Origin: a virus
Taxonomy: Duplodnaviria > Caudoviricetes
Length of the DNA: 64,000 bases
Strand: one strand, 5' to 3'
Virus record (IMG/VR): IMGVR_UViG_3300037755_000987
Location: 1-64,000 of that record
The position numbers and the translations under genes are program-made. Below, in pieces: positions 1 through 64,000 of the stretch. The notes under the pieces were generated by a model. It was not told where the DNA came from. It searched no databases and saw only the letters and a program-made list of their open reading frames with translations. How positions within the stretch are numbered: the stretch's first letter is position 1; every line of letters starts with the position of its first letter.

Positions 1-52
1 CTGATGCGGGTCAAGAAGGTGGGGTTCGTCGCCACCGGGCTGAGGCGCGGCC

Positions 53-382
53 ATGGCTGATCGGTCGAAGACCCCGGACCGCACCTTCCGGCTATGGAAG
101 GACGGCTTCGAGGACGCCGAGATCGCGGACCAGCTCCAGGTCACCCGCCAGTACGTTCACACGGTGCTCGGCCCGAAAGAGGAGCGCGGGCTCAACACCG
201 ACGGTCAACTGCGGCGGCTGCGACGGGAGTTGGCGCTCCCGATGGTCGGCGAATCGCAGCGGGTGACCGGGTTTCGTTGCGGCACCAGGAGCGCCTACAT
301 CAAGGGGTGCCGGTGCACGGGCTGCAGGGCCGCGGGCGCCGAGTACAGGCGCCGCCGGCGAGAAGGGGGTCGTCGTGGCTGA
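53..382 (+). CDS. HTH plus Cys-rich zinc-finger DNA-binding protein
   Basis: N-terminal HTH-like EIADQLQVTRQYV; C-terminal CGTRSAY-GCRCxxCR motif. Confidence 0.6.
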   Translation: MADRSKTPDRTFRLWKDGFEDAEIADQLQVTRQYVHTVLGPKEERGLNTDGQLRRLRRELALPMVGESQRVTGFRCGTRSAYIKGCRCTGCRAAGAEYRRRRREGGRRG

Positions 383-1523
383 TCGATCAGGAGTCGGATG
401 GACGGACGCGACGCTCAACGCGACCGTCGGATGCAGCCGCGTCTCTGCCGGCTGTAAAAAATGCTACGCCGAGACGATGGCGGCGCGGATCGCCAACGCC
501 GCTCAGGCGGCGCTGCGGGACGGCAAGCGGCTGACGCCGATGCAGTACGCCTACCGACAGGTCGTTCGGTGGGAGCGGGGCGGCAAGAGGCCGGCGGATG
601 CCCGCGACGTCGCGCTGCCGGCGTGGAACGGCAACGTCGTGTTCATCCCCGAACAGCTCACGCTGCCGCTACGCTGGCGGCGGCCTCGCCGGGTGTTCGT
701 GGATTCAATGAGTGACTTGTACCATGAGGGGCTCCGCTTCGACCAGATCGCCGCGGTGTACGGCGTCATGGCGGCGACCCCTCACCACTGCTACCAGGTC
801 CTCACGAAACGGCCGGCGCGGATCGCGGAGTTCTCCGCCTGGGCCGAACGGCAAGGGCCGCGATCAGCAGGCGACCGTCCGGGCTGGGCCTGTGCGCGTG
901 AGGCCGTCTCCTGGCTGCAGGCCGCCTACGGCGCTGACGATGGCGTGGCGTTGATGGGCCAGGTCGGGTTCCGCGACAACCTGCCTTGGCCGCTCCCGAA
1001 CGTCCTCCCCGGCACCAGCGCCGAGAACCAGGAGACGGCAGACGAGCGGATCCCTGAGCTGTTGCGCGCGCCGGCGGTCGGCCACTTCGTCTCGCTCGAG
1101 CCGCTGCTGGGGCCGATCGACATTGACCCGTGGATCGAAAGGATCGACCACTGCAACTCCTGTCGCGCCGAGAACTCGCCACAGGTCCCCGATCGCTGCC
1201 CCGAATGCGGCGAGCACGGCACGCTGATCTCGACGTGGGGCTACGCGCAGGCTGAGCGGTACAGGTCTGGCGAACGATACGCGGACGGCGGGCCGAACGA
1301 GCCCGACAACGGACCGCAGCTCTCCTGGGTGATCGTCGGCGGAGAGAGCGGCGCCGGCCACCGTGCGATGAAGATCGAGTGGGTCGAATCGATCTTCGAG
1401 CAGTGCCGCGCCGCCGGCGTCCCGCTGTACGTGAAGCAGGACTCAGGACCTCGTCCGGGCTCGCAGGGCCGCATCCCGGACCGGCTGTGGGTTCAGGAGT
1501 TCCCGACGTTGGCGGGCGGGTAG
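375..1523 (+). CDS. DUF5131 (phage Gp37/Gp68) family protein
   Basis: WT-NATVGCSRVSAGCKKCYA, VFVDSMSDL, QVLTKRP, SLEPLLGPI, WVIVGGESG, YVKQ motifs. Confidence 0.9.
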   Translation: MADRSGVGWTDATLNATVGCSRVSAGCKKCYAETMAARIANAAQAALRDGKRLTPMQYAYRQVVRWERGGKRPADARDVALPAWNGNVVFIPEQLTLPLRWRRPRRVFVDSMSDLYHEGLRFDQIAAVYGVMAATPHHCYQVLTKRPARIAEFSAWAERQGPRSAGDRPGWACAREAVSWLQAAYGADDGVALMGQVGFRDNLPWPLPNVLPGTSAENQETADERIPELLRAPAVGHFVSLEPLLGPIDIDPWIERIDHCNSCRAENSPQVPDRCPECGEHGTLISTWGYAQAERYRSGERYADGGPNEPDNGPQLSWVIVGGESGAGHRAMKIEWVESIFEQCRAAGVPLYVKQDSGPRPGSQGRIPDRLWVQEFPTLAGG

Positions 1524-1546
1524 CGCCGGCCGTGTGGACCGAAGCA

Positions 1547-2395
1547 ATGCTGGAGCGCCTGCTGCGGATCGACGGCCACCGCCTCGAGGACTACTCGCTG
1601 GCCGAGCGACTCCGGGCGATGCGAGCGCTCGGCGCCGCGTTCCCCGACCTCGAGGCGGCGCAGGCGGCGTTGGACGCGATCGAGGAAGGCAGCCGGTGTC
1701 AGCACGGTCGACGCTTCGCCGGTGTCGGGCGGCGCTTCTGGACGCCGGAGGAAGACCGCCTTCTCCGCGAGCGCTACTCCGGCAGCGACACCGTCGACCT
1801 GGCGGCGTTGCTCGGGAGATCTCGGCTTGCCGTCTTCCAGCGAGCGAACGGCATGGGGCTGCGCAAGAGCCCTGAGCTTCTCGCCGAGCACGGCCGCCGA
1901 CACCTGTTGCAGTCGGGGAAGGCGTATCGCTTCCCAAAGGGCCACGTGCCCTGGACGAAGGGATTGAAGGGATACGACTCCGGCGGGCGCTCGCACGAGA
2001 CACGCTTCAAGAAGGGCCATATGCCGGCGACGTGGGTGCCGATCGGGACGGAGGTGCGCGACCCCAAGGACGGCTACCTCAAGAGGAAGGTGTCCGACGA
2101 CCGCACGAAGGCGAGCCGCTTCAACTGGCGCCTGGTGCATCACCTGCTGTGGGAGAAGCATCACGGGCCGATCCCCCGCGGGCACGCCGTGGCCTTCCGC
2201 GACGGCGACCGCGCCAACATCTCGATCAAGAACCTGGAGCTGATCACGCGGGGCGAGCTCGCAGCTCGCAACCATCACAGCAACCTCCCGCCGGAGTTGG
2301 CGGAGGTGATCTTCTTGAAGGGTTGGGTGAAACGAAGAATGCGGGAACGACAGGAGGAGGTAAGCCAGGATGGCCGAGCAGCATCAGATCGGTGA
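1547..2395 (+). CDS. HNH endonuclease with Myb-like and NUMOD-like segments
   Basis: FWTPEEDRLL, FxKGHxP repeats, HHLLWEKHHGPIP-FRDGDRAN-NLELI; start uncertain. Confidence 0.85.
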   Translation: MLERLLRIDGHRLEDYSLAERLRAMRALGAAFPDLEAAQAALDAIEEGSRCQHGRRFAGVGRRFWTPEEDRLLRERYSGSDTVDLAALLGRSRLAVFQRANGMGLRKSPELLAEHGRRHLLQSGKAYRFPKGHVPWTKGLKGYDSGGRSHETRFKKGHMPATWVPIGTEVRDPKDGYLKRKVSDDRTKASRFNWRLVHHLLWEKHHGPIPRGHAVAFRDGDRANISIKNLELITRGELAARNHHSNLPPELAEVIFLKGWVKRRMRERQEEVSQDGRAASDR

Positions 2396-2681
2396 GCTGA
2401 GACAGCACCTTTTCGACACGCTGAAGGACCTACGGGACAAAGAGAAGCCCGTCGACCGGGAGCGCGTCGAGCTGACCGTCGCGGTGGCGGAGCAGATCAT
2501 CAACACCGGAAAGCTCGAGGTCGACGCGGAGCGTGTCGCCCGCAAGATCATCGGCACCGGCTTTCTGCCGGAGAGTCCCAAGGGCAAGCTTCTCCCGTCA
2601 GGCGCGGATGACGACGACGGATTGACCGAAGCGCAGCGCGGGCGCCTCGAGGCCGCCCGGGCGCGGGACCGACAGAGGTGA
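2370..2681 (+). CDS. conserved phage hypothetical protein
   Basis: Overlaps HNH stop; LRQHLFDTL-AEQIINTGKLEV pattern. Confidence 0.7.
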   Translation: MAEQHQIGELRQHLFDTLKDLRDKEKPVDRERVELTVAVAEQIINTGKLEVDAERVARKIIGTGFLPESPKGKLLPSGADDDDGLTEAQRGRLEAARARDRQR

Positions 2682-2722
2682 GCGGGATGACCAACACCAA
2701 CGGAGAGGAGAAGGGAGCACCG

Positions 2723-3019
2723 ATGGAATCCGGAACGGTGAAGTGGTTCAACGACGAACGCGGCTACGGCTTCATCTTGCCGACCGCCGGCGGCGAGGAC
2801 GTCTTCTTCCACCACAAGACGATCGCGATGGCGGGCTTCCGCACCCTGAACGAGGGCGACGCCGTCAAGTTCGAGCGTGGCATCGACATCGGCCGCGGCC
2901 CGCTCGCCGAGAAGGTCATCCCGCCGGAGAGGCCGTTGCGCCGGCGGCAGCGACGGCCGCTCCAGCAGGGGCTGCCGCGCCGCGGCCGCGACCAGCAGCC
3001 GGGTCAGTCGCTGCGATGA
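2723..3019 (+). CDS. cold-shock domain protein with Arg/Gln-rich tail
   Basis: GTVKWFNDERGYGFI (RNP1), DVFFHH (RNP2), GFRTLNEG; RBS AAGGGAG. Confidence 0.92.
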   Translation: MESGTVKWFNDERGYGFILPTAGGEDVFFHHKTIAMAGFRTLNEGDAVKFERGIDIGRGPLAEKVIPPERPLRRRQRRPLQQGLPRRGRDQQPGQSLR

Positions 3020-3079
3020 GCGCCGCCCGCCACCCTGTTTTCCCCGTCGACAATCAGATAACCTAGGAAGGGGTCACGG

Positions 3080-4027
3080 ATGCCAATTACCGCAGAACAG
3101 CGCTCCGCACGGCGCAAGGGCCTCGGCTCGAGCGACATCGCCGCCATCATGGGTTTCGACCCGTTCCGTTCGGCCGGCGACGTCTGGGCGGAGAAGGTCT
3201 ACGACCTCGACGACCTCGATCCCGCGAAGAACAAGTCGATCAAGCGCGGCAACCAGTTCGAGCGGTCCATCCTCGAGGCGGCGGCCGAGGACAACGGCTT
3301 CGACCTCGAGCTCGATGATCAGGGGGTCCTCTCGCTGGTCAGCGCGAAGGACCCGCTCTTCCGCTGCAACCTCGACAGCCGCGTCATGACGACCGTCGAC
3401 GGCCAGCGCCGCCCACTGCCCGAAGCGGTCGAGGCGAAGTGGACGGCGATGGGCGAGGAGTGGGGCGAGGCCGGCACCGAAGAGGTGCCTCAGCGGGTCA
3501 TCCTCCAGGCCCACCAGCAGATGTTCGTGGGGGAGCTCGAGGTCGTCCGCCCCGCGGTTCTCCTCGCCCGCTACAGCCGCCCGGACGTGGACGTCTTCCT
3601 CGTCAGCCGTCGCGAAAAGCTCATCAACATCATCGTCGAGCAGGGCCACGCCTGGTGGGAGAAGCACGTCCTCGGTCGGGTGCCACCCGAGAACGACCCG
3701 CCGTCGATCGACACCATCAAGCGCATCCGGCGCGTGCCGAACGCCGTGGCCGAGATCTCGGCCGAGTTGGTCGAGGAGTGGGATCGGCTGCTCGCCGAGC
3801 GCCTGGCGCTCGAGAAGGATGAGAAAGCCGCGAAGGAGGCGATGCTCGCCGCTCTCGGCGACGCCGAAGCCGGCGACTACGGCGACCCGCTGAAGTGGGT
3901 CACGTACTTCGAGACGTCGACGAGCACCCTCGACCAGAAGCAGCTCGCTCGGGAGTACCCCGACGCCTACAACGCCTGCCGCCGGAGCGGCAGCTACCGC
4001 ACGCCGCGCCTCGTCAAGAGACGCTGA
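3080..4027 (+). CDS. YqaJ-like (lambda exonuclease family) recombination nuclease
   Basis: RRKGLGSSDIAAIMG, RGNQFE, CNLDS, VEAKW, QAHQQM. Confidence 0.9.
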   Translation: MPITAEQRSARRKGLGSSDIAAIMGFDPFRSAGDVWAEKVYDLDDLDPAKNKSIKRGNQFERSILEAAAEDNGFDLELDDQGVLSLVSAKDPLFRCNLDSRVMTTVDGQRRPLPEAVEAKWTAMGEEWGEAGTEEVPQRVILQAHQQMFVGELEVVRPAVLLARYSRPDVDVFLVSRREKLINIIVEQGHAWWEKHVLGRVPPENDPPSIDTIKRIRRVPNAVAEISAELVEEWDRLLAERLALEKDEKAAKEAMLAALGDAEAGDYGDPLKWVTYFETSTSTLDQKQLAREYPDAYNACRRSGSYRTPRLVKRR

Positions 4028-4060
4028 CGCCCAGAACCCCGCACAAAGGAGGAGCACGAG

Positions 4061-5329
4061 ATGGCCGAAGTCGAAGCCCAGAAGCCGGTCGCCGAAGGCG
4101 AGCAGCTCGAGCAGGCCCCGAAGTTTGATGCGCTGGCGCCGGTTGGCGATCAGCGAAACTTGAAGGCGATGCTCGAGAAGATGTCCGGCAGCATGAAGGC
4201 GCTGCTGCCGAGCCACGTCACGCCCGACCGGCTCATCAAGACGATGCTGGTCGCCGCCAACCGCAACCCCGACCTCCTGCTCTGCACGCAGGCGTCAATC
4301 GTCGAGACGATCCAGCGCGCCGCCGAGTTGGGGCTCGATCTGTCGGGGACCCTGGGCGAAGCCTACCCGGTCCCGTTCAACAACAAGATCCGCTTCACCG
4401 CGCCCAACGGGCAGAAGCAGGAGATGTGGGTCAAGCAGTGCCAGCTCATCCCCGGCTACCGAGGTCTCGCCAAGTTGGCGCGCCAGAGCGGCGAGATCAA
4501 GAGGATCGAATCCGAGGTGGTGTACCAGAAGGACGAGTTCGACTACGTGAAGGGGACGGCGTTCCGACTGGTCTACCGACCACACCTCCAGGATGACCGA
4601 GGCCCAGCGCTCGGCGCCTACTCGCTGGCCGAGTTCAAGGACGGCGGCCTTCAGGCGGACTTCATGACGGTAGGGGAGATCGAGCGCATCCGGAAGATTT
4701 CGAAGTCGGGCGCCGACAAGAAGACCGGCGCGCCGATCGGGCCGTGGCGGGACCACTGGCCCGAGATGGCGAAGAAGACGGTGTTCCGGCGGCTGGCGAA
4801 GTGGCTGCCGCTCTCGTCCGACAAGTTCGCGCAGGCGATCGAGGCGGACAACGTCGACGTCGACCTCGAGGACCTGATGCCGACAGTAGAGGTCGTCACC
4901 AACCGTGTCGACGACTTGATCGAGAAGCTCGAGGCGAAGGGAGCGGAGCCGGAGGCCGGGTCGGAGGTGGAGGGCGCAGCCGACGAGCCGGAGGAGGACG
5001 CCGACCCTACGGCGGAAGAAGCCGCGGCGAAGGAACCGGCGGCGACCGAGGCTAAGGCGGCGACGGAGGCGCCGAAGAAGAAGAGGCCGGGCGCGCCGCC
5101 CTGGGACACGATCGACGACGACCAGACCGCCGAGCTGCTCCACATGCTGCGGAAGGCCGGCGCCAGCGAGGCCGACCTGCTGGCCGCGCTCGAGACGGCC
5201 GACATCGGCGCCGTCAAGTGGTTGCCGGTCGAGGACTACGACAACGCGAAGCGGGCGATCGCCGGCCTCGCGAAGGGCGGTGGCAAGAAGCGGAATCCAG
5301 CCGATGACGCGCAGCAGACCCTCACCTAG
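4061..5329 (+). CDS. recT: RecT family ssDNA annealing protein with C-terminal extension
   Basis: AAELGLD-GEAYPVPF, IPGYRGL-LARQSG, W-D-W-EMAKKTV-RRLAKWLPLS. Confidence 0.93.
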   Translation: MAEVEAQKPVAEGEQLEQAPKFDALAPVGDQRNLKAMLEKMSGSMKALLPSHVTPDRLIKTMLVAANRNPDLLLCTQASIVETIQRAAELGLDLSGTLGEAYPVPFNNKIRFTAPNGQKQEMWVKQCQLIPGYRGLAKLARQSGEIKRIESEVVYQKDEFDYVKGTAFRLVYRPHLQDDRGPALGAYSLAEFKDGGLQADFMTVGEIERIRKISKSGADKKTGAPIGPWRDHWPEMAKKTVFRRLAKWLPLSSDKFAQAIEADNVDVDLEDLMPTVEVVTNRVDDLIEKLEAKGAEPEAGSEVEGAADEPEEDADPTAEEAAAKEPAATEAKAATEAPKKKRPGAPPWDTIDDDQTAELLHMLRKAGASEADLLAALETADIGAVKWLPVEDYDNAKRAIAGLAKGGGKKRNPADDAQQTLT

Positions 5330-5349
5330 AACCGACCGAAAGAGGGTCC

Positions 5350-6402
5350 GTGTCAGGACTGCTGGCGTACATGCCAACCTGGGTCGCCGCCTTGAGCGAT
5401 GCGACCAAAGCGATGGACCCGGACGCCCGGCTCGTCTACTACGAGCTGCTGTTCGTGCAGTGGAGCGAGCATGGCGTCCTGCCGAACGACGTCGAGGAGC
5501 TGCAGCGCCTGGCGCGGTTGACCGAGTGGCCGGCCGAGCGCTTCGGCGCGGCGTGGGGCCTGATCCAGGGCGGCAACGGCCAGAAGGCGAAGTTCGTCGC
5601 CGACCGGCACGGGCTCTACAACGCCCGCGGGCGAACGGAGTACAGAAAATCGCTCGAGCGGATCGTCAAGAGCCACCGCGGCCTGCTCGCACAGCACGGC
5701 TGCCCGGAGTGCCGGGAGCTGGGGAGGCGGATTGACCTGGACGATGGCTGGGTCCGCCGCTGCCCGCGGTGTGGCGTCGACCTCTGGTTGCGGTTCCCTC
5801 AGGTCCTGTGGCTGCCGAAGGTCTACCCGCCGGAGCCGAAGAAGGCGCGCGTCGTGATGCCGGTCGAGGCTCCGGTCGACGCCGAGGCCGAGCAGTATGC
5901 CTTGGCCGTCGAGGAGGCGTGGATCCACATCTGTGGCCGGGCCCGAACGCTCGGCCAATCCGAGGGCGCCCTCATCCTCGAGTGGCAGGCTCAGGGGGTC
6001 CCGCTCGGCATCGTGCTCGACGCCATCGAGGAACTGTCGCACCGGGCGGGTCGGCGTCCTGCGACGCTCGTCTACTTCCGTCCGATCATCGCCGAGCGCT
6101 TCGCCACGCACCAGCGGGTTGCGGCGACGGCGGCCCCGGTGGCCGTCCAGGACGGAGAGCCGCAGCGAAGCTCGACCACCTGGTCGTCGATCCTGGAGCG
6201 CCTCGAGGAGAGGTTGAGCCTCGACGAGGTCGACACCTGGCTCCGGCCGCTGGTCGTCGCCTCGGAAAGTCGTCGCGAGGTGGTGCTCTCCGCCCCGAAC
6301 GCGAGCTTCCTGCACCTGGTGGCGTCGCAGTACGGCGCCGCGATCGAGCTCGCCGCCGGCGACGGGCCGACCGTCCGTCTCACGCTCGCGAGCGGGCAGT
6401 GA
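5350..6402 (+). CDS. replication initiator: DUF1376/YdaU-like N-terminus plus DnaA domain I-like C-terminus
   Basis: LVYYELLFVQWSEHGVLPND-LARL; WSSILERLEERLSLDEVDTWLRPL-VVLSAPNASF. Confidence 0.75.
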   Translation: MSGLLAYMPTWVAALSDATKAMDPDARLVYYELLFVQWSEHGVLPNDVEELQRLARLTEWPAERFGAAWGLIQGGNGQKAKFVADRHGLYNARGRTEYRKSLERIVKSHRGLLAQHGCPECRELGRRIDLDDGWVRRCPRCGVDLWLRFPQVLWLPKVYPPEPKKARVVMPVEAPVDAEAEQYALAVEEAWIHICGRARTLGQSEGALILEWQAQGVPLGIVLDAIEELSHRAGRRPATLVYFRPIIAERFATHQRVAATAAPVAVQDGEPQRSSTTWSSILERLEERLSLDEVDTWLRPLVVASESRREVVLSAPNASFLHLVASQYGAAIELAAGDGPTVRLTLASGQ

Positions 6403-6752
6403 CCGCGGCCTGGGTCGATCAGGAGCCGCCGCCGGTGGCAGACGACCCGGACGAGGATCTCGTCGACTCGGCGCCGGGCGAAGAGGAGGTTGGCGTCGAC
6501 GCCCTGGTCGTCTGGACGAAGGCGCTGCCCCCGACCCGGCCGGTCTACCGCTACGGCGTGCGTCTGGTCCCGCGGATGGCGACCGCCGCCTCAATGGACG
6601 AAGTCGAGAGCCTGGTCGGTCAACTCCTCTTCCTCGGCTACGTGCCGACCACGAACAACCGGATGCCGCACGGGGCCGGCGAGTACCAGGTCGACCTGTC
6701 GCGGCCGACCGGCAACCTGTGGGTGGTGCGCTGGTATGACCGGACCGAATGA
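6399..6752 (+). CDS. hypothetical protein
   Basis: GTGA overlap with upstream stop. Confidence 0.55.
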   Translation: MTAAWVDQEPPPVADDPDEDLVDSAPGEEEVGVDALVVWTKALPPTRPVYRYGVRLVPRMATAASMDEVESLVGQLLFLGYVPTTNNRMPHGAGEYQVDLSRPTGNLWVVRWYDRTE

Positions 6753-6763
6753 ACTGCTCCCTC

Positions 6764-6792
6764 TTGACCTCGGGAGTCCACTTCCATATACT
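6764..6792 (+). promoter_or_regulatory. sigma70-type promoter, class A copy 1
   Basis: TTGACC-17 nt-TATACT. Confidence 0.85.
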
Positions 6793-6843
6793 TCCCATAA
6801 GCCAAAGGAACACCCCACAACCCACATGGAGGGCCACCCGCAC

Positions 6844-7287
6844 ATGGCCGACCACCGCACCCCCGTCCCACCCCTACCACCGGCAGAGCAGGCGGCGCTC
6901 GACGCCTTCGGGCCGCCAGCCTGTCTCGATCCCAGCGACCCGCCGGCGGCGATTCCGACGCCGGAGATCATCCAAGACCAGTACCTCGAGACGCTGCTGC
7001 GCCGTCGTCTCGCCCGCCTGACCTGGGACGATTGCGCCACCGAAGAGGAGCCGCGGCTTCATGGGCTTCACCTTCTCTCGGTCGTCACGCTGCTGGGGAA
7101 CAACTGGTCGATCGAGGCGATCGCCGTCAAGGTCGAAGACGGCATGCAGAAGCCGGTCGACCGAGACGCCGAACGCACGTTCGACGCTCTCGCCATCGCC
7201 GCGGCCAGCGACGGCCACTTCCAGACGATGAGGCTGCCCGGACGTGAGCACGACTACGTGGTCTTCCTCTACCCGGGGATGGACTGA
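6844..7287 (+). CDS. hypothetical protein
   Basis: GGAGG RBS; first gene after promoter. Confidence 0.6.
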   Translation: MADHRTPVPPLPPAEQAALDAFGPPACLDPSDPPAAIPTPEIIQDQYLETLLRRRLARLTWDDCATEEEPRLHGLHLLSVVTLLGNNWSIEAIAVKVEDGMQKPVDRDAERTFDALAIAAASDGHFQTMRLPGREHDYVVFLYPGMD

Positions 7288-7652
7288 TGAGCACGCCTCG
7301 CCACCCCTTCTACCTGTCGGTCGCCGAGGCGGCCGACATCGTCAACGGCACGCTCCCGGACGACGTCGCCGACCGTCTCCGCCGGCAGATGCGCGTCTAC
7401 CACGGGGTCAGCGTCGTTTCTGCCGTTTCTGCCGAGGAAGCCGACGTCGCCGGTCAGCTCCTGCGCATCGTCGACGAACCCGACGCCGCTGACGTCGAGA
7501 TCGCCCGCTGCGCGCTCTTCTGCGATTGCGGCCTGGACCGCGGCGAAGGTGGTGACGACGACGGCGAGCACGACGACACGTGCCCGGCGTTCTACCGCGA
7601 CGACGTCGCCCGGCTGCTCTCCGCGGCACGCCGGGAAGGAGTCCGGCCATGA
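7287..7652 (+). CDS. hypothetical protein
   Basis: TGATG coupling; Cys/His cluster. Confidence 0.55.
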   Translation: MSTPRHPFYLSVAEAADIVNGTLPDDVADRLRRQMRVYHGVSVVSAVSAEEADVAGQLLRIVDEPDAADVEIARCALFCDCGLDRGEGGDDDGEHDDTCPAFYRDDVARLLSAARREGVRP

Positions 7653-8818
7653 GGATCGAGGTCGACCGCGACTTCTTCCACCGCGAGCTTCGCCTGCTGA
7701 CGGCGTACCTGTCGGGGCGTCTCACTGAGGTCCGAATCCACGCAACCGCCGAGGGCGTCACGCTCCTGGGCGCTCACCTGGCGACGCGATCTGCACGCGT
7801 CCCGATTCTGCCGGCGCGCGTCGACCAGGAGGGCTGGTTCGACGTCGACTTGCCGCTCCTCACCAAGGGCCTGCAGGCGCTGCCGAAGGGCCGGGCGCGG
7901 ATGAGCGTCGAGGAGGCCGAGAACCGCGACCGCTACGCCGACCGGCTCAGGATCGAGGTCGGCGGCCGCCACGTGTCGATCGCGGGCCACCTCGGGAAGG
8001 CCCGCCAGGCTGGAACGCAGCTCGTCGAGCCGGAGGGTCTCTTCCTCGAGTTGCCGCTCGAGAAGCTGCGCGACCTGTACGTCAGGGTGGCGGACGCCAC
8101 GACCACCAAGGACGAGGGCCGCTTCCGGCTCGACGTCGTGCGCTTCGAGGTCGGCACGAAGGGCGACCTGATCGCCGTGGCGACCGACAGCCACAGGATG
8201 GCAGTGGCCCGATTGCCAGTCGACGCGGGATGGAAAGCCGACGGCGAGCCCATGCTCGTCTCTCGGTCCCTCCTGAACGAGGTGCTCCGGTTCGAGGGGA
8301 TCAGCGGGTTGAAGACGCAGATGCTCCGGGGCGACGTGTCGGCGGCGTTGACCCTCGACGGACGGGTCTTCGCGGAAGCGGTCGGCAAGGGCTCGTTCCC
8401 GGACTGGCGCGCGGTGCTTCGCGCGGAGCGGCCGATCTCGGTGACGGTCGAGCGCGAGCGGCTGATCGAGATCACGAGCTGCGCGAAGCTGATGTCCTGC
8501 TCGACGCTGATGTTGCGGCTGGCCGAGGGCTCCGGCATCTTCCGGGTCGCCGGGCGGGACCAGGGCACGGTCGTCTACGAGGACGAGCTCGACGTCGTCG
8601 GCGCCGACGCGGACCAGGTGGCGGTCGAGTGCAACGCCAACCCCGTCTTCTTGCGGGACGCGGCGATCGCGATGGAGCCCGCCAGCCACGTCTCGCTGTT
8701 CTTCGAAGCGCAGCCGTTGAAGGCGTTCGAGGTCCGGCCGGCCGGCGCCGTCAAGCTGCCATGGTCGCTCGAAGTCGGGCACCTCATCACCCCGATCATC
8801 ATCAAGGAGAGCCGATGA
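7649..8818 (+). CDS. dnaN: divergent DNA polymerase III beta sliding clamp
   Basis: About 390 aa; RFRLDVVRFE, AVATDSHRMA, GSFPDWRAVL, NPVFLRDA, HLITPI. Confidence 0.85.
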   Translation: MRIEVDRDFFHRELRLLTAYLSGRLTEVRIHATAEGVTLLGAHLATRSARVPILPARVDQEGWFDVDLPLLTKGLQALPKGRARMSVEEAENRDRYADRLRIEVGGRHVSIAGHLGKARQAGTQLVEPEGLFLELPLEKLRDLYVRVADATTTKDEGRFRLDVVRFEVGTKGDLIAVATDSHRMAVARLPVDAGWKADGEPMLVSRSLLNEVLRFEGISGLKTQMLRGDVSAALTLDGRVFAEAVGKGSFPDWRAVLRAERPISVTVERERLIEITSCAKLMSCSTLMLRLAEGSGIFRVAGRDQGTVVYEDELDVVGADADQVAVECNANPVFLRDAAIAMEPASHVSLFFEAQPLKAFEVRPAGAVKLPWSLEVGHLITPIIIKESR

Positions 8819-9078
8819 GCCAGAGCCATAAGCTGGGAGACGACGCGGTCAAGGTGGTGATCGCCTTGCCGCGCGACCTGCGCGAGCGGGTCGACGCGGT
8901 CCTGCCGCTGGTCCAGAAGGAGGGCTGGAAGGGGAGGGCGATGCCGTGGAAGCTGAACGAGCTCGCCCGGGAGGGTGTGCGGCAGGTGGTGGAGGCGCTC
9001 GAGGCGGGTCGCTTCAAGCCGCTGCCGGAGAAGCTGCGGGGCGGCGAGGCGAAGATCCTCAAGGTGGAGACGCGATGA
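8815..9078 (+). CDS. ribbon-helix-helix-like DNA-binding protein
   Basis: KVVIALPRDLRERVD ... NELAREGV. Confidence 0.55.
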   Translation: MSQSHKLGDDAVKVVIALPRDLRERVDAVLPLVQKEGWKGRAMPWKLNELAREGVRQVVEALEAGRFKPLPEKLRGGEAKILKVETR

Positions 9079-9506
9079 GCCTCGACCTCGTCGTCACCGT
9101 TCCCAAGCGGCTCTGGCGCGCCTGGCTGGCGGAAGGGGCACTGCCGGGCGAGGAGGTGCCGCCTGGCGTCTTCTACTACCAGCGCATCGCGGGGAGGCCA
9201 CAGTACGCCGGCACGGTCCCTCAGGATTCCCGCGTCTATGTCGTCGCCTTCGGTCGCCTCCGCGGCTACGCGCCGCTGCTCCGGGTCGACCGCCAGCCGC
9301 CCGCCGGCGCCGGCGACGCGACGATCGAACGCTGGCGCCGCGAGCACCGCGACCGGGTCCACTACTACCTGGTGCGCGCCGGCGGCGCGGTGGCGGTGAC
9401 GATCCCCGAGCCGATCCGAGGCTTCCAGGGCTGGCGCTACCGCTGGTGGCAGCGAGCGGCCGAGGTGCCGTTCCCCGACTGGCAGACGCAGGCGGTGACG
9501 CCATGA
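9075..9506 (+). CDS. ASCH/PUA-like domain protein
   Basis: RVYVVAFGRLRGY core and terminal PIRGFQGWRY. Confidence 0.5.
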   Translation: MSLDLVVTVPKRLWRAWLAEGALPGEEVPPGVFYYQRIAGRPQYAGTVPQDSRVYVVAFGRLRGYAPLLRVDRQPPAGAGDATIERWRREHRDRVHYYLVRAGGAVAVTIPEPIRGFQGWRYRWWQRAAEVPFPDWQTQAVTP

Positions 9507-9730
9507 CCGCCGTTCGTTACGTGCTGACCTCGCTGACCGCGTCGGGTGATCCGATCGAGGACCACGAAATCGACCTCGACGCCTTCCTTTCAGCAAACGA
9601 GTTCGACGACGAGGACCTCGCGATGATCCGCGCGCTCGAGCCCGGTGATGACGCCTTCGTCTACTTCGGCGGCGGCGCCGCGGTCACCTTCCGCCTGTCC
9701 TGTGAGCCGGCCGGTGTCGGGCAGCCCTGA
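9503..9730 (+). CDS. small acidic hypothetical protein
   Basis: ATGA overlap. Confidence 0.5.
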   Translation: MTAVRYVLTSLTASGDPIEDHEIDLDAFLSANEFDDEDLAMIRALEPGDDAFVYFGGGAAVTFRLSCEPAGVGQP

Positions 9731-10487
9731 CTGCGACCGCTGCGGCGGCCGCGGCTGGGTCGTCAAGAAGGACGGCGGCGCAGGGTCGGCGGCTCCCTGC
9801 CGGTGTCGAGCCGGCCACCGTCGCGAGCTGCTGTTGAAGCGCCTGGCGATCCCGGCGAAGTACGCCGGCGACTCGCTCGACAACTTCCTGACGACCCACC
9901 AGGACCCGGCTGTCGCGGCGCTGCTGCTGCGGGCCAAGGAGACGTCCCGGCGGTACGTCGAGTCGTTCATCGACGCCCGCCGCGGCGGGCACCGAACGGT
10001 GGGCCTCTGTTACACGGGCCCGCCGGGGTGCGGCAAGACGCACCTGGCGGTGTCGGTGCTGCGGCAGGTGGTCAGCGACTACCTGGTGTCGGGGATGTTC
10101 GTGGACTTTACCTCCTTCCTCCACCAGATCCGCTCGACCTACGATCCGGACTCGACCGTCCGGACCGACGACGTCCTGCAGCCGCTCCTCGCCGTCGACG
10201 TCCTGGTGATCGACGAGCTCGCCGCCCAGAAGCCGAGCGAGCACACGCTCGAGATCCTCTACCTGCTGGTCAACGGCCGGTACATCGCCTCGAAGCCGAC
10301 GATCTTCACCAGCAACTATCGCTTCCCGCCGGCGGACAAGCCCGAGAAGCGGGAGGAGCCGTCGTCGATCCACCTTCGCCTGTCGCCTCCGCTGGTGAGC
10401 CGGATCCAGGAGATGGCCTACATCCTGACCGTCGGAGGGTGGGACTTCAGGGCCGAGGTTCTGCAACACCACACGCGTCCAAACTGA
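9702..10487 (+). CDS. DnaC/IstB-like AAA+ helicase loader
   Basis: CDRCGG-CRC zinc finger; Walker A GPPGCGKT; Walker B VLVIDEL; TIFTSN; RIQEM; start uncertain. Confidence 0.88.
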   Translation: MSRPVSGSPDCDRCGGRGWVVKKDGGAGSAAPCRCRAGHRRELLLKRLAIPAKYAGDSLDNFLTTHQDPAVAALLLRAKETSRRYVESFIDARRGGHRTVGLCYTGPPGCGKTHLAVSVLRQVVSDYLVSGMFVDFTSFLHQIRSTYDPDSTVRTDDVLQPLLAVDVLVIDELAAQKPSEHTLEILYLLVNGRYIASKPTIFTSNYRFPPADKPEKREEPSSIHLRLSPPLVSRIQEMAYILTVGGWDFRAEVLQHHTRPN

Positions 10488-10493
10488 TATACT
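10485..10493 (+). promoter_or_regulatory. extended -10 promoter, class B
   Basis: TGATATACT followed by TCACC, CA-rich leader and GGAGG RBS. Confidence 0.6.
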
Positions 10494-10533
10494 TCACCCC
10501 ACCACACCACCACCACAAGGGAGGCACCCGCAC

Positions 10534-11028
10534 ATGCCCCACGACCCGCAGTTCGAAAACGCGACGCCCCGGACCATCTACACGCTCGGCTACGGCGGCG
10601 GCTGGGACCACGCGCTCGTCCTCCGGGCGATCGAAGCGGTCGACGGCATCCTGGTCGACATCCGCTTCAAGCCCTCGAGCCGCGATCCGCGGTGGCGTCA
10701 GCCGGCGCTTCGCCGAGTGTTCGGCGAGCGCTACCTCTGGCTCCAGGCGTTCGGCAACGAGAACTACAAGGGCGGCCCGGTCCGGCTGCTCGATCCGGAC
10801 GACGGCGTCGCGCGTGTGGCGGCGCTCCTGGGGCACGGCACGCCGCCGATCCTGATGTGCGCCTGCCGCGGCTGGGCTGGCTGCCACCGCCGGAACGCTG
10901 CGGAGCTCGCCAGCTCCCAACTCGGCGTGCCGGTGGTCCACCTTGAGGCGATGCGGTTCCAGCCGCCGGCCGCGGACTCGCTCTTCGCCGACCAGGCGAA
11001 GCTCGGGAAGGGAGGCGGCGATGGCTGA
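10534..11028 (+). CDS. DUF488 family protein
   Basis: TIYTLGY, LVDIRFKPSSR, Y-W---GN, LMCAC---CHR. Confidence 0.8.
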   Translation: MPHDPQFENATPRTIYTLGYGGGWDHALVLRAIEAVDGILVDIRFKPSSRDPRWRQPALRRVFGERYLWLQAFGNENYKGGPVRLLDPDDGVARVAALLGHGTPPILMCACRGWAGCHRRNAAELASSQLGVPVVHLEAMRFQPPAADSLFADQAKLGKGGGDG

Positions 11029-12751
11029 CCTCGGATCGCGACTTTTCCAGGGGCCGAAGTCGACCGGCGGCGAACGGGGGGTATGGATCGTGGCCTCAAG
11101 CTACGGCGAGGCGGCAGCGATCTACCGCAAGGTGCGGGCGAAAGAGCCCGCCGAACTGGTCCTCGTCGCGGCCGAAGATATCCTCACCTTGCCGCGGTTG
11201 TTGCGCTCCACCCCTGCTGAGGCCGCCGCTCCCCGCCCCGCAGAGACGCCCGACTGGCCCACCGTGGCTGCGAACGTAGCGGGGGCTCTCGAGGGATACG
11301 AAATCTTTCAAGCGAAGGCCGACTGGACCTCCGAGAACCTCACTGCCGCCGTGCTCGACGGATTGCGCCCCCTGTGGCCCGAGGCCCGCCCCGCAGAGAC
11401 GGAAGGGGCTGGCGGGATCTCGCTGATCGCAGCCGAACGGTGCCGGCAGGTGGAAGAGATCGACCGCCTGCTGCGGGTCGGGCAAGCTGCCGCCACCCCG
11501 CCCGCACTGTCACCGGAGCCGGAGACCGAAGCGGTCGAGCCTGAGCCGGAGCGAGCGCCCTTTGAGGAGCCGGGTGACGCCGAGCCGCCGTCACCGGAGG
11601 CGGGGGAGGCGGAGAGCGCCACACCGGGGATCAGCGACGAAGAGCTGGTGAGGCGGGCGGTGCGCAACGCCCGGCCTCGCCATCCCGCGGGAGGCGTCCG
11701 GTGGCACGCCGTCGTCGAGGCCCTGGCTGTCGGATCTAGCTACGCGGTGAATCTCTGCCGCCGCTTCAACCTCGACCCGAACGAGGAGCTGCCGGGGCGA
11801 ATGCTGGTGGAGGACGTTGACGAGGAGGTCTCCGTCCCCGAGCCGCCGGCCGGGGAGCCGCCAAAGCCGAAGTGCGGCATGCGGGACCCTGTGTCGCCGT
11901 CCTGGGTCTGCCTTCTCCCCTATGGACACCTCACCGTTTCCCGGTGCGAGTTCTCTGCGCCCGAGGTCGCCCGCCTCGCCGGGTTCGGGCCGCCCAAGCC
12001 GCTGTGCGGCGTCGCCGATCCGAACGGGTCCGCCTACCCGTGCAGCAAGTTCGCCGGGCACGAGCCCGCAGACCACAGCAATGGACACGGCGACTGGCCC
12101 GTCGAGCCGGCCGGGGAGCCGGAACCGGTGGCGGACCCGGCGGTCATGGGATACCGCTACGAATGCCAGAAGTGCGGGGACAGCGGCGTTCTGCTTTCCA
12201 GGCCGAGGTACTGCGGCGTGTGTGTTGGGGGAGACACGAGGGTCAGCACCGAACCGCTGATTCACCTCGCCGACCATCGCGCCGTCGCCGCCTCGCTGTT
12301 CGCCCCTCCCCCGCCTCCCCCGGCGGGACCGACAAGCGCCTACGTGGACATCGTGTTCGACGGGCCGCCATCGCACGAGTCGGGTCGCTTCGTCGAGGTC
12401 GAGGACGCGACGGGAGCGAGCATCAATCTCGGTGAGTGGGTCAAGAAGGGCGCGTACTGGCGGCTGCGCATCCCCGATCCCCGCGTGGCGCCTCCCCCGG
12501 CGGGACCGCCGGCCGGCAACGAAGGGACGGCGATGGGCATCGCTCCGCGCGACGTGCGCGACGCCTTCGACTTCTACAAGGTCGGCAACTCCTACGCGAA
12601 CACTGCGCGGTGGGCGAAGGTGCCGGGAGAAACCGAAGGTGCCCTCTGGTCGGCGTTCGAGCACGGCTACGAGGCTGGCCGCGCCGCCGTTCACGCCCCC
12701 CAAGCTCCTCCAACGGTCGCCGCCGACCCTACGCCCACCCCCGAGGGATGA
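11021..12751 (+). CDS. modular Pro-rich phage protein with repeat-bounded domains
   Basis: 577 aa; three in-frame direct-repeat pairs; small Cys/His modules. Confidence 0.65.
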   Translation: MADLGSRLFQGPKSTGGERGVWIVASSYGEAAAIYRKVRAKEPAELVLVAAEDILTLPRLLRSTPAEAAAPRPAETPDWPTVAANVAGALEGYEIFQAKADWTSENLTAAVLDGLRPLWPEARPAETEGAGGISLIAAERCRQVEEIDRLLRVGQAAATPPALSPEPETEAVEPEPERAPFEEPGDAEPPSPEAGEAESATPGISDEELVRRAVRNARPRHPAGGVRWHAVVEALAVGSSYAVNLCRRFNLDPNEELPGRMLVEDVDEEVSVPEPPAGEPPKPKCGMRDPVSPSWVCLLPYGHLTVSRCEFSAPEVARLAGFGPPKPLCGVADPNGSAYPCSKFAGHEPADHSNGHGDWPVEPAGEPEPVADPAVMGYRYECQKCGDSGVLLSRPRYCGVCVGGDTRVSTEPLIHLADHRAVAASLFAPPPPPPAGPTSAYVDIVFDGPPSHESGRFVEVEDATGASINLGEWVKKGAYWRLRIPDPRVAPPPAGPPAGNEGTAMGIAPRDVRDAFDFYKVGNSYANTARWAKVPGETEGALWSAFEHGYEAGRAAVHAPQAPPTVAADPTPTPEG

Positions 12752-13824
12752 AGCCGCGCAGGCTGACCACCGACTGCCCGGGCTGCCCCGTCTACGCCGC
12801 CGGAGCGGTCGGCGACGCCATCCGGAAGGTGCACCCCAGCGCCGGCGCCGGCGACCTCTGCCTCCACGCGGAGGAGCCGCGGCGACTGCGGGGCGAAGGC
12901 AAGCGCCCCTGCCGCCTCGACCGGCTCGAGGGGACGGACGTCTGGAACGAGCGGCTCGGCGTTCCCCTGCGCCCCCACCGTCCACCGCTTCGCTACTTCG
13001 GCTCGAAGTGGAGGATCGCCCCCTGGATCGTCGCCCACTTCCCGCGACACGACTGTTACGTCGAGCCCTTCTGCGGTGGCTTGTCGGTCCTGCTGCGGAA
13101 GCCGCCGTCGATCTTCGAGTACGTGAACGACCTGGACGACGAGGTGGTGACGTTCTTCCGGGTCCTGCGGCGGCGGCCTGCCGAGCTCGTCACCGCGATC
13201 GAGCGGACGCCGTTCGCACGCCGCGAGCTGGAGCTGGCACGCGAGCCGGTAGAGGACGGCGACGAGCTCGAGGTGGCGCGCCGGCTCTACGTCCTGGCCT
13301 GGCAGGCGCGCGGCGGCCCCCGCATCCAGTGGAAGGCCGGATGGCGATTCCAGCGGCGCCAGGAGCGCGGGCGCTCCGCGATCCAGGACTTCGTCGACAC
13401 GAGCACCCTGGAGCTGGTGACTCAGCGGCTCCGCATGGTCGGCATCGAGCACGGAGACGCCTTCGCGGTCCTGCGCCGGTTCGACGGGGTCGAGACGCTG
13501 TTCTACGTCGATCCGCCCTACCTCGGCGACGTCCGCTCCGAGCGCTGGCGCAAGAAGGCGTACAGGCATGAGTTCCACCTGCTGGCCGATCACGCGCGGC
13601 TCGCCGAGGCGCTCAGTAGGGTCCGCGGCATGGTCGTCCTGTCGGGCTACCCCTCGCCGCTCTACGAGCAGCTCTACCAGGCTCGCGGCTGGGAGGTGCG
13701 GACGGTCAACGCGCAGACCGATGGCGGCCACGGCGACGTCGTCGAGGCGCTGTGGTTCAACCCGGCGGCGGTCGAGCGGGGGATCCACCCGCAGATGGAG
13801 CTCTGGGATGCGCCGGAGGCGTAG
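12748..13824 (+). CDS. Dam/D12-class N6-adenine DNA methyltransferase with Cys-rich N-terminus
   Basis: YFGSKW, YVEPFCGGLSV, YVNDLD, FYVDPPY, VVLSGY. Confidence 0.92.
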   Translation: MKPRRLTTDCPGCPVYAAGAVGDAIRKVHPSAGAGDLCLHAEEPRRLRGEGKRPCRLDRLEGTDVWNERLGVPLRPHRPPLRYFGSKWRIAPWIVAHFPRHDCYVEPFCGGLSVLLRKPPSIFEYVNDLDDEVVTFFRVLRRRPAELVTAIERTPFARRELELAREPVEDGDELEVARRLYVLAWQARGGPRIQWKAGWRFQRRQERGRSAIQDFVDTSTLELVTQRLRMVGIEHGDAFAVLRRFDGVETLFYVDPPYLGDVRSERWRKKAYRHEFHLLADHARLAEALSRVRGMVVLSGYPSPLYEQLYQARGWEVRTVNAQTDGGHGDVVEALWFNPAAVERGIHPQMELWDAPEA

Positions 13825-14025
13825 CCGCGGCCGCGCACGCGCGTCAATCAACACCACCACCCACCTCGGCGCCGATTGTGCGCGCACGACGCCGTCGTGC
13901 TGCATATGCTTCGACCGTCCAGGCGGGGAGGACGCGCTGTGCCCGCTGTGCCGAGAGAACTTCCGGAGGGCTGGGGTCGGCGCAGAGCCCGGTCCCGTAA
14001 ATTCGGCGATCGACACCCGTAACCC

Positions 14026-14054
14026 TTGACATCGGCGAGTCACTTCCATATACT
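14026..14054 (+). promoter_or_regulatory. sigma70-type promoter, class A copy 2
   Basis: TTGACA-17 nt-TATACT. Confidence 0.9.
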
Positions 14055-14116
14055 TCTCTCATAGGAAGCAACCCGGCCCCGCACGGGCCATGACCAGAAC
14101 CACGGAGGAACGACCG

Positions 14117-14728
14117 ATGCCCCGCAAGACCAGGAAGACCGAGCCCGACTCCCCCGCCAACGTCCTCGACTTCGCGCCGAGCGATGCAGGCGCCGACCAG
14201 GCGACGACCGAGACGACCACCACCCCCGAGCACTGGACCGAGGCCGAGGAGAACGGCAAGGCGGTGTTCGTGCGCGCCGACGGTTTGGCGCGGGTGTTCT
14301 GCCCGAACACGAAGTGGGTGGTCGAGGTCGGCGACGAGATCCTCCAGCGCCGCTACTTCTCCACCCCCGCCGGCGCGATCGAGGCCGCCAACCGCGCCCT
14401 CGCGAAGTCCGAGGTCCTGGACCCGTCGGCCGAGCCGGTGAGCCTCCGCGGCGATGCGAAGCCGAAGCGCGCGAAGGTCACCTCCAGCATCGTGGCGGCC
14501 GACCGCGACGACCAGGGCCGCGTGCCTCCGGTGACGCCCGAGATCGACCCGGACTTCGCCTCGCTCACGGGATGGACGGTGGCCGAGAGCGAGATCGTCG
14601 GCCCCGCCGGGAAGCTCGTGATGGTCGGCAACAGCCGGTGGCAGGGCTACGACGTGAAGGGGTCGAAGGTGGGCGGCGTGTACCGCTATCCCTCCCGCGC
14701 GGCCCGCTGCGTCGAGCGCGCGGCCTGA
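14117..14728 (+). CDS. hypothetical protein
   Basis: CACGGAGG RBS after promoter. Confidence 0.65.
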   Translation: MPRKTRKTEPDSPANVLDFAPSDAGADQATTETTTTPEHWTEAEENGKAVFVRADGLARVFCPNTKWVVEVGDEILQRRYFSTPAGAIEAANRALAKSEVLDPSAEPVSLRGDAKPKRAKVTSSIVAADRDDQGRVPPVTPEIDPDFASLTGWTVAESEIVGPAGKLVMVGNSRWQGYDVKGSKVGGVYRYPSRAARCVERAA

Positions 14729-14731
14729 TCC

Positions 14732-14795
14732 TCCGGCGCCTGTGGACCGCCGGCGACCGGGCTTCAGACGGTGGCCGGCGGTGACAGACGCCGGA
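14732..14795 (+). promoter_or_regulatory. long intergenic hairpin
   Basis: About 27-bp inverted repeat with 3 imperfections. Confidence 0.65.
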
Positions 14796-14820
14796 TGGTC
14801 CGGCGAAGGAGGTACGAGCG

Positions 14821-15408
14821 ATGACGATGAAGAGGGTCTGGGAGTTCCGCCCCACGTTCAACGGCAAGGCTGCTGGCGCACCGTCGGTCCACCTGACCGA
14901 GGCCGAGGCGTACGCCGCGCAGCGCCGCTCGCACGTCGGCGGCCCGGTGGTCCAGGCGACCGAGGACGCCGCGGTGGTCGAGTTGATGACGGAGGGCCTG
15001 TCTCACACGCAGGCGTTGCGCGCACTGGCTGCGACGGCGAGCCTGGCGGTGCGCTTCACCGGCTTCCACGGGCGGACCGAGCTCGTCGTCACCGGCTTCA
15101 ACTGGCGCGCCTGGAACGAGGGCTTCGTCGCGGCCGACCTTACCGCGGCCGCTGTCCAGGCGATCGAGGAGGCCGACCTCGCCTACTGCCCTTCGCGCCG
15201 GCACGGCTCGCTCGACCCGTGCACATGTGGGGGCCTGCCGTTCCCCACGCCGGTCGTCTCCGCTGGGCCGGGCTCGACGCCGGTCCGGGTCGCGAACGGG
15301 GCGGGTACCTACCTCATCCCGATCGAGTGGATCGACCTCGAAGAGGCGCCGGCGGCGATCCGTACCGCCGCCGAGGGCTCACGATCGACACCGGCGGCGC
15401 CGCGATGA
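14821..15408 (+). CDS. hypothetical protein
   Basis: AAGGAGG RBS. Confidence 0.65.
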   Translation: MTMKRVWEFRPTFNGKAAGAPSVHLTEAEAYAAQRRSHVGGPVVQATEDAAVVELMTEGLSHTQALRALAATASLAVRFTGFHGRTELVVTGFNWRAWNEGFVAADLTAAAVQAIEEADLAYCPSRRHGSLDPCTCGGLPFPTPVVSAGPGSTPVRVANGAGTYLIPIEWIDLEEAPAAIRTAAEGSRSTPAAPR

Positions 15409-15740
15409 CCGGCGCCAGCCAGGTCGAGGCGCCGTCCGGCGTCTGGATCGTCGTCGCGTGGTCGGACATGAGCGGCACCGAGTTGACCGGCCGCTACCTC
15501 GGCCGCTACCGGCAGGTGCCCGAGAGGCGTATTGCCGAGCAGGTCTACGCCTGCACGTGGTCAGCGCCCGAGAGCCCGGAACGCCGCGCTGAGGCTGACG
15601 ACTTCGTGGCCGAAAGGGCTGCGGAGGATGACGTCGTCCGCGCGGCCGTCTTCGTCTTCCCAGCATCGGAAGAAGACCCGCTCAGCCGAGCTCGCCGAGA
15701 GCTGCTCGCGACCGCGACGAAGTTGAGGGGGCCGCGCTGA
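15405..15740 (+). CDS. hypothetical protein
   Basis: ATGA overlap. Confidence 0.55.
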   Translation: MTGASQVEAPSGVWIVVAWSDMSGTELTGRYLGRYRQVPERRIAEQVYACTWSAPESPERRAEADDFVAERAAEDDVVRAAVFVFPASEEDPLSRARRELLATATKLRGPR

Positions 15741-16270
15741 TGTTCCACCTCGAGCTTGGCCGCCTCTGCGCCCTCCAGGAGGAGTTCGAACCGCCGCTGA
15801 CGTTCGAGACGGCAGAGCAGCTCGCGAAGGCGCTCAATAGCCGCGAGAACCGGAACCGCCACCACCGCGTCACCGACGACGTCGGCCGCCACTTGAACGG
15901 GTTCGTCCTCGCGCAGGACTACGCTCTCGGCGTCGGCGATCGCGGGGTCCGCCTCGCCCGCGGGGCGTACTTCCTGTCGATGCCCGACGGCCTCAGGCCG
16001 CTGACCGACGACGAGGCGGCGCTCCTGGTCCACGTCGAGCGCTGGGGCTCGGAAGGCTACCCGATTCAGAGGCGCTCGGAGGGGAGGTCCTGGCACATCG
16101 GTCCGTGGCGCTCCTGGCGGGGCTTCCCGGCGACGTATCCGACGAAGCGGGCCGCGGTCGAGCAGTTCGAGCGCTGGAAGGACCTGGCGCTCGAGCGCTG
16201 GGGCTCGATGAAGCGGGAGCGGCCCCACCTGATGCTGACCGGCGTGGGGGTGCGCGATGCAGGTGCGTAG
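15740..16270 (+). CDS. hypothetical protein
   Basis: TGATG coupling. Confidence 0.6.
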   Translation: MFHLELGRLCALQEEFEPPLTFETAEQLAKALNSRENRNRHHRVTDDVGRHLNGFVLAQDYALGVGDRGVRLARGAYFLSMPDGLRPLTDDEAALLVHVERWGSEGYPIQRRSEGRSWHIGPWRSWRGFPATYPTKRAAVEQFERWKDLALERWGSMKRERPHLMLTGVGVRDAGA

Positions 16271-16592
16271 CGTCTACTTCCAACTCGTCGACGACGCCGC
16301 GGCGCAGGGCAAGGAGCTGTGGCGGACGCTGACCCGCGAGGGTCGGATCGAGCCGACCTTCCTCTACTGCCGACCGTCCTTCGGGCGGGCGCGCGGCGAG
16401 CTACGGCTCTTCCCGCAGTCGGAGGACCCGCCCGCCGGCGAGGGTTGGGAGCGCGTCGTCGACGAGCCGGTGCGAGGGAGCCACCCGGTCTTCGAGGCGG
16501 GGTGGCTCTGGCAGTGGATCCACGACCACGGCCGTCGCGCCCCGATCCTTCCATCACGACTGCCCGGCGACGCCGGCGGAGGTGACGAGTGA
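16257..16592 (+). CDS. hypothetical protein
   Basis: Overlapping chain of small ORFs. Confidence 0.55.
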   Translation: MQVRSVYFQLVDDAAAQGKELWRTLTREGRIEPTFLYCRPSFGRARGELRLFPQSEDPPAGEGWERVVDEPVRGSHPVFEAGWLWQWIHDHGRRAPILPSRLPGDAGGGDE

Positions 16593-16786
16593 ACGACGAG
16601 CGAACGGAGTACGCCTTTGGCGGAGCAGCGAGGACCGCGGAGGTGGCCGCCGGGTTGGTCCACCTCTCCTGCTACTTCGAGGTCACGCCCATACACGACG
16701 GCCAGTGGAAGATCGCCGTCCATCCCCGCGACGAACCGCTCATGGCGCGGGCGATCCGAGGGGTGGCGTTACAGGAGGAGGACTGA
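16589..16786 (+). CDS. hypothetical protein
   Basis: GTGA overlap; GGAGG RBS. Confidence 0.5.
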   Translation: MNDERTEYAFGGAARTAEVAAGLVHLSCYFEVTPIHDGQWKIAVHPRDEPLMARAIRGVALQEED

Positions 16787-16789
16787 CCG

Positions 16790-17251
16790 ATGAACGACTC
16801 GACGTTCCCAGAAAACGGCGGAGGCTGGTCGCTCGTTACGGCCCTGCCGGTCGTGCCGCCGGTCACCATTCGCAGCCTGTTGGGTGGCCTGGTGCTGACG
16901 ATGGCCGACCCGCCGCCCCTCTATCCGCGCCGGCGCGTTCGGCCCGTCACCGCGGACGACCGCCGGCGCTTCGCCGCCTTCGGCTCGACCGACGAGGCCG
17001 GCGTCCTCAGCGGGATGGTCGTCCAGGTCGATCACCGGGACGTGTTCGCGGTGACCCGAGAGCACGACCCGATCACGAAGGGTCGCCTGGTGCTGGTGGT
17101 CTACGTGCGGCCCAGCGCCTACGAGCGCGCGATCCGGATCAGCGCGTTGATGGCCGCCAAGCGGGCGCGAGAGCTGGAGGCGATCGCCGCCAGCCTGCCC
17201 AACCATCAGCAGAACGGTGGCCGCGCGCAGACCGGAGGCGGCCGTGGCTGA
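16790..17251 (+). CDS. hypothetical protein
   Basis: AGGAGG RBS. Confidence 0.6.
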   Translation: MNDSTFPENGGGWSLVTALPVVPPVTIRSLLGGLVLTMADPPPLYPRRRVRPVTADDRRRFAAFGSTDEAGVLSGMVVQVDHRDVFAVTREHDPITKGRLVLVVYVRPSAYERAIRISALMAAKRARELEAIAASLPNHQQNGGRAQTGGGRG

Positions 17252-17813
17252 CATCGCCTGTGCGAAGTGTGAAGAGCCCTGGGACGCCTACGGTGTTCGC
17301 CACGCGACCGACATGACCCGCATCGAGTCGCATCGCTTCCTCGCCGGCGAGGGGTGCCCGTCGTGCTGTTGGGGGAGGACCTGCACGCAGTGCGGCGGCA
17401 CCGGCCGTCAAGCCGGGAAGCGGTTCGGCCGAGCCTGCTTCTGGTGCTTCGACAAGGGCTTCGTGTTGGCCTGGTCGCCGCGAACGTCGGCTCGAGGCTT
17501 CGAGGCGGGACGGTTCTACGTCGGCTCCCATCCCGACGTGCGACCGCTGCCGGAGGACGCGAAGCCGTTCCTCGGCCAGGACACACCCGCCCCGCACGAG
17601 AGCGCGGACGGCTGGGTCGACAAGCGCTGGTTCTGGTGCCCGGACGGTTGCTCGGAGGACTGGCCGCCGTGTGTCTGGTGCGCTGGCTCCGGCAACCTCA
17701 CCATCCCCCAGGAGCGGGCGGACTGGTGCGCGCTGGAGGCCGCCAGCAGCGAGATCGAAGCGAGCGACGAGGACCCGTTCGTCATCCTTGAGCGGCGGGG
17801 GCTCGAGCCCTGA
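17244..17813 (+). CDS. Cys-rich (multi-CxxC) hypothetical protein
   Basis: CAKC, CPSC, CTQCGG, CFWC, CVWC. Confidence 0.6.
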   Translation: MADIACAKCEEPWDAYGVRHATDMTRIESHRFLAGEGCPSCCWGRTCTQCGGTGRQAGKRFGRACFWCFDKGFVLAWSPRTSARGFEAGRFYVGSHPDVRPLPEDAKPFLGQDTPAPHESADGWVDKRWFWCPDGCSEDWPPCVWCAGSGNLTIPQERADWCALEAASSEIEASDEDPFVILERRGLEP

Positions 17814-17843
17814 AACTTGTCGGGGAAACCCTTCCCGAACCCC

Positions 17844-17872
17844 TTGACTTCCTGAGGTCACTTCTATATACT
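17844..17872 (+). promoter_or_regulatory. sigma70-type promoter, class A copy 3
   Basis: TTGACT-17 nt-TATACT. Confidence 0.88.
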
Positions 17873-17898
17873 TCCCTCATAGAAAAGGGGACACGGAA

Positions 17899-18114
17899 AT
17901 GACCGATGCACCGAAGATGAGCGACGAGAGAATGCCCGGAACCAAGCTCCGCCTCGAGGTGACCATCGACGCGGTCGTTGTCGCGGACAACGGCGACGGC
18001 GTGGCCGCCCGGATCACCCACATCAACGGCGAGCCTGTCGGCGTAGTCGACGGGCATCCCTTCGTCCGGCATCTGGGTATCGCCGACGCCATCGAGGTCG
18101 TCGACCCGGCCTGA
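17899..18114 (+). CDS. small hypothetical protein
   Basis: First ORF after promoter; AAGGGG RBS. Confidence 0.55.
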   Translation: MTDAPKMSDERMPGTKLRLEVTIDAVVVADNGDGVAARITHINGEPVGVVDGHPFVRHLGIADAIEVVDPA

Positions 18115-18161
18115 CCACCTGGCTCCCGCACGGGCCACCAACCCAGAACCACGGAGGCACG

Positions 18162-18368
18162 ATGAAGCTCACCAACCCCGCTCTCGCTCCCGGCGATCGA
18201 GCGCTGTGGCACCGCCGAACGGCGCCGCGTCCCCGCCCCGTCGTGGTCTTGCAGCGCCTGCCGCTGAAAGTGCGCGTCCTCGACCTCGTCACCTCGACGC
18301 CGCGCAGGCTGGTGACCCGGGAGGTGTTCCCGGACAACCCGACAGCTCGACAGGCGGCGTCGCGGTGA
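18162..18368 (+). CDS. small basic hypothetical protein
   Basis: CACGGAGG RBS. Confidence 0.5.
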   Translation: MKLTNPALAPGDRALWHRRTAPRPRPVVVLQRLPLKVRVLDLVTSTPRRLVTREVFPDNPTARQAASR

Positions 18369-18655
18369 CCGCCGCCGGCTACATCGCCACCGACCGCGAG
18401 GGCGCCGCCATCTACGGCATCGGCGCGACCGCCGATGAGGCCATCGCAGACGCCCGCCGCGAGAGTAACGACGGCGAGGGCCAGTACGTCGTCGTCGCGG
18501 CGACCGCCGAGCTGCTCGACCACGTGCGAGAGCACGGGGGCGCCTCGTGGGCGGTTGCCTTCGAGCTGACCGACCGTTCCGGGGAGCCCGTCTCGTTCAC
18601 CTGCGCGGCCGAGTACGACGACCCCGACCGCTACATCGCCAAGGTGTCGGAGTGA
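18365..18655 (+). CDS. hypothetical protein
   Basis: GTGA overlap. Confidence 0.55.
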   Translation: MTAAGYIATDREGAAIYGIGATADEAIADARRESNDGEGQYVVVAATAELLDHVREHGGASWAVAFELTDRSGEPVSFTCAAEYDDPDRYIAKVSE

Positions 18656-18864
18656 CCGCCCCGCGCGCCACCCGACAGGCGGCCGAGGAGCGCTCGAAGG
18701 CTCGCCAGTACGGCACCACGGCGGGCCACTGGACGAATGCGCCGGGAGGCGACTACGCGGCCAAGGCTGCCGGCCACCACGCGCGGGTCGCGGCGCACTA
18801 CGCCATCCGAGCCATCGGCGGCGCCTGCCTCGACGGCTCCGCGATCTTGGATGTAGCGCCGTGA
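18652..18864 (+). CDS. hypothetical protein
   Basis: GTGA overlaps at both ends. Confidence 0.45.
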   Translation: MTAPRATRQAAEERSKARQYGTTAGHWTNAPGGDYAAKAAGHHARVAAHYAIRAIGGACLDGSAILDVAP

Positions 18865-19631
18865 GGATCGACGACGACGTCCTCGAGGTCCTGCGCCGCG
18901 CCCGGATCACCGGCGGGCGCCTCACCCTCCCCCACCAACTCGAGCGGAAGATCTACGTCCGCGTCGACCGCGTGCTCAAGGCGATGGGCGCGACCTGGAA
19001 CCGCAAGATGCAGGCGCACCTCTTCGAGGAGCACGCCGCCGACGTCATCGACGACGCGCTCGCGACCGGCGTCGTGGTCGACCACCGGCGCGAGTTCAAC
19101 CTGTTCGAGACGCCGGCGCCGCTCGCGCGGCAGCTCGTCGAGCTTGCAGGCGTCCAGGCCGGGATGAAGGTTCTCGAGCCGAGCGCCGGGCCCGGGCGCA
19201 TCGTCCGCGCGCTGCTCGACGCCGGCGCCCGCGTCTGGTGCGTCGAGATCGAGGAACGGACGGCGCGTCCGCTGCTCGACGAGCTCGCAACCGAGTTCGT
19301 CTACGTCGGCGACTTCCTCGAGTGGTCGAAGGACCCCGAGGAAGGGCTCTTCGACCGGATCGTCGCCAACCCGCCATTCTCGCGCAGCCAGGACGTTGAG
19401 CACGTCGAGGCGATGTGGCGGCTGCTCGCTCCTGGCGGGCGGCTCGTCTCGGTGATGTCTCCGGGGTGGACGTTTCACCGCACGCATCGCGCGGATCTCT
19501 TCCGCGCGTTCGCCTACGGTCACGGCTGCCAGTGGGAGATGTTGCCGGAGCGGTCGTTCCGGGAGAGCGGCACCGACGTTAACTGCGGAGTGATGGTCAT
19601 CGACAAGCCGGCGGGAGGCGAAAATGGCTGA
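18861..19631 (+). CDS. class I SAM-dependent amino-type DNA methyltransferase
   Basis: FNLFETP, VLEPSAGPGRI, CVEIE, IVANPPFS, FRESGTDV. Confidence 0.85.
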   Translation: MRIDDDVLEVLRRARITGGRLTLPHQLERKIYVRVDRVLKAMGATWNRKMQAHLFEEHAADVIDDALATGVVVDHRREFNLFETPAPLARQLVELAGVQAGMKVLEPSAGPGRIVRALLDAGARVWCVEIEERTARPLLDELATEFVYVGDFLEWSKDPEEGLFDRIVANPPFSRSQDVEHVEAMWRLLAPGGRLVSVMSPGWTFHRTHRADLFRAFAYGHGCQWEMLPERSFRESGTDVNCGVMVIDKPAGGENG

Positions 19632-19971
19632 TCGAACCGAGGTCCAACCCGTGGTCGGTGAGGGCGTCACCGTCTGCCGCTGGAGCGACCGGGACGCCGC
19701 GACGATCGTCGCCGTCACGCCGAGCGGCAAGTCCTTCGACATCCAGCTCGACAACGCGACGCTGCTCAACGGCGCCAACAGCGGCGAGCCGGACGCCCTC
19801 AAGATGGCGGCCGGTGGCTTCGCCGGTCACACGACCGGCGTCCAGCGCTGGAAGTGCGAGCCGGCCCCGGAAGGCCCTGTCCACCGGGTGCGCTTGACGA
19901 AGCGCGGCTGGATGCTCGACGGCCAGCGCGTGATCGCCGGACGCCACCACCACCACGACTTCAACTTCTGA
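19624..19971 (+). CDS. conserved phage hypothetical protein
   Basis: VGEGVT--WSDR-AATI pattern; terminal GRHHHHDFNF. Confidence 0.65.
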   Translation: MADRTEVQPVVGEGVTVCRWSDRDAATIVAVTPSGKSFDIQLDNATLLNGANSGEPDALKMAAGGFAGHTTGVQRWKCEPAPEGPVHRVRLTKRGWMLDGQRVIAGRHHHHDFNF

Positions 19972-19980
19972 GGAGACGCG

Positions 19981-20175
19981 ATGAGCGAGCGAACCGAAAC
20001 GATGTCCGCCTCCGGCGTCAACGCCTGGGTGAAGAAGTCCGCCGGGAAGGTGGCGTCGCTGGCCTTCGCCGGCGGCACCGGAGTCACGATCGAGATCGAA
20101 GGCGACGAGGACGAGCTGCTGGCGTTCGCCCGGAACCTCGAGGAGGCCATCCGTGCCGGACGCCGCAATGCCTGA
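19981..20175 (+). CDS. small hypothetical protein
   Basis: GAGGAG RBS. Confidence 0.5.
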   Translation: MSERTETMSASGVNAWVKKSAGKVASLAFAGGTGVTIEIEGDEDELLAFARNLEEAIRAGRRNA

Positions 20176-20605
20176 GCAGGTCGTCGAGCACTGGTTCTAC
20201 ACCGGCAAGAGGCTGCTGCGTGGTGGCAGCCTGGCACACGCTTGGTTGACGCCCAGCGGCAGGGAGCCGGCCTTCGTCGTCAAGGGGCGGGACCGCTTCG
20301 CGATCGGCGGCGTCTACGAGGCAACGGTGAGCGGCACCGACGGGGCGCTCAGCCTCCACGGCCAGCCGAAGTTCCTCCGCGCGCATGGAGTCGGCGACGA
20401 GCAGGTGCGCGGGTGGATCGCGGAGTCGACTGCCTCGGTAGCCGCTCACGAGATGGCGCGAGCGGAGAAGCGGGCCAAGGCCACGGCCGCGAAGCGGTTC
20501 GGAGAGCTGACGCTCGAAGAGTTGCGGGCCACGATGAACAAGGCTCTCCCCCACCACCGCACCGGGCTCGCCGCGGCGGTGTTGGATTACCTCCTGAGGA
20601 GATGA
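20168..20605 (+). CDS. hypothetical protein
   Basis: Overlapping chain. Confidence 0.55.
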   Translation: MPEQVVEHWFYTGKRLLRGGSLAHAWLTPSGREPAFVVKGRDRFAIGGVYEATVSGTDGALSLHGQPKFLRAHGVGDEQVRGWIAESTASVAAHEMARAEKRAKATAAKRFGELTLEELRATMNKALPHHRTGLAAAVLDYLLRR

Positions 20606-20832
20606 CGATGCTCAAGACCGAGACGTACTCGTCCAGGATCGAGCGCGCGATTCTCGCCGCGTCGCGCCAGCACCAAGCAACGTCCGGACTCGTCGATCCG
20701 ACGCCCGTCTTCGAGCACGGCCAGTGGTGGGTGGTCGGCTTCGATGCCGAGGATGATCGGGTCATCTACTCCGCCCACGACGCCGAGGGTCCCGGCTCGG
20801 TCGACGGCTTCGACTTCGAGTTGATGCCATGA
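20602..20832 (+). CDS. small acidic hypothetical protein
   Basis: ATGA overlap. Confidence 0.5.
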   Translation: MTMLKTETYSSRIERAILAASRQHQATSGLVDPTPVFEHGQWWVVGFDAEDDRVIYSAHDAEGPGSVDGFDFELMP

Positions 20833-21308
20833 CGCCGGCGCCACCCCCGCGCTACCGCCTCGAACTGGTCCGCGAGGACCCCGACGCCGCCGTCTTGCCG
20901 TTCCGATGCAGCGACCCCGGGACGCTGGTCGGGTTCCTCTGGCGCACCGTCTTCGCCCGATCGCCCAGCGAACGCCTGGTGGTGGTGTGGACCGACCACC
21001 AGTACGGCGTGATCGGCTGGTCGGACATCGCGCTGGGGACGGCCGTGTCGGTCTGCTGCGACCCTCGACTGATCTTCGCGAGCGCGCTGCTCTGCAACGC
21101 CTCGGCGATCGTCGTCGCCCACAACCATCCGAGCGGTGAGGTGACGCCGTCCGAAATCGACCTGCGCCAGGCCAACCGGCTCGCGTCCGGCGGCGAGATC
21201 CTCGGCCTGCCGCTCGTCGACTTCCTGATCGTCGGCGGGGCGCAGCGCTACACCTCCCTGCGCGACCGGGGGTTCCTGATGGACTCGACTCGGAGCGCCG
21301 CGGCATGA
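20829..21308 (+). CDS. RadC-like JAB domain protein
   Basis: E..VV, AHNHPSG-PSEID, PLVDFLIVG. Confidence 0.9.
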   Translation: MTPAPPPRYRLELVREDPDAAVLPFRCSDPGTLVGFLWRTVFARSPSERLVVVWTDHQYGVIGWSDIALGTAVSVCCDPRLIFASALLCNASAIVVAHNHPSGEVTPSEIDLRQANRLASGGEILGLPLVDFLIVGGAQRYTSLRDRGFLMDSTRSAAA

Positions 21309-21685
21309 AGGTGTTCGTCGTCACCGCTCGAGGCCGCATGACGCTCGGCAATTACGTCGCGTTCGTCAAGAGAGCGATCGCCTACCCAAACGCGTCCTGC
21401 TGGGGCGGCCTGAAGACCGAGGGTCCGACGACCGGCCGTGACATCCGGTGGGAGTTCCTGGAGGGCGTCCACGATCGAATCAACCAGGCCGTCCCGTACC
21501 GGCTGCGCGGCCACGTCGAGCCCCGGCTGCCGCGGTGGCGCAAACTCAGCCTCGACTGGCAGCGAGCCGCGCTACAACTCGCCCGCCGAGTCAACACGCC
21601 GCGGCTCATCGTCCGCGAGAACGAAGTCCCACCCGAGTTTCGCCGGCGTCTCGCTGGCCGGCTCACGCGACTGGAGGACCTGTAG
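21305..21685 (+). CDS. hypothetical protein
   Basis: ATGA overlap. Confidence 0.55.
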   Translation: MKVFVVTARGRMTLGNYVAFVKRAIAYPNASCWGGLKTEGPTTGRDIRWEFLEGVHDRINQAVPYRLRGHVEPRLPRWRKLSLDWQRAALQLARRVNTPRLIVRENEVPPEFRRRLAGRLTRLEDL

Positions 21686-21687
21686 AA

Positions 21688-22305
21688 ATGAGCAAGACGA
21701 TCGAGCTTGAAGACCTCGGCATCACGCGAGAGGACCTGACCGAGCGACTGGTGGCCAACCTCGCCGAGCGGCTGCTGTCTGAACACGGCATCCCGGTCCG
21801 CACGACGGTGCGGCTGGAGGACGACGAGGGCGACGACGTCGACGACGTGGTCACCTCGCCGTTCGCTCAGGCGCTACACGACCGGGTGGAGAGCGCGGTC
21901 GCCGAGGCGGTCGACAGGGTCGCGGCGGAGCACGTGATCGCGAACCTCGACCAGTACCTCATCAGCCTCGACATGACGCCCACGAATCGCTGGGGCGAGT
22001 CGAACGGGCCGCGGTTGACGCTTCGCGAGTGGATCGACCAGCGGATCGACGGCTGGCTGCGCGAGCGCGTCGACTACCACGGCAGGTCGCGAGCCGAGGG
22101 CAGCGGAGGCGGCGCCGACACGCCGCGCATCGTCTACCTGGTCCACCAGCACCTCCACACCATGGTCGGCGTCCGCATCGAGAAGGCGCTCAAGGAGGTC
22201 AACACCGCGATGGGCGAGGGCCTCGCCGAGGTCGTCCGTGACGAAGTCGGGAAGATCGCCGAGAGGCTCTCGGTGGAGGTGTCCACCAACAAACGCCGGG
22301 CGTAG
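21688..22305 (+). CDS. hypothetical protein
   Basis: GGAGG RBS; TNRWGE motif. Confidence 0.6.
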   Translation: MSKTIELEDLGITREDLTERLVANLAERLLSEHGIPVRTTVRLEDDEGDDVDDVVTSPFAQALHDRVESAVAEAVDRVAAEHVIANLDQYLISLDMTPTNRWGESNGPRLTLREWIDQRIDGWLRERVDYHGRSRAEGSGGGADTPRIVYLVHQHLHTMVGVRIEKALKEVNTAMGEGLAEVVRDEVGKIAERLSVEVSTNKRRA

Positions 22306-22337
22306 CAGGTACCCGCCCGGCAGGACGGAGAAACCCG

Positions 22338-22634
22338 ATGGATCTGAACCATGAAGCCGCCCGCAAGCTGGAGCGCGAAGCGCTGGCCGTCGCCGGCCGC
22401 AGCAAGGCGGCCGCCATCCTCACCCTGTACCACCGCCGCCTCGAAGTCGAGAAGACGATGCTCGTCAGCGAGCTCGCCGCGGAGGTCGGCATCTCGCCGA
22501 GCGCGATGTCGCACGCGCTCGAGCACCTCGTCAACCGCGGAATGGTCGAGCGAAGGCGCGTACGCGGCGTCACGCAGTGCAGCATCACGCCCCGCGGCGT
22601 CGACGTCGTAGTCTTGCTGGCGTACACCGCCTGA
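22338..22634 (+). CDS. MarR-like winged-helix regulator
   Basis: VSELAAEVGISPSAMSHALEHLVNRGMVERRR-SITPRG. Confidence 0.8.
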   Translation: MDLNHEAARKLEREALAVAGRSKAAAILTLYHRRLEVEKTMLVSELAAEVGISPSAMSHALEHLVNRGMVERRRVRGVTQCSITPRGVDVVVLLAYTA

Positions 22635-22900
22635 TGGGCCTCCTGATCTACCCCGACCGGGAGCCCCAGCGTCTCTCCTGGGAGCCGAGGGTCGGCCTCG
22701 AGATCCGCGGAGAGCGTCGCCGCGACGCCGTCGCCCTGGTGCTCCTGCGCCATCGGGCCTCGTTCGTGGTCGAGTCGACCGCGCCCAACACCTTCCTCTT
22801 CCGCGTGGCGGCCATGAGCTTTGACGTGGTCTGGAGGGCCTGGGATGAAACCCGCGACCTCGAGGCGATGGCCTCACCTGACAACGCCGGCCCGGATTGA
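22634..22900 (+). CDS. hypothetical protein
   Basis: TGATG coupling. Confidence 0.45.
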   Translation: MGLLIYPDREPQRLSWEPRVGLEIRGERRRDAVALVLLRHRASFVVESTAPNTFLFRVAAMSFDVVWRAWDETRDLEAMASPDNAGPD

Positions 22901-22906
22901 TATACT
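22878..22906 (+). promoter_or_regulatory. sigma70-type promoter, class B
   Basis: CTGACA-17 nt-TATACT with TG extension. Confidence 0.7.
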
Positions 22907-22941
22907 TCACCTGATGACCAATCACCACGGAGGCACCGCAC

Positions 22942-23403
22942 ATGCCCCGCAGTCACCACCGGGCGAAGCCTGACCAGCCGCGCAGGTCCTGTGGCGGCTG
23001 TACGCTGTGCTGCACCCTCCTCGCGCTGAACGACGCGCCGTTCGCGAAGCCATCGCGATGCGACTGTCCGTTCGCCACCGCCGGTGAGGGCTGCCGGATC
23101 TACCGCGACCGACCGACCGAGTGCCGGACCATGAGCTGCCTGTGGCTGCAGGACGGCGAGGGCCGCTTCCTGGCGGACGCCGACCGGCCGGATCGTTCCG
23201 GCGTCGTCGTCATCGGCGTCAAGGGCTCGCCGCCGCGGCTCGAGCTGCACGAATCGGTGCACGGAGCAGCGGACGCGGACCCGTTCTGGACGCTGGTGGC
23301 GGCGGTCAGCCTCGGCGGACAAGGGGTCCGGATCATCGGCCCGTCCGGCGCCGCGCGGTTCCCGGCATCGGAGCCGACCCTCGGAAGGAGGCCGACCTCA
23401 TGA
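22942..23403 (+). CDS. YkgJ-like CxxCxxCC metal-cluster protein
   Basis: CGGCTLCC, CPF, GCRIYRDRPTECR-CLWL. Confidence 0.8.
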   Translation: MPRSHHRAKPDQPRRSCGGCTLCCTLLALNDAPFAKPSRCDCPFATAGEGCRIYRDRPTECRTMSCLWLQDGEGRFLADADRPDRSGVVVIGVKGSPPRLELHESVHGAADADPFWTLVAAVSLGGQGVRIIGPSGAARFPASEPTLGRRPTS

Positions 23404-23609
23404 AGCGCCCGTACCTCACCCCGAAGGTCCTCGCCGGGCTGCGCCTGCTCGCCGGCGAGCAGGCTGAGTACCTCGCCTCGCTGGCTCTGCACCCCGCCGA
23501 TTACGAGCTGCGCGCCGCGGCCGTGTCCTACCTCGAACGCTGGATCGTCCGCCAAGAGGAGCGGCGGGCGAAACGAAAGGAGTCCTCAGTTGCGAACGAC
23601 GCACCATGA
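23400..23609 (+). CDS. small hypothetical protein
   Basis: ATGA overlap; AGGAGG RBS. Confidence 0.5.
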   Translation: MKRPYLTPKVLAGLRLLAGEQAEYLASLALHPADYELRAAAVSYLERWIVRQEERRAKRKESSVANDAP

Positions 23610-23868
23610 AATGCGCACCGAGCGGGTCGAGACGATCCGGGTTCTGTTGACGCCGGTGGATCTGCGGGACCTGCTCGACGGCAAGATCCCCGGGCTCGAC
23701 GGGATGGCCGAGGAGATCAAGTTCTACGTGGAGCGCGCCGGCCGAAGCACTGTCGGGCTCGACCAGGACCAACCGTTGATCCTCGAGGTCAAGCGTCGCG
23801 AAGTGCTGGTCACCGATCTCAACACCCCAACCAACGATCCCGCCGACCGGCGGGAGCAGGGAGGCTGA
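23590..23868 (+). CDS. hypothetical protein
   Basis: Overlapping chain; start uncertain. Confidence 0.45.
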   Translation: MRTTHHEMRTERVETIRVLLTPVDLRDLLDGKIPGLDGMAEEIKFYVERAGRSTVGLDQDQPLILEVKRREVLVTDLNTPTNDPADRREQGG

Positions 23869-23873
23869 CCCGA

Positions 23874-25934
23874 ATGATCGAGCTCGCCGAAGACCCAACC
23901 CCGCCGGCACCGCCCGGCGAGGACCGATACGAGGTCCTGCTGCTCGACCAGGTCGAGCCCGGGCCGTGGAACCGCCGACACTTCGAAAAGGTCGACCTAT
24001 CGCTCGAGGAGCTGGCCGGTTCGATCCGGACGAAGGGGGTCATCGCTCCGATCACGGTGCGGCGGCACCCCGACACCGCGGACCGCTACCAGATCGTCGC
24101 CGGCGAACGCCGCTGGCGCGCCTCGCAGCTCGCTGGCCGACCCGACATCCCATGCATCATCCGAGCGCTGACGTCCGACGAGGCGAGGGAGATCTGCGTC
24201 ATCGAGAACCTCCAGAGGAAGGACCTGGCGGCGATCGAGGAGGCGCAGGGGGTCGCGCTGCTGCTGGCCCGGGAAGGCGCCACGCCCGAGTCGGTGGCGC
24301 TCGAGATCGGCCGCGCGGAGGCGTGGGTCGCCCAGCGCTACTCGATCGCCATGCAGCTCTCGGAGAAGTGGCAGAAGGCGGTCCTCGACCTAGAGTCGCC
24401 GTTCGGGCAGCTCACCGCCGGCCACCTGATCGTGGTGAGCCGGATGCCGGTCGAGATCCAGGACCGGCTGCTCGAGGCCGACATCTTCTGGACCTGGAAC
24501 CCGCGGGACCACCGCAAGAGGATGCCGGTGGTCCCGACAATCGACGGCCTCCGGCGGTGGGCGGAGCGCTACCAGCGGAACCTCAACACCGCCCCGTGGA
24601 AGTTGGCCGACGCCGACCTGGTGCCGGAGGCTGGACCGTGCACGACGTGCCCGAAGCGCTCCGGCGCCGCGCTCCTGCTGTGGGACGAGTCGGAGCTCGA
24701 GGATCATGGTCCCGATGGCCGGAAGCGGAAGAAGCCGGCCGACCACTGCCTCGACCCGGCGTGCTGGCAGACGAAGGTCGAGGCGCTGATCGACCGAGCG
24801 GCCGCGGAGGCGAAGTCGGAGTACGGCGAGGTCATCTTCGTCACGGACGGCTCCGGCTACGGCTCGGACCCGCCGGCGCGCTACCCGGGCGCGAAGCGGC
24901 GCTACAACCTGCTCGAGAGCAGCGGCCCGGCGGAGGGCTTCGTGCCGTGCATCGTGGTCGACGGCCACGACGCTGGCCGCTTCTTCTTCGGGAGGTCACA
25001 GGCGACCGGAAGTAGGCCGGACGAGCCGAAGGGGCCGACGCCGCTCAAGGAGCGCCGCAAGCAGCTCAAGCGCCGGCGGGAGCGCACGGCGATCGAGAAC
25101 CTGTTCGCGCTGGTGCGGGGCGTCAAGGAGGTACCGGACCTCTCGACCGTCGCGCGGTTGGCTGCCTGCGTCGGCCTCGACGTCAAGGTGGATCGTCCCG
25201 CCGGCGGGCACGACGACTTCTGGCCGTGGAAGAGCGCCTACCACGACGACCTGCCGGCTGATCCCGTGCCGCTCGAGGAGTGGCGGGCGAAGGTGCCGGA
25301 GTCGGGCCATGTGACGTGGGCTCGCTTCGACATCCTCGACGACGACCGGACGGCCGCGGTGCTGTGGCGTTGGGTCCTGAACGTCTTCGCCGGCCGGCTG
25401 CAGTACGCGCCGAACTGGAACACGGGCCTCCAGTGGCTCGAGGTCACGCGCCTGGCGGAGATCGTCGACATCAACCCGGTACCGATCTGGGAGGCCGCCG
25501 TCGAGGGCCACCCGGAGCCGAAGTCGTGGGAGCGGTTGAACGAGGACGGCACGCCGAAGACGAAGGCGGAGCCGTCGAAGAAGAGGGCCGCGAGGGCCGA
25601 GCCGCCAGCGGGGACGGGTTCCGAGGCGACGCTGTTCTTGACCGACATCCAGGCCAAGACCGACATCCCGTACCCGACCCTGAGTCGGCTCTTCGAGGTC
25701 CACTCGGCGGAGATCCCGCACGAGATGAAGGGCCGGTACCGCTACTTCCCGGTCGAGGCGGTGGTCATCTTCCAGCGGCTCGCCGCAGACGCGAAGACGT
25801 CTACGGCAGCAACTCCACCCCCCACCCCCGAGCCGTCGAAACGTGCGCGTACGAAGCCGAAAGCCGCGGCGAAGGGCAAGAAGCGCCCGAAGGCGAAGAG
25901 GGCGACGAAGAGCGCCGCCGGAGATCCCGAATGA
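23874..25934 (+). CDS. parB: large ParB/RepB/Spo0J family protein with C-terminal HTH and Lys-rich tail
   Basis: LAGSIRTKGVIAPITVR, YQIVAGERRWRA, IENLQRKDL-EEA; CTTCPKRSG. Confidence 0.9.
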   Translation: MIELAEDPTPPAPPGEDRYEVLLLDQVEPGPWNRRHFEKVDLSLEELAGSIRTKGVIAPITVRRHPDTADRYQIVAGERRWRASQLAGRPDIPCIIRALTSDEAREICVIENLQRKDLAAIEEAQGVALLLAREGATPESVALEIGRAEAWVAQRYSIAMQLSEKWQKAVLDLESPFGQLTAGHLIVVSRMPVEIQDRLLEADIFWTWNPRDHRKRMPVVPTIDGLRRWAERYQRNLNTAPWKLADADLVPEAGPCTTCPKRSGAALLLWDESELEDHGPDGRKRKKPADHCLDPACWQTKVEALIDRAAAEAKSEYGEVIFVTDGSGYGSDPPARYPGAKRRYNLLESSGPAEGFVPCIVVDGHDAGRFFFGRSQATGSRPDEPKGPTPLKERRKQLKRRRERTAIENLFALVRGVKEVPDLSTVARLAACVGLDVKVDRPAGGHDDFWPWKSAYHDDLPADPVPLEEWRAKVPESGHVTWARFDILDDDRTAAVLWRWVLNVFAGRLQYAPNWNTGLQWLEVTRLAEIVDINPVPIWEAAVEGHPEPKSWERLNEDGTPKTKAEPSKKRAARAEPPAGTGSEATLFLTDIQAKTDIPYPTLSRLFEVHSAEIPHEMKGRYRYFPVEAVVIFQRLAADAKTSTAATPPPTPEPSKRARTKPKAAAKGKKRPKAKRATKSAAGDPE

Positions 25935-26452
25935 GCGATGCCCGCGAGTGCAACGCCTGTGGCGAACTGGCGCGGTTGCTCGACACGATCCACCTCACCG
26001 TCGAGGCGCCGTTCGAGAAGAAGTCGGCCACCGGCCTCGCCGGCGACGTCCTCTTCCGCACCTGGGAGGTCGACATCGACGCCGCCTGCCTCGACCGACC
26101 GCTGCGCGACGTTCTCGTGGCTGCCTGTATCGGCTTCGGCCTGCCGGCGAGCGAGGTCAAGGCCCCGGTCGAGGAAAAAGCCGGCCGAGGCGGCGCCGAA
26201 ATGACGAACGTCGAAACCGACCGATTCGAGGCTGGCTACCGCGCCGGCCGCCGATCTCTTGCTGAAAGCCTACTCTCGCAACTGTCTCGGGCGCTTGATC
26301 CTCGCCAGCAAGACGCCATCGCCGTGCTGAGCGAACTGGAGTCGGCGCGCACGGCACTGCGTGACCTGGTCGACGAGCCGGACTGGCCGGCAGGCCTTCA
26401 CCTTCAGGACGTGATCGAGAAGTACATCCGTCCGCTGATCCCCGAGGAGTGA
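25931..26452 (+). CDS. hypothetical protein (possibly two fused ORFs)
   Basis: ATGA overlap; second in-frame ATG at 26201. Confidence 0.5.
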   Translation: MSDARECNACGELARLLDTIHLTVEAPFEKKSATGLAGDVLFRTWEVDIDAACLDRPLRDVLVAACIGFGLPASEVKAPVEEKAGRGGAEMTNVETDRFEAGYRAGRRSLAESLLSQLSRALDPRQQDAIAVLSELESARTALRDLVDEPDWPAGLHLQDVIEKYIRPLIPEE

Positions 26453-26455
26453 TCG

Positions 26456-26722
26456 ATGGAGCGCATCCCTTTCACGCAGTACCTTCTCCCGGACGGCCGC
26501 ACTCGGCCGACGGCCTTCGACGCGCCCGACGACGTCGCGGCGAGGGCGCGGGCCATCATCGCGGCTGGCCACCGCTTCGAGTGCGAGGTCTTGACCACCG
26601 GAGAGGTGAGCCTGACGATCCACGACGTCGAGAACGGCGAGGACCTGGCGATCGAAGTGGTGCCGAACGGCCCCGAAGTGCCTGAGGCGGTCGTTCGGTT
26701 GGTGGAGTCCTTCGATGCCTGA
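26456..26722 (+). CDS. conserved phage hypothetical protein
   Basis: IPFTQYLLPDGR, FECEVLTTGEVSLTI. Confidence 0.65.
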   Translation: MERIPFTQYLLPDGRTRPTAFDAPDDVAARARAIIAAGHRFECEVLTTGEVSLTIHDVENGEDLAIEVVPNGPEVPEAVVRLVESFDA

Positions 26723-26918
26723 CGACGTGACGATCGCCCCGGGCACCCGCTGGGTGGAGATCAAGACCCGGGCCTGGGTCACCGTGGAGGCGATCGCCGG
26801 CCACCGGGGCGATCTGGTGGAGTACCGGCGGGACCGCAGCACGGGCGTCTCAGGGCGGCGCCAGCGGGTGGCGGTTCTCGACGAGCACTTCCTCGAGCGG
26901 TTCGAGCCGAGGGACTGA
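26715..26918 (+). CDS. small SH3-like hypothetical protein
   Basis: PGTRWVE ... FLERFEP. Confidence 0.5.
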   Translation: MPDDVTIAPGTRWVEIKTRAWVTVEAIAGHRGDLVEYRRDRSTGVSGRRQRVAVLDEHFLERFEPRD

Positions 26919-26985
26919 GCGCAGGGAGGGAAGCTCTGACGCAACCAAACACGACAACGAAACACCTCACGGAGGCAAGAGGATC

Positions 26986-28593
26986 ATGGGAACCACCTTT
27001 CACCAGCAGAAACGGGCAGCGCTGCGGAGCTGGCCGCCGCCCGGAATCGACAAGGGCATCCGCGCGGCCTGCGAGCGGATCAACGCCTTCCGCGGCGTCT
27101 GCACGACGCAGAGCTGCGCCGGGCACGTCGAGCCGATCGAGCTGCATGGCCGCCTCTGGCTCCACCTCAACGCCGAGCTACGCTCCCGGCATGACGACCT
27201 CGCCCGCGACCTACTGGCGGCCGGCGCGGGGGTCGAGCAGGCGGGGATGCTCTACGATCGCGAGCCGTGGCCGACGTTCGAGGTGATCTTCGCGCCGTTG
27301 CGCGGGAGGGACGTGGGCGCGGCGGTGTGCGCCTGGCTGACGCTGCGCGGGCTGGGGCTGGAGCCAAGCGCCGCCAGAGACAGGGACCGCGTCGAGGCCG
27401 CTGTCGGCGTCTGGAGCGACCTTGCCGCTGAGGCTCTCGACGAAGCCAAGCGCATGGTCCCCGCCTCGGCCGATGGGAGCGTCAAGCCTCCGGTGATGCG
27501 TCCGGCTGCGGCGGGGACCGGCTTCCCTGGGGCGGGTCCGCGACTTTATGGCGCGCTCCCCCACCCGCCTGCTCGCCGATGGGCCATGTTCCCGGTCGGG
27601 AAGATCGAGGACCTCCAGAGAGGGGACATCGTTCGGGGCGCGGGCGGCGACTCCTATGTGGTCGACCGTAGAGACGGGGTCCGCGCGATCGGCATCCGCA
27701 CCGTCGCGATCACCAACCCCAGCGAGTGGAAGGTGAGGCGCCCGGTCGAGGCGGAGGCCGCCGGTGTCCCGGGCGCCGACTTGATCAAGGAGATGCACCG
27801 GGACATCGTCAAGCTGCGCGTCGCCGAGCAGACTGCCCACCTCCGCATGCTGGCCGCGGTCGAAGACGAGGTCGCCACCCTGAACGGCCCCGAGGCCGCC
27901 GGGCCGATCGATCGCATGATCCTGCTTACCAGGCGCGGCAGCGGATCGTGGCTGATCACCGAAGGCTACCGCGTCGGCGGATGGCTGGCGCTCGACGAAG
28001 CGGTGGCGACCGTCGCCGCGGTGATGATGGACGACGGCGACCGCCGCGGGCTGGCGAAGAGGATGGAGACGGTCGAAGAGCAGCGCGCGGACCGCGACAG
28101 GTGGCGCTCGCCGGCCGTCGAGGCGAGCGGCGAGGTCGAGGAGGTGGTCGACGCCGAGTACGCGGAACAGCAGTTGGATGGTGTGGCAGTGCGACAGCGA
28201 CTAGAGGCGGCGCTTGCGAAACTGGCGGGACTCGACGATGGTCCCGACGGCCAGATCACGCTGGCCCGTGCGTACATTCTCCAGGCCATTACCGGTTGCT
28301 CGTCTCCACCGTGGAAGTTCAAGCTCCTGAACGACTACCACAAGATCTTCAAGTCCCTGTTGGACGAGCTCAAGATCGAACTCGGCATGCCGGAGGCGGG
28401 GACAGAGGTGCTGCGTCGCATCCGGCTGATGCGGGAGGCTTGCGCGGAGCTGCGGCGGTGGTACTACGCGAACGGCGGCGAGTACATCGCCTGCGTCACG
28501 CCTCCCCACCGAAACAAGGTCGCGCCGACCAACGAGAAGGTGCTGGCGCTCTACCGCGCGTGGGATGCCATCGCCGCCGCGGGGAGGGGGTGA
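26986..28593 (+). CDS. mosaic protein with TYW3-like N-terminus
   Basis: IDKGIRAACERINAFRGVCTTQSCAGH. Confidence 0.55.
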   Translation: MGTTFHQQKRAALRSWPPPGIDKGIRAACERINAFRGVCTTQSCAGHVEPIELHGRLWLHLNAELRSRHDDLARDLLAAGAGVEQAGMLYDREPWPTFEVIFAPLRGRDVGAAVCAWLTLRGLGLEPSAARDRDRVEAAVGVWSDLAAEALDEAKRMVPASADGSVKPPVMRPAAAGTGFPGAGPRLYGALPHPPARRWAMFPVGKIEDLQRGDIVRGAGGDSYVVDRRDGVRAIGIRTVAITNPSEWKVRRPVEAEAAGVPGADLIKEMHRDIVKLRVAEQTAHLRMLAAVEDEVATLNGPEAAGPIDRMILLTRRGSGSWLITEGYRVGGWLALDEAVATVAAVMMDDGDRRGLAKRMETVEEQRADRDRWRSPAVEASGEVEEVVDAEYAEQQLDGVAVRQRLEAALAKLAGLDDGPDGQITLARAYILQAITGCSSPPWKFKLLNDYHKIFKSLLDELKIELGMPEAGTEVLRRIRLMREACAELRRWYYANGGEYIACVTPPHRNKVAPTNEKVLALYRAWDAIAAAGRG

Positions 28594-28596
28594 CCG

Positions 28597-29013
28597 ATGC
28601 CGGACGACCTGATGGCCGCAGAGGAGAGGACCTTCGCAGGCTATTGCCCGCACGACGAGCCGGTCTACTCCCGCCCCGGCAAGCCGGGAGAGTTCGACAC
28701 CGAGTGCTTCCGCTGCCCGGCTGACGCAGCGTTTCGCCCGCCACTGGAGCTCGAGTCGACGATTGAAAGGGGGGAGCGTTTGGTTCGCGAGTTCGCCGCG
28801 GCCGAAGCAATCCGCAAGGAGGCCCTTGCGCGCCGGGACGACCGCGACCGGGTCGCGGCTCAGGCGTTGCTCGAGCAGAGCCTCGAGCGCGTCATCCGCG
28901 AGTGGGAGGAGGAGGACCCCGCCGGCCGGCGCGTCGAGCGCGTCTCGGTCCTCGGCCTGCCTGAAGGTGGCGGCCCGATCGTCGAGGTAGTGTTCCTGCC
29001 GGAGGACGACTGA
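28597..29013 (+). CDS. hypothetical protein
   Basis: GGAGGGGG RBS. Confidence 0.55.
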   Translation: MPDDLMAAEERTFAGYCPHDEPVYSRPGKPGEFDTECFRCPADAAFRPPLELESTIERGERLVREFAAAEAIRKEALARRDDRDRVAAQALLEQSLERVIREWEEEDPAGRRVERVSVLGLPEGGGPIVEVVFLPEDD

Positions 29014-29294
29014 TGCCGGCCACCGATTCGATCCCCGCTGAGCTGCATTGCCGCTACCACGGCCTCCCCGTCGTCCTGACCGAGTTCGCCGGAAAGAAGA
29101 TCGAGCACCGCCGGCGGCGATCCTGGACGGAGCGGCTCTTCGCTCGCCCGTGGCAGCCGCACGTCGCCGAGAAGGTCTGGTCGACCTGGGAGCCCACGGG
29201 CGCGGCCTACATCGTTGAGGGGCGGCTGCACATCCACCCGGCGGACTGGGACCTGGTGCGCCGGCAGCTCGATCGCGCAGGTGCGCCCCGATGA
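29013..29294 (+). CDS. hypothetical protein
   Basis: TGATG coupling. Confidence 0.55.
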   Translation: MPATDSIPAELHCRYHGLPVVLTEFAGKKIEHRRRRSWTERLFARPWQPHVAEKVWSTWEPTGAAYIVEGRLHIHPADWDLVRRQLDRAGAPR

Positions 29295-29506
29295 GGCGCC
29301 AGTTCGGCCCCTGGCGCAAGGTCACCCGCGCCGTTCCGATGCAGGGCGGCGGGTTCGGTATCCTGTCGAACAGAGGGCACACCAGGAAGTTCTGGTACCT
29401 CGACCTCGACTGCGGGCACGTCGTTCAACGCCCGCGTCCCCGGGCCGCCGTGGCCCCAGGCAAGGCCCGCTGTGAGGAGTGCGATCGAAAGGAGCGTGAC
29501 GGATGA
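29291..29506 (+). CDS. small Zn-binding hypothetical protein
   Basis: LDCGH ... RCEEC. Confidence 0.5.
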   Translation: MRRQFGPWRKVTRAVPMQGGGFGILSNRGHTRKFWYLDLDCGHVVQRPRPRAAVAPGKARCEECDRKERDG

Positions 29507-29814
29507 AAGCCACCTTCCGGTACCTGCTTCGCCTCGTCGGCCGCTTCGCCGCCGCCTGGGACCGCCGGCGCGCCCCGGACGCTCCTCCGCTGACCACGTG
29601 GACCGCCGACTTTGAGCGGCCGCGGGTGCTCCACTGCCGTTGCGGCGAGGTGGCCGCCGATGACGAGATCGATCTGTGCCACCGCTGCCGGGCTCGTCAG
29701 GAACGAGACGCCGCCGAGCTCGAGGCGCACAAGGAGGAGCGGCGTCGCCGGCGACGAGAAGCCAAGGTCCGGCGGGACAACGCGCCGGTCCTCCGGATGA
29801 GGAAGACGGGGTGA
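29503..29814 (+). CDS. hypothetical Cys-containing protein
   Basis: CRCG, CHRC; ATGA overlap. Confidence 0.5.
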   Translation: MKATFRYLLRLVGRFAAAWDRRRAPDAPPLTTWTADFERPRVLHCRCGEVAADDEIDLCHRCRARQERDAAELEAHKEERRRRRREAKVRRDNAPVLRMRKTG

Positions 29815-30086
29815 AGCGCCTGCCTCCCAAGGCCCCGGTCGCCTTCCGCGCACTCGAGGCGCCCGAGGAACAGCGGGTCTTCAAGGTCGGGCTCCGGGTC
29901 GGCGCTGACGTCCTGTCGGCCTGGGCGTCACGGCTGGCGATCGCTCCCGCCGACCAGCTCGACCACGTTCCGAGCCTCCGGAACCTGACGCTGGTGGAGT
30001 TGCTCGCTTCGATGTACTTGAACGGCGTGCGGGACTGCGCCGAGGTCGCGGCGAAGCGCGGGCTCTTGAACGGGAGGGCGGGTTGA
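29811..30086 (+). CDS. hypothetical protein
   Basis: GTGA overlap. Confidence 0.5.
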   Translation: MKRLPPKAPVAFRALEAPEEQRVFKVGLRVGADVLSAWASRLAIAPADQLDHVPSLRNLTLVELLASMYLNGVRDCAEVAAKRGLLNGRAG

Positions 30087-30490
30087 CCGCCCCGACCAGC
30101 TTCATCCACCCCGCCCCGGTCGGTTGCCGCCGCTGCGGCACGATCCTCCAGGCGAGCTACGCGGCCGAGGCGGAGTTCTGCTGCCCGACCTGCGGTGAGC
30201 CTGCCTGCTACACCTGCGGCTGCACGGAGACAAGGGCCTGCAGTGCCTCCATCCCGAACCTCGCCGGCAGCCGCACAGCCACGATGCACTGCGGGTGGGT
30301 GGCGCCGGGGCTCTGCTCGTTCTGCGGCGGCCGCGCCGCCTACGAGATGTACATGGCGGCGACGGGTCGCCCCGCGGTCGATCGCTTCTACCTCGGCCTG
30401 GCGCCGAGCGCCTTCGCGGTGCGCGGCCTTGGCGCCGGGCTCGACCAACTGCACCGCCTCGAGGCGAGGAGTGGAATCGATGGGGCGTAA
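30083..30490 (+). CDS. Cys-rich zinc-finger protein
   Basis: CRRCG, CPTCG, C--CGCT--RAC, C-WV--GLCS-C. Confidence 0.6.
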   Translation: MTAPTSFIHPAPVGCRRCGTILQASYAAEAEFCCPTCGEPACYTCGCTETRACSASIPNLAGSRTATMHCGWVAPGLCSFCGGRAAYEMYMAATGRPAVDRFYLGLAPSAFAVRGLGAGLDQLHRLEARSGIDGA

Positions 30491-30776
30491 CCTATGGCGC
30501 CGACCTGGCGAGGTGGTCGCTCAGGTCCTCCCGAACGGCCTGCTGTTCGTGACGAAGCGCGGCCGGCAACTCCCGAAGTACCAGGGTCCCGTGGTGGACG
30601 CGCTTCCTCGCCTGCTGACCGCTTTCTGGCAAGGGCAGGATGGGCTCGACCAGGTTGGCCGCCTCACGATCGAAAAGCCGACGCATCTCGTAGCGGAGAC
30701 GTCCGACCTCTGCCCGCCCACACCGTTGGGGTTCCTGTGGCGCTGCCGGCGACCTCACCGGAAGCCTTTGCCGTGA
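30480..30776 (+). CDS. hypothetical protein
   Basis: AGGAG RBS. Confidence 0.45.
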   Translation: MGRNLWRRPGEVVAQVLPNGLLFVTKRGRQLPKYQGPVVDALPRLLTAFWQGQDGLDQVGRLTIEKPTHLVAETSDLCPPTPLGFLWRCRRPHRKPLP

Positions 30777-31135
30777 CGAGCCCCATCCTCGCCGTCGAGC
30801 TCGAGGACACGCTCGCCGTCCACGACGGCGGCTACCTGTTCGACCTCGCCAACTGGTCGCCGAGGCCGGGGGCTCGCGACTTCCTGGCTCGCGCCACACC
30901 GTTCTTCGAGGTCCACGTGCTCTCGAGTCGTAGGGCATGGGCCTCCAGCTTCGACGACCAAGGTCTGGCCCGCTGGTGCCGGCAGCACTTTGGCGCGGTC
31001 GCCGATGAACTGTGCTACCCGGGCCACCTCCCTCCGGCCGCGGCGGTGATCGTGAGCGCTCGAGCGGTACGGTTCCGGGCGAGCGAGGGCTTCCCGGATC
31101 CGCGGCTGTTGATCGAGGAGACGGTGCGGCGATGA
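30773..31135 (+). CDS. degenerate HAD-fold protein
   Basis: ILAVELEDTL, PRPGARDFL, VHVLSSR, VIVSARAVRF. Confidence 0.6.
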   Translation: MTSPILAVELEDTLAVHDGGYLFDLANWSPRPGARDFLARATPFFEVHVLSSRRAWASSFDDQGLARWCRQHFGAVADELCYPGHLPPAAAVIVSARAVRFRASEGFPDPRLLIEETVRR

Positions 31136-31398
31136 GCGACGACGTCCAGCGCATCCCCGAGGAGCCCTACCTCGAGCGAGTGCGACGGCTCGTCGAGGAG
31201 CAGTACCTCGACCACCCCACCGGCTGCGGCAGCAGCTTCGGCGAGATCCTCTGCCACGAGATCCACACGCAGGGCCTCACCTTCGTTTGGCTGGCCGAGA
31301 AGTGGGGGATCAGCCTCGCCATGCTTGGGGAGCTGATCGCCGATCACTGCCGCCGCCTGGGCGCGCTGCCGGTGGTGGACCACTCGTACCGTCCTTGA
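31132..31398 (+). CDS. hypothetical protein
   Basis: ATGA overlap. Confidence 0.55.
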   Translation: MSDDVQRIPEEPYLERVRRLVEEQYLDHPTGCGSSFGEILCHEIHTQGLTFVWLAEKWGISLAMLGELIADHCRRLGALPVVDHSYRP

Positions 31399-31399
31399 C

Positions 31400-31428
31400 T
31401 TGCGCCCGGTGGGGTCACCGGCCATAAT
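31400..31428 (+). promoter_or_regulatory. putative promoter for tRNA and modification/packaging genes
   Basis: TTGCGC-17 nt-CATAAT. Confidence 0.55.
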
Positions 31429-31453
31429 GGCGCCGGCGTCGCGCTGCAAGCGG

Positions 31454-31530
31454 ACGGGGATCGTCTAACTGGCCTAGGACGCCGGCGTCTCACGTCGGTA
31501 ATGGGGGTTCGAATCCCCCTCCCCGGACCA
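31454..31530 (+). tRNA. tRNA-Glu (CTC), atypical
   Basis: Cloverleaf; anticodon stem CCGGC/GTCGG, loop GT-CTC-AC; GGGGG-TTCGAAT-CCCCC T-arm; encoded CCA; A1:G72 mismatch. Confidence 0.85.
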
Positions 31531-31564
31531 CCTCGCACTGCCAGGAGCGTGACAGCCGGTTCGA

Positions 31565-32964
31565 ATGGCTGACTCAATCTTCCTCGGTGTCACGACCGCG
31601 CCGGCGCGAGACTTCGTCGCGCGGTGCATCCGCTCGAGGACCTGGAGCCGGATCTACTTTCCTTGCGCTGGCCGCTTCGGGATGGTCGCCGCCTACCTCC
31701 GATCAGGGGGCGTTGGCGCGAACGTCGAAGCGTCCGACATCGGCCTGTTCTCGACCGTCATCGGGTCGCTTGCAAGCGGCCGTCCGCTCGCCGAGCTCGG
31801 CATCCGCTTCGAGACGACGGTGCCGGATCCGCCGCGGCTCGAGGATGATCTCGACCTGGCGGCGCAGGTGATGCTGGCGCTCAAGCTCGGTCAGCTCCGG
31901 CCCAGCTCCCAGCATGGCATCAACCATCGCCGGCAGCTCTGCGCGGACTGGCCTCGTCAACACCAGGTAGTGCGGGACCAGGTGGAACAACTGGTCGGCT
32001 CGATCGCCGGGAGTAGCTACGCGGTGCGCGACCTGTGGGACGTGGTCGAGGAGGCAGCCGAGGATCCTGACGCCTGCCTGGCGGTCAACGTGCCGACCTA
32101 CTCGGGCGGCTACCGCCGCATGTTCGCAGGCAGCGGGATCGCCTGGGACGAGCCCAGCATCCCGGAGTTCGACCCCAAGACGTACGAGCGCCTGATCGAG
32201 CGCCTGGACACAGCGAAGTGCGCGGCGCTCGTCTACTGCCAGCGGGAGACGACGGCCATCCCAGAAAGCTGGAAGGTGCTGTTCGCCCAGCCCTATAGCA
32301 CCGAGCGGATCGACACCGTCGTCGCCAACCGCGATCTCGGCGTCGACCCGTACGCCGTGCCGGAGAACAAGGCCGTCACGACGCGGCGCTTCCCGATCTA
32401 CAACGAGGAGGAGATCGCCTCTGAGACGCGGGTTTCGTTCGTCCGGGTCGACGCCGAGACGTGCCTCTACTACCGTGACCTCTTCGTCCACAAGCTGGGC
32501 GTGACGCGGGGAGAGAGCTACTTCTTGATGCTCCTCGACGGGCGGGTCGTGACGGCCTCGGGCTCAACACGCAATTCCTCCGCCGGTTTCAGAGCGACTA
32601 CGTCTATGAGGTCTTCGGGATCTCGAAGTCGAGCGAGCGCTACATGCGGCTGGGAAAGCTCTTCATGCTGCTGCTGACCTCGATGGACATGAGACGCTAC
32701 CTGGAGGCCGAGTTCAGCTTCGGAGTCCGCCAGCCGCTCGGGATTCAGACGACGTCGATCACGACCTTCGCCGAAGGGAAGACCGACCGAGGGGTCATGA
32801 AGCTGGTCCACCGCGAGGACCTGCCGAGTGGCCGGTTCCGAGTCGTCTACCGCGCGGACTTCCGAGACGACACCTGGCCGGACGTCGTCAAGCTGTGGCT
32901 CAACAAGTACGGCAGCAAGAGGCGGCACAAGCACCGCGAACCGGAGGCGAGAGCAGACGCATGA
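31565..32964 (+). CDS. adenine MTase-like plus GNAT-like DNA modification protein, with a 1-nt frameshift near 32558
   Basis: YFPCAGRFG, EASDIGLF, VNVPTY; reading continues in the -1 frame as GLNTQFLRRFQSDYVYEVFG and joins ORF 32644-32964. Confidence 0.65.
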
Positions 32965-33926
32965 CCAAGGCATTAAAGACGACCGAGGCGCCAGCCGAGA
33001 CGACCAAGCTCTTCCCGTTCACCGGGAGCCTGCCGGAGGGTGTCGAGAGGATGCTCGACCTCGGCCAGGGGCTCGAGGTGTGGAAGGTGCCGGCCGCCGT
33101 GCTGCGCGAGCAGGACATCAACGCCCAGACCCAGCCGCGGGCGATGTTCGACCGGCTCACCACCACCATCAAGAAGGGCGGGCGGCTCGAGTCGCTGCCG
33201 CTGTGCGCGGCCGTCGAGCACATGATCAAGCGCACCCCGAAGGGTGAGCCCGAGCCGGTGATCATCCCGGAGATCGTCTCGGGTCACCACCGGGTCCGCG
33301 CCGGCATGGCCGCCGGGCTTAGCGAGTTCTTCTGCCTGGTCGACACGAGCGGGCTGTCCCGCGATGAGATCCGCGCCAAGCAGCTCGCCCACAACGCCAT
33401 CCACGGGACCTCGGATCCGGACCTGCTCAAGCGCATCTACGAGCAGATCCGTGATGCGGAAGCGCGGCTCGAGGCTTTCGTCCCCTCCAACCTGGTGACC
33501 AAGATCCCCACCGTCACCGTGCCGGACATCGCTGTCTCGGTCCAGTTTCAGCGCGTGCTCGTCATGTTCCTCCCGATCGAGCGCGACGTCTTCGAGCGCG
33601 CCGCCCAGGCTTGCGCTGGTCACGATGCCGTCTATGTCGCCGACCAGGAGAGGTTCGAGGACTTCCGCAAGCTCGCGCTTCGCGTGTCGGCCGACCTTGA
33701 CATCCGGTCGATGGGGACGATCCTCGCCACGATGGGCGAGATCGTCCTCCGGGAGCTCGGCGAAGAGCCGGACACGCGCACGATGCTGCCGCTGCGCGAC
33801 GTCCTTCGGGCGAGCTTCCTCGCCGCCGCTGACGGTGAGGCGCTGGGCGCCGCCCTCGATCGACTCCGGAAGGGCACCAAGCTCTCGAGGCTGGAAGCGC
33901 TCGCGGCGTGGGCGCACGGAGCGTGA
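32961..33926 (+). CDS. ParB/Srx-like protein
   Basis: LREQDINA-FDRL--TIKK-GRLESLP, EIVSGHHRVRA, QLAHNAIHG. Confidence 0.8.
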   Translation: MTKALKTTEAPAETTKLFPFTGSLPEGVERMLDLGQGLEVWKVPAAVLREQDINAQTQPRAMFDRLTTTIKKGGRLESLPLCAAVEHMIKRTPKGEPEPVIIPEIVSGHHRVRAGMAAGLSEFFCLVDTSGLSRDEIRAKQLAHNAIHGTSDPDLLKRIYEQIRDAEARLEAFVPSNLVTKIPTVTVPDIAVSVQFQRVLVMFLPIERDVFERAAQACAGHDAVYVADQERFEDFRKLALRVSADLDIRSMGTILATMGEIVLRELGEEPDTRTMLPLRDVLRASFLAAADGEALGAALDRLRKGTKLSRLEALAAWAHGA

Positions 33927-34555
33927 GCGTGGCGTCTTCTCGGAGATCTCTCGGCGAAGGCAACCCCTGGGACCGGCGGCCCGGTGAGCCGCCGAAGGCT
34001 TGGTCTGCCTTCCAGGTTTACAGGGACCTTGGCAGCTTCGAGCGGTCGTTCAGTCGCGCGGTGACGGCGCTGGGCCGGACTGTCGGCTACAGGCGCGTCC
34101 TCGAGGAATGGTCAGTGCGGTGGTCCTGGGTCGAAAGGTCGCAGGCGTGGGACGCGCACCAGGACGAGCTCCGGCAGCGCAAGCTGAACGAGGAGGTCGA
34201 GCAGATGGCGGAGCGGCACGCCCGGACCGCGCAGCAGATGCTCGAGATCGCCGACCTGAAGCTCCAGGCCGTGATGCGCGGGATCAGCGTCAGCCTGCAG
34301 GAAGGTGGCGACAGCTTCGACGTGCCGGGCCTGACGCTGACCACCCTGCCGACGCTCGTCAAGATCGCCGCCGAGCTCGAGCGGCTGTCCCGCGGTGAGA
34401 GCACAGCCGTCACCGAGCTTCGCCCCGGCGATCGCCTGATGCTCCCGAGTGCCCTGCCGGAGGGTGTCTTCCACCAGGTGGTCGAGGCTCTCGCCGCGCA
34501 GAAGGCCATGCCCGGGACGCGAGACCGGGACCCCATGGCCGACGCAAAGCCGTGA
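33923..34555 (+). CDS. terminase small subunit (putative)
   Basis: PWDRRPGEPPKAWSAFQVYRDLG, WSVRWSWVER--AWD; directly upstream of TerL. Confidence 0.75.
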   Translation: MSVASSRRSLGEGNPWDRRPGEPPKAWSAFQVYRDLGSFERSFSRAVTALGRTVGYRRVLEEWSVRWSWVERSQAWDAHQDELRQRKLNEEVEQMAERHARTAQQMLEIADLKLQAVMRGISVSLQEGGDSFDVPGLTLTTLPTLVKIAAELERLSRGESTAVTELRPGDRLMLPSALPEGVFHQVVEALAAQKAMPGTRDRDPMADAKP

Positions 34556-34556
34556 C

Positions 34557-35975
34557 GTGTCGTTCGACTACACCGACTTCCAGCGGCTGGTGCACGCCGT
34601 GCCGGAGGAGGTCAACCGCGCGCTGGTGGGCGGCCGCGGCGGTGGCAAGAGCGTAGGGCTCGCCCAAGGCATCGGGATCAGGGCGGAGCGGTACCAGGAG
34701 CGGGCCCGGATCCTCTACCTGCGCCAGGGGCCGTACAAGTCGCTCTCGGACATCACCGAGACGCTGGCGTCGGTCTTCGATCAGTTCTGGGGGCCGAAGC
34801 GCCACAGCCTGAACAGAAGCTCGATGCGCTGGTCGCTGCCGACCGGCTCCTACTTCGAGCTCGGCATCCTTCCGGACGGAGAGGAGGGTCGGCGATATTA
34901 CGAAAGAGCGTACCAGGGGCGGTCTTTCTCCGATGTCACCGTCGACGAATCTCAGCAGTTCAGCCAGCCCACCGTGCTCGACCTTCTGACCTCGAACCTG
35001 CGGGGGTCGATCCCGACGCGGATGACGATCGCGGCCAACCCCGGCGGCATCGGCCACCAGTGGCTGGTCCGCCGGCACGTCAACGCGGCCGAGCCGTGGG
35101 CGTTCTACGACATCGAGACGGAGGTCACGCTCGGCCAGGCGAAGAGGAAGTTCACGAAGCGCTGGATCAACTGCCCGTCGACCTACCACGACAACCCGCA
35201 CAACGGCCCGGACTACCTCTCGAACCTCGCGATGTCGTCCGGTAACGATCTGGACCTGCTGCGCGCCTGGCTGACGGGTGACTGGAACATCAGCCGCGGC
35301 GCGTACTTCGCGGACGTCCTCGCCAACCCGAAGATCCGGATCGCGTGGCCGGACCCGTCCGAATGGGCGGGCTGGTCGGCGGATGGCTGGTCGTTCTGGC
35401 TCGCCTTCGACCACGGCTCGGCGGCGCCGAGCGTCTGCTACGTGATGGCGAAGAGCCCGGGGAGCCTGGGACCCGACGGCCGCTACTACCCGCACGGCTC
35501 GCTCCTCATGCTCGACGAGTGGGCCTGCTACCGGGAGAACGATCTGAGCTCCGCCTTCGGCTGGCACGTCGGCACGATCTCCGGCCACGTCCGGGCGCTG
35601 GCCGAGCGCTGGCGGCTGCCGGCCTGGGGTTTCGCCGACGACGCCTGCTTCGCGGATGCTGGGCACGAGGACGGCACGATCGCGGACGAGTACGCGGAGC
35701 ACGGCGTCACCTGGGAGCCGGCGCACAAGGGCACCCGCGCGTCGCGGATGCTGACGATCAAGCGCATGATGGCCGACGCCGGCAACTTCGAGAAGCCGGG
35801 GCTCTACGTCTCCAACCGCTGCTGGTACTGGTGGAACACGGTGCCGTTCCTCGTCTACGATCCGAACAACCGCGAGGTGCCGAAGAAGTGCTCGACCGAC
35901 CACGGCCTGGATGCGGCGAGCTACGGCCTGAGCGGTGACGCGGCTCGAGGCGGGGTGACGGAAAACATCGCCTGA
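34557..35975 (+). CDS. terminase large subunit
   Basis: Walker A GGRGGGKS; Walker B TVDESQQF; AANPGGIGH; RNase H FDHG and DHGLDAASY; start uncertain. Confidence 0.92.
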   Translation: MSFDYTDFQRLVHAVPEEVNRALVGGRGGGKSVGLAQGIGIRAERYQERARILYLRQGPYKSLSDITETLASVFDQFWGPKRHSLNRSSMRWSLPTGSYFELGILPDGEEGRRYYERAYQGRSFSDVTVDESQQFSQPTVLDLLTSNLRGSIPTRMTIAANPGGIGHQWLVRRHVNAAEPWAFYDIETEVTLGQAKRKFTKRWINCPSTYHDNPHNGPDYLSNLAMSSGNDLDLLRAWLTGDWNISRGAYFADVLANPKIRIAWPDPSEWAGWSADGWSFWLAFDHGSAAPSVCYVMAKSPGSLGPDGRYYPHGSLLMLDEWACYRENDLSSAFGWHVGTISGHVRALAERWRLPAWGFADDACFADAGHEDGTIADEYAEHGVTWEPAHKGTRASRMLTIKRMMADAGNFEKPGLYVSNRCWYWWNTVPFLVYDPNNREVPKKCSTDHGLDAASYGLSGDAARGGVTENIA

Positions 35976-35988
35976 AATCTCGCCGCGG

Positions 35989-36020
35989 TTGCGTTCTGAC
36001 GCCGCCCCGTGGACAATCAG
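35989..36020 (+). promoter_or_regulatory. putative promoter upstream of portal
   Basis: TTGCGT-17 nt-GACAAT; 16-mer shared 15/16 with 3042-3057. Confidence 0.5.
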
Positions 36021-36046
36021 GTCGCCGAGGGAAACGACCGGGAGGG

Positions 36047-37561
36047 TTGATGGCCCATAGGACCAAGGATCTGACGATCGAGACCCCGTCGGCAGAGTGG
36101 GCAGCCATGGAGGAGTACCGCGACCTGCCGCGCGACCTCCGCGGGGGCCTGATCCGCATCCAGTCGCTCACCAAGAAGCACCTGTGGCGGGCGGCCCGCG
36201 AGCGCGACCACGACTACCAGCGCCGCCTGATGGCGCTCCAGTTCGACCCCTTCTATTGGAGCGCTATGGAGCACCTCGGCGGTCAGCCATTCACTCGCCA
36301 GGTTGGGTTGAGCGACGACGTCCCCGCCGAGCTCCGACCGGACGGGGCGTGGGCGGACGACATCGACGGCCAGGGCCGCGACCTCCGACAAGTCATCCGC
36401 GGCACCTGCATCGAGTCGGCAGGCCTTGGGCTCGTCTACCTCCTGCCGATGTGGAGCGAGGTCGACGAGCGGCCGTACGTCCACGTCCTCAGCGCTCACG
36501 ACGTGCTCGATCCCTGGGAGGAGGGAGGCGCCGTACGGCTGCGCATGACCCACCCGGTGCGAACGCCGGGCCGCCCGTGGGAGAAACGGAACGAGGGCCA
36601 GATCTGGGTCCTCTACGATGGCGAGCCGACCGCCAGCGGTGATGAGCAGTGGGCCCGCTGGGAGGTCTTCGAGCGCGAGGACCCGACGAACCCGAAGAGC
36701 CCGTTCCGCGCCTCGCCGACCGAGGAGCTCAGCGGCCCCTTCCGCTACCAGCCGTGGATCCCGCTCTACCCCCTCTACACCGGCAACGGCGGCTGCCAGG
36801 AGGCACTGCCATGGGTGGCCTTCCCGCCGCTCTACGAGGTGGCCGCCGCGAACCGGGTCTACATGAACAAGCGTTCGGACCTCGACTTCGGCCTGCACGT
36901 CTCGAACATCCCTCAGCGCTGCGCCGCCGGGATCAGCGAAGCGGAGGTGGCGAAGATCGACAAGACCTCCTACAAGGGCATGTGGTGGACGAAGAACCAC
37001 CAGGGGAAGTTCTACTACCTCGAGCACAGCGGCGCCGCGTTCGAGCTTTCGCTCAGGGATCTTGAGGGGCTCGAGCGGCGGATCGAGGTCTGGGGCCTCC
37101 AGCCGATGCTCAGCGAGCACCAGGGCAACGTCACCGCCACCGGCCGGATGATCGACCTGAGCCGCGCCACCACTACCGCGCAGGCATGGACGCTGGGCTG
37201 GGAGGACGTCTGGACGCAGGTCTGCCACGCGCTCGCCCGGTACGTCCGGAAGCCCGACCGCTTCGAGCTCACGTTCTTCACCGCCTTCGGCCCCGCGCCT
37301 CACGATCTCGAACGTGCGAAGATCATCCAGCAGGATTACCTGCAAGGCGATTTGGAGCCGGAGGCGTACTATCCCGAGATGCAGAAGCTGGGGGTCTACT
37401 CCGAGAGCTTCGACGTCCAGGCCGCGGTGGCCGCCGCAAAGAAGCGGCGCGACCAGGACATGAAGCGCCTGGCGACGATGCCGGTGCCGGGCGGGGGTAG
37501 GATCTCACCGAAGCCGCCGGAAGCGGAGGATCAACCCGATCTCACGCTGAGCGCGGCCTGA
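36047..37561 (+). CDS. portal protein (DUF4055-like)
   Basis: Follows TerL; ERDHDYQRRL, PPLYEVAAAN--Y---SD--FGLH, YLEHSG, TATGR-ID. Confidence 0.85.
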   Translation: MMAHRTKDLTIETPSAEWAAMEEYRDLPRDLRGGLIRIQSLTKKHLWRAARERDHDYQRRLMALQFDPFYWSAMEHLGGQPFTRQVGLSDDVPAELRPDGAWADDIDGQGRDLRQVIRGTCIESAGLGLVYLLPMWSEVDERPYVHVLSAHDVLDPWEEGGAVRLRMTHPVRTPGRPWEKRNEGQIWVLYDGEPTASGDEQWARWEVFEREDPTNPKSPFRASPTEELSGPFRYQPWIPLYPLYTGNGGCQEALPWVAFPPLYEVAAANRVYMNKRSDLDFGLHVSNIPQRCAAGISEAEVAKIDKTSYKGMWWTKNHQGKFYYLEHSGAAFELSLRDLEGLERRIEVWGLQPMLSEHQGNVTATGRMIDLSRATTTAQAWTLGWEDVWTQVCHALARYVRKPDRFELTFFTAFGPAPHDLERAKIIQQDYLQGDLEPEAYYPEMQKLGVYSESFDVQAAVAAAKKRRDQDMKRLATMPVPGGGRISPKPPEAEDQPDLTLSAA

Positions 37562-37581
37562 CCGCAGAGGAGCGCAGCGAC

Positions 37582-37857
37582 ATGAGCGACGACGAGAAGA
37601 AGGCAACCCCGATCCGCGGGGGCGAGTTGGACCTCGATCCCGACTACCACGCCGGCAAGCTGGCTCGTCGCGACGAGCTCGAGGCGCTCGACAAACGCCT
37701 CGACGACCTCGCTGCCACGCTGGGTGGCCGCGTCGACGACATCGAATCGCGCGCTGAGCTTGGCGCCCGCCTCGAGGCGCTCGAGCAGCGGCTGACGTTT
37801 GTCGAGGGCGCGCTCGAGGGGCTGCGCGATGGCGCGGCGGGTGAAGGGGGTCCCTGA
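37582..37857 (+). CDS. small coiled-coil protein
   Basis: Heptad LEALDKRLDDL, LEALEQRLTFVE. Confidence 0.6.
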   Translation: MSDDEKKATPIRGGELDLDPDYHAGKLARRDELEALDKRLDDLAATLGGRVDDIESRAELGARLEALEQRLTFVEGALEGLRDGAAGEGGP

Positions 37858-38147
37858 TGGCCGACAAGCTCCTGCGCGCCGGCGACCTCAACCTGCGAGG
37901 GCCGCGTCCCGCCGCTGTCCCGCCCCCTCGATCCCGCGACGGCCGGCGGCGTTCGGCCACCACGCCGGCAGTCCACGCCCCCTTCACCGGCGCCAAGGAG
38001 GTCACCGTGCGCCGCGTCACCGGTGGTGACGTCGTCCACGCCCACAAGGAAGGCCCCCCCGGCGGTCCGTACGAGCACGCGGAGATCATCGCCACCACCC
38101 CCGCCGACCGTGATCGCCTGGTCGACGAGTTCCTGGGAGAGGGCTGA
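37857..38147 (+). CDS. hypothetical protein
   Basis: TGATG coupling. Confidence 0.5.
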   Translation: MADKLLRAGDLNLRGPRPAAVPPPRSRDGRRRSATTPAVHAPFTGAKEVTVRRVTGGDVVHAHKEGPPGGPYEHAEIIATTPADRDRLVDEFLGEG

Positions 38148-38506
38148 TGTCGGCCTACCGGGAGGTGCAGCTCCTCAGCGCCGAGGGCGTTGAGGCCGCG
38201 GGGGTTGGCTCCCAGGTCGACAGCGCCGAGGGATCGGGCCGCTACGTGCCGGGCTCCCTCGAGGCTCGGTTGTGCCTCGACGTCTCGGCTGCCACCGCCG
38301 GCGATCGGACTTTGGACGTCGAGGTCTACGGTGTGGTGGGCGGCGCCGAGTTCCTGATCCACACCTTCGAGCAGGTCGCCGCCGAGGCCACCAGCCAGCA
38401 GTCCGTGGTGGTCCACGCGGTGCCCGCCCGGCTGGTGGTCCGCTACACCCTGCCGGCCGGCACCGGCGGCGACTTCGACTTCGCGGTCCACGTTGTCCGT
38501 GGCTGA
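38147..38506 (+). CDS. all-beta hypothetical protein (possible virion component)
   Basis: Alternating beta pattern; TGATG coupling. Confidence 0.55.
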   Translation: MSAYREVQLLSAEGVEAAGVGSQVDSAEGSGRYVPGSLEARLCLDVSAATAGDRTLDVEVYGVVGGAEFLIHTFEQVAAEATSQQSVVVHAVPARLVVRYTLPAGTGGDFDFAVHVVRG

Positions 38507-39059
38507 TCGGCCGCTGCTCGCCTGCGCGTTCTGGCGCGTCGCCGCGGGGGTGGCGCTGTGCTCCGGCGCTGCAGCGGCGGCTCAGGAGTCCACCCCCGCC
38601 GACGGGCGCCCCTTCGCCGGAGATGCCATCCCGCCGGTCGTGATTGAGCTCGACTTCGAGCTCGCGGCGGAGGGCACCGAGCCGCCGGAGGAGGAGGCGA
38701 AGGAAGCCCCCGAGGCCCCGCCGCTCGAGGCGGAGCGCACCCCCGGCCGTCTGGTCGCCGCCGGCTGGTGCGCTGTGCGGTCCGGATCCGCGGCCGAGGG
38801 CGACGAGCCGGGCTGTGACGTCGGCTTCGGGGCGTCGTTCTGGACGCACCCGGTCGGCGGCCGCGGCTGGCTGTCGGTCGTCGTTCTCGTTGGCGCCGAG
38901 TCGTTTGCGGTCGGGGGCGCCTGGACCGTGTTGGTCGTCGACCGCCCTGTGTCTGTGGGCGTCGGCGTGATGCTGCCGCACGGCGGCGGCGTTGGGATCT
39001 ACCTCGACGGCACGACGCTCGCCGTTGGGGCAACGTTCGGAATTGGAGGCCAATCGTGA
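38499..39059 (+). CDS. secreted beta-strand-rich (OMP-like) protein
   Basis: Signal-peptide-like N-terminus ending AAAAAQE; Gly/aromatic amphipathic strands ending LAVGATFGIG. Confidence 0.5.
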   Translation: MADRPLLACAFWRVAAGVALCSGAAAAAQESTPADGRPFAGDAIPPVVIELDFELAAEGTEPPEEEAKEAPEAPPLEAERTPGRLVAAGWCAVRSGSAAEGDEPGCDVGFGASFWTHPVGGRGWLSVVVLVGAESFAVGGAWTVLVVDRPVSVGVGVMLPHGGGVGIYLDGTTLAVGATFGIGGQS

Positions 39060-39547
39060 GAAAGGGTTTGGACCGGATCGGAAAAGCGCTGTTGGTGTTC
39101 CTCGAACTGCGGGTGTTCCTCCCCTCGCCGTTCTGGCGGTGGCCGTCAGCGTGGGGGGTGGCCTGGCGCGCGGTAGCGGCCGCCAGCGTCCTCCTCGCCC
39201 TCCCCGCTGCGATTCTCTGGGCCGGCGGCGGGGAGGACTGCCCACCGGAGCACGTCAGCGTTCCGGTGGTCGTCCCCGGGAACGCCGGGGCGACGGTTGG
39301 GTGCGTGCCGCTGGCGGCCCTCCGGGACGTCTGCAACCCGCCGCGGGTCGTTGCCGCATCGGCCGAGTCGGCTGACCCGGTCGACTGCCCGGTCGCCTGC
39401 AAGCTGGGCCTCGTGAACCTGATCGAGGCGATCGCCGCGCTTCGGTCCCGCGTCGACGAGCACGAGCTCCGCTTTCACCCCGGACTACCGAGCACAGGTC
39501 GGACTGACACCGTGCTCTTCGAGCCCGCCCTTCTGGAGACGCCATGA
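39056..39547 (+). CDS. single-TM membrane protein
   Basis: TM AVAAASVLLALPAAILWAGG; 4 Cys. Confidence 0.5.
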   Translation: MRKGLDRIGKALLVFLELRVFLPSPFWRWPSAWGVAWRAVAAASVLLALPAAILWAGGGEDCPPEHVSVPVVVPGNAGATVGCVPLAALRDVCNPPRVVAASAESADPVDCPVACKLGLVNLIEAIAALRSRVDEHELRFHPGLPSTGRTDTVLFEPALLETP

Positions 39548-40053
39548 ACCGACACCGCCTCACAGTCCTCGCCCTCGCCACGCTTCTCGCCTTCGCCACC
39601 GGCCTGTCCGGCGGCTGTGCGTCCGGAGCCGCCGTCGTCGTTCCTGTCGACGCCAAGGTCTACCAGGACACCACGGAGGAGCGTGCGGCCTGGTACGCCG
39701 GCTGCGAATGGTGCCGTCGCCACCCACAGATGTTCCGACCGTCGACCCTCCCCGGCGGCAGCCGTCCTGGCTACCGTCCCGGGCCGTCAGCGAGTTGGCT
39801 GTTGGCGAACGGGTACACCCACAAGCGGCAGACGACCGCCGTCGGCCCTCGCTTCGTTGCCGTGGCGGCGGAGCTGTGCACTCGGCAAACGACCCCCGTA
39901 TTCAGCGACGAGTGGGGCGTCACGATGATCGACGCGCGCATCCAGGGGTTGACGTGCGCGGGGGTCTACTGGGGCCCCCAGGGGCGTTATTGCAGCGCTA
40001 GCTACTCCGAACAGGGTTGCTCTGCCGCCGAGGTAGAGAGGGGCGCGCCGTGA
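39544..40053 (+). CDS. predicted lipoprotein
   Basis: MNRHR, hydrophobic stretch, lipobox-like LSGGC. Confidence 0.6.
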   Translation: MNRHRLTVLALATLLAFATGLSGGCASGAAVVVPVDAKVYQDTTEERAAWYAGCEWCRRHPQMFRPSTLPGGSRPGYRPGPSASWLLANGYTHKRQTTAVGPRFVAVAAELCTRQTTPVFSDEWGVTMIDARIQGLTCAGVYWGPQGRYCSASYSEQGCSAAEVERGAP

Positions 40054-40385
40054 GCCTGGTGTCCGCTACCGCTCTTCCGCGGGTCGAGGATGCGGAGCGG
40101 GTGATCGCCGAACTGCTCGACCAGGTCCACCCCCGCTGGCGCCAGCAGCCGGTCGCCTACGGCCCGGTGGGCGCGGCGGTCGCGTTCCTCGGGGGCGAGC
40201 GCCCGCCGCCGCGGGAGGCAGACGCCGAGCTGCGCACGGCAGCCGGGCTCTCCATCCTCGACCTCGAGCGCGTACCGGGATCGCTCGCTCATGCCGCCGC
40301 GGAGCGGCTGCGCGTCGCCATCGCGCGGGCGGCGCCGGCAGCGGTGGACGAAGAGACGATCGCAAGAACCGGAGGGTCGGAGTGA
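40050..40385 (+). CDS. hypothetical protein
   Basis: GTGA overlap. Confidence 0.5.
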   Translation: MSLVSATALPRVEDAERVIAELLDQVHPRWRQQPVAYGPVGAAVAFLGGERPPPREADAELRTAAGLSILDLERVPGSLAHAAAERLRVAIARAAPAAVDEETIARTGGSE

Positions 40386-40723
40386 CGGGTGCGTATGCGG
40401 GCGCCGAGCGGCTACGGGAAGAGGACATGCGACGCGTGGCGCTGACGAGCAAGAAGGCCAGAGAGCTGATCGCCAGTGGAAAGGCTAGGGAGCTTCGCGA
40501 TCCGGTACTGGTCGACCACCTCGGGGCGATCAGCTACCGAGGGTGGAAGCTCTACGAGCGCCCCGGTAGGAACCCCCCGCGGTGGACCGCCACCCTGGGT
40601 GGGCGCTGCGTATCAGCCTCGGAGCTCGAGGTTCTGCTGGCGAGGGTCGACGAGCGGGAGGGGTTGGGGCGGCCGGGGACGGCGATCGGCGGCGGCGGCG
40701 ACGAGGAGGTGGTGAGTCCATGA
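40382..40723 (+). CDS. hypothetical protein
   Basis: GTGA overlap. Confidence 0.45.
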   Translation: MTGAYAGAERLREEDMRRVALTSKKARELIASGKARELRDPVLVDHLGAISYRGWKLYERPGRNPPRWTATLGGRCVSASELEVLLARVDEREGLGRPGTAIGGGGDEEVVSP

Positions 40724-42093
40724 GAACCTTCCCCCAGCCCGCCCTCGACTCGCTGGTCCTGCCGAAGAGCGAGGGCGGGGTCCACCACCCGCCCCGCGCC
40801 ATGATGGCGTGGGCGCACGAAGGGCGATTCCTCGACCAGCCATACCGCGAGCAACCTGAGGACTCCGGCACCACGAACCATCGAATCCAGCGCTGCGCCG
40901 GCTGGATCGTGCACACCCGCGGCCGCGACCCTCGATACGTCGGGTGGTGGATCGACCAGATGGGCCGGTGGCGCCGGGAAGGCGAGCAGCTCGGTGAGCA
41001 GGACACCGACACGTACGACGCGCACTACATCGGCGCCCTCGTTCAGGTGGCCGCGCTGGCGCTGGCGGAGGGCCTCGAGCAACTCTACGCCGCCACCGCG
41101 GCCGCGCTCGCGCGGTGGGTCAGCCTTCGCCTGCTCATCACCGACCCGCGTACCCTCCGGTCGGCGGGGCCGGGCCGCCGCTGTGGCGACCCCTTCGGCC
41201 GGTCGCTCAAGCGCGACATCGGGGTGTGCCAGCTCACCAGGGCGGCGGTACCGCGCGGCTGGCGCTGGCCGGTCACCGACGTGGCGATGATGGAGCCGCA
41301 CCTGGTGGCGTCGCTGGCGCCGGCGCTGCCCCGCCTCTCGCGCAAGGTTGGCGCACTGCCCGTGCTGGAGGACCGGATGATCGTCCAGCCCCACGCGAAC
41401 GGCTACGCCGCGACGACGCCGGTGAGCACCATGAGGTCGGGCCGCGGCGGGTCGATCCTGTGGGGGGTCAGCCACGTCTACGGCAGCGACGAGGACCACT
41501 CCTACGCCGGGGTCGGCTGGCGCGATCTCGGCCTGCCCTACGATGCCAAGGAGGCGGCCGGCATCCCCAGGATCGGGATACCGCCCAACCCGCGACGGCC
41601 CTTCGCTCGCCAGATGGGCGGCGGCCCGATGCCGATGCCGCTGCCGGGCCTGCCGGGGATCGGCGAACCGGTTGGCGCGCCCGTCGTGGTCGAGTCGGCC
41701 AGCGGCGGCGGTGGCGAGCAGCCCGCCCCGCCGCCACCGAAACCGCAGCCGAAGCCGCCGAAGCCCTCAGCGCCCGCGCGCGGCCGCTGGTCGGTTGCGG
41801 CGGGTGCGGCCTTCCGTCTCGCCCTGGCGGACGCGCGTCCCAACCAGCCGCTCATCAGGGCGCCCGGGGCCGAGTTGACGATCACGCTGCGCGATACCCG
41901 CACCAAGGAGCCGCGGGGAGTCGTCGCGCGAGCGGTCGCCGATCCCAAGGGCGGGCCGCTGGTCGTCGCTGGCGCCGGCTCTCAGCGCTGGCTGCTCGAC
42001 ACCGTCGACACGGAGAGCGACCAGCCGGCGACACTGGTCGTCCAGTCGCAAGGAGACGAACGGCCGCTGATCTTCATCCGGCAGCACACGTAG
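40720..42093 (+). CDS. 457-aa two-domain protein with Pro-rich linker
   Basis: Helical N-domain, PAPPPPKPQPKPPKP linker, beta-rich C-domain. Confidence 0.65.
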   Translation: MRTFPQPALDSLVLPKSEGGVHHPPRAMMAWAHEGRFLDQPYREQPEDSGTTNHRIQRCAGWIVHTRGRDPRYVGWWIDQMGRWRREGEQLGEQDTDTYDAHYIGALVQVAALALAEGLEQLYAATAAALARWVSLRLLITDPRTLRSAGPGRRCGDPFGRSLKRDIGVCQLTRAAVPRGWRWPVTDVAMMEPHLVASLAPALPRLSRKVGALPVLEDRMIVQPHANGYAATTPVSTMRSGRGGSILWGVSHVYGSDEDHSYAGVGWRDLGLPYDAKEAAGIPRIGIPPNPRRPFARQMGGGPMPMPLPGLPGIGEPVGAPVVVESASGGGGEQPAPPPPKPQPKPPKPSAPARGRWSVAAGAAFRLALADARPNQPLIRAPGAELTITLRDTRTKEPRGVVARAVADPKGGPLVVAGAGSQRWLLDTVDTESDQPATLVVQSQGDERPLIFIRQHT

Positions 42094-42111
42094 GACCAAC
42101 CCGAGAGGAGC

Positions 42112-42447
42112 ATGAGCATGAGCGAAGCGAGCACGACACCAGGCCAGGCCGTCTCGCACGGCCGCATCGTCGAGTACACCTTCAGCGCAGGCGACGCACC
42201 TCCGGGCGCTGCGGAAGGCGATCGCCGGGCGGCGGTGATCGTCCGGGTCTGGTCGCCGGAGGCCGCCGGCAACGGCTGCGCGAACCTGCTGGTCTTCCTC
42301 GACGGCGAGAACGACGTGCCGGTCCCGCCAGGGGCGCCCTCCCAGGACGCGGCCGGCCAGATCGCTGCGGCGATGGCCTGGATGACGAGCCGGACCTTCG
42401 ACCCGGACGGCGCTCCCGGCACCTGGCGCTGGCCGACGCGAGTGTAG
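42112..42447 (+). CDS. conserved phage hypothetical protein
   Basis: GRIVEY, RAAVIVRV, NLLVFLD, GTWRWP. Confidence 0.75.
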   Translation: MSMSEASTTPGQAVSHGRIVEYTFSAGDAPPGAAEGDRRAAVIVRVWSPEAAGNGCANLLVFLDGENDVPVPPGAPSQDAAGQIAAAMAWMTSRTFDPDGAPGTWRWPTRV

Positions 42448-42482
42448 TAACCTCGCCGCCTCATCGGTTCCTCCAGCGGGCT

Positions 42483-42511
42483 GGGTCGGCCGATTCGCTC
42501 CCGGTCGACCC
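42483..42511 (+). terminator. GC hairpin upstream of tRNA
   Basis: GGGTCGGCCG/CGGTCGACCC 10-bp stem, followed by only a weak T-tract. Confidence 0.4.
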
Positions 42512-42534
42512 CGCCCCGGTTCTTTCCGCCCCGA

Positions 42535-42610
42535 CGCTCGGTGGCGCAGCGGTCAGCGCGGCGGGTCCATAGCCCGCAGGTCGTGGGTTCGAATCCCACC
42601 CGAGCAACCA
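42535..42610 (+). tRNA. initiator tRNA-fMet (CAT), variant anticodon loop
   Basis: C1:A72 mismatch, G2:C71, C3:G70, A73, three G:C pairs in anticodon stem, loop TC-CAT-AG, CCA encoded. Confidence 0.9.
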
Positions 42611-42630
42611 ACCTTCTGAGGGTGTGCCAG

Positions 42631-42945
42631 GTGAAGGACGTCCAGGTCGAAGACCTACAGCTCGTCGAGATCGTCTGGGTCGACAGCCACTCGCCGAACA
42701 CCAGCGGATGGGTGGACCTCGAGGACATCGAGGGGCTCGGCAGCCGCCTCGAGGTGCGCAGCGCCGGCTACGTGATCGACCAGGAGACGAACGAGCACGC
42801 CGTCACGGTGGCCTCCCACGTCAGCCAGGTCTTCAACGGCCACCCAGGCTCGCTCTTTGGGGTGATGACGATCCCCCGCGTCGCCATCGTCTCGATGCGC
42901 GAGATCAAGCCCGCGCGGAAGAACCGGCGGAGAAGCGGTGAATAA
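42631..42945 (+). CDS. conserved phage hypothetical protein
   Basis: VEIVWVDS--GW, RSAGYV, TIPRVAI. Confidence 0.7.
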   Translation: MKDVQVEDLQLVEIVWVDSHSPNTSGWVDLEDIEGLGSRLEVRSAGYVIDQETNEHAVTVASHVSQVFNGHPGSLFGVMTIPRVAIVSMREIKPARKNRRRSGE

Positions 42946-42989
42946 GCTGCGGAGGCCCCTGGCGTCTCAATGCGGAAATCCTAAGGAAC

Positions 42990-43003
42990 GTTTCCCGTGA
43001 AAC
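42990..43003. promoter_or_regulatory. parS-like palindrome
   Basis: GTTTCCCGTGAAAC, 13/14 match to GTTTCACGTGAAAC. Confidence 0.55.
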
Positions 43004-43440
43004 CTGTGGAAGTTCTGGTGGTCGTCGACATGCAGAACACCTACGCTGCGGCGCGGAGCGGCGAGCTGATCTCCGCGATCGAGCAGGCCGCGGCGCAGGT
43101 CGTCGAACGTGGTGGCCGGATCATCGAGCTTGCCTACGACGACGGCGGCTCTTCGACGGTGCGGCTGCCGCCCGGAACGCCACGCCTCCAGAAGGCGCAC
43201 GACGACGGGTCCGAGGTAGTGGTCGCCTGGCTTGAGGGCGCCGGCGTGGTGCCGGAGGTAGTGCGCGTCGTCGGCGTCAACTTCACCGCGTGCGTGATGG
43301 TGACAGCGGTCGCTCTGGCCGACCGACTCCGCGGCATCCACGCGCCAGGCATTGGACCGCTGGTCCAGGTGGTGGCAGACCACTGCGCCGACAACACGAC
43401 CCACAACTTTCGGGTCGTCGCGCACTGGCCGCAACGGTGA
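42997..43440 (+). CDS. isochorismatase/nicotinamidase-like cysteine hydrolase
   Basis: LVVVDMQN (Asp), QKAHDDGS (Lys), VVGVNFTACV (Cys). Confidence 0.75.
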   Translation: MKPVEVLVVVDMQNTYAAARSGELISAIEQAAAQVVERGGRIIELAYDDGGSSTVRLPPGTPRLQKAHDDGSEVVVAWLEGAGVVPEVVRVVGVNFTACVMVTAVALADRLRGIHAPGIGPLVQVVADHCADNTTHNFRVVAHWPQR

Positions 43441-43802
43441 TGACCGCGCTGCTGTCCCCCCTCTACCACTGGAGCCCGCGGCGCCACCGCGTCTCGATCC
43501 TCGAGCACGGGCTCCGCACTATGCAGCCATGGCGCAGCACGGAGACGAACCCGGACGGCTCCGAAGTGCGGTTCCCGTGGATCTGCTGCTCGCCGTCGCC
43601 TTCGTCCGCGCTGGGCCTGGTGCTCGACCTCGAGGCTGAGGAGGACGGCTGGGATCTCTGGCAGGTGGACCTGCGTGACGGGGACCGCATCGAGATCCGC
43701 AGCGACTTCGGCCCGCGGGTGCGGGAGGTTCGGGTGCTGCACGGCCTGCCGGCCGACCGGGTATTCTGGTGCGGATGGCGCGACACGGATGGGCCGCACT
43801 GA
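43440..43802 (+). CDS. small ADP-ribosyltransferase-fold protein (putative)
   Basis: LYHWSP--SILEHGL, WICCS, terminal EVRV. Confidence 0.55.
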   Translation: MTALLSPLYHWSPRRHRVSILEHGLRTMQPWRSTETNPDGSEVRFPWICCSPSPSSALGLVLDLEAEEDGWDLWQVDLRDGDRIEIRSDFGPRVREVRVLHGLPADRVFWCGWRDTDGPH

Positions 43803-43821
43803 GGCAGAACCCGCGACAGTT

Positions 43822-43830
43822 TGATATACT
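43822..43830 (+). promoter_or_regulatory. extended -10 promoter, class B
   Basis: TGATATACT. Confidence 0.55.
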
Positions 43831-43837
43831 CCTCCTA

Positions 43838-43862
43838 CCCCCCCCCAAACCCCCAAACCCCC
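43838..43862. repeat. C9-AAA-C5-AAA-C5 tract
   Basis: Read directly from sequence. Confidence 0.9.
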
Positions 43863-43883
43863 GAGAGGAGGGCGTCCCGCACG

Positions 43884-44153
43884 ATGCCACAGGAACCGCA
43901 CCAGACCACCGGACTGAGAGCCGAGTGGATCGACCACCTCGGCCGCCTGGCCGCCGGCGCCGGCCGTCTCACGCAAGCTCGTCGCGACGGCGTTCGCGCA
44001 TCGCTCTTCGCTGTCTGGTCGATCGCCACGGCCCTGCAGATCAGCGCAGACGCTTCGACCACTCCCGCGCCGCAGTGGGTTGACGCGCTGCTGGTCTTCG
44101 CCGCCCTGACGCTGGGAACCTACGCTCTCGGGCTTCGGGAGGCATCGCGATGA
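43884..44153 (+). CDS. small 2-TM membrane protein
   Basis: Two hydrophobic segments; GAGGAGG RBS. Confidence 0.55.
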   Translation: MPQEPHQTTGLRAEWIDHLGRLAAGAGRLTQARRDGVRASLFAVWSIATALQISADASTTPAPQWVDALLVFAALTLGTYALGLREASR

Positions 44154-44335
44154 GTACCTGCGATTGCGATCCCGACGAGATCATCGCCGCCCTCCGGCAC
44201 TCCCCCGGACAGGTCCTCTTCTGCCGCTCCTGCGACCGCATCGTCAGTAGCGCGGCCGCGGGCGGGAACTGCCCCGACTGCGGCTACCAGCTCGAGCCGT
44301 ACCAGCTTCCCGCAAGCCCCACGGTGCGGCCATGA
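44150..44335 (+). CDS. small zinc-ribbon protein
   Basis: FCRSC, CPDCG. Confidence 0.55.
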   Translation: MSTCDCDPDEIIAALRHSPGQVLFCRSCDRIVSSAAAGGNCPDCGYQLEPYQLPASPTVRP

Positions 44336-44508
44336 GCGGTGACTGGCTCCCCTTCGCCGTGGTTTTCGCCGTCTCCTTCGCCATGACCTCCGCCGGCATT
44401 CTCTTCGGCTTCCGCCGCGGGGTCCGTGCTGGCGCTTTCGCCAGCCAAGAAGCCTTCGTGGCTGCCATGCGAAGGGTCGGACTGAGCAAGAATGAGGAGG
44501 ACACCTGA
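44332..44508 (+). CDS. small single-TM protein
   Basis: WLPFAVVFAVSFAMTSAGILFGF; ATGA overlap. Confidence 0.5.
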   Translation: MSGDWLPFAVVFAVSFAMTSAGILFGFRRGVRAGAFASQEAFVAAMRRVGLSKNEEDT

Positions 44509-44633
44509 TGCCCGCCCCGGACTTCGCCCTCCGCCTCGCCCTCGCCTCGCTGGTGCTCCTCGCCTGCCTGCTCGCGGTCGTCGCGGCCCCCGAACTGGGC
44601 GCGCTGTGGCGGCGCGTGCGGGGGCTGCGCTGA
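44508..44633 (+). CDS. small single-TM protein (41 aa)
   Basis: LALASLVLLACLLAVVA; TGATG coupling; GAGGAGG RBS. Confidence 0.5.
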   Translation: MPAPDFALRLALASLVLLACLLAVVAAPELGALWRRVRGLR

Positions 44634-44776
44634 TGCCCTGGTACTTCCTCGGCGCCCTCGTGCTCGCCACCCTTGCCGCCACCGCCGTCTGTGTCGCCGC
44701 CGTGGTGGCCGGCAAGGCAGATGACGACCTGCATGACGAGAGCGTGCTGCCCAGCGACTGGAGCGTCGGGCCGTGA
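44633..44776 (+). CDS. small single-TM protein
   Basis: WYFLGALVLATLAATAVCVAAVV; TGATG coupling. Confidence 0.5.
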   Translation: MPWYFLGALVLATLAATAVCVAAVVAGKADDDLHDESVLPSDWSVGP

Positions 44777-44822
44777 GGCTGGTCCTCTGCCGCGCGGTTC
44801 GGGCGTTCTGGTCCTCTGCGCC

Positions 44823-45179
44823 GTGAGGTCAGGCGGCCGGCTGACCCGTGGACCACGGCGCCGGCGCCGCGCCGACCAGGACGAACTACGCTGGCTCTGC
44901 CGCTGCACCGACGGCAACCACATCGGATGGGCGGTCCACGTCGACCGGCTCAGCGCCATGTTCCAAGCGACCCGCTGTTGCCGGAGGGAACCGGGGCTGC
45001 GGGTCGCCAGGATCTTCGACCAACTCCCGCCCGGCTACGACGTCGACCGCCAGGGCAACATCCTGAACCGCGCCGGCCACCGCGTAGCCGACCGTTGGGA
45101 GAGGCGGCTGGACATGGTTCTTTGGGAGATCCGGCGGCTGCCGGCGATGACCCTGCCGGACGGAAGGGTCCGGGCCTGA
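44823..45179 (+). CDS. hypothetical protein
   Basis: Coupled to downstream ORF; start uncertain. Confidence 0.45.
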   Translation: MRSGGRLTRGPRRRRRADQDELRWLCRCTDGNHIGWAVHVDRLSAMFQATRCCRREPGLRVARIFDQLPPGYDVDRQGNILNRAGHRVADRWERRLDMVLWEIRRLPAMTLPDGRVRA

Positions 45180-45442
45180 TGATCCACCTCGACTCGACGT
45201 CGCTCTGGAAGGTGCAACGCGCACGGCAGCTCGACCAGCAGCAGCTCGCCGCGTTCCTGGGAGGGTGCGAGCTCGCCGGCGTCGAAGCGTCGGGCGCCGA
45301 ACTGACCGCTTGGCGGAAGGGCACCGGCGCCGCCTTCCTGGCGTGGCGAGGTGCCCGCCGCGGCGTTCGCCGAGAGCTGAAGGCGCGGTGGGCGCTGTCG
45401 GGCGAGATCATCGCGCGCGACTGCAGGTGGAAGGCAGGGTGA
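45179..45442 (+). CDS. hypothetical protein
   Basis: TGATG coupling. Confidence 0.5.
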   Translation: MIHLDSTSLWKVQRARQLDQQQLAAFLGGCELAGVEASGAELTAWRKGTGAAFLAWRGARRGVRRELKARWALSGEIIARDCRWKAG

Positions 45443-45696
45443 TGGGCTGCCCGCCGGCCGTCTACGATGCCCGCTACTACGAAGGGCTCCACAAGGTGGT
45501 GTGGCGCCGCGCCGGCTACCAGCGGGCGCTCTCCGCCTCGCTCGCTGCCGATCGGGCCGCTCGGCGAAGCCACACGCCGGCTCCCGCGACCCTCAGCACG
45601 GCAGCCCCGCGCCAGCGGCCACCTCGGCCCCGCGACCGTGGCGCTCGCAACCGCCGGCGCCGGAACCCCACCGCGCACCGATGCTGCCTTCGCTGA
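45442..45696 (+). CDS. basic hypothetical protein
   Basis: TGATG coupling. Confidence 0.4.
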   Translation: MGCPPAVYDARYYEGLHKVVWRRAGYQRALSASLAADRAARRSHTPAPATLSTAAPRQRPPRPRDRGARNRRRRNPTAHRCCLR

Positions 45697-46460
45697 TGGG
45701 CCGCCCTCGCCGCCACGGTGAACGCAAGCGCCGCCTGGCTGTGCGCCTGTACCGCGACGAAGGGCTGTCGATCAGCCTGGTCACCGCACGGCTGAACGAA
45801 GGAGCTCGCAAGGTGGTGTCGGCGACGTGGGTCTACCAGGTCCTCGACGCCGCCGGCGTGGTCAGGCGCTGCCCGGCTTGGCCGAGCTCGCTGGTGGCTC
45901 GCGCCGTTGAGCTCTACGTTGACCAACGCCTGAGCGCCCGAGGCGTCGCCAGGGAGCTCGCGGCCGAGAACGGCGGCCGCGGCCCGAGCCACGAGTGGGT
46001 CCACCGGCGGCTACTCGAGCGTGGCGTCTACCGCTGCCGCTCGGCGTCGCAGCGGGCCCGGCGGGAGGCCGAGGCCGGCCAGGACTACGCGGAGGCCGAG
46101 CGTCAGGCCGTGGCGCTGTACGGGGAGGGCTTCGGAGCCCCGACCGTGGCCGGCCGGCTGGGCGTCTCGAAGACGACGGTCCTGCGCTGGGTCCGGGCCC
46201 GGCGCGCGGCCGACGCCACCCGCAAGCGAGCGTGGGAAGCGCCGACCGACGCCGTCCGTGAGCGGCTCAGAAAGCGCGCCGAGGTGATCCGCCTCCGCGG
46301 CGAGCGCAAGACCTACGCCGCGATCGAGGAGGCGACCGGCGTGAGCGGACCCACGATCTACGGTTGGCTCCGGGCCGCCGGGATGGTTCGGGCGCAGCCA
46401 CGGCGTCGCGTCCCGTGCAGGTACCGCCTTCCTGGCGCCCCCGACGAGGCGATGCCATGA
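45696..46460 (+). CDS. four-HTH tandem repeat DNA-binding protein
   Basis: AVRLY-EGLS, AVELY--RLS, AVALY-EG-GVSKTTVLRWV, GVSGPTIYGWL. Confidence 0.75.
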   Translation: MGRPRRHGERKRRLAVRLYRDEGLSISLVTARLNEGARKVVSATWVYQVLDAAGVVRRCPAWPSSLVARAVELYVDQRLSARGVARELAAENGGRGPSHEWVHRRLLERGVYRCRSASQRARREAEAGQDYAEAERQAVALYGEGFGAPTVAGRLGVSKTTVLRWVRARRAADATRKRAWEAPTDAVRERLRKRAEVIRLRGERKTYAAIEEATGVSGPTIYGWLRAAGMVRAQPRRRVPCRYRLPGAPDEAMP

Positions 46461-46753
46461 TCCGGCTGCGCGTCGAAAAGAACCACACCTTCCTGCTGCC
46501 GGGCAAGAAGCAGCACACCTCGAGCCGCTTCTTCGTCCACGTCGCTGGCCGGAAGATCGGGGCGTTCTCAATCGAGGAGGGCGTCGGCAAGGCGATGCTC
46601 GTGCTCGAGGAGGTGACGCTCGCCTACACGTGTCAGGACTGCGATGCCGGCTTCGACTGGCCGCACGGCGCGCAGGACCACGGCTGGCGCTGCGATGGCT
46701 GCGCGGCGAAGCGGAAGGAGAGGGGATTGCCGCGATGGGACATGCGACGGTGA
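46457..46753 (+). CDS. zinc-ribbon hypothetical protein
   Basis: CQDC, CDGC. Confidence 0.55.
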   Translation: MIRLRVEKNHTFLLPGKKQHTSSRFFVHVAGRKIGAFSIEEGVGKAMLVLEEVTLAYTCQDCDAGFDWPHGAQDHGWRCDGCAAKRKERGLPRWDMRR

Positions 46754-47184
46754 GGCACCGCCGGAAGATGCGAGGCCGCGTCTCGGCGGCGGCGCAGCGA
46801 GCGATCGCCAAGGCGAAGCGTGACCAGGGTGGTGCCGGAATAGAGCGCGGTCGGCTCGCCGAAGAGCGCGCGCTGGCGGCGGTGCTCGACCACCGCGAAC
46901 GCTGGCCGGCTTGGCTGACCGGCGTCCGCGCCGCCACCGCCCTCGAGGACCGCCACGGCGTCGACCTCGTCGCCGAGACGGCCGACGCCGGCGAGGTCGG
47001 CATCCAGATCAAGGTGGGGAGCGCCTGGACGATCGCGAAGCACCCGGAGCGCTATCCGGAGGTGCCGTTGCTCGCCGTGGGCAGCGACAGCGGGCGGCCG
47101 CTCTACCAGCGGGCGCTGGGGCGGATCGGGGAAGGGCGTCGTCGGGAGCTGGCGCGGCGGGAAACCGAGGGGGCAACGAGGTGA
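46750..47184 (+). CDS. PD-(D/E)XK nuclease-like protein
   Basis: G-LAEE, EDRHGVDL, GIQIK. Confidence 0.6.
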   Translation: MRHRRKMRGRVSAAAQRAIAKAKRDQGGAGIERGRLAEERALAAVLDHRERWPAWLTGVRAATALEDRHGVDLVAETADAGEVGIQIKVGSAWTIAKHPERYPEVPLLAVGSDSGRPLYQRALGRIGEGRRRELARRETEGATR

Positions 47185-48938
47185 CGGTCCAGCCGATCAG
47201 CGCCACCCGTCCACCCCGCACCTACGGGACCTTGCGGCTGGCGAGCGCCGGCGCCGGGAAGTGGGTGATCGCCGCGGAGCCCCACGTCATCCAGACGGCA
47301 AAGCGGCTCTGGCGCCGGGGCGGCGGGGTGACCGGGAAGATCTACCTCGACGCGACTCCGGCGGCCGCCGTCGATCTCCGCTGGTTCCTCGACCGCTACC
47401 CGCTCGAGATGACGCCCGCCGACGAGTACCGCCTCCATGAGATCGCGGACCGGCACGAAGAGTCGCTCCTGAGGGTCCAGGACTACCTCGGCCACCACGT
47501 CCCGCCGCCCGCGTTCGCCCTCGCACTGCCGCCCCGCGACTACCAGGCGCGGGAGGCGGCGGTCGTGCTCGAGCAAGGGCACCTCCTGGTCGCCGACGAA
47601 GTTGGGCTTGGAAAGACGATCTCGGCGATCGCCGCGATGGCCGACACTCGCGCGCTCCCTGCTGTCGTGGTCACCCTGACGCACCTCCCGCACCAGTGGG
47701 CGGCGGAGGTCCGGAAGTTCGCGCCTGGCCTGCGCGTTCACGTCATCCGCAACGGGCCGCTCTACCCGCTCGACGGGTCGAAACCGAGCGCCGGCCAGGT
47801 CACGCTGCCCGGCTTCGCCACGCCCGACGTGGTCATCACCAGCTACTCCAAGCTGGCGAAGTGGGCGCAGGTGCTCCGTGAGTTCGCCCGCTACGTGGTC
47901 TTCGACGAGGTCCAGGAGTTGCGCCGGGTGGGTTCGCAGAAGTACGAAGCCGCGGCGGCGATCGCCCACGCTCCCGGTGTCGCTTACCGCATGGGGTGCT
48001 CGGCTACCCCAATTTACAATTACGGCGACGAGGTCTTCAGCGTGTTGAACGTCCTCGCTCCGGGCTCCCTTGGGACCTGGAGGGAGTTCTCTTCGGAGTG
48101 GTGCACCCCGATCGGCAACAACCGGCACAAGCTGCGTCAGCCGGCGGCGTTCGGGTCGTGGGCCCGGGAGCAAGGGTTGATGGTCCGGCACACCCGGGTC
48201 GAGGTCGGGCGCGAGTTGCCGGACGTCGTCGTATCCGTCCAGGAGATCGGGGCCGAGGCCCACCGGCTCGAGGAGATCGAAGGCCGCGCCGCCGAGCTCG
48301 CCAGAATCCTGATGGACTCCGCCGCCCGCGAGAAGGGCGAGAAGCTGATGGCGGGCGGCGAGCTCGACCGGATCTTGCGGCAGGCGACGGGCCTGGCGAA
48401 GGCACCGTACGTCGCGGAGTTCGTCCGGCTGTTGGTCGAATCCGGCGAGCGGGTGCTCCTGGCGGGGTGGCACCACGCATGCTACGACCTGTGGGCCGAG
48501 CGCCTGGCGCCGCTCCGGGTCGGCCGCTACACCGGGCACGAGACGTCGGCGCAGAAGCAGTTAATCGCCGGCGCCTTCATCGCCGGCGACCTCGACGTCC
48601 TGATGATCTCGCTGCGCGCCGGCGCCGGCCTCGACGGGCTGCAGGAGGCGGCGCGGGTGGTCGTCTTCGGCGAACTGGACTGGTCGCCTGGCGTCCACGA
48701 ACAGGTGATCGGGCGTCTCCACCGCGACGGGCAGCCCGACCCGGTCGTCGCCTACTACCTGGTGGCGGACAGCGGGTCTGACCCGGTCGTCGCGCAGGTG
48801 CTTGGGGTCAAGAAACAGCAGGCCCTGGGCGTGGTCGACCCGCACGCGAAGGAAGGAGACGGCCAACTCCTCGCCGGAGCGCAGGCGGATCGGGCGCGAC
48901 AGCTCGCCGAGTCCTGGATGGCGAGGTCGCAGCGATGA
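47181..48938 (+). CDS. SNF2-related SF2 helicase/ATPase
   Basis: VADEVGLGKT, VFDEVQELR, SATPIYN, SLRAGAGLDGLQ, DWSPGVHEQ-GRLHR-GQ. Confidence 0.92.
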   Translation: MTVQPISATRPPRTYGTLRLASAGAGKWVIAAEPHVIQTAKRLWRRGGGVTGKIYLDATPAAAVDLRWFLDRYPLEMTPADEYRLHEIADRHEESLLRVQDYLGHHVPPPAFALALPPRDYQAREAAVVLEQGHLLVADEVGLGKTISAIAAMADTRALPAVVVTLTHLPHQWAAEVRKFAPGLRVHVIRNGPLYPLDGSKPSAGQVTLPGFATPDVVITSYSKLAKWAQVLREFARYVVFDEVQELRRVGSQKYEAAAAIAHAPGVAYRMGCSATPIYNYGDEVFSVLNVLAPGSLGTWREFSSEWCTPIGNNRHKLRQPAAFGSWAREQGLMVRHTRVEVGRELPDVVVSVQEIGAEAHRLEEIEGRAAELARILMDSAAREKGEKLMAGGELDRILRQATGLAKAPYVAEFVRLLVESGERVLLAGWHHACYDLWAERLAPLRVGRYTGHETSAQKQLIAGAFIAGDLDVLMISLRAGAGLDGLQEAARVVVFGELDWSPGVHEQVIGRLHRDGQPDPVVAYYLVADSGSDPVVAQVLGVKKQQALGVVDPHAKEGDGQLLAGAQADRARQLAESWMARSQR

Positions 48939-49282
48939 CGCCGGCCGAGGTGGCGCGCGCCATCGAAGCCCGGCCCGGCAGGTGGGCTGACGAGGAGCAA
49001 CTGCAAGAGCACCTCGCTCAGGTGCTGGCGCCGCTCGGTTTTACTCGAGAGGTGATCGCCGGCGCCGACCGTTTCGACTTCGCGGCTGACGGGCTGATCG
49101 TCGAGGTCAAGGTCGGCGGCACGCCGGCGACGGTCATCCGCCAGCTTCTGCGCTACGCCGCTCGGCCGGACGTGTCGGGGCTGGTGCTCGCCGCGACGAA
49201 AGCGTCCCTCGGCGCAACCCCCGACACGCTGTCGGGCAAGCCGGTGGCGATCGCCCGGCTGTGGCTGTGGGGGCTGCTGTGA
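48935..49282 (+). CDS. small PD-(D/E)XK nuclease
   Basis: EEQLQE, RFDF, IVEVK, QLLRY. Confidence 0.65.
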   Translation: MTPAEVARAIEARPGRWADEEQLQEHLAQVLAPLGFTREVIAGADRFDFAADGLIVEVKVGGTPATVIRQLLRYAARPDVSGLVLAATKASLGATPDTLSGKPVAIARLWLWGLL

Positions 49283-50169
49283 GCCGCTTCGCGCCGGGCG
49301 ACCGCGTCGAGTGGGTCTCGCGCTCCGGCATCCGGCGAGAGGGCGAGATCGTCGAGGCCCTGCCGGGCAAGCAGTGGGCGGTGCGGCCGGATGGGTGCGC
49401 GGTGGAGCAGGCGGTGGACGCCGACGACCTGAGCCGCATCCCGGAGCCGGCGGACGCCTTGGAGCTCGGCGGCCCGGTGTCGGCCGTCCTCACGGTGCGG
49501 CAGCGAGAGAGCCGGGCTCGCAAGGCGGCGCTCGCAACACCGCCGGCGCAGCGCCGCGAACGGGCGAGACGAGCCGGGAAGGCGTCGGCGGCGAAGCGCG
49601 AACGCGAGCGGCAGCCGCCGGCCGCCGCCCCGCAGCACGCCGGCGACTTCGGCAGGGCCGGTGGGTTGGCGAGCGCCCAACGGCGAAGGGAGCGCGCCGC
49701 CACGGTCGATCAACCCCCCGCCGGGAAGAACCCCGCCGCCGTGGCGCTCGGGAAGCTCGGCGGCAAGAAGGGCGCCGAAGGCCGCATGGCGAAGCTCTCG
49801 CCGGAGGAGCGGTCGCGGATCGCGGCGCGGGCAGCGCGGGTACGGTGGGCGAAGACGAAGAGCGCGACCCCGGTCGCCGACGTCCAGCACGGCACCCGCC
49901 ACGCCTACATGAACCGCGGCTGCCGGTGCGCTCCCTGCCGGCAGGCGAACACCGACTACAACCGCGAGCGCTACCAGCAGCAACGGCGGGGGCTGCCGGC
50001 GACCAACGACCGCCGGAAGGTCACCCTTCGCGGTGGCGGCTCGCTCGTTGTCGAGGTCCGCGGGCTGACGGCGGCCGACGACGACATCCGCCTGGTCAAC
50101 GCGATCGCGGCCGCCATCGAGCTCTACGACGCCGCCGCGGGCGAGGGCGACGAGGCCAGCGAGCAATGA
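49279..50169 (+). CDS. mosaic basic nucleic-acid-binding protein
   Basis: SH3-like N-terminus; GRAGG/GKLGG repeats; KNPAAVALGKLGG-LSPEERSRIA; HGTRHAY-GCRC--C. Confidence 0.65.
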   Translation: MSRFAPGDRVEWVSRSGIRREGEIVEALPGKQWAVRPDGCAVEQAVDADDLSRIPEPADALELGGPVSAVLTVRQRESRARKAALATPPAQRRERARRAGKASAAKRERERQPPAAAPQHAGDFGRAGGLASAQRRRERAATVDQPPAGKNPAAVALGKLGGKKGAEGRMAKLSPEERSRIAARAARVRWAKTKSATPVADVQHGTRHAYMNRGCRCAPCRQANTDYNRERYQQQRRGLPATNDRRKVTLRGGGSLVVEVRGLTAADDDIRLVNAIAAAIELYDAAAGEGDEASEQ

Positions 50170-50250
50170 CGACCCCTGCCGGCCCCGAACCACGGCCCGC
50201 CCCTTCTTCTGCTACGCTCGCGCTCGCCAAGGGAGACACACCAAAGGGTG

Positions 50251-50325
50251 GGGCCGGGGTTGGCGGTGTCGCGCTCGGTCGATCACGGGCTGAACGCGGG
50301 TCGTGGTCGCCGCTGGCCCCGGCCC
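50251..50325 (+). promoter_or_regulatory. 16-bp stem hairpin upstream of head gene
   Basis: 50251-50266 pairs with 50310-50325 (3 G-U). Confidence 0.55.
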
Positions 50326-50351
50326 CCGCTTCGTTGGCATAGCATCCAGCC

Positions 50352-52685
50352 GTGAGCCTCCACGACGACGTCCTCGAGCGCCTGACCGGCTACGGCGCCC
50401 GCCTCCACAGCTTCGACGACGGCACCGTCTCGCTGATCCGCAAGATGCTCGAGGACCTCGAGGCGTCGCTGGTCGAACAGTTTCGGCTCGCCGACCCGAC
50501 GGCCATCGCGCGGCGCACCCACCGCCTCGCCCGCCTCGAGGCCATCCTCGCCCAGACCCGCGCCACGATCGACGGCACCTACGCTGAGCTCGGATCGACG
50601 CTGCGCAGCCGCCTCGAGGAGGTCGCGGGGTTCTCGATCGAGTTCACGCACGGCACGCTCGTCACTATGCTCGGCCCGGTCCGCACGGCGGTCGGCATCA
50701 ACACCGTCACCGTCTCGCCGGAGCTGCTGCGCCGCCTGGCTGACGACACGCTCATCTCGATGGGCGGGCGGACCGGAGCGGCGCCGGTCAAGGAGTGGCT
50801 CGCCACCCAGAAGGACGACGTCGTCAAGGCGTTCGCCGGCCAGATGCGCGAAGGATTGATGCGCGGCGAGGGCATCCCGGAGCTCGCCCGCCGGATCTCC
50901 GGCGGTGGCCGGCACGACGGCATCGGACCGATCTCGCGGGAGTGGGCGGAGGCCCTGGCGCGCACGGCCAACACGGCGGTGACGGCGGAAGCGCGGGAAG
51001 ACGTCTACGCCGCCAATTCGGCCGTGGTGAAGGGCATCTTCCACGTGACGACCCGTGATGAACGGACTTGCTTCGCTGCCGGCACGCTCGTACGATTGAG
51101 TGATGCGTCAGTCAAGCCAATCGAGGAGATCGTCCCCGGAGACACGATCATCTCCGGTTGCGGCCGCCCTCGAAGCGTCAGAGGAGTCCTCGAGCGGGTC
51201 GCCGCCGACTGGCGAACGATCGCCATCGCCGGCGGCGAGCTCGTTCACTGCACCGCCACGCACCCCTTCTGGACCGCCCGCGGCTGGCGGGAGGCCGAAG
51301 CGTTCAAGCCTGGAGACGTCATCGCTGTCGGCACCGTGTCTGGCCTGCGGCGGGACGCTGCCAGAGAAGCCGAAGGGACGGCGAGGGGGACCACTCGGAC
51401 CTCCGCGCCTCTACTGCTCGCCGCGATGCCAGGAGAAGGGCAAGAGAAACATCCAGGTGACAGGACGCTGCGAGGCCTGCGGAAACGATTGTCGGTCCTA
51501 CCCCAGTACGCCGCGCCGCTACTGCTCGCGAGCCTGCTACCTCGCGGCCAAGGCCAGCACGCGGCTGAAGCTGACGTGCGGGGCGTGCGGTCGCCCGTTC
51601 AAGGTGAGGGCCTCACGCGGCAAGAGGGAGGGGGGTCGGTCGCCGAAGTACTGCAGCCGGGCGTGCACACGCAAGGCGCTGGGCTTCCGACCGCCACGGG
51701 AGAAGGTTTGCGCGCGGTGCGGCGTCGGCTTTTCGGTCGAGGGCCGGCGAACAGAAAAGGCGAAGTACTGCTCGCTCGCCTGCAAGCATGGGCCGCGGAT
51801 CGAGCGACTCTGCCCCTCCTGCGGCGCATCGTTTTCGCATGTCCCGGCGCTGGATCAGGTCTACTGCTCGGTCGCGTGCTACAGAAGGAGTGCCGCCGAA
51901 ACCCGCACGGAAACGATGGTGAGGCTCGAGCTCGAGGAGATGGACCTGCCCTACGAGCAAGAGGTCAAGGTGGGTCGCTACTCCATCGACTTCGTCGTCT
52001 GCGGCTGGCTGGCTGTCGAACTCGACGGGACCTACTGGCACCGCAATCGCCCGGCAGCGAGGAAGGACGCGGCGGTGAGAGCGGCGGGCTACACGCTTCT
52101 GAGGATCACCCTCGACACGGCGACAGACGAGTCGCGCCTTCGTGTTCTGCGTCTACTGTGCCGCGCCCTTGCGGCTGGGCCGAGGTCGTCGCGATCGAGA
52201 GCGATCAGACGCCGGCCCTCTGTTACGACCTCGAGATCGAAGGCGACCACAGCTTCCTTGTCGGCCACGCCGGCCTGATCGCCCACAACACGATCGTCTG
52301 TCTGGCCTACGCCGGAAAAGCCTTCGTCCGCGACGCCGACGGCTTCTACCAGCCGCTCGGCCACAAGCTCCCGTACAACGGCGGCGTTCCGCGGCACGTC
52401 AGATGCCGGTCGGTCGAGGCTCCGATGGTGCGGTCGCTCAAGGAGCTCGGGTTGAGCGAGTCCGAGGTTCCACCTGAGCTGCGATCCGCCTTCGGCGCCA
52501 TGCCGCCGGCTGAGCAGCAGGGCGAGGCGATCCTCGCGGGGCTGAAGAAGAGCCAGCAGCTCAAGGTGCTCGGCCGCCGGCGGTACGACCTCTGGAAGCG
52601 CGGCGACGTGGGCCTCGCGCAGATGATCTCGCCCGACGGCCAGGTGCTCCGCCTCGACGAGATCGCGGCCGCGGCCACCTCCTGA
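50352..52685 (+). CDS. MuF/gpF (SPP1 gp7-like) head morphogenesis protein with intein
   Basis: LARTANTAV, exteins rejoin as DERT/TIVC, C-terminal PRHVRCRS; about 370 aa after splicing. Confidence 0.9.
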   Translation: MSLHDDVLERLTGYGARLHSFDDGTVSLIRKMLEDLEASLVEQFRLADPTAIARRTHRLARLEAILAQTRATIDGTYAELGSTLRSRLEEVAGFSIEFTHGTLVTMLGPVRTAVGINTVTVSPELLRRLADDTLISMGGRTGAAPVKEWLATQKDDVVKAFAGQMREGLMRGEGIPELARRISGGGRHDGIGPISREWAEALARTANTAVTAEAREDVYAANSAVVKGIFHVTTRDERTCFAAGTLVRLSDASVKPIEEIVPGDTIISGCGRPRSVRGVLERVAADWRTIAIAGGELVHCTATHPFWTARGWREAEAFKPGDVIAVGTVSGLRRDAAREAEGTARGTTRTSAPLLLAAMPGEGQEKHPGDRTLRGLRKRLSVLPQYAAPLLLASLLPRGQGQHAAEADVRGVRSPVQGEGLTRQEGGGSVAEVLQPGVHTQGAGLPTATGEGLRAVRRRLFGRGPANRKGEVLLARLQAWAADRATLPLLRRIVFACPGAGSGLLLGRVLQKECRRNPHGNDGEARARGDGPALRARGQGGSLLHRLRRLRLAGCRTRRDLLAPQSPGSEEGRGGESGGLHASEDHPRHGDRRVAPSCSASTVPRPCGWAEVVAIESDQTPALCYDLEIEGDHSFLVGHAGLIAHNTIVCLAYAGKAFVRDADGFYQPLGHKLPYNGGVPRHVRCRSVEAPMVRSLKELGLSESEVPPELRSAFGAMPPAEQQGEAILAGLKKSQQLKVLGRRRYDLWKRGDVGLAQMISPDGQVLRLDEIAAAATS
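51069..52289 (+). mobile_element. intein (407 aa)
   Basis: CFAAGT N-terminus, block B CTATHPF, block F YDLEIEGDHSF, block G AHN, +1 residue Thr. Confidence 0.93.
51103..52278 (+). CDS. zinc-finger plus Vsr/DUF559 (EDxHD-like) endonuclease in the +1 frame of the intein
   Basis: Five CxxCG...YCSxxC repeats, then YSIDF-LAVELDGTYWH-KD--GYTLLRI; start uncertain (ATG 51103 or CTG 51325). Confidence 0.85.
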   Translation: MRQSSQSRRSSPETRSSPVAAALEASEESSSGSPPTGERSPSPAASSFTAPPRTPSGPPAAGGRPKRSSLETSSLSAPCLACGGTLPEKPKGRRGGPLGPPRLYCSPRCQEKGKRNIQVTGRCEACGNDCRSYPSTPRRYCSRACYLAAKASTRLKLTCGACGRPFKVRASRGKREGGRSPKYCSRACTRKALGFRPPREKVCARCGVGFSVEGRRTEKAKYCSLACKHGPRIERLCPSCGASFSHVPALDQVYCSVACYRRSAAETRTETMVRLELEEMDLPYEQEVKVGRYSIDFVVCGWLAVELDGTYWHRNRPAARKDAAVRAAGYTLLRITLDTATDESRLRVLRLLCRALAAGPRSSRSRAIRRRPSVTTSRSKATTASLSATPA

Positions 52686-52689
52686 ACGC

Positions 52690-53440
52690 CGCCACCGATC
52701 GCCACCCGCGCCCCGGGCCGCGATAGCTCCCCGTCCGGGTCAAAACGATGTGTCTAGGTGAATTAGACGCGGTGACCCCACCACCCCGCAATTCGCGGCG
52801 CGCGGGCCGTGTTTAAGGATAATTGCGGGGACGTTTCGGGTAATTGCGACCTGCAATTATCGGAGTGTTGTCTTGAAGAGAGGACCTCCAAACCTAACCA
52901 GGAGAGAGCGTTGTAAGATATCCGGGAAATTATCCAAACCGTTGGACCTTTTTGGGCCGCCCTTGATTGACGAAATGCCCCGTCATTTGTCGGGGACAAC
53001 AGCGTTTGAAGAGGAGCCGTCGGTCAAAGCCGCGGCCGGCCCACAACTTCGTCAGCCCGCAGAGCTTGCAGCGGTGGCACGTTCATTGCCCCGGGTGACC
53101 CCTCCGGGATAGTTGCTACACTCAATTACCGTCCAATTCAATTGGAATGGGGTCCAATTCAAACCCCACGTCTCGCGCTAAGACACAGAAACGACGCTCA
53201 GGACTCAACAAGCACGCGGGTTTTGAAAGAACGTCTGTGAATTAACTCGGGTGACCCCAGGGGGACATCGCGCGCACGTTAACCAGAATAAGATAAAACA
53301 TGGGGGTGTAGGGGCTCTTTTATCAGTGGTAAGAAACCACAACCCGCGCGCGCGAGGGGCACCGGCCGCGAAAGAGCCGCCCCGCAAAAACCAAGGACGT
53401 GGTACGATGGTGACTCGCTCTCAGGGTAGGCTCGACCAGA
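52690..53440. other. low-GC, inverted-repeat-rich non-coding island
   Basis: About 55% GC by hand count over 52741-53400; many stems; no convincing ORF. Confidence 0.75.
53386..53408 (+). repeat. 23-bp direct repeat / extended -10 promoter upstream of tnpB
   Basis: AAAAACCAAGGACGTGGTACGAT, 20/23 identical to 54589-54611. Confidence 0.75.
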
Positions 53441-53441
53441 G

Positions 53442-54542
53442 ATGATCCGCACCTACCGCTACCCACTCAAGCCGACGCGCGACCAGGTTCGCGTGCTCTA
53501 TTCGTGGCTCTCCTACTGCTGCGACCTCTACAACGCGGCCCTAGAGCATCGGATCGGAGCATGGCAGCAAAGTCGCGTTTCGGTGAGCTACAACGCGCAG
53601 TCCGTGGAGCTCACCGGGCTGAGGGCAGACGACGACCTCGCGGCGTCCATCCCGGTAGATGTGCAGCGCTCCGCGCTTCGTCGAGTCGACCGAGCCTTCC
53701 AGGCGTTCTTCCGACGAGTGAAGTCCGGCGATCGCCGGCCCGGCTTCCCGCGCTTCCGCAGCCGCCGGCGCTACGACTCCTTCGGGATCGGGCGGGTGAC
53801 GCCGGATGGCGACCGGGTCCGCGTCCCGAAGCTCGGGGCGGTGCGGTTCCACCTCTACCGGCCGCTGGTCGGCGAGGTCAAGGAGGTCACGATCCGCCGC
53901 TCGTGTGGTCGCTGGTTCGTGTGCTTCAACTGCGAGGTCGGCGCGGCGCCGGCGAAGCGGGCGGTCCGCTCCGCGATCGGCGTCGACCTCGGGCTGACCG
54001 CCTTCGCTGTCACCTCGGAAGGAAGGCGCTACGCCAACCCCCGGCACTTCAAGCGCGGCGAGGAGCTACTCGCGAAGCGCCAGCGACGGCTCGCCCGCCG
54101 CAGGCGCGGATCGAAGTCTCGCGAGCGTGCCCGCCTCCTGGTGGCGAAGGCGCACGAGCACGTCAAGCGCCAACGGCTCGACCACGCCTGGAAGCTGGCC
54201 GGCGCGCTGGTGGCTGAGCATGACCTGATCGCGGTCGAGGCCCTGAACATCGCGGGCCTCGCCCGAATGGACCTGAGCAAATCCGTCGCTGACGCCGGCT
54301 GGCGGGTGTTCCTCGAACGACTCGCACTCAAGGCAGAATGCGCCGGGGTGACGGTGGTCGAGGTGGACCCGCGGGGCACGTCGCAGCGCTGCTCAGGCTG
54401 TAGCGAGGTGGTGGAGAAGCGGCTGTGGGACCGCGTCCACGACTGCCCGCACTGCGGGCTGGTGCTGGACCGGGACTGGAACGCCGCCCTGAACATCCTG
54501 AACCTTGGCTATTCGCCCGGTAAGGGCGAGGCGGCAGCGTGA
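53442..54542 (+). CDS. tnpB: IS200/IS605-family RNA-guided endonuclease TnpB (no tnpA)
   Basis: RTYRYPLKP, GFPRFRS, IGVDLG (RuvC-I D), IAVEAL (RuvC-II E), CSGC/CPHC, DRDWNAALNI (RuvC-III D). Confidence 0.95.
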   Translation: MIRTYRYPLKPTRDQVRVLYSWLSYCCDLYNAALEHRIGAWQQSRVSVSYNAQSVELTGLRADDDLAASIPVDVQRSALRRVDRAFQAFFRRVKSGDRRPGFPRFRSRRRYDSFGIGRVTPDGDRVRVPKLGAVRFHLYRPLVGEVKEVTIRRSCGRWFVCFNCEVGAAPAKRAVRSAIGVDLGLTAFAVTSEGRRYANPRHFKRGEELLAKRQRRLARRRRGSKSRERARLLVAKAHEHVKRQRLDHAWKLAGALVAEHDLIAVEALNIAGLARMDLSKSVADAGWRVFLERLALKAECAGVTVVEVDPRGTSQRCSGCSEVVEKRLWDRVHDCPHCGLVLDRDWNAALNILNLGYSPGKGEAAA

Positions 54543-54588
54543 GCGCCGAAGGCTCAAACGGAGCCACTACCCAAAAAGAGCTTTCCCG

Positions 54589-54611
54589 AAAAACCTAGGA
54601 AATGGTACGAT
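54589..54611 (+). repeat. 23-bp direct repeat / extended -10 promoter downstream of tnpB
   Basis: AAAAACCTAGGAAATGGTACGAT. Confidence 0.75.
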
Positions 54612-54643
54612 CCAAGAACACCACCTCTCCGCACGGAGGCGAC

Positions 54644-55126
54644 ATGACCAACACCACCCCCCTCAACCCTGAAGAGCTCACCGCCGCCGCGATGGCGCTG
54701 GGCGCACTCCAGCGCCAACAGGTCGCCGGCGGCGACGCGGCCCTCTGGGTCGACCGCTACGGCGAGCGCCTGATCGCCACGGTCCTGCGTTCGCAGCGCG
54801 ACCTGGGTCGCTACCGACGCAGTCACCGGGCGCTCCAGAACGTCGGCACCGCTGGCGCGAAGTTCCTGAAGGTGTCCTCGGACCTCGTCACGCAGCACGC
54901 TGGACTCCTGCCGAAGAGGTTCGCCGAAGCCTTCCGCGCCGCTGGCCGAGCCGGCAGTTCGGTCGTCCTCGGCCAACTCGCCGTGGCGTCCGCCGCGCTC
55001 GAGCACGACGACCGCGAGGCGATCGACGCAGCGGCCAGGAAGGAAGCGCTCAGCTACCTCGGCAAGAACGCGGCGAACACGTCAACCGACGAGCTGAACC
55101 TCGAGGTGCCGGACACCGTCCACTGA
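54644..55126 (+). CDS. helical hypothetical protein
   Basis: CACGGAGG RBS. Confidence 0.65.
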   Translation: MTNTTPLNPEELTAAAMALGALQRQQVAGGDAALWVDRYGERLIATVLRSQRDLGRYRRSHRALQNVGTAGAKFLKVSSDLVTQHAGLLPKRFAEAFRAAGRAGSSVVLGQLAVASAALEHDDREAIDAAARKEALSYLGKNAANTSTDELNLEVPDTVH

Positions 55127-55272
55127 GCCCCGCCCGCGAATTGCGCGCCACCGCTCAGCCGCGCTATCCTGACCCCGCTCCTTCCCTCCTCACCCCGCCT
55201 GGCGGCCCCGACAGAGACTGCCGGGCGGGGCCTTGTCGGCCCCCTCCGCCGCATCGCTCCATCCTCGAAGGG

Positions 55273-55302
55273 TTGACACCTCGCCTCGCCGTGCTGTACA
55301 AC
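55273..55302 (+). promoter_or_regulatory. putative promoter of scaffold/capsid operon
   Basis: TTGACA-18 nt-TACAAC. Confidence 0.6.
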
Positions 55303-55320
55303 TTCCTCCCGTGAGAAGCC

Positions 55321-55445
55321 GTCAGCTACGAGGTACCCGCCACCGGGGGTGGCAGTGCGGTCGCACGTTGGCCGCCGGGTGCCTCGTCACTGCTGACCGT
55401 AATCCTCGCTGCCCGGGGGGCAGCTAGCGGCCGGGGGCCGGCTGC
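55321..55445 (+). ncRNA. candidate structured 5' leader (three-way junction plus two hairpins)
   Basis: Six stems assigned by eye; three GGG-loop hairpins. Confidence 0.5.
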
Positions 55446-55459
55446 GATCGGAGACACGC

Positions 55460-56281
55460 ATGGCGATTCCGAGCACTTGGAAGTCGAAGGACCTCGTTCC
55501 CGAGTGGGCGCTGCCGCACGTCGAAGAGAAGGACGGTGAGTTCGTCCTCGACGTGGCGGGTTATCGCCCGAAGAAGGAGGTCGACGAGTTCCGGGAAAAC
55601 AACCTGAAGCTGACTCAGAAGCTCGAGGAGCTGCAGGCGAAGATGGCGGAAGGGCTGTCCCCCGAGGAGAAGACCAAGCTCGAGACCGAGATCCAGACCC
55701 TGCGCGAGAAGCTCGAGGCCGGCGAGCACGGCGAGAAGATCGAGGAGCTGATCGCGCAACGGATGACGGAGCTCGAGGTCGGCGGGCGGAAGGTGAAGGT
55801 CCCTAAGACCGACGCCCCGCACCTCCAATCGCAGTTGAAGGCCCTCAACGAGAACGCGACGACCCTCGCGAGCACGGCCGAGACGATGCGCGCCGAGCTC
55901 ATGAAGGAGCGGATCGGAGGCGCAACGCTGGCAGCGATGCGCAAGATCGGCGGCTTCAACCCGCGGGCCGAGGACGACGTGGTGGGTCACGTCAGCCTCC
56001 GGTTCCAGATGGGCGATGATCTCGAGGCATTCCTTCCCGACCCGGACGACAAGGAAGGCAAGACCGCCTCTGTCGGGGCGGACGGGAAGAAGCTCACGAT
56101 CGAGGGCTACCTTCGGAATATCGTCGAGTCGGGCGAGAAGGCGGGCGTCTGGGTCGATCCTCCACAGGGAGCACGCCAGCGGATCAAGGCGGGCTCCGTG
56201 CCGGAGGCGGAACGGGCGGCGCCCACCGGATCGCGACGCATCGCGAAGGGTCTGCGCAGCAACAACCTCGGAACGGCCTGA
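55460..56281 (+). CDS. capsid scaffolding protein
   Basis: YVEKDGEFVLDV-like start, EFRENN, coiled coil; upstream of MCP. Confidence 0.8.
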   Translation: MAIPSTWKSKDLVPEWALPHVEEKDGEFVLDVAGYRPKKEVDEFRENNLKLTQKLEELQAKMAEGLSPEEKTKLETEIQTLREKLEAGEHGEKIEELIAQRMTELEVGGRKVKVPKTDAPHLQSQLKALNENATTLASTAETMRAELMKERIGGATLAAMRKIGGFNPRAEDDVVGHVSLRFQMGDDLEAFLPDPDDKEGKTASVGADGKKLTIEGYLRNIVESGEKAGVWVDPPQGARQRIKAGSVPEAERAAPTGSRRIAKGLRSNNLGTA

Positions 56282-56329
56282 CCGCCAACGAGCCGGTAGG
56301 TTCTCGGGTCTTCGCTCAAGGAGACTCGA

Positions 56330-57277
56330 ATGGCGACCCAGACCCTCGCGGAGCTCGCCAAGTTCGTCCAGGACGACTTGGTGGGGGGCGTGGCGGAAGA
56401 CATCATCACCGTCAGCCCGATCTTCAACTTCCTTCCCTTCCAGGGCTACAGCGGAGACGCGGTGGTCGTCAACCGAGAGACGACCCTCGGCGACGCCGGG
56501 CTCTACAGCGTCTCGGACGCGATCACCCACCGAACGCCGTCGACCTCGACGCCGCTGGCCTTCACGGCCACGAAGCTGATCGGCCAGGTCGACATCGACG
56601 GCCTCGTCCAGGCGCAGGGCGAGAGCGACGGCGTCGACATGACGGCCCAGGAGATGTCGTCAAAGTCGAAGAGCCTGTCGCGTCTTTTCCAGCAGGAGAT
56701 GGTCAGCGGCACGGGCGTCGCGCCGTCGATGCACTCGCTGCACTCGATGATCGATTCGGAGCAGTTCGCGACCGCGTCGGCCCTCGAGCGCGACCTCAGC
56801 TTCGAGCTGATGGACGAGCTGCTCGACCTGGTGGTCGCGAAGGACGGCGAGGTCGACTTCCTCATGGGCCACTCGGTCCTGCTGCGGAAGTACCGGGCGC
56901 TCTACCGGGCCCTGGGCGGGGCGCAGCCCCAGCTCGTCGTCATCCAGATGCCGGACGGCACCGAGCGGACCGTCGAGAGCTACAACGGCATACCGTTCTT
57001 CCGCAACGACTACCTCAGTGTCGCGGAGACGGCGGACGGCGCGGCGCTGACCGGCGGCGACATGACGTCGCTTTGGGCCGGCGTCTGGGACGACGGGTCC
57101 CGGAAGGTCGGCCTCTCGGCCATCTACCCCGAGTCCGTCGACGCCGGGATCATGGTCAAGAACGTGGGGACGTCCGAGACGCTGGACGAGGACATCTACC
57201 GGCTGGTGTGGTACACGAACTTCGTGAACTTCAACCGGCGCGCCCTCGCCCGGCTCGCCTCGCTCGCCACCACGTAG
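56330..57277 (+). CDS. major capsid protein
   Basis: TQTLAELAK, PIFNFLPF, YNGIPFFRND, RALARL; AAGGAG RBS. Confidence 0.9.
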   Translation: MATQTLAELAKFVQDDLVGGVAEDIITVSPIFNFLPFQGYSGDAVVVNRETTLGDAGLYSVSDAITHRTPSTSTPLAFTATKLIGQVDIDGLVQAQGESDGVDMTAQEMSSKSKSLSRLFQQEMVSGTGVAPSMHSLHSMIDSEQFATASALERDLSFELMDELLDLVVAKDGEVDFLMGHSVLLRKYRALYRALGGAQPQLVVIQMPDGTERTVESYNGIPFFRNDYLSVAETADGAALTGGDMTSLWAGVWDDGSRKVGLSAIYPESVDAGIMVKNVGTSETLDEDIYRLVWYTNFVNFNRRALARLASLATT

Positions 57278-57293
57278 GCGGCGAACCTTCTAC

Positions 57294-57335
57294 CGGCGGC
57301 CGGCGTGACGTCGCGATGACGTCGGCCGGCCGCCC
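57294..57335 (+). terminator. GC hairpin after capsid gene
   Basis: GGCGGCCGGC/GCCGGCCGCC stem; no U-tract, so may be a stabiliser. Confidence 0.45.
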
Positions 57336-57353
57336 CTCGCAGGGAGAACGCTC

Positions 57354-57854
57354 ATGGCCAAGAACGACAAGGTCGACGACAAGGCCGACGAGAAGGCCGA
57401 GAAGGACGTCCAGGACGAGCAGGCCGCGCAGGTGAAGTCCGAGCTCCACGCCGAGGACGTCGCCGTCGGGCGGGCGGCGCCGAGCGTGGTCGCGCCGGCG
57501 GCGGGGCAGTCGGGCAAGGGCACCGTCACCTGCACCTGCTACAGCTCGCGTCCGATCGCGCCCGGGGAGCTGGTGAAGCGCTGGGGCTACGCCTGGCGGG
57601 CGGGGGCCGACGGCTACCTGCTCGAGGCGGAGATCCCGAAGGCCGCGGTCGACGGCGGCCTCGCCGCCGGGCGGTGGATCAAGAAGGGGTCGAAGTCCGA
57701 GGACGCCGGGATCGTCTACTGGCGCGAGCAGCACGTCCAGGTCCTCGGCCGGGCGGCCGATCCGGAGCTGACCGCCGACCAGATCCGGACGGTGCTCTCG
57801 GCCGAGGTGCGCCGGCGCACGCCGGCGCCGGACCGGACGTCGCTGCGGTCGTAA
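57354..57854 (+). CDS. hypothetical virion-region protein
   Basis: GGGAG RBS; position after MCP. Confidence 0.6.
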   Translation: MAKNDKVDDKADEKAEKDVQDEQAAQVKSELHAEDVAVGRAAPSVVAPAAGQSGKGTVTCTCYSSRPIAPGELVKRWGYAWRAGADGYLLEAEIPKAAVDGGLAAGRWIKKGSKSEDAGIVYWREQHVQVLGRAADPELTADQIRTVLSAEVRRRTPAPDRTSLRS

Positions 57855-57866
57855 GGAGGGAGGAGC

Positions 57867-58376
57867 GTGGCCTTTGAGCTGGAGGAGATCGAGGACGGAA
57901 CCGCCAAGGCGACGGCGTTGGTCTACGCGCCGACGTCCGACGCGGTCACCTACCTCACCCGCCGCGGAAGGCCACGCTTCGTCGCTCTCGCCGAAGACCT
58001 GCAGGACGTCCACTTCCTGCGCGGTACGGAGTACGTCGAGGTCTTCGCCAGGCCCTACATCAGGGGCCTGATCGTGCTGCGCGACCAGGGGCTCCTCTGG
58101 CCACGGTGGGACGTCTGGTACGAGGAGCGGCTAGTGCCAGGGCACGAGGTGCCGAAGCGTTGGATCTGGGCCACGTTCGAGGCGGCGGAACTCTCGGCGG
58201 CCGGCCAGCCGCTGCTGCACGTCGTCGACGACAAGATCGGAGTGCGCAGCGAGATGACCGGCCGTTCGATCCAGACGAGCTACGACGAGAGCTTCACCAA
58301 GCTCCCGTCCTACCGGGTCGTCGAGCGCATGCTCACCGGGCTCATCAGCTACGGCATGGAAATCGAGCGTGGATGA
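57867..58376 (+). CDS. head-tail adaptor (DnaT-like domain family)
   Basis: Y-----A--Y, QGLLWPR, VP-----A--EAA. Confidence 0.7.
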   Translation: MAFELEEIEDGTAKATALVYAPTSDAVTYLTRRGRPRFVALAEDLQDVHFLRGTEYVEVFARPYIRGLIVLRDQGLLWPRWDVWYEERLVPGHEVPKRWIWATFEAAELSAAGQPLLHVVDDKIGVRSEMTGRSIQTSYDESFTKLPSYRVVERMLTGLISYGMEIERG

Positions 58377-58762
58377 TGGCGATCGACGCCACCCAGGTTC
58401 GACTCGATACGGCCGAACGGCTCCGCGAGCAGAACAACCTCGTCCTGGTCCACCGCGCGGTCTACACCGGCGACAAGCGCACGGGGACGACGCCGCTGCA
58501 GACCTACGGCGTCGTCGACCGCGTGAAGCCGACGCAGGTCAACGGCTCGAACCTCCTCGGCGGGGACCTGTTCATCACGCTGGCGGCGTTGGTCTGGGAC
58601 CCGGAGCAGTCCACCTGGACCGACCCGCTCGACCTGGTGGTCGGGGACGTCCTCGAGGCCAACGGCGAGCGCCTCCGGGTGGTCGACCCCGGCGGCGTCG
58701 AGCCGACCGGCACGGCCATCATCTTCGAAGCGCTCGCCCGGAACGCGAAGGAGACGCCATGA
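58373..58762 (+). CDS. head-closure protein (putative)
   Basis: Position; GDLFI, VGDVLEANGERLRVV. Confidence 0.6.
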   Translation: MMAIDATQVRLDTAERLREQNNLVLVHRAVYTGDKRTGTTPLQTYGVVDRVKPTQVNGSNLLGGDLFITLAALVWDPEQSTWTDPLDLVVGDVLEANGERLRVVDPGGVEPTGTAIIFEALARNAKETP

Positions 58763-59175
58763 GTGGCCAGCCCGTACGGGCTCACCGCTTCCGCGCCAAC
58801 CTTCGCGGCACCGCGGCGGAGATCCGCCGCAAGGCGACGCTGATCGTCAACGGCATCACGTTCGCCGTCTACGCCGAGATCCTGTCCGACCCCGACCACC
58901 CGGTCGACACCGGACGGTTGCGGTCCGGGTGGTCGATCTCGGTCTACGTGGTCGGCGACCATAAGCCCGCCGCTGGCGAGGGAAGCTATCAGCCGCAGCC
59001 GGCCGAGACGTTCGTCGCCACGCTCGAGGCGGCGCCGCTCCAGGCGAAGAGGTTCATCTACAACCACGTCGAGTACGCGGTTTGGGTGTTTGGTGGGTCC
59101 GAGGGCCGCGCTGGCTCTCACACCCCGGAGCTTGCGATCGCGCGGGTCATCCAGAAAGGGACGAAGGCCGCATGA
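58759..59175 (+). CDS. HK97 gp10-like neck protein
   Basis: PVDTGRLRSGW, IYNHVEYA. Confidence 0.75.
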   Translation: MSGQPVRAHRFRANLRGTAAEIRRKATLIVNGITFAVYAEILSDPDHPVDTGRLRSGWSISVYVVGDHKPAAGEGSYQPQPAETFVATLEAAPLQAKRFIYNHVEYAVWVFGGSEGRAGSHTPELAIARVIQKGTKAA

Positions 59176-59600
59176 GCGCCACCGCCCTCTGGGCCGCGAT
59201 GCGGGAGCGCTTCGACGCCGCCTACCTCGCCGCCAAGGTCATCGAGCCGGCGCTCGTGCACCTCGTTGAGGGCGCGAATCGGAAGCTTGTGTCCCTCGAC
59301 CCTGAGGTGCCCTACTTCCGGCCGTACGTGCGCGGCATCGGTGGCCGGCGACTCGGCGTCGGCGAGGTGGCCCCCGAAGAGCAGAAGGGGATCGCCTACA
59401 TCGACATGCTGCTCGTCCTCGAGGTCGGCGACGAGAACGCGATTGCGATCTACGACACGATCCGGCCGCTCTTCAGGACCGGGACCGATGGGCTCGAGTT
59501 TGAGGAAGCCCCGTCGCTGCGGGATGGCCGCGCCGACGGATCTCACTGGTTGGCGGTTGCGGCCCTCCCTTGGACGTGGAGGGAGCTCGCCGCCGCGTAG
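59172..59600 (+). CDS. tail terminator (putative)
   Basis: Position before tail tube; size. Confidence 0.55.
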   Translation: MSATALWAAMRERFDAAYLAAKVIEPALVHLVEGANRKLVSLDPEVPYFRPYVRGIGGRRLGVGEVAPEEQKGIAYIDMLLVLEVGDENAIAIYDTIRPLFRTGTDGLEFEEAPSLRDGRADGSHWLAVAALPWTWRELAAA

Positions 59601-59618
59601 CAGAAGAAGGAGAACGCC

Positions 59619-60857
59619 ATGCCCGACGAATTCCAACCGGGATCCGGCGAGGAGCTGCGGTGGGTCGAGACTGCGGAGCAGGAGACGTCGTCCGCGACCG
59701 ACATGCAGGTCCTGCCGCACTCCGGCAACCCCACCGGCCCGCACAAGCCGCTGTCGCGGGGGCCGACCGACGAGGTCACCAGCGACCTGACCGTCCAGGG
59801 CAACGCCAGCCGGGACTTCACCGTCCCGCTGTCGTTCCAGAACGTCTGCCGCTACGGGATCTACCACCTCCCCTTCGAGCAGGTGTTCGCCGGCCGCTGG
59901 ACGGCCGCCTTCGACTCGACGGTGCTCGCGACGATCGCCTCGGTCGCGGCCGGCAACAAGCTGGTCGCGAGCGCGGGGACGCCGTTCGCCGACCTCTCCG
60001 CCCAGGTGCCGTGCCCGGTGTGGCTGTGCCGCGGCGGCGCCGACGCGATCCCGGGCCAGCCGGTGCTCGCCACCGAGGTCCTCGCCGCCGGCGCGGAGCT
60101 CGTGATCGGCAACGCCACGAACCACGGCATCACGCTGACCGACGTCGCCGAGGGCGACGACGTACAGGCGATGCACTCTGGCGTGCTCAAGAACGGCGTC
60201 GAGCTCATCTTCGCGATGATCGAGCGCGCCCAGGCCGCGATCGAGCAGTTCCGCGTCGGCTACGGGATGCTCGGCACGAAGATCGACTTCTCCGGCCAGA
60301 AGGGCTCGGACCCCACGTGGGCGCTCGAGTTCATGGGCCGCGAGAAGGAGACGGCCGGCGTCACCTTCGGCACCGGAACCCAGACGCCGGCGCCGACGAC
60401 GCAGCCGTTCAACTTCGGCAGCCACTTCAAGCACTTCCGCGAGGGCGGCGGGATCGACACGGACCTGCTGATCCGTTCGATCAACTGGTCCTACGCCTTC
60501 GGCGGCGTGGTGGTCAGCCCCGCGGGCGTCGACGGGCCGTACGCCCACACGAAGGCGCGCCAGACGCTGACCGGCTCGGTCAACTTCTTCACCAACGCGG
60601 CCGCGGGCGCGATCGAGACGAAGGCCGAGGACGACGTCGACTCCGCCATCTGGTACGCGCTCCAGCGCACCGACGGCGGCGTCACCCGCGCCGAGCTCGT
60701 CCACCTGCCGCTGGTCCAGTACAGCGACGCCTCGCAGGAGGGTGGCGGCAACGACAACGTCGTCGAGACGCCGGTGCAGTTCATGACCGCGAAGAGCCCC
60801 ACCCTCGGCTACCAGGCGCTGCTCGCCCGGTTCGAGGACGTGCCGCTGACGCTGTAG
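59619..60857 (+). CDS. major tail tube protein
   Basis: ELRWVETAEQ-type start, FAMIER, LEFMGR, TGSVNF; AAGGAG RBS. Confidence 0.75.
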   Translation: MPDEFQPGSGEELRWVETAEQETSSATDMQVLPHSGNPTGPHKPLSRGPTDEVTSDLTVQGNASRDFTVPLSFQNVCRYGIYHLPFEQVFAGRWTAAFDSTVLATIASVAAGNKLVASAGTPFADLSAQVPCPVWLCRGGADAIPGQPVLATEVLAAGAELVIGNATNHGITLTDVAEGDDVQAMHSGVLKNGVELIFAMIERAQAAIEQFRVGYGMLGTKIDFSGQKGSDPTWALEFMGREKETAGVTFGTGTQTPAPTTQPFNFGSHFKHFREGGGIDTDLLIRSINWSYAFGGVVVSPAGVDGPYAHTKARQTLTGSVNFFTNAAAGAIETKAEDDVDSAIWYALQRTDGGVTRAELVHLPLVQYSDASQEGGGNDNVVETPVQFMTAKSPTLGYQALLARFEDVPLTL

Positions 60858-60912
60858 GCGGCCCACCACACGACGGAAACGGAGCTCCGAGAGGGGCGAG
60901 GAGAGAACGACG

Positions 60913-61203
60913 ATGGCGAAGAAGGTCACCACGACGCTGGCGCTCGAAATCGAGGTCGATGCCGCGCAGCAAGCGTCCTACGAGCAGAAGGTCGGCAAGG
61001 GGGCGGACCCGCTGCGCGCGGCCGCCACCACGCTGGTCAGCCGAGTCACCGGCGGGCCCGGCTACGTCGACACCGTGCCGAACCGGATGGCGGCGCTCTC
61101 GGGCAAGACGCTCGGAGAAGTGCTGATCGCCGCCGGCGTCAAGAAGGCGGAGGCCACCGCGGCTACCGCGGCCGTCAAGGCCGCGGAGCCGCCGAAGCCG
61201 TAG
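60913..61203 (+). CDS. small Ala-rich hypothetical protein
   Basis: GAGGAG RBS. Confidence 0.55.
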   Translation: MAKKVTTTLALEIEVDAAQQASYEQKVGKGADPLRAAATTLVSRVTGGPGYVDTVPNRMAALSGKTLGEVLIAAGVKKAEATAATAAVKAAEPPKP

Positions 61204-61227
61204 CGCTTCACCCGGTCGCGGAATCAC

Positions 61228-61311
61228 AGGGGGAGGGCGAGTCCTTGGCACCTGCCTGGTCCTCGCGCAGGCGCCCTAACCCCCTCCGGCGGGAACGACC
61301 AGGCCCGCCGG
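61228..61311 (+). ncRNA. candidate kissing-loop leader RNA
   Basis: Two hairpins with complementary loops CTGGTC/GACCAG. Confidence 0.45.
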
Positions 61312-61352
61312 CCGCGGCCGACTTTCAACCGAACAAGCCAAGGAGAACGCGC

Positions 61353-62027
61353 ATGGCAGACCACAACATGTTCAACCTCGACCAGGTGGAGCGGCAGTCC
61401 GCCGAGGTCGACCAGGACGAGCGCTGGTTCGTGCTCGAGGGTCGCCGCTTCGGCGACACGTCGCCCATGCCGCTGAAGGTCAAGGTCCGCTCGGGCGGCG
61501 ACAAGTGGCAGCGCGGCTGGACGAAGGGCGCCCAGGCGTACGCGAAGGACCTGTCGCCGTCGGCGCGGCGCGAGTTCGACCGCGGATCGGGCAACCCGCT
61601 GACGATCAACCCCGACGCTCTGCCGCGGGCGAACCGCGCGGCGCTGCGGGAGTCCGGCGCGCTTCTCGCGGTCGCGGTCGTCGGCCCGGAGCTCGACGAT
61701 CTCGACCATCCGATGACGGCGGCGCAGGAGAAGATCTACGGCTTCAAGAAGCTGCCGGCGAGCATCAGGCCCCACTACCTGAAGCGCACCGACGGGAAGT
61801 GGGCCATCCCGGTCCAGGCCGAGCCGCCGGCGGAGTTCCGGGCGAGCGACGAGCAGGTCTCGCACCTCCACAAGTACCCGGAGTTCGTCAACGGCGTCGG
61901 CCGGGCCCGCCAACTTCTCGTCGAGGAGGGCAAGGAGTCGCTCGAGGACGAATTGGGAAACTTCGTCGCTGGGTCCGGTGGTGCCGCTGGTGGGGCGGCC
62001 TCACCGAGTCCCAGCGAGAAGGACTAG
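61353..62027 (+). CDS. tail assembly chaperone (gpG-like)
   Basis: Between tube and TMP; in-frame G-GGA-AAC near end. Confidence 0.75.
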   Translation: MADHNMFNLDQVERQSAEVDQDERWFVLEGRRFGDTSPMPLKVKVRSGGDKWQRGWTKGAQAYAKDLSPSARREFDRGSGNPLTINPDALPRANRAALRESGALLAVAVVGPELDDLDHPMTAAQEKIYGFKKLPASIRPHYLKRTDGKWAIPVQAEPPAEFRASDEQVSHLHKYPEFVNGVGRARQLLVEEGKESLEDELGNFVAGSGGAAGGAASPSPSEKD

Positions 62028-62365
62028 ACGAGTACCGGAACCGTCCGGAGGAGGAGGGCGGTCCGGTTGACATCTCGCAGCTCGGCGACCCGTCATCGCC
62101 GCCGCCGGCCGAAGAGGAAGTCTGGTTGGAGAACCACCTCGCGGTGCAGCTCTACAACAGCGCCGCGACGCTGGGAAGCACGGTGCTTCAAGTGCTCGAT
62201 GCCTGGGGCGAGCAGGGCCGATCGAGGGATGAGCTGCTGGCGAAGGCCGAAGCGATCGCCAGCGAGAACCATCGGATCGACAGGCAGGAGATGGACCGGC
62301 AGCGGCAGAAGTCGGACGAGCAGCAGACGAAGGCCCGGGCCAAACCGAAGGGACCGCGGACTTGA
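61955..62365 (+). CDS. gpT-like extension reached by -1 ribosomal frameshift
   Basis: GGGAAAC at 61955-61961; -1 frame GKLRRWVRW... open to 62365. Confidence 0.75.
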   Translation, partial: GKLRRWVRWCRWWGGLTESQREGLDEYRNRPEEEGGPVDISQLGDPSSPPPAEEEVWLENHLAVQLYNSAATLGSTVLQVLDAWGEQGRSRDELLAKAEAIASENHRIDRQEMDRQRQKSDEQQTKARAKPKGPRT

Positions 62366-64000
62366 GCCAGCAGATTGAGAGCCTCCTCATCGAGATCGAA
62401 GCCCAGGGCGCTGACCGCGCCCTGGGTGGACTCGAGCGCGGCATGGGACGGGTGGGCGATCGCGCGGTCGACCTCGAAGGGAAGACCAAGCGGCTGGGCA
62501 CGGCCAACCGCGGGCTGGGCTCGAGCATGGCCGGCGTCGACCGGGCGATGATGTCCCAGATCCGGCAGTTGGCCGTGATGGCCGCCGGGTACATCGGCAT
62601 CCACACGGCGATCCGCCAGGTCGCGAGCGCCGCCAAGCTCTTCGCCGACTTCGAGTACGCGCTGGCCGCCGTCGAAGCCGTCAGCCAGAGCACCCGGTCG
62701 GAGATGGCGGCCCTGACCGCCCAAGCTCGAGAGTTGGGCGAAACCACGATGTTCACGGCCAGCCAGGCCGGCAACGCCATGGAGTTCCTCGGCCGCGCCG
62801 GCTTCAAGGCCAACGAGATCCTCTCCGCCATGCCGGGTCTGTTGAACCTCGCGGCTGCCGGCAAGCTCGGCCTGGCGGACGCCGCCAACATCGCGGCGCA
62901 GTCGCTGCGCGGCTTCAACCTCGGGGCGGGGGAGTCGACGCGGGTGGCTGACGTCCTCGCCTCTGCGGCCGCCAACGCCAACACCGACGTCTCCCAGATG
63001 GGCGAGGGCATGGTCTACGTCGCCCCGGTGGCCGCAGCATTGGGGATCTCGATCGAGCGAACCGCGGCGGCGATGGGCGTGCTGTCCGACGCCGGGCTGC
63101 AGTCGACGATGGCGGGTACTGGCCTGCGGCGCGTCCTGTCCGAGCTCGCCAACCCCTCAAAGGCTGCCCAGGTGATCCTCAAGGGCTTGGGGTTGACGGT
63201 CGCCGAAGTCGATCCCTTGACCAACCACCTGGCCGACGTCGTCGGCCGTCTCGCCGACGCGGGGATCAGCGCCGCCGACGCCCTGACGATCTTCGGCGAC
63301 CGCGGTGGCCCGGCGATGCTCGCCTTGACGGCCCAGGCGCCGCGGCTGCGCGAACTGACGACCGTGCTCGAGGCGAGCGAAGGCGCAGCCGAGCGCATGG
63401 CCGGCACGATGATGGACACGCTGGTCGGCGCCAACTTCGAGCTCGCCTCCGCGATCGAGAGCGTGAAGATCGAACTCGGGACCGGGCTCGAGCCGTCGCT
63501 TCGCGAGGCGGCCAAGGAGCTCACGGTCTTCTTCCGCGGCAGCGGCGACTCGGCGCGGGACTTCGGGACCCAGGTCGGCCAGATGGTCGTCGCGCTGGTC
63601 AGGGGCTTCCTCTTCGTCGCCGAGCACATCCAAGTCGTCAAGGCGGCGATCGTCGGACTGCTGACAGCGTTCGTCACGGCGAAGGTCGGTGGCCTTTTGG
63701 TCGTGTTCGTCGCGTGGGTACAGGGGCTCCAGCAGGTCGCGCTTGGGGCACATATGGCAGCGGCCGCCGAGGCCAAGCTCGCTGCCGCGGCAGCCGCCAA
63801 CAGCGTCGTGCTCGGCGCGAGCGGGACGGTCGCCGATCTGTACGCCGCGCAGATGTACGGCGTCTCCGGGGCTGTGGTCACCACCGATACGGTCCTCGAC
63901 CTCTACGACGCCCAACTGATCAAGACGAGCGCGACCCAGGCAGCCGCAACTGTCAGCGCCGGCGCCCACGCAGCCGCGACGAACGTCGTGACAGGCGCCA
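62362..64000 (+). CDS. tail tape measure protein, TP901 family (truncated by window end)
   Basis: TTG start overlapping stop; FTASQAG-AMEFLGRAG, VADVLA, GLQSTMAGT-LR; open to the end. Confidence 0.92.
   Translation, partial: MSQQIESLLIEIEAQGADRALGGLERGMGRVGDRAVDLEGKTKRLGTANRGLGSSMAGVDRAMMSQIRQLAVMAAGYIGIHTAIRQVASAAKLFADFEYALAAVEAVSQSTRSEMAALTAQARELGETTMFTASQAGNAMEFLGRAGFKANEILSAMPGLLNLAAAGKLGLADAANIAAQSLRGFNLGAGESTRVADVLASAAANANTDVSQMGEGMVYVAPVAAALGISIERTAAAMGVLSDAGLQSTMAGTGLRRVLSELANPSKAAQVILKGLGLTVAEVDPLTNHLADVVGRLADAGISAADALTIFGDRGGPAMLALTAQAPRLRELTTVLEASEGAAERMAGTMMDTLVGANFELASAIESVKIELGTGLEPSLREAAKELTVFFRGSGDSARDFGTQVGQMVVALVRGFLFVAEHIQVVKAAIVGLLTAFVTAKVGGLLVVFVAWVQGLQQVALGAHMAAAAEAKLAAAAAANSVVLGASGTVADLYAAQMYGVSGAVVTTDTVLDLYDAQLIKTSATQAAATVSAGAHAAATNVVTGA

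Follow-up and report, generated by a model that had tools for sequence, protein, structure and literature searches.

The stretch of DNA analysed here, which will be referred to as the window, consists of 64,000 nucleotides of the Caudoviricetes virus record IMGVR_UViG_3300037755_000987. It contains a gene for a MuF-like head-morphogenesis precursor that harbors an intein, and within the span of this intein a gene for a predicted homing endonuclease is present on the same strand in the +1 reading frame (Table 1). The host frame is unbroken over the entire MuF-like gene, with no break into two ORFs. The 777 aa host protein shows a weak match to the Pfam family Phage_Mu_F, PF04233 was matched in 23 of 59 homologous host ORFs, and an intein-free protein from a related phage (P0154, 370 aa) aligns collinearly with this 777-aa product. 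As P0154 is unbroken across the junction, where VTTRDEHT is directly followed by TIVCLAYAGKGF (...TRDEHT/TIVCLAYAGK..., the slash marking the insertion point), it fixes the boundaries of the intein and implies its exact excision. The insertion site in the MuF-like host corresponds to a conserved D-x-R-T/(C or T)-x-x-C sequence, in which the +1 extein residue is Thr in the window and in the relatives L011, L012, L033, and L146, and Cys in the remaining relatives.

Table 1. Features of the intein-bearing MuF-like gene and of the nuclease gene nested within it.
Feature	Position	Strand	Basis or remark
MuF-like (SPP1 gp7 / Mu F family) head-morphogenesis precursor gene, intein included	50352..52685	+	777 codons; ORF list
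N-extein, ending in ...VTTRDERT	50352..51068	+	BLASTP against intein-free P0154 (VTTRDEHT/TIVC)
Class-1-type intein of 407 codons (C1 through HN), then Thr+1	51069..52289	+	Pfam Intein_splicing
Intein N-terminal splicing subdomain (blocks A and B, residues ~1-92)	51069..51344	+	pLDDT; host-frame GC3
+1-frame ORF with the predicted homing-endonuclease gene	51100..52278	+	begins at the first GTG downstream of the preceding stop codon; 392 codons, then TGA
GGAGA (Gly-Asp codons in the 'GD' motif of the intein); Shine-Dalgarno-like site for the +1 gene	51312..51316	+
+1-frame CTG located 8 nt downstream of GGAGA; candidate weak start, 317-aa product	51325..51327	+	position of the TTG in L011
Five tandem C-x2-C...YCS-x2-C zinc-finger modules, presumed DNA-binding	51337..51879	+	regular expression; near-invariant cysteines; model
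Host-frame read-through filler (intein residues ~93-365), stop-free, non-conserved	51345..52163	+	pLDDT, composition, identity
Vsr-like / EDxHD-type PD-(D/E)xK nuclease domain	51904..52165	+	Pfam DUF559, MTES_1575; Foldseek
Intein C-terminal splicing subdomain (blocks F and G, residues ~366-407)	52164..52289	+	pLDDT; HN invariant
TGA stop of the +1 gene, inside the intein C-terminal splicing region	52276..52278	+
C-extein, starting with TIVCLAYAGK, stop codon included	52290..52685	+

An earlier note on this DNA had described an intein frame that is open for 407 codons, with intact splicing blocks and a central region of about 270 aa made up of R/G/A/L-rich filler. Both parts of this description are borne out by our results. 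The intein scored 36.4 bits against the Pfam model Intein_splicing (cut-off 35.8), and the expected splicing residues, viz. C1, the TxxH motif (T62/H65), and a terminal HN followed by Thr, were all found. In an alignment of 59 related inteins, C1, T62, H65, H406, and N407 are invariant. In the AlphaFold model of the intein frame, the pLDDT was 94–98 for residues 1–90, which form a beta-rich structure, and 96–98 for residues ~369–407, and the central part (residues ~100–365) showed values of only 30–52 and no confident fold. The residues R, G, A, and L together make up 56% of this host-frame centre vs. 42% of the exteins.

The earlier note had reported that the +1 frame is open from 51100 to 52278 and encodes five fingers and a Vsr/DUF559 nuclease, and the pattern search, Pfam, and structure prediction all agree with this. 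The first cysteines of the fingers are at residues 80, 124, 160, 204, and 238 of the +1 ORF, and in an alignment of 30 sequences (A1) the finger cysteines are invariant or nearly so. The nuclease domain was matched by DUF559 with 23.0 bits (cut-off 20.6) and by MTES_1575 (E=1.8e-6). Of the acidic and His residues that are candidates for catalysis, E195, D221, E231, and H238 do not vary in alignment A1 and D233 hardly does, and all of these residues are present in the window. The predicted structure has a mean pLDDT of 90.6, with the fingers appearing as beta-hairpin plus helix repeats (pLDDT ~90). Its best PDB match by Foldseek was 3r3p (E=1.2e-4, probability 1.0, 26% identity, TM 0.62 on the target), with 1vsr at rank 12 and 3hrl among the matches listed. 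The entry 3r3p is I-Bth0305I, a homing endonuclease of the EDxHD family (Taylor et al., 2011; PMC3239194), which matches the C-terminal domain of the window enzyme and shares with it a PD-(D/E)xK Vsr-like core and a phage origin. However, I-Bth0305I is encoded by a group I intron of recA, and its N-terminal DNA-binding region differs from that of the window enzyme, which has five fingers and lies inside an intein. A total of 2093 representative proteins match the +1 ORF (E<1e-3), and the best 150 of these are nearly all 210–350 aa long and cover only query residues ~100–350.

The base composition and the sequence conservation of this region were examined in relation to both frames. Over positions 51331–52160 the third codon position of the +1 frame has the highest GC content (0.81), whereas in the flanks of this region the host-frame GC3 is 0.88–0.93; the central ~273 codons of the intein thus show the codon usage of the +1 frame. 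At the 39–44% identity of the closest relatives, saturation of synonymous sites is reached, and the frames were therefore compared by identity instead of dN/dS. Between the window and its closest relative (L011) the identity is 0.44 in the nuclease frame vs. 0.28 in the host frame, and for another pair (L050 and L056) it is 0.61 vs. 0.33. In comparisons of the window with its relatives in general, the identity ranged from 0.29 to 0.44 in the nuclease frame and from 0.15 to 0.28 in the host frame, and the least conserved base in pairwise comparisons was position 3 of the nuclease codons. The nuclease frame is the frame that is under selection at the protein level. The host-frame filler is predicted to be unstructured, is non-conserved, and is kept only free of stops.

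The relatives of the nuclease, collected from viral and metagenome contigs, formed 131 clusters at 90% identity. In 18 of these, including the window, the gene occupies the +1 frame of an unbroken intein at this MuF site, and in 59 others it lies antisense within such an intein; these nested clusters span a range from 32% to 73% GC. The earlier note had considered that homologs might all carry the nuclease in frame, a prospect that is set aside by these 77 out-of-frame clusters. The 17 other +1 clusters come from independent samples, show 29–45% protein identity to the window, agree with it in phase and insertion site, and have start codons of their own as well as a stop codon inside the C-terminal region of the intein. 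The clade containing the window comprises 13 members, all of the +1 type, in a FastTree tree whose deep branches are weak. In about 37 of the 131 clusters the nuclease is free-standing, with no intein nearby. True split forms of the same family are also present at this site (L026, L065, and L092). The host frames of the first two contain 9 and 15 stops, respectively, and L092 encodes an in-frame fusion of the intein N-half and the nuclease, the C-half being separate. The second intein of L025 is a canonical in-frame Vsr intein. A tblastn search of 50,697 cultured phage records revealed, at its level of sensitivity, no +1 arrangement and only weak matches in the finger region, to free-standing mycobacteriophage endonucleases. 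A search of genome contigs with a single protein as the query yielded only one distant free-standing finger-plus-HNH gene from a Pseudorhodoplanes MAG, and a search of viral contigs with the whole 777-aa host protein only one weak relative.

A high GC content makes it easier for an overlapping frame to remain open, and this reservation of the earlier note holds good for the window taken by itself. With a GC content of 69.6%, its open host frame is only moderately improbable, and the strong statistics therefore come from the relatives. Based upon the codon usage of the exteins, 3.3 host-frame stops are expected in the window and none are seen (P of none = 0.034), whereas by synonymous permutation within the gene 4.6 are expected (P of none = 0.003). 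The reservation does not extend to the family as a whole, as no host-frame stop is present in any of the 18 +1 and 59 antisense clusters, down to 32% GC, where 3.5–39 stops are expected for the +1 clusters and up to 17.8 for the antisense clusters. The phases in which the nested genes are found were also examined by dynamic programming. The number of unavoidable stops was 0 only for the +1 phase and for the antisense phase in codon register, and for the remaining three phases means of 0.67, 3.3, and 2.5 unavoidable stops per protein were obtained. Hence, the +1 and the codon-opposite-codon antisense phases are the only ones in which synonymous nuclease codons can avoid every stop in the host frame. 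From this selection against host-frame stops, we infer that the MuF precursor undergoes protein splicing.

These results also bear on the concern, expressed in the earlier note, that two compensating indel errors near 51330 and 52160 could have displaced an in-frame endonuclease domain. The frame switches are indeed near the domain borders, only contigs were inspected, and the sole run that bridges both junctions is the probable source sample; the contigs from a second sediment sample do not bridge 51330 or 52160. However, the Logan assembly of what is probably the source run, made independently, bridges both frame junctions and is identical across the stretch, with no indels, stops are specifically avoided in the host frame, and the 17 other +1 clusters carry the gene in the same phase with starts and stops of their own. 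An artefact of sequencing or assembly is, on this evidence, so improbable that we give it virtually no weight.

With regard to how the nuclease could be translated, the earlier note had allowed for either an internal start or a frameshift. The start signals of the relatives speak for the first of these possibilities, and internal initiation is favoured for the +1 nuclease. Most of the +1 relatives have a GGAG-type motif 5–8 nt upstream of the start, the general pattern being GGAG plus TTG or ATG, and a TTG start is found in L011 and in 9 of the 16 other +1 clusters. In L011 the arrangement is GGAGGG-cgactacc-TTG, with the same 8-nt spacing as in the window. The antisense genes start with ATG in 53 of 59 cases and have AGGAG or TATAAT-like boxes upstream. 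Programmed frameshifting would presumably take one of two forms, viz. a +1 shift followed by a -1 shift, which would yield a canonical intein with its endonuclease in frame, or a single +1 shift, which would yield a fusion of the N-extein, the intein N-half, and the nuclease as the active enzyme. It could draw on the observations that the open stretch of the +1 frame in the window already begins at 51100, far ahead of the fingers, that no canonical start is present near the first finger, and that the L092 protein shows that fusions of this kind can exist. However, frameshifting is not available to the 59 antisense clusters, which make up most of the family; the +1 relatives possess a Shine-Dalgarno-like site followed by TTG or ATG and their +1 frame is closed 7–50 codons upstream of the first finger; and no conserved slippery site was noted. 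We also know of no precedent for a double (+1, then -1) frameshift. Frameshifting is accordingly considered very unlikely.

The window itself departs from its relatives in one respect. The only canonical starts in its +1 ORF are the GTG at 51100 and the ATG at 51103, which are 78–79 codons upstream of the first finger and lack a clear Shine-Dalgarno site. As a CTG is present in place of the TTG of L011, and no canonical start is found near the first finger, the nuclease copy in the window may be poorly expressed or newly silenced. A related possibility is that the element is real but that this copy is decaying, the nuclease being no longer translated after a TTG-to-CTG change, so that a splicing-only intein with a long linker would remain at a late stage of the homing cycle. 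The CTG at the position of the TTG in L011, at an unchanged spacing from the GGAG, fits this explanation, as does a contig from a soil metagenome in which a CGA-to-TGA change at 51529 breaks the nuclease frame but leaves the host frame open (with an Ala-to-Val replacement), which hints that nuclease-dead alleles may be circulating. Against it, the frame of 317 codons is intact in the window and retains all of the Cys, Glu, Asp, and His residues that are invariant in the family, and the presence of an identical intein within a diverged extein in a second sample (see below) suggests recent transfer. Low-level initiation at CTG is also possible in bacteria, and homing endonucleases are typically only weakly expressed. 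Decay of the window copy is therefore doubtful, although it deserves more consideration than any of the other alternatives.

A hint of mobility comes from the second sediment sample noted above. Its N-extein differs from that of the window at 11 of 169 positions, all of them at codon position 3, whereas 810 bases of its intein are identical to the window (Fisher p = 3e-9). An identical intein in a diverged extein is a classical signature of homing, and this observation suggests a recent transfer, although the contigs are of low depth (3.7x) and ordinary recombination could explain it. The intein-free allele of a related phage may likewise point to a sporadic, horizontally transferred distribution. 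It could alternatively be proposed that the nuclease has been co-opted for phage competition, for exclusion of co-infecting relatives or as a regulator, with the intein serving only as a safe harbour. The free-standing members of the family are compatible with such a role, and some of the MuF hosts bear toxin domains (PF03496). However, in highly diverged phages the nested nuclease is tied strictly to one insertion site in one host protein, and the identical intein in a diverged extein is what homing would leave behind; exclusion and homing are, moreover, not mutually exclusive. Co-option as the sole explanation appears to us quite unlikely.

The interpretation that best accounts for these results, to which we assign a probability of about 85%, is that the locus represents a composite selfish element, in which a contiguous intein in a MuF-like gene carries a homing-endonuclease gene nested in the +1 frame of the same strand. 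The proposal of an overprinted selfish element in the earlier note is thus upheld by the structure predictions for both frames, by the codon-position and frame-wise conservation, by the start signals of the relatives, and by the recurrence of such nesting at this MuF site in 17 further +1 clusters and 59 antisense ones. According to this interpretation, a nuclease gene of the free-standing type would be nested, one base out of frame, in the endonuclease-insertion loop of the intein. The MuF precursor would be translated straight through the ~273 filler codons, after which the N- and C-terminal halves of the Hint domain would associate and splice, removing the filler together with the intein. 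The nuclease would arise as a separate product of the same mRNA, through internal initiation that uses the GGAGA supplied by the intein and a weak start (CTG in the window). It would then cut intein-free MuF alleles of co-infecting phages, and repair would copy the intein and the nuclease together.

The general layout of such elements is already known from a 2025 preprint, and it is the same-strand, +1 VSR-like form that is new. Gosselin, Arsenault and Gogarten (bioRxiv 10.1101/2025.01.02.630785) have described inteins from cultured actinophages with antisense VSR-like or same-strand EndoVII-like nucleases. Like the window, these have a contiguous intein with a structureless centre and a complete endonuclease in another frame or strand, they include MuF-like minor capsid hosts and VSR-like nucleases, and they are proposed to have arisen when a free-standing endonuclease gene invaded an intein. 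However, the sole same-strand case in that work is an endonuclease VII-like gene in 'frame 3' and the VSR-like genes are only antisense, whereas the window has a five-zinc-finger VSR-like nuclease in the +1 frame of the same strand, and the relatives described here are from uncultured phages. Start signals, stop avoidance, and the two-phase rule are not treated there, and the terms 'promoter' and 'ribosom' are absent from its text. In the 'fractured genes' reported by Dassa et al. (2009; PMC2677866), split inteins surround a free-standing Vsr-like or GIY-YIG endonuclease gene. These resemble the window in the Vsr-like superfamily, the position on the same strand between intein halves, the occurrence in phage genes, and the overlap of the 3' end with the intein C-half. 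In those genes, however, the host is broken by a stop and a non-coding spacer of 27–51 nt and the C-half gene has its own start, whereas in the window the host frame continues across the nuclease gene without a break. Antisense LAGLIDADG genes in inteins, for which the preprint cites Gorbalenya (1998) and Gogarten et al. (2002), likewise place the endonuclease outside the intein frame, but on the opposite strand and with a different nuclease family. The canonical bifunctional inteins with in-frame LAGLIDADG or HNH domains (e.g., PI-SceI) share with the window the Hint fold, the insertion loop between blocks B and F, and a presumed homing cycle, but their endonuclease is within the intein polypeptide, whereas in the window this polypeptide contains filler and the nuclease is a separate protein.

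The earlier suggestion that the nested form is a precursor of split inteins is plausible in view of the split forms of the same family at the same site. More broadly, and at somewhat less than even odds, the nested nucleases of the MuF site may constitute the hub of an evolutionary network. A free-standing gene would settle only in the two phases that permit synonymous escape from stops, and single indels or stops would subsequently yield the in-frame (L025), fused (L092), and split (L026, L065) forms; on the same strand, the Gly-Asp codons would have been recruited as a ribosome-binding site, coupling the nuclease to the translation of the host gene. If this is correct, it would provide a testable rule for where and how inteins gain endonucleases and how split inteins arise.

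Nested genes of this kind are missed by standard annotation pipelines, and 77 of the 131 nuclease clusters are hidden in an intein-bearing MuF gene. Inteins labelled as 'decaying' or as 'mini with long linker' may hence carry working endonucleases. The multi-finger Vsr-like nucleases, and inteins that splice across ~270 unstructured residues, may also be of interest to protein engineers, although this is speculative. The locus provides a clean natural case of overprinting: selection acts on the protein product of one frame, whereas in the other it only keeps stop codons out, and the permitted phases are predictable from the genetic code. The results support the view of intein origin in which splicing came first and the endonuclease invaded later, and, as contiguous, in-frame, and split forms of one family occur at one site, the order of these events is testable.

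The virus record that holds the window (87.4 kb, 69.6% GC) encodes a MuF-like protein whose gene is interrupted by an intein, and the same stretch, read in the +1 frame on the same strand, encodes a Vsr-like nuclease. The earlier note had placed an intein here, and its boundaries proved exact, because a collinear intein-free homologue from another metagenome (P0154, 370 aa, about 58% identity to the MuF protein of the window) reads through the junction unbroken. At this point P0154 has VTTRDEHT directly followed by TIVCLAYAGKGF, and the window has VTTRDERT, 407 aa and then TIVCLAYAGKAF. The open +1 frame, the five zinc fingers and the nuclease domain that the earlier note had described were likewise all recovered. 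The positions of these features and of the neighbouring genes, among them a TnpB-like gene that represents a second mobile-element nuclease within the phage structural region, are listed in the table.

Features of the MuF region in the window
Feature	Positions	Strand	Remarks
Multi-HTH protein	45501-46460	+	upstream of MuF gene; weak Terminase_5 match
SNF2-family helicase	46911-48938	+	upstream of MuF gene
ORF	49261-50169		immediately 5' of MuF gene; no Pfam match
MuF-like (SPP1 gp7 / Mu F) head-morphogenesis protein, 777 aa	50352-52685	+	ORF
Intein, codons 240-646 of MuF ORF	51069-52289	+	Cys1 to His-Asn, then Thr+1
+1 open frame, 392 codons	51100-52278	+	five C-x2-C...YCS-x2-C fingers and DUF559/MTES_1575 nuclease domain
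TnpB / IS605 OrfB-like gene, 366 aa	53442-54542	+	about 750 nt downstream of MuF gene; OrfB_IS605, Cas12f1-like TNB and HTH_OrfB_IS605 domains

The GC content by codon position indicates a switch of frame within the intein. In the exteins and at both intein ends, the host frame has a GC3 of 0.78-0.93, and between 51331 and 52160 the peak (0.81) lies at position 3 of the +1 frame. The AlphaFold2 model of the +1 product, built with a 30-sequence family alignment, has a mean pLDDT of 90.6. Foldseek ranks 3r3p, the I-Bth0305I homing endonuclease catalytic domain, first (E=1.2e-4), and E. coli Vsr is among the further matches. The model of the intein frame, aligned with 59 related inteins, shows a Hint domain formed by residues 1-90 and 369-407 (pLDDT 94-98), and the approximately 270 residues between these parts have pLDDT values of 30-52 and consist to 56% of Arg, Gly, Ala and Leu. 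A YCS-type finger array is also found with an HNH nuclease, which is not Vsr-like, in a free-standing gene of a Pseudorhodoplanes MAG (L001:2863-3624) adjoining a ParB-like/methylase gene; the array seems to serve as a portable module for DNA binding.

The nested layout of the two genes is neither an artefact nor a product of chance. The possibility that two compensating indel errors mimic the overlap, raised as a caveat in the earlier note, is rejected because the probable source run, as assembled independently in Logan, matches positions 50900-52500 exactly, with zero indels. For the window, 3.3 host-frame stops are expected under extein codon usage (P(none) = 0.034) and 4.6 by synonymous permutation within the gene (P(none) = 0.003). 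With the +1 product as query, HMMER identified 2093 relatives among 1.84 billion representative proteins; among the best 150 of these matches, nearly all are 210-350 aa long, and they cover only query residues ~100-350 and never the overlaps with the splicing domain. The DNA around two of the best matches, L011 and L012, repeats this layout: the MuF ORF is unbroken across an intein at this same site, and the nuclease occupies the +1 frame, where its identity to the window is 0.44 and 0.39, respectively. The 160 viral and metagenome loci obtained by a profile-based fetch, together with loci already collected, contain nucleases that fall into 131 clusters at 90% identity. A nuclease was regarded as nested when it lay wholly within a longer open frame extending at least 50 codons beyond it on each side, and this was the case in the +1 frame for 18 of the 131 clusters and in antisense for 59, with 13 clusters at contig edges and 41 without a covering frame. 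The covering frames match Intein_splicing/Hint in 14/18 (+1) and 51/59 (antisense) clusters, and also Phage_Mu_F, portal fusions and, in two, ADP-ribosyltransferase toxin domains. Their alignment shows a single insertion site, in which D-x-x-x is followed by an insertion of the form C(F)...HN and then by C/T-x-x-C. The contigs of these clusters span 32-73% GC; the lineage with 32% GC shows no antisense stops against 17.8 expected, and in the +1 clusters no host-frame stops against 3.5-39 expected.

Of the five possible phases, only two are seen: the nuclease lies either at +1 to the host frame or antisense to it, codon exactly opposite codon. At +1, a host stop requires NNT followed by AA, AG or GA, and the synonymous change of NNT to NNC always removes it; a host stop in the antisense register arises from TTA, CTA or TCA in the nuclease gene, and each of these codons has synonyms. 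When all synonymous codings of 126 family proteins were evaluated by dynamic programming, the unavoidable host stops were zero in these two phases and averaged 0.67 in the +2 phase and 3.3 and 2.5 in the two remaining antisense phases. On a nuclease tree built with FastTree, whose deep branches are weak, the +1 form needs at least three label changes and the antisense form at least six, and thus both phases probably arose more than once.

Selection acts on the nuclease frame only, with the host frame constrained merely to remain stop-free. Within the overlap, every codon-aligned comparison gives the nuclease frame a higher amino acid identity than the host frame (0.44 against 0.28 for the window and L011, 0.61 against 0.33 for L050 and L056, and 0.83 against 0.71 for L141 and L083), and the least conserved base is position 3 of the nuclease codons.

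The nested genes also carry candidate start signals. An ATG start is present in 53 of the 59 antisense genes, in many of them 4-6 codons ahead of the first Cys. Upstream of it lies one of two signals, an AGGAG spaced as a Shine-Dalgarno site or a TGnTATAAT-like box that ends some 7 nt ahead of the start codon (e.g. L003:2887-2935, L029, L073, L093, L096, L136 and L149); the box suggests leaderless transcripts. TTG starts are found in 10 of the 18 +1 genes, 6-29 codons ahead of the first Cys, and most of these have a GGAG-type motif 5-8 nt upstream (in L011, GGAGGG, 8 nt and TTG), which in the intein frame reads as the Gly-Asp of a conserved L-x-x-G-D after block B. In the window, GGAGA (51312-51316) is followed after 8 nt by CTG (51325), and the only canonical starts in the +1 ORF, GTG at 51100 and ATG at 51103, are without a convincing Shine-Dalgarno site. 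The nuclease of the window may use a weak CTG start, may carry a 77-residue N-terminal extension, or may have been recently silenced. The window nuclease retains every residue invariant in the family, and we consider the odds that this copy still makes nuclease to be roughly even.

Other states are observed at or near the MuF site. In L026:2177-5752 (-) and L065:977-4315 (-), of 39% and 43% GC, the N- and C-terminal intein halves flank an antisense nuclease gene, and the MuF frame that separates them is interrupted by 9 and 15 stops, respectively; both are apparent split ('fractured') MuF genes. In L092:1274-3344 (+), a single ORF runs from the N-extein through the intein N-half into the finger-Vsr nuclease. 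A separate ORF, which begins with an ATG of its own in a frame that overlaps the first, encodes the intein C-half and C-extein, and the locus looks like a hybrid of the in-frame and fractured types. The MuF-ADP-ribosyltransferase fusion of L025:56-3595 (-) contains two inteins, one holding an antisense finger-Vsr gene and the second (residues ~488-859) an in-frame DUF559/MTES_1575 domain, i.e. a canonical in-frame Vsr-like intein. The MuF-toxin fusion ORF of L011:3-4709 (JGI 3300037478 contig) similarly has two intein-like insertions, the first between DGRT and C with the +1-frame nuclease (P0004), and the second between ...PPFHYN and CRTT... with a DUF559 gene on the opposite strand. As regards the earlier suggestion that such an element is a precursor of split inteins, these loci support the relatedness of the contiguous and split forms, whichever of them came first.

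There are also hints of mobility and decay. A contig from a second sediment sample covering 50900-51239 differs from the window by 11 substitutions between 50978 and 51062 (9 synonymous), all 11 at host codon position 3 and within the last 91 nt of the N-extein, and at a depth of only 3.7x, the 810 intein bases covered by that sample show no differences (Fisher p = 3e-9). The divergence boundary lies at most 7 nt from the intein junction. A diverged N-extein beside an identical intein is the pattern expected of recent homing and hints at it; ordinary recombination may also have produced it. A soil metagenome of 2025 has a 151-nt contig in which C>T at 51529 changes CGA to a TGA stop in the nuclease frame and Ala to Val in the intein frame; this is a possible nuclease-dead allele, and at depth 2 the change could be an error.

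Dassa et al. (2009; PMC2677866) described split inteins whose halves flank a free-standing Vsr-like gene on the same strand, set apart by a stop and a non-coding spacer. The unbroken intein of the window falls outside that definition. The general architecture is already known, since a preprint by Gosselin, Arsenault and Gogarten (bioRxiv 10.1101/2025.01.02.630785) reports out-of-frame nucleases in inteins, including antisense LAGLIDADG nucleases (also citing Gorbalenya, 1998), antisense VSR-like nucleases within full inteins of minor capsid proteins, and a same-strand endonuclease VII-like gene in 'frame 3'. Its types include no in-frame VSR-like endonuclease, and VSR-like endonucleases are stated there to have been reported earlier with split inteins only. 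Its text contains neither the same-strand +1 VSR-like form nor the phase rule, the stop-avoidance statistics or the start signals. The observation of a nuclease overprinted on an intein is confirmed here, and its reading as an element in which splicing removes one frame and the nuclease is translated separately is supported. Sequence, selection and predicted structure show the mechanism, in which splicing, the translation start and cleavage are putative steps. The preprint predicts that such inteins are commoner than has been thought.
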